From: Amoeboaphelidium protococcarum X5
Lineage: Eukaryota; Fungi; Aphelidiomycota
Assembly: GCA_023515725.1 (NCBI GenBank)
Contig: JALDTO010000033.1
Coordinates: 1 to 8,718 of the forward strand
DNA length: 8,718 bases
Reading direction: 5' to 3'
The translations under genes were made by a program, and so were the position numbers. Below, piece after piece: positions 1 through 8,718 of the stretch (its first letter is position 1; each line of letters begins with the position of its first letter). The notes beneath the pieces are model-generated. The model saw only the letters and a program-made list of their open reading frames with translations. It ran no database searches and was not told the origin of the DNA.

Positions 1-85
1 CGATAAACGCCACCTGAGCATAACTCACAACAACTTGCCAATTTCAGCAGCCATCGGTCAGATTTGACCATCTCGGTCTTAAAAC

Positions 86-145
86 ACGCGCGCGAAATTC
101 AAACAGCCGCCGACGTTGCCTCAGCTCTTCTTTCTCTCTCTCTCT
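86..145 (+). promoter_or_regulatory. Putative promoter elements of the methyltransferase gene: ACGCGCGCGAAA followed by a CT-rich tract
   Basis: CGCG core at 86-97 (reverse complement contains TTTCGCGC, E2F/SCB-like) and a pyrimidine/(TC)n tract at 125-145, 130-190 bp upstream of ATG 274. Confidence 0.4.
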
Positions 146-273
146 GTAAAATTAAAGTGTTTAGTATACGTGTACTTACTACTACTTTATAGTAAATAGT
201 CAAGTTCTTTTGTTGCAGTATATACTTAGCTTTGTGTGTGCACATTAAACTTGTATATTGATCGATTAATAAA

Positions 274-1822
274 ATGACGTAAGATTTTAAATCAAATGTT
301 CGTGTTAACTTGACCTTATTTACTCAATTTCTGTACTATGTTGAGTGTATGTAGAATTGCTGACACTACAACCAAGTTTTCCGTGCCAAAGAAGGCCAAC
401 TATACCGTCTATCCGGCTCCTTATGCGTTTGAAGTTCCCGGTTTCCGTAACTTTAATGGTCTTGCATTTTGGGGACTGAATCTGCTGACTCCTCTGGCTC
501 TAGTCTAGTTGTTGCAGACGCCTTACTGGAGTTACCCGCTCTTCCTGCTGCTCACTATCGTGCCGACTTGGGTTGGATATGTGTATGTGGATGCTTACTT
601 GAAGGTTTGGGCACACGACCAGCAGGTGAAGGCTGCCGGTTTGAAGTTGACTGACTATGTAAAGTTGACTGACGCCAAATTGGCTGACAAGTACCAGGGC
701 TCAAGCAAGATTCCAATGGAGACCTTTTTCGAGGCTTACTTTGATGAGAAAGCTGAGATTCGCGGTGACATGCTTGATCTGCTCGAACACAGACACGATT
801 GGGCCTCTTTCCACTTCACTGCAGGTCATGTCAAGTTTTTGGCTGAACATTTGCTGCCTGAAGCTACTTTCCACACTCGTTCGCAGGATAAGAACCAGGT
901 ATGTGAGCATTATGATCGCGGTAATGACTTTTATGAGGCGTTCTTGGGACCTATGATGATCTATACTTCTGGTATCATTACTGATGTCAACGAGAGAGAG
1001 TCTCTGGAGCAGTTGCAGGAGAATAAGATGAAGCTCGTGTGTGAAAAGATTGGCCTGAAGAGAGGCGAGAAGATGCTGGACATTGGATGTGGATGGGGCA
1101 CTCTGCTGTCTTTTGCTGCTCAAAAGTATGGTGCTAATCCAACTGGTGTCACTATTTCGAAAGAATAGACTGAGTTTGGTTTGAACAGAGCACAGGAGTG
1201 GGGTGTCAGTGACAAGGTCAATATTTTGAACAGAGATTATCGTGATATTCCTCGTCCAATGGCTGCTGGTGGTCAGAAATATAACAAGATCACTTGCCTG
1301 GAGATGGCTGAGCATGTTGGTATCAGAAAGTTTAACACTTTCCTACGCCAGGTTGACGAATTACTGGAAGACGATGGTATATTTTATCTCCAAATCGCCG
1401 GCCTCCGTCGCCCATGGCAATATGAAGATCTTGTCTGGGGTCTGTTCATGAACAAGTACGTGTTCCCTGGTGCTGATGCCTCTTGTCCTCTGGCTTGGGT
1501 TGTCAGTCAGCTGGAGTACGCCGGATTTGAAGTCCAGTCTGTGGACACTGTCGGTGTGCACTACTCTGCCACGCTGGAGAGATGGTACCAGAACTGGATG
1601 AAGCCTGAGAACAAGAGCATGATCACGGCCAAGTATGGTGAGCGTGCATGGCGTGAATGGGAGTTCTTCTTGGCTTGGAGTACTATTATCTCTCGCCAGG
1701 GAAGTGCCACCTGCTATCAGCTGGTTTGCCACAAGAATACCAACAAGTTTGATCGTGCCTCTTTCTTGCGTGGTTATGGCTAGAAGAGACTGATTGTGCC
1801 TTATGCATAGTAGCAGTAATGA
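274..1822 (+). CDS. Sphingolipid (glucosylceramide) C9-methyltransferase, CFA-synthase/CMAS-like SAM-dependent family; join(274..278,355..1822), about 490 aa with TAR=Gln
   Basis: ORF-track pieces 509-1168 and 1181-1783 share a frame and join through TAG 1166-1168 (GVTISKE[TAG]TEFG, matching the CFA-family GxT(L/I)SxxQ motif). Motifs seen: HYDRGNDFY, LGPMMIYTSG, SAM-binding LDIGCGWG, ITCLEMAEHVG, FMNKYVFPG, HYSATLERW. Two N-terminal hydrophobic segments are typical of fungal C9-methyltransferases rather than bacterial Cfa. Ends ...VPYA[TAG][TAG][CAG][TAA]-TGA at 1820-1822. An in-frame ATG at 338 is an alternative, intron-free start. Confidence 0.92.
279..354 (+). other. Spliceosomal intron (76 nt) in the methyltransferase gene
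   Basis: AAAATG AC|GTAAGA...AT-rich...GTATGTAG|A ATT GCT. Removing it puts ATG 274 in frame with the conserved ORF (MTIADTTTKF...). Confidence 0.75.
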
Positions 1823-2017
1823 TATTGAGGTTGTATGAGCGCGTGTGACATAATGTGAAGTCATATTGACCAACATGGTCAGTTATTTCATCAAATACTT
1901 AATACTTTTCATTTTAACTTTTTACCTTAATGATGCAAAGTGAAAATTGCAAAACGTCCTTGATACAAAAATATCTTGCGCGAAACAATAAAACAAGATT
2001 AAACATAGACTATTCAT

Positions 2018-4312
2018 TCAATTATCTAAAGTGCCATTCCACCTATCGAGAAATGAAAAGCACTCTGTTTGAATCTATGACAGCTGTGCATGATCATCAG
2101 CAGAATCATCGCTCTCATTCAATCGCTCACTCTAAATGGGAAACTACACTTGAGAGTGAAAGTAATAATGCAAAGGAGACTTGATAATTTACGTACTTGT
2201 TCCAACAGACTCAACAAATTGCTAACTGCAGATGCCTCGAATTTTGTATAGCTAAATAAAATCAACCACCTTAGGCACCATCTGCTATCTTTACTAGTAT
2301 CCCTAATAAATGGTCTTTATAATCTACTGCAGAACTGGAGATGAGCTATTATCTTTACCGCTGGACGGGCGGACGACTTTGCTAAGACTATCTGCCATTT
2401 AATCCATGGAGAAGCCTAAACCGCCAGTCTATTTATCCTACCCAATATTCGCGTCCTAATGCTACTAGGTGATACAACCATAGTAATAATCAAGCACTGG
2501 AAGAGGCATAAGGGAAGAGATTGATGAAATGTTCTAAGCTAATAACGTCTGAATGTTGTGCCTGAATCCAATTTTAGCATAATGCTGGCGTTATTCAGCG
2601 TCTAACTATTTAAATTAAGCAGCAACATCCAAATCTGTAATAATTTCAGCATTATCCTTGACGCGACCACTACTCATTGTACCAAGGCAATCATGTTCCA
2701 GTTTATAGCCAATCATAAAGTTGATATACTTGTGATTAAGCCGACATTTGAAGAGCTCAGCGCGTATCAGAGCGGACAAGATTTCAGCATATCTCTCTGG
2801 AGTGTCTGTACGAACTTCCCACTCTTCCTATGCCAACTGTACCAACTTTTATCTTTCTTTAGCATCAAATTTCCTCTCAACTGACAAAGCATTTTTGGGC
2901 ATATGCGTTTCAAACGTCAATAGCTCAACGTCGTTTTCAGCTTTATCATGCAAATACGCATTGCCAAATCGCTCAATTTTCAGTTCATTGACGCGTCTAT
3001 TCAAGAACTATTCATGTAATTGCTATTCATGCTTGTTCATTGAAAGCTTGAACCTAGTTTAATCACGGTCCTTAGACTTTGCTTTATCACTCCCAGCCGT
3101 AGATGATTTTAGTTTTCGAATGGGAGTTTAAGATTTTATGAGTTTAAGGGCCAGATCATCAGTAAGCCATTTATGCCAAGCGTTATCAAGAGTGTCAGAT
3201 TACGGTGGATTCCGAGATACTATACAATTATGAACCAGATACTTGAAAAACGCTGAACCATGGTCATTATACAAGACGCACTTGAGAGCAGATTGACGCA
3301 GAAGTAGCAGATCATGAAATTAAGATTTTAATTCTGGACTTGATCGCATTAAAAGCTATCGCGGCCGCCGACTCATTTATTAATTGATAGCTGCATACAT
3401 TTCCAACTACTCTCCAGAGGGCTCTAAATTTTCATCGCCATTCTCATCAATTTGCGCTTTCAACTGAGCTGCTAGAGTACTTATACTAAAATATTTACTC
3501 GAATTAAACCTGCGTTGATCGATGTCTTGAATGTTATACTGCAAACAGAGGGCATCCAGCGCATAGACATTCTTCTCATTCTGAGGCAAATCTCTCCACT
3601 AGGCCAAAATATGCTTCATAATACTAAAATGGTCGTAAGTGCTCAACTCCAAAGCCGTAGACGCGTAATTACTAACCGCATAATGATAAAAGGCCACCAT
3701 CTGAGTACTGCTCTTCTTTGCAGGCGGATCACCTCTCAGCTTCCCCTCCATCCTCCTAAAAAGATTCCTCTGACCAGCATTGAGATATCGCCAACAGATA
3801 GTCAAATGCGATTTAATACTATCCTCAGAAATACGAGAATTATCGGCACCGAGCTTCTGCATCAGAGTTGGGAAATTAATCTAACAGAAGAACGAATATC
3901 CTTCTTGATTCCCTTCACATTAGGACTATTACTACGAATTAACGACTGATGTGGATTATGATACATCTGAGCCATTTGATTTATCACCAGTTTTAGCATC
4001 ATTAGCTTTCTGCATGACTTTCATATTATGACTATGGGCCAATTCCGCATATTTCATTCGATCATACTCTGATAACTTGGTCCATTATCTGGCAGTCAAT
4101 TAGAAAAACGAAGTAGTAGACTGATTACAAGCTTTCGTAATTTCCATCTTCATGAAGAACTAATATGGTGTGAGATTAGAATTGGAGCTTTCAGCGGCAA
4201 TCTTATTAACTTGATCATTTATCAAAGCCTGATTTAAACCAGCGCGTCCAGGATTAACCATCTTTTTAGTGATAGCTTCGATGAGCTTTTCCGAGTTGGG
4301 TAATCTTGGCAT
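2018..4312 (-). CDS. Uncharacterised 764-aa protein with multiple divergent HMG-box-like repeats (putative DNA-binding/chromatin protein)
   Basis: One frame from ATG 4312 to TGA 2020-2018 has no internal TGA over 764 codons and about 43 internal TAA/TAG. It subsumes track ORFs 3599-3862 and 3407-3589. HMG-like units: LTPYQFFMKME...TARQWTKLSEYDRMKYAELA; GYSFFCQINF...LTICWRYLNAGQRNLF; VAFYHYAVSN...HILAQWRDLPQNEKNVYALDA; weaker KYINFMIGY...VAAQFKQLDAEQRQHYAKIG. The coding status is secure; the HMG call is by eye. Confidence 0.8.
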
Positions 4313-4591
4313 TATCAATCACTACAAATTACTATAATACTTACTTGTCCAAATAGCTAATAAAAAGATATCAGGACCAATATAAAAAACTACCACTATA
4401 TGCGTTCTCTCCAATGTTCCATCAGGAAAAAAAGATCTTCCGCGCGTTGATCATTTTGACGCGTTTTCTTGTTCTTTTTCTCGGCTGTTTTGTTACTCTC
4501 TTTCTTCCTCCTCTGTCTACAGTATAATATATCACAGTGGAACATCAATAACATAGTATACATATTTTATCATTTTTTAGACATATTTATA
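4313..4591. promoter_or_regulatory. Putative bidirectional promoter (HMG-like gene / RTF2)
   Basis: 279-bp head-to-head spacer with central CGCGCG (4441-4446), ACGCGT (4459-4464) and a pyrimidine-rich tract (about 4464-4519) toward RTF2. Confidence 0.55.
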
Positions 4592-5098
4592 ATGGGTGGA
4601 GATGGCGGATTTATTGCAAAGAGATCAGAGATTGTAAAGTTGGGGAAAGGATAAAGATAATAGATTCAGAGTAATGTTAGTGATTACCGATACTGCTCCC
4701 TGTCTCATGAAGAGCTGCGAGATCCTATAGTGTCATGTAAGAGAGGGAAGTTGTACAATAAAGAGGCTGTGGTGAAATACATTCTTGATAAACGGCTACG
4801 TGGTTAATCCAAAGGCGAGGGTGACAGAGCAGATATTGAGAACACTGAGTAGGACAACGTGGCTGGTCACATCAAACGGTTAAAGGATGTCACAGATCTT
4901 AAACTGACGCGCGGTGATGATGGACGTGTTATTTGCCCAGTCATTAGGCGGTAAATGAATGGACTCACCAAGTTTGTATATATGAAGCCCTGTGGATGCG
5001 TTGTCTCTTAGAATGCTGTTGATTTAGTTCCGTCTGCTACAGATTGCGTCAATTGCGGTGCTAGTGTGATTAAAGTTGTGCCTATCAAATATACTTGA
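4592..5098 (+). CDS. RTF2: Replication termination factor 2 (Rtf2/RTFDC1) RING-finger family protein, 168 aa
   Basis: With TAR=Gln: MGGDGGFIAKRSEIVK (family N-terminus MGxDGGxIxxRxELVK), YCSLSHEELRDPIVSCKRGKLYNKEAVVKYIL, HIKRLKDV, ICPVIRRQMNG...MKPCGCVVS...CVNCG. Seven internal TAR codons; TGA at 5096-5098. Confidence 0.9.
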
Positions 5099-5257
5099 AT
5101 TGATGTTGGATTTTCTTTTCGATTTATATTATCAGTTCTGAATGTAGCACTCAAGTTAAATGTGTACGTACTCTCTCTCAAATGTAATTAATTGTAACGA
5201 TGTTAACTTTTCTCACTTCAAAACATAACCATTCTTCATTCAATCAAACATTCAGTA

Positions 5258-6926
5258 TCAAAACATCAGCAATATAAGTGATGCGCTCACGGTGATCATC
5301 AAGTACCAGTCAAATTCAAAAGACAAGGCGCCCTCTGATGGATTAGATCCACCATTGTTAGAATTAGGAACAACTGTTTGGACAGGAGACTTAGTGGTCG
5401 TCTGAGGACCAGCATATGGTACAATTTTAAAAGTGCCAGATGTGGCAACAACGACGCCATACTGACTACCAGAGGGAAAGTAACCCGTAACTCTGACCAC
5501 ACAATTCTCCTTCTTGCCAAGAGACACTGGCACTCTCCAATAAGCATCGGTGGTGTTCTTCTGGCCAGATCTTAACAGTTATGCTACAAACACCAGAGAG
5601 CCTTTGGTGTCCTTTTCAAATAAATCAACATCCCAGCCAGTGACATTATTCTAAACATTAGGAATGGCTGCCCATGTAATCGTCTCTAGATTACCGCCGG
5701 TCCACTACTGATTCTGCAATGGCAAGGTGATAGCCAGTCCGGAAGTCAGTTAATTGCCAGCAAACACGCTAAAGTCAGTAGAAACTGCAGTGAATGCTCT
5801 CAAATCTCCTTGCGAATAGCCATAAACCGTAATGAAATAGCCATTGCTAGCTGGCAAAGACGGCACCTGATACTGATAGCTACCTTAGGAAGATGACACA
5901 TCAGAGGCAATAGTTAAAGGACTGCCATAATACGGAGTGGAAGCATCTCTTGATGACAAAATGATGGACCAAGTGTCAAAGGATGCAATGGATCCGCCAG
6001 TTTTTGAAGACAAAGAGATTGTCAAAATCTAACTCTTCTAAACAGAGTAGCTGGATAGATCAACACCGACACTGCTTACTCCACCTGGGCTTTAAATTTC
6101 AAAGTAGCTAGTCTCATCCAGGCAAGAAGGCTTTCCCTTGGAATCAGAGCAAGAGATGCGGAGTTGGTACGTGCTAGAAAATGGCAAGACTGGTGGAACA
6201 TTCCAAGAGAATGAGTTTATGCCTTGAGACCCACTTGCAAGATTGGCTGCAACAATAATACCACTTCTGATTGAAGGATCAGACGATTGAGAATCGAAGA
6301 AGACAATACTTGCCAGGGATGGATCGATAGTAGAGGTGGATCTGATATAGTAAGGAATCTTTACATTCTATCCAGCGCCAATAGTAGCCAAACTGTTCAT
6401 TATACCGACTGGAGACTTACTAATAACGAACAAGTCTGTATCAGGCAGTGACCAATAATTTGGATCTCCCGCCTTTTGGTTAGTGTACGGACCCCATACA
6501 CGGACAATGTACGTATTACCAGAGTTAGAACTAGCTGGCACTTTGAAAGTTAACTTAGTTTGATCCAAAGGAAGACTGTCTGCCAACTGTTTTACAAAGA
6601 ACTTGGTCTACACCGCTGCACTGTACAAGTCAACGTTGATGTACTGCACTGGAGGTGGATTCGTCAGTGTCCACTCCACAGTGACACTCTGATCAGCCCA
6701 CCAGATAGTTCCAGTCGTCGGAGTAACGACATAACCATCTACAATACAATAAATAATTGTCAAAATTACTTTTCACTTAAAAAGACATTGTCTTACCGCT
6801 TGAGCGCTTTTAGTTGATGATAGGAGACCTCTTTTCCTTACCAGAGCCACTCTCTTCCTTGGTAGAGAAATAAAACACAGCAATAGCTGCAACTAGTAAA
6901 ACTGCTATTCTGAAGTAGTTTAACAT
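5258..6926 (-). CDS. Secreted, probably GPI-anchored surface protein with four tandem Ig-like beta-sandwich units (resembling Kre9/Knh1 N-terminal, Ser/Thr-rich GPI-anchored family); complement join(5258..6738,6797..6926), about 536 aa
   Basis: N-terminal hydrophobic segment MLNYFRIAVLLVAAIAVFYF, then four units of about 105 aa sharing the pattern P..W..G..(V/I)T(V/I)xW...VDL...LA...(W/Y/F)xVP...Yx(V/L/I)(R/T)(V/I)...FxI. These are followed by a T/S/P-rich linker, small-residue omega region (NNGGS) and hydrophobic C-terminus WYLMITVSASLILLMF-TGA. About 11 internal TAR; includes track ORFs 6368-6586 and 5258-5533. Confidence 0.82.
6739..6796 (-). other. Spliceosomal intron (58 nt) in the GPI-protein gene
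   Basis: Minus strand G|GTAAGA...TTTGAC...ATTGTAG|AT. Very AT-rich; removal joins the signal-peptide exon in frame with exon 2 (KRSS-D-GYVVTP). Confidence 0.85.
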
Positions 6927-7209
6927 ATTTAGAGAAGTATTATGCAGACACAACTACGGAACACTACGTATTAAATACACTTGAGCAAAAGAGAGAGTGA
7001 GAAGTAAAGAAGAAGAACAAGAAGTGAAACAACAGAGAAAGCGAATGGAAGCGAAACGGAATGTGAAACGAGAAACTCTGCGCGTCTCACTTGATGGATC
7101 ATCCTGTAAAGGGCTTAGCGGTTGAGAGAAAAGTCAGGCCGACCTCTGACTGACTGCAAAAAGCATTGTTTCGGGCAGATACTGTACTTTTAACTTGCAA
7201 CTACGTGTA
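6927..7209. promoter_or_regulatory. Putative bidirectional promoter (GPI protein / TMEM42-like)
   Basis: 283-bp head-to-head spacer with central GCGCGT (7080-7085) and a GA-rich tract (about 6987-7040, CT-rich on the minus strand) toward the GPI gene. Confidence 0.5.
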
Positions 7210-7626
7210 ATGATATTGGCAATATGTTCTGGGTTTATGGCAGCATTATCATCAGTGTTTGCTAAAATGACTCTATCCGCACAGACTCTTGAGTATCTCC
7301 GGGTGATTGTTGGATATTTCGGATACATTGATGTTTAGGAACTGGCTGGTGTTGAGAGGTACGCCAAGTTTATCAGTAGCGCTCTTGTAATCTTATGCAA
7401 TGTGTTAATGTGGGCTATATTCACTAAAGCTCTGGCCAAATCAAAATCTGCTGTATCTGCCACAGTCATTAACACTGCCAGTAATTTCTGTTTCTCTGCA
7501 CTGCTCGGTCACTTGTTCTTTAATGAGAGTTTAAATGCTCAGTGGTGGGGCGGTTGTTCGATGATCATTGCTGGATGTGTACTGATCAACTTTGACATTT
7601 CGAAAGGTGCAGTAAAACAAGACTGA
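7210..7626 (+). CDS. TMEM42: TMEM42-like small multi-pass membrane protein (DMT/EamA-like superfamily), 138 aa
   Basis: MILAICSGFMAALSSVFAK...CNVLMWAIFTKAL...SAVSATVINTASNFCFSALLGHLFFNESLNAQWWGG.SMIIAGCVLI matches my recollection of the TMEM42 family pattern. One internal TAG (7336-7338); TGA at 7624-7626. Confidence 0.8.
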
Positions 7627-7710
7627 CGCGTTATTGCTTCTGTGTAATTAAAATCATATCTTTTTTGAATCATTGCTGCTTCTACTCTAAGAACTCACAC
7701 TCCTTTATGA

Positions 7711-8718
7711 TCAGTCATCCTGCTTATGCTTCTTATGCTCTCGTTTCTCTTTCTTGTCCTTTTTCTCCTTCTTCTCTTTCTTCTCCTTCTTCACCTTCTT
7801 ATCAGCAACCACATTTTCAGCACCATCCGCCTGCTTAATTTCTTCGCTATCGCTTCCACTCAGATTAGCATCGACGGCGCTTCTCTTGGCATCAGCATCA
7901 CTTGCGGTGGTTGGAGCCACTGGAGAAGTCTGCTGATCAGCTACTCTTTGCAGTTCAACGTACGATTAGGTCCACTCTTTAGGAGTTTGCTCGTTAGGCT
8001 GACCAAACTTGTCCAACTTTCCATCCTTGATCATCTTCTTCTTCTCGCTAGCCTTTGGACCCAGACCCCACTTTCTTGGATAGGTATCACGCTCCATGAT
8101 GACACGCTTAATCTTGGCTACCACACCATGATCACAGGACGCCATTTCTACAGTTGTCATTTGGGCAATACCCAAAGCGATCGCCTCACCTTTCGTGGTC
8201 ATTAGCACAACTTCTTCATTCTGTTCGATACCATTCTCGTAACGCAACAGACCTGGGATCATCAATTTGGCACCATAACATACGGCATTGATGGCAGAGT
8301 CCTTGACGACAATACGCTTGTACGAGACCAGCAGAGATTCCAATGGGCGGATAGCATGACGCAGATAAGTCTCATCACGCGTGTTATCATACAACCACTG
8401 AGCATCCAGAACATCATGCATAGTGACCATACTGTCAGACTCCGATGTAGCACCGGAGCGGACACGTCTCAATTCCTGCATATGAGCACCGACACCAAGC
8501 AAAAGTCCCAGGTGAACACACAGTGTACGAATATAAGTACCAGCCTCACAACTCACCCAAAATACAGCAAGACCGCGCTCATTATCAAACTCCAGCAGCT
8601 TGCTCTCATGAATGGTACGAATACGCAGCTATCTCTTCACAGCAGAAATCAAAGGTGGACGCTGGAATAGAGCACCAGTCAGAGTCTCCAACGCGGCCAC
8701 CAGTTTCTTCTCAGACTC
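7711..8718 (-). CDS. CBF5: H/ACA snoRNP pseudouridine synthase Cbf5/dyskerin, 5'-truncated by the window edge (C-terminal 335 aa)
   Basis: [17 protein letters not shown][TAG][44 protein letters not shown] domain ([24 protein letters not shown]...[18 protein letters not shown]), then EWT[TAA]SYV and a KKE-repeat tail. TGA at 7713-7711. Confidence 0.97.
7729..7800 (-). repeat. Coding low-complexity (AAG AAG GAG)-type repeat giving the KKE/D tail of Cbf5
   Basis: Translates as [24 protein letters not shown], a known feature of Cbf5/Nop56/Nop58 C-termini. Confidence 0.85.

Follow-up and report, generated by a model that had tools for sequence, protein, structure and literature searches.

The window analysed here, a stretch of 8,718 nucleotides, is with a probability of about 0.95 nuclear DNA of Amoeboaphelidium protococcarum translated by genetic code table 6, in which UAA and UAG are ordinary glutamine codons and UGA ends nearly all, and possibly all, genes. 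This algal parasite is a close relative of fungi and can be cultured, and its genome was reportedly described by Mikhailov et al. in 2022. The window belongs to the MIR68 assembly, probably that of strain X5, and of the genome's 23.6 Mb we read about 0.2 Mb directly. A nuclear code with UAR (UAA and UAG) reassigned to glutamine is attributed to the species by Karpov et al. (2013, Protist 164:195) in the citing passages of PMC5304391, PMC11687900 and PMC6299283, and the statement of the sequence-only reading that table 6 was already known for this aphelid is borne out by the relevant passage of PMC5304391. NCBI proteins for the contig that holds the window are likewise already translated with UAR as glutamine.

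Translation with TGA as the sole stop gives six genes. The plus strand carries a sphingolipid C9-methyltransferase/CMAS-family gene (274-1822; 490 aa) with one TAA and five TAG (506, 1166, 1781, 1808, 1811 and 1817) and an intron at 279-354 whose GT..AG joint is present in three runs; an Rtf2-family gene (4592-5098; 168 aa; four TAA and three TAG); and a gene for an EamA-family membrane protein (7210-7626; 138 aa), which holds no TAA and a single TAG that is Q in the NCBI protein. On the minus strand lie a 764-aa gene with a faint HMG-box match (4312-2018; 17 TAA and 26 TAG), a gene for a 536-aa secreted or surface protein with a faint Kre9_KNH match (6926-5258; five TAA and six TAG), whose single predicted intron lies at about 6739-6796, and a Cbf5/dyskerin gene (8718-7711; Pfam labels DKCLD, TruB and PUA) that is 5'-partial, its start lying beyond the contig end, with TAG at 8629-8631 and TAA at 7966-7968. 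A hand count of about 70 in-frame TAA and TAG codons (TAR, collectively) had been claimed for these genes; the number is exactly 70 (28 TAA and 42 TAG), with the claimed distribution of 6+43+7+11+1+2. It was likewise reproduced that all six genes terminate in TGA and that none contains it internally, so that UGA is not seen as a sense codon. The five complete genes agree in length with the genes that NCBI annotates at orthologous positions in another strain (490, 764, 168, 536 and 138 aa). Frames free of TGA extend over 766, 504 and 502 codons, lengths that none of 300 dinucleotide-matched simulations attained (longest frame 466).

Glutamine as the meaning of TAA and TAG is supported by homologue columns, by the exchanges seen from one gene copy to another, by RNA-like contigs and by genes for cognate tRNAs. 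The TAG at 1166-1168, which had been placed at a conserved glutamine, aligns with Q in 107 of the 116 aligned homologues of the methyltransferase, and the minus-strand TAG at 8629-8631, assigned to the glutamine of the Cbf5 motif VKRQLR, falls in a column where Q is the top residue among diverse homologues (26, followed by N and E with four each). The catalytic glutamine of the eRF1 GGQ motif is TAG in homeolog L037 and CAR in homeolog L038. The mixed run TAG-TAG-CAG-TAA does occupy 1808-1819 as described, but it cannot serve by itself as evidence for glutamine because the tail in which it lies aligns to no homologue. A metagenome scan with the methyltransferase returned 55 relatives, none with TAR in the aligned glutamine columns, and thus found no further carrier of the code.

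Gene duplication in A. protococcarum is genome-wide (PMC10608142). We found paired copies of the window, whose homeolog in its own genome is 91.6% identical, and of the tRNAs, eRF1, pelota, Ras and Hsp genes. First-position T/C swaps were compared in 12 genes with three to four copies each. TAR and CAR were exchanged at 39 of 330 sites (11.8%), and the synonymous reference provided by leucine TTR and CTR codons in the same genes gave 40 of 369 (10.8%), whereas non-synonymous T/C swaps (Tyr/His, Ser/Pro, Phe/Leu, Cys/Arg and Trp/Arg) stood at 0-2%. Exchange between TAR and CAR therefore proceeds at the synonymous rate.

The tRNAs with UUA and CUA anticodons that the sequence-only reading proposed to look for are both encoded, in two copies each on contigs C158 and C200 (CUA at L060 and L061, UUA at L068 and L069). 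The two kinds share 68 of 72 positions and have a body closest to tRNA-Gln, matching tRNA-Gln(UUG) at 50-52 of 72 positions and the other compared tRNAs at 35 or fewer. tRNA-Gln(CUG) was not among the 63 scored of 1171 candidates, which does not imply its absence from the genome. Inspection of eRF1, also proposed, revealed alterations at the TASNIKS and YxCxxxF motifs (F56Q, T58A, S60V, L124M and L126Q in human numbering), with GTS, E55, NIKS, S70, Y125 and C127 retained. Judging from these residues, eRF1 is probably restricted largely or wholly away from UAR and still recognizes UGA; the eRF1 N-domain alone does not always determine stop specificity (PMC3632111). It is possible to envisage a route in which duplication of a tRNA-Gln gene was followed by mutation of position 36 (UUG to UUA) and then by a second copy with CUA. 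Both predicted tRNAs would be charged with glutamine, eRF1 would have lost most or all UAR recognition while keeping that of UGA, and CAR codons may afterwards have drifted to TAR.

Three alternatives would overturn this account in whole or in part. The fungus-like gene content, and a methyltransferase whose best named match is from the aphelid Paraphelidium, would also fit a source in some other opisthokont lineage with its own UAR-to-glutamine reassignment. Unless the species label at NCBI is mistaken, we consider such a source barely credible, as all three named members of the EamA-family protein cluster are from A. protococcarum (KAI3635335.1, KAI3643711.1 and KAI3646228.1; one cluster mate is MIR68_006901) and the window shares its gene order with two loci of the other strain, GCA_023515745.1, at 95.6% and 97.9% identity. 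The sequence-only reading had named this aphelid as the source, rightly, and had added that any other opisthokont would represent a new independent reassignment; with A. protococcarum the source, and its code published since 2013, that proviso does not apply. Every gene of the window is broken under the standard code, as it would be if the TAR codons were true stops in pseudogenes, assembly errors or sites of U-to-C editing in the mRNA. To these possibilities we give next to no weight. The same TAR positions are shared by four independently assembled copies that are elsewhere under purifying selection, the cognate tRNA genes are present, and a check for editing in contigs from RNA or RNA-like runs of related strains found TAR kept: TAG 1166 is retained in an RNA contig (X13 record 3), as are 32 of 33 TAR of the 764-aa gene in one contig from the RNA-like run X5, and spliced RNA contigs, some of them with extra TAR alleles, derive from runs in which TAG 1166 is kept. 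It is also highly improbable that UAA and UAG specify different amino acids, or that one of them is not glutamine. No TAA of the window lies at a strongly conserved column, where the evidence comes from TAG only, but in the comparison of the window with its homeolog, TAA exchanges with CAA or CAG eight times, TAG with CAG or CAA 12 times and TAA with TAG five times, and the UUA and CUA tRNAs have one common glutamine-like body.

The claim that TGA is the only stop holds for every gene end examined and is not proven genome-wide, given one Ras-family pair with an apparent CaaX-TAA end. Terminal TGA is conserved across all copies of the 12 genes; three cytosolic Hsp70 genes end EEVD-TGA; several Ras-family genes end in CaaX or GCC followed by TGA, the GCC cases being among the matches listed; and by hand tally the Ras, Hsp70 and Hsp90 matches hold over 250 TAR internally and only three TGA. 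Sixteen occurrences of EEVD with a following TAA or TAG were considered as Hsp ends and rejected, none mapping to the Hsp70 or Hsp90 matches. We hold it possible, at somewhat less than even odds, that in this same organism UAA is not purely a glutamine codon but, near the poly(A) tail, also ends a small minority of genes, such as Ras-family genes with CVVM-UAA, UGA being the main stop; this would modify table 6 usage as set out above and not replace it. The suggestion that UAA may sometimes terminate comes from the Ras-family homeolog matches at C136:319207-319776 (minus strand) and C244:237104-237676 (plus strand), where K-C-V-V-M-TAA stands in frame 19 codons after the match. A second probable homeolog pair, with KCVVM/KCVVI-TAA (C154:678009 and C264:2188645), is a candidate for a further such end. 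K-CaaX-like patterns against controls number 87/70 before TAA, 43/51 before TAG and 96/45 before TGA, the last inflated by repeats, and in two of the 12 genes all copies finish with TAA-TGA. That apparent excess is not repeated in 57 further ORFs, none of which has TAA right before TGA; no terminal TGA/TAA swap occurs in the 12 genes over three to four copies; and the Ras pair may carry a short extension such as CVVMQ before its stop. TAR codons are not depleted near gene ends, with 18 of 360 in the last 30 codons against 171 of 4944 elsewhere. Some lie close to the end, such as a TAA five codons upstream of a C-terminal HEEL signal (L032) and a TAG seven codons upstream of a shared end (L015/L016), so closeness to the end alone does not make TAR a stop.

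In species, codons and amino acid the code seen here is identical to that published, and no difference was found. Table 6 ciliates (Tetrahymena, Paramecium and Stylonychia), hexamitid diplomonads, ulvophytes and oxymonads also read UAA and UAG as glutamine and stop at UGA, and table 6 systems, like A. protococcarum, have dedicated tRNAs and carry eRF1 changes at TASNIKS and residues 124/126. The Stylonychia QFM determinant likewise includes L124M, whereas AAVNIKS and L126Q differ from the ciliate KATNIKD, SIKD/DPQ and QFM (PMC3632111). The code of A. protococcarum differs from that of the other table 6 groups in having arisen independently inside the opisthokonts; Paraphelidium, a related aphelid, has the standard code (PMC6299283). 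Any likeness to Condylostoma, Parduczia, Blastocrithidia and Amoebophrya would consist in UAA being sense internally and a stop at some ends, as in the one Ras-family pair. In codes of the Condylostoma and Blastocrithidia type UGA is also sense, whereas here it is the dominant stop and not sense, and, compared with context-dependent codes, UAA would have a dual role, itself unproven, in few genes. For opisthokonts, we found no literature report of a codon whose stop or sense meaning depends on context.

In summary, the observation of the code is right, but the code is not new and does not represent an independent reassignment; it has been published and the NCBI annotation already applies it, so the finding adds no new biology. 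Residual UAA termination, which is unproven, is the sole part that could surprise a specialist. For work on A. protococcarum, ORF calls and homology searches must all use table 6, and the duplicated genome offers a built-in test of codon meaning. Moreover, the UUA and CUA tRNAs, together with a modestly changed eRF1, present a testable mechanism, and yeast might serve to assay its factors.

Once TGA is taken as the sole stop, the window resolves into six genes of alternating orientation, each with TGA at its end and none with TGA inside. Our recount of in-frame TAA and TAG codons (TAR) agreed with the hand count of the sequence-only reading: 6 in the methyltransferase gene (274-1822, forward), 43 in the 764-aa HMG-like gene (4312-2018, reverse), 7 in Rtf2 (4592-5098, forward), 11 in the 536-aa gene (6926-5258, reverse), 1 in EamA (7210-7626, forward) and 2 in the 5'-partial Cbf5 (8718-7711, reverse), for a total of 70 (28 TAA and 42 TAG). 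None of 300 dinucleotide-matched simulations produced a TGA-free frame as long as any of the window's top three (766, 504 and 502 codons); the simulated maximum was 466. The methyltransferase gene begins at 274 and is interrupted at 279-354 by an intron whose GT..AG joint is present in contigs of three runs; the length of the NCBI protein points to another at about 6739-6796 in the 536-aa gene. NCBI also holds the window's 138-aa EamA protein, with Q at its TAG. The HMG-like gene evolves fast relative to its neighbours, its homeologs (paired copies in the duplicated genome) differing at 91 non-synonymous and 86 synonymous codons.

Homologues and gene copies clearly show that both codons are read as glutamine. 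TAG 1166-1168, proposed as the Gln of a methyltransferase motif, aligns with Gln in 107 of 116 homologues, and TAG 8629-8631, proposed as a conserved Cbf5 Gln, falls in a column with Gln in 26 homologues and the runner-up residues in 4 each. The genome (23.6 Mb, 346 contigs) is duplicated throughout (PMC10608142); contig C200 holds a copy of the entire window at 91.6% identity, and the other sequenced strain, MP228 (GCA_023515745.1), has two more (95.6% and 97.9%) in the same gene order. Between the window and its C200 copy TAA swaps with CAA or CAG (CAR), TAG swaps with CAR, and TAA swaps with TAG. Across 12 genes, first-position T/C swaps run at 11.8% for TAR/CAR, 10.8% for synonymous Leu TTR/CTR and 0-2% for non-synonymous pairs. 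Even the catalytic glutamine of the eRF1 GGQ motif is TAG in one copy and CAR in the other. The TAG-TAG-CAG-TAA run (1808-1819), also offered as evidence for Gln, is present but weighs little because it sits in a tail without homologous columns. That 13-codon tail (1781-1822; 4 TAR) keeps its frame in four copies and possibly derives from a 3' UTR that became coding once UAG turned sense. The TAR share of Gln codons is 14% in the Cbf5 part, 23% in the methyltransferase (deep RNA-like coverage), 63% in HMG-like and 88% in Rtf2, which suggests that highly expressed genes prefer CAR.

U-to-C editing or assembly error would place CAR in transcripts at these sites. Contigs from metatranscriptome and RNA-like runs cover the window genes, and in three of the four runs the methyltransferase intron has been spliced out. 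In these assembled contigs of related strains, as distinct from raw reads of the window's own strain, TAR persists: the run X13 contig retains TAG 1166, and the contig of run X5 (of unrecorded kind, taken as RNA-like as its read depth tracks genes) retains 32 of 33 TAR codons in the 764-aa gene and gains one new TAA, its only TAR change being an allele shared with the other strain. Near-identical sequence occurs in sequencing runs of 8 studies, biofilm, freshwater and sediment samples among them; close strains are therefore widespread.

Putative decoding machinery of the kind sought to accompany such a code was found. Among 63 scored tRNA matches in the assembly, two carry anticodon CUA and two UUA, one each on C158 and C200. 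These tRNAs are identical to each other at 68 of 72 positions, to tRNA-Gln(UUG) at 50-52 of 72, and to the other tRNAs compared at no more than 35; a cloverleaf fold is obtained for the CUA tRNA, and both kinds are presumably charged with Gln. The two kinds (loci L060/L061 and L068/L069) lie 15-20 kb apart within each contig and show a U1-C72 mismatch in place of the G1-C72 of tRNA-Gln(UUG). A cluster of Trp, Gln, Asn and Tyr tRNAs that differ from their nuclear counterparts (L072) lies on C346 (28,427 bp), probably the mitochondrial contig. Gag-like ORFs with a terminal CCHC zinc knuckle, open only in table 6 (UAA and UAG as Gln; L009 1817-2858, L029 1742-2879), adjoin tRNA genes; they are LTR-retrotransposon-like, tRNA-targeting and adapted to the host code. 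One eRF1 pair was found in the assembly, a second PF03463 pair being pelota by sequence. Inspection of eRF1 domain 1 revealed F56Q, T58A, S60V, L124M and L126Q (human numbering), with GTS, E55, NIKS, S70, Y125 and C127 retained. Ciliate UGA-only factors diverge at the same motifs (PMC3632111), and judging by its residues the aphelid factor is likely UGA-biased.

The claim that TGA is the only stop holds for the six window genes, for 12 multi-copy genes whose terminal TGA is kept in every copy, and for 57 further ORFs, none with TAA as last sense codon. Three Hsp70 genes end in EEVD then TGA, and several Ras-family genes, among the matches listed, in CaaX or GCC then TGA. TAR was also found near C-terminal signals that look intact. 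One Ras-family homeolog pair speaks against the claim, with K-C-V-V-M-TAA (C136:319132-319149, reverse; C244:237734-237751, forward) in frame 19 codons past the domain match. A second probable pair, in an unassigned gene, reads KCVVM/KCVVI-TAA (C154:678009, reverse; C264:2188645, forward). It is possible that UAA terminates at such CaaX-like sites; alternatively, the Ras-family proteins may continue into a short Gln extension. We put a dual UAA, Gln inside genes and stop for some of them, at somewhat under even odds.

The reassigned code of the window is real, was correctly interpreted and is already known. The proposed source is borne out by an EamA protein cluster with three members named A. 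protococcarum, including MIR68_006901 (KAI3635335.1). The genome is thus the MIR68 assembly, probably of strain X5 to judge by its accession range (PMC10057920); the suggestion of a possible new, independent reassignment falls away, as this is that species' published code. Karpov et al. 2013 first described it, and PMC5304391, PMC11687900 and PMC6299283 treat it as established; the related aphelid Paraphelidium, in contrast, uses the standard code (PMC6299283). What may reach beyond the known code are the mechanistic details of the tRNAs and eRF1, and the question of UAA as a stop.
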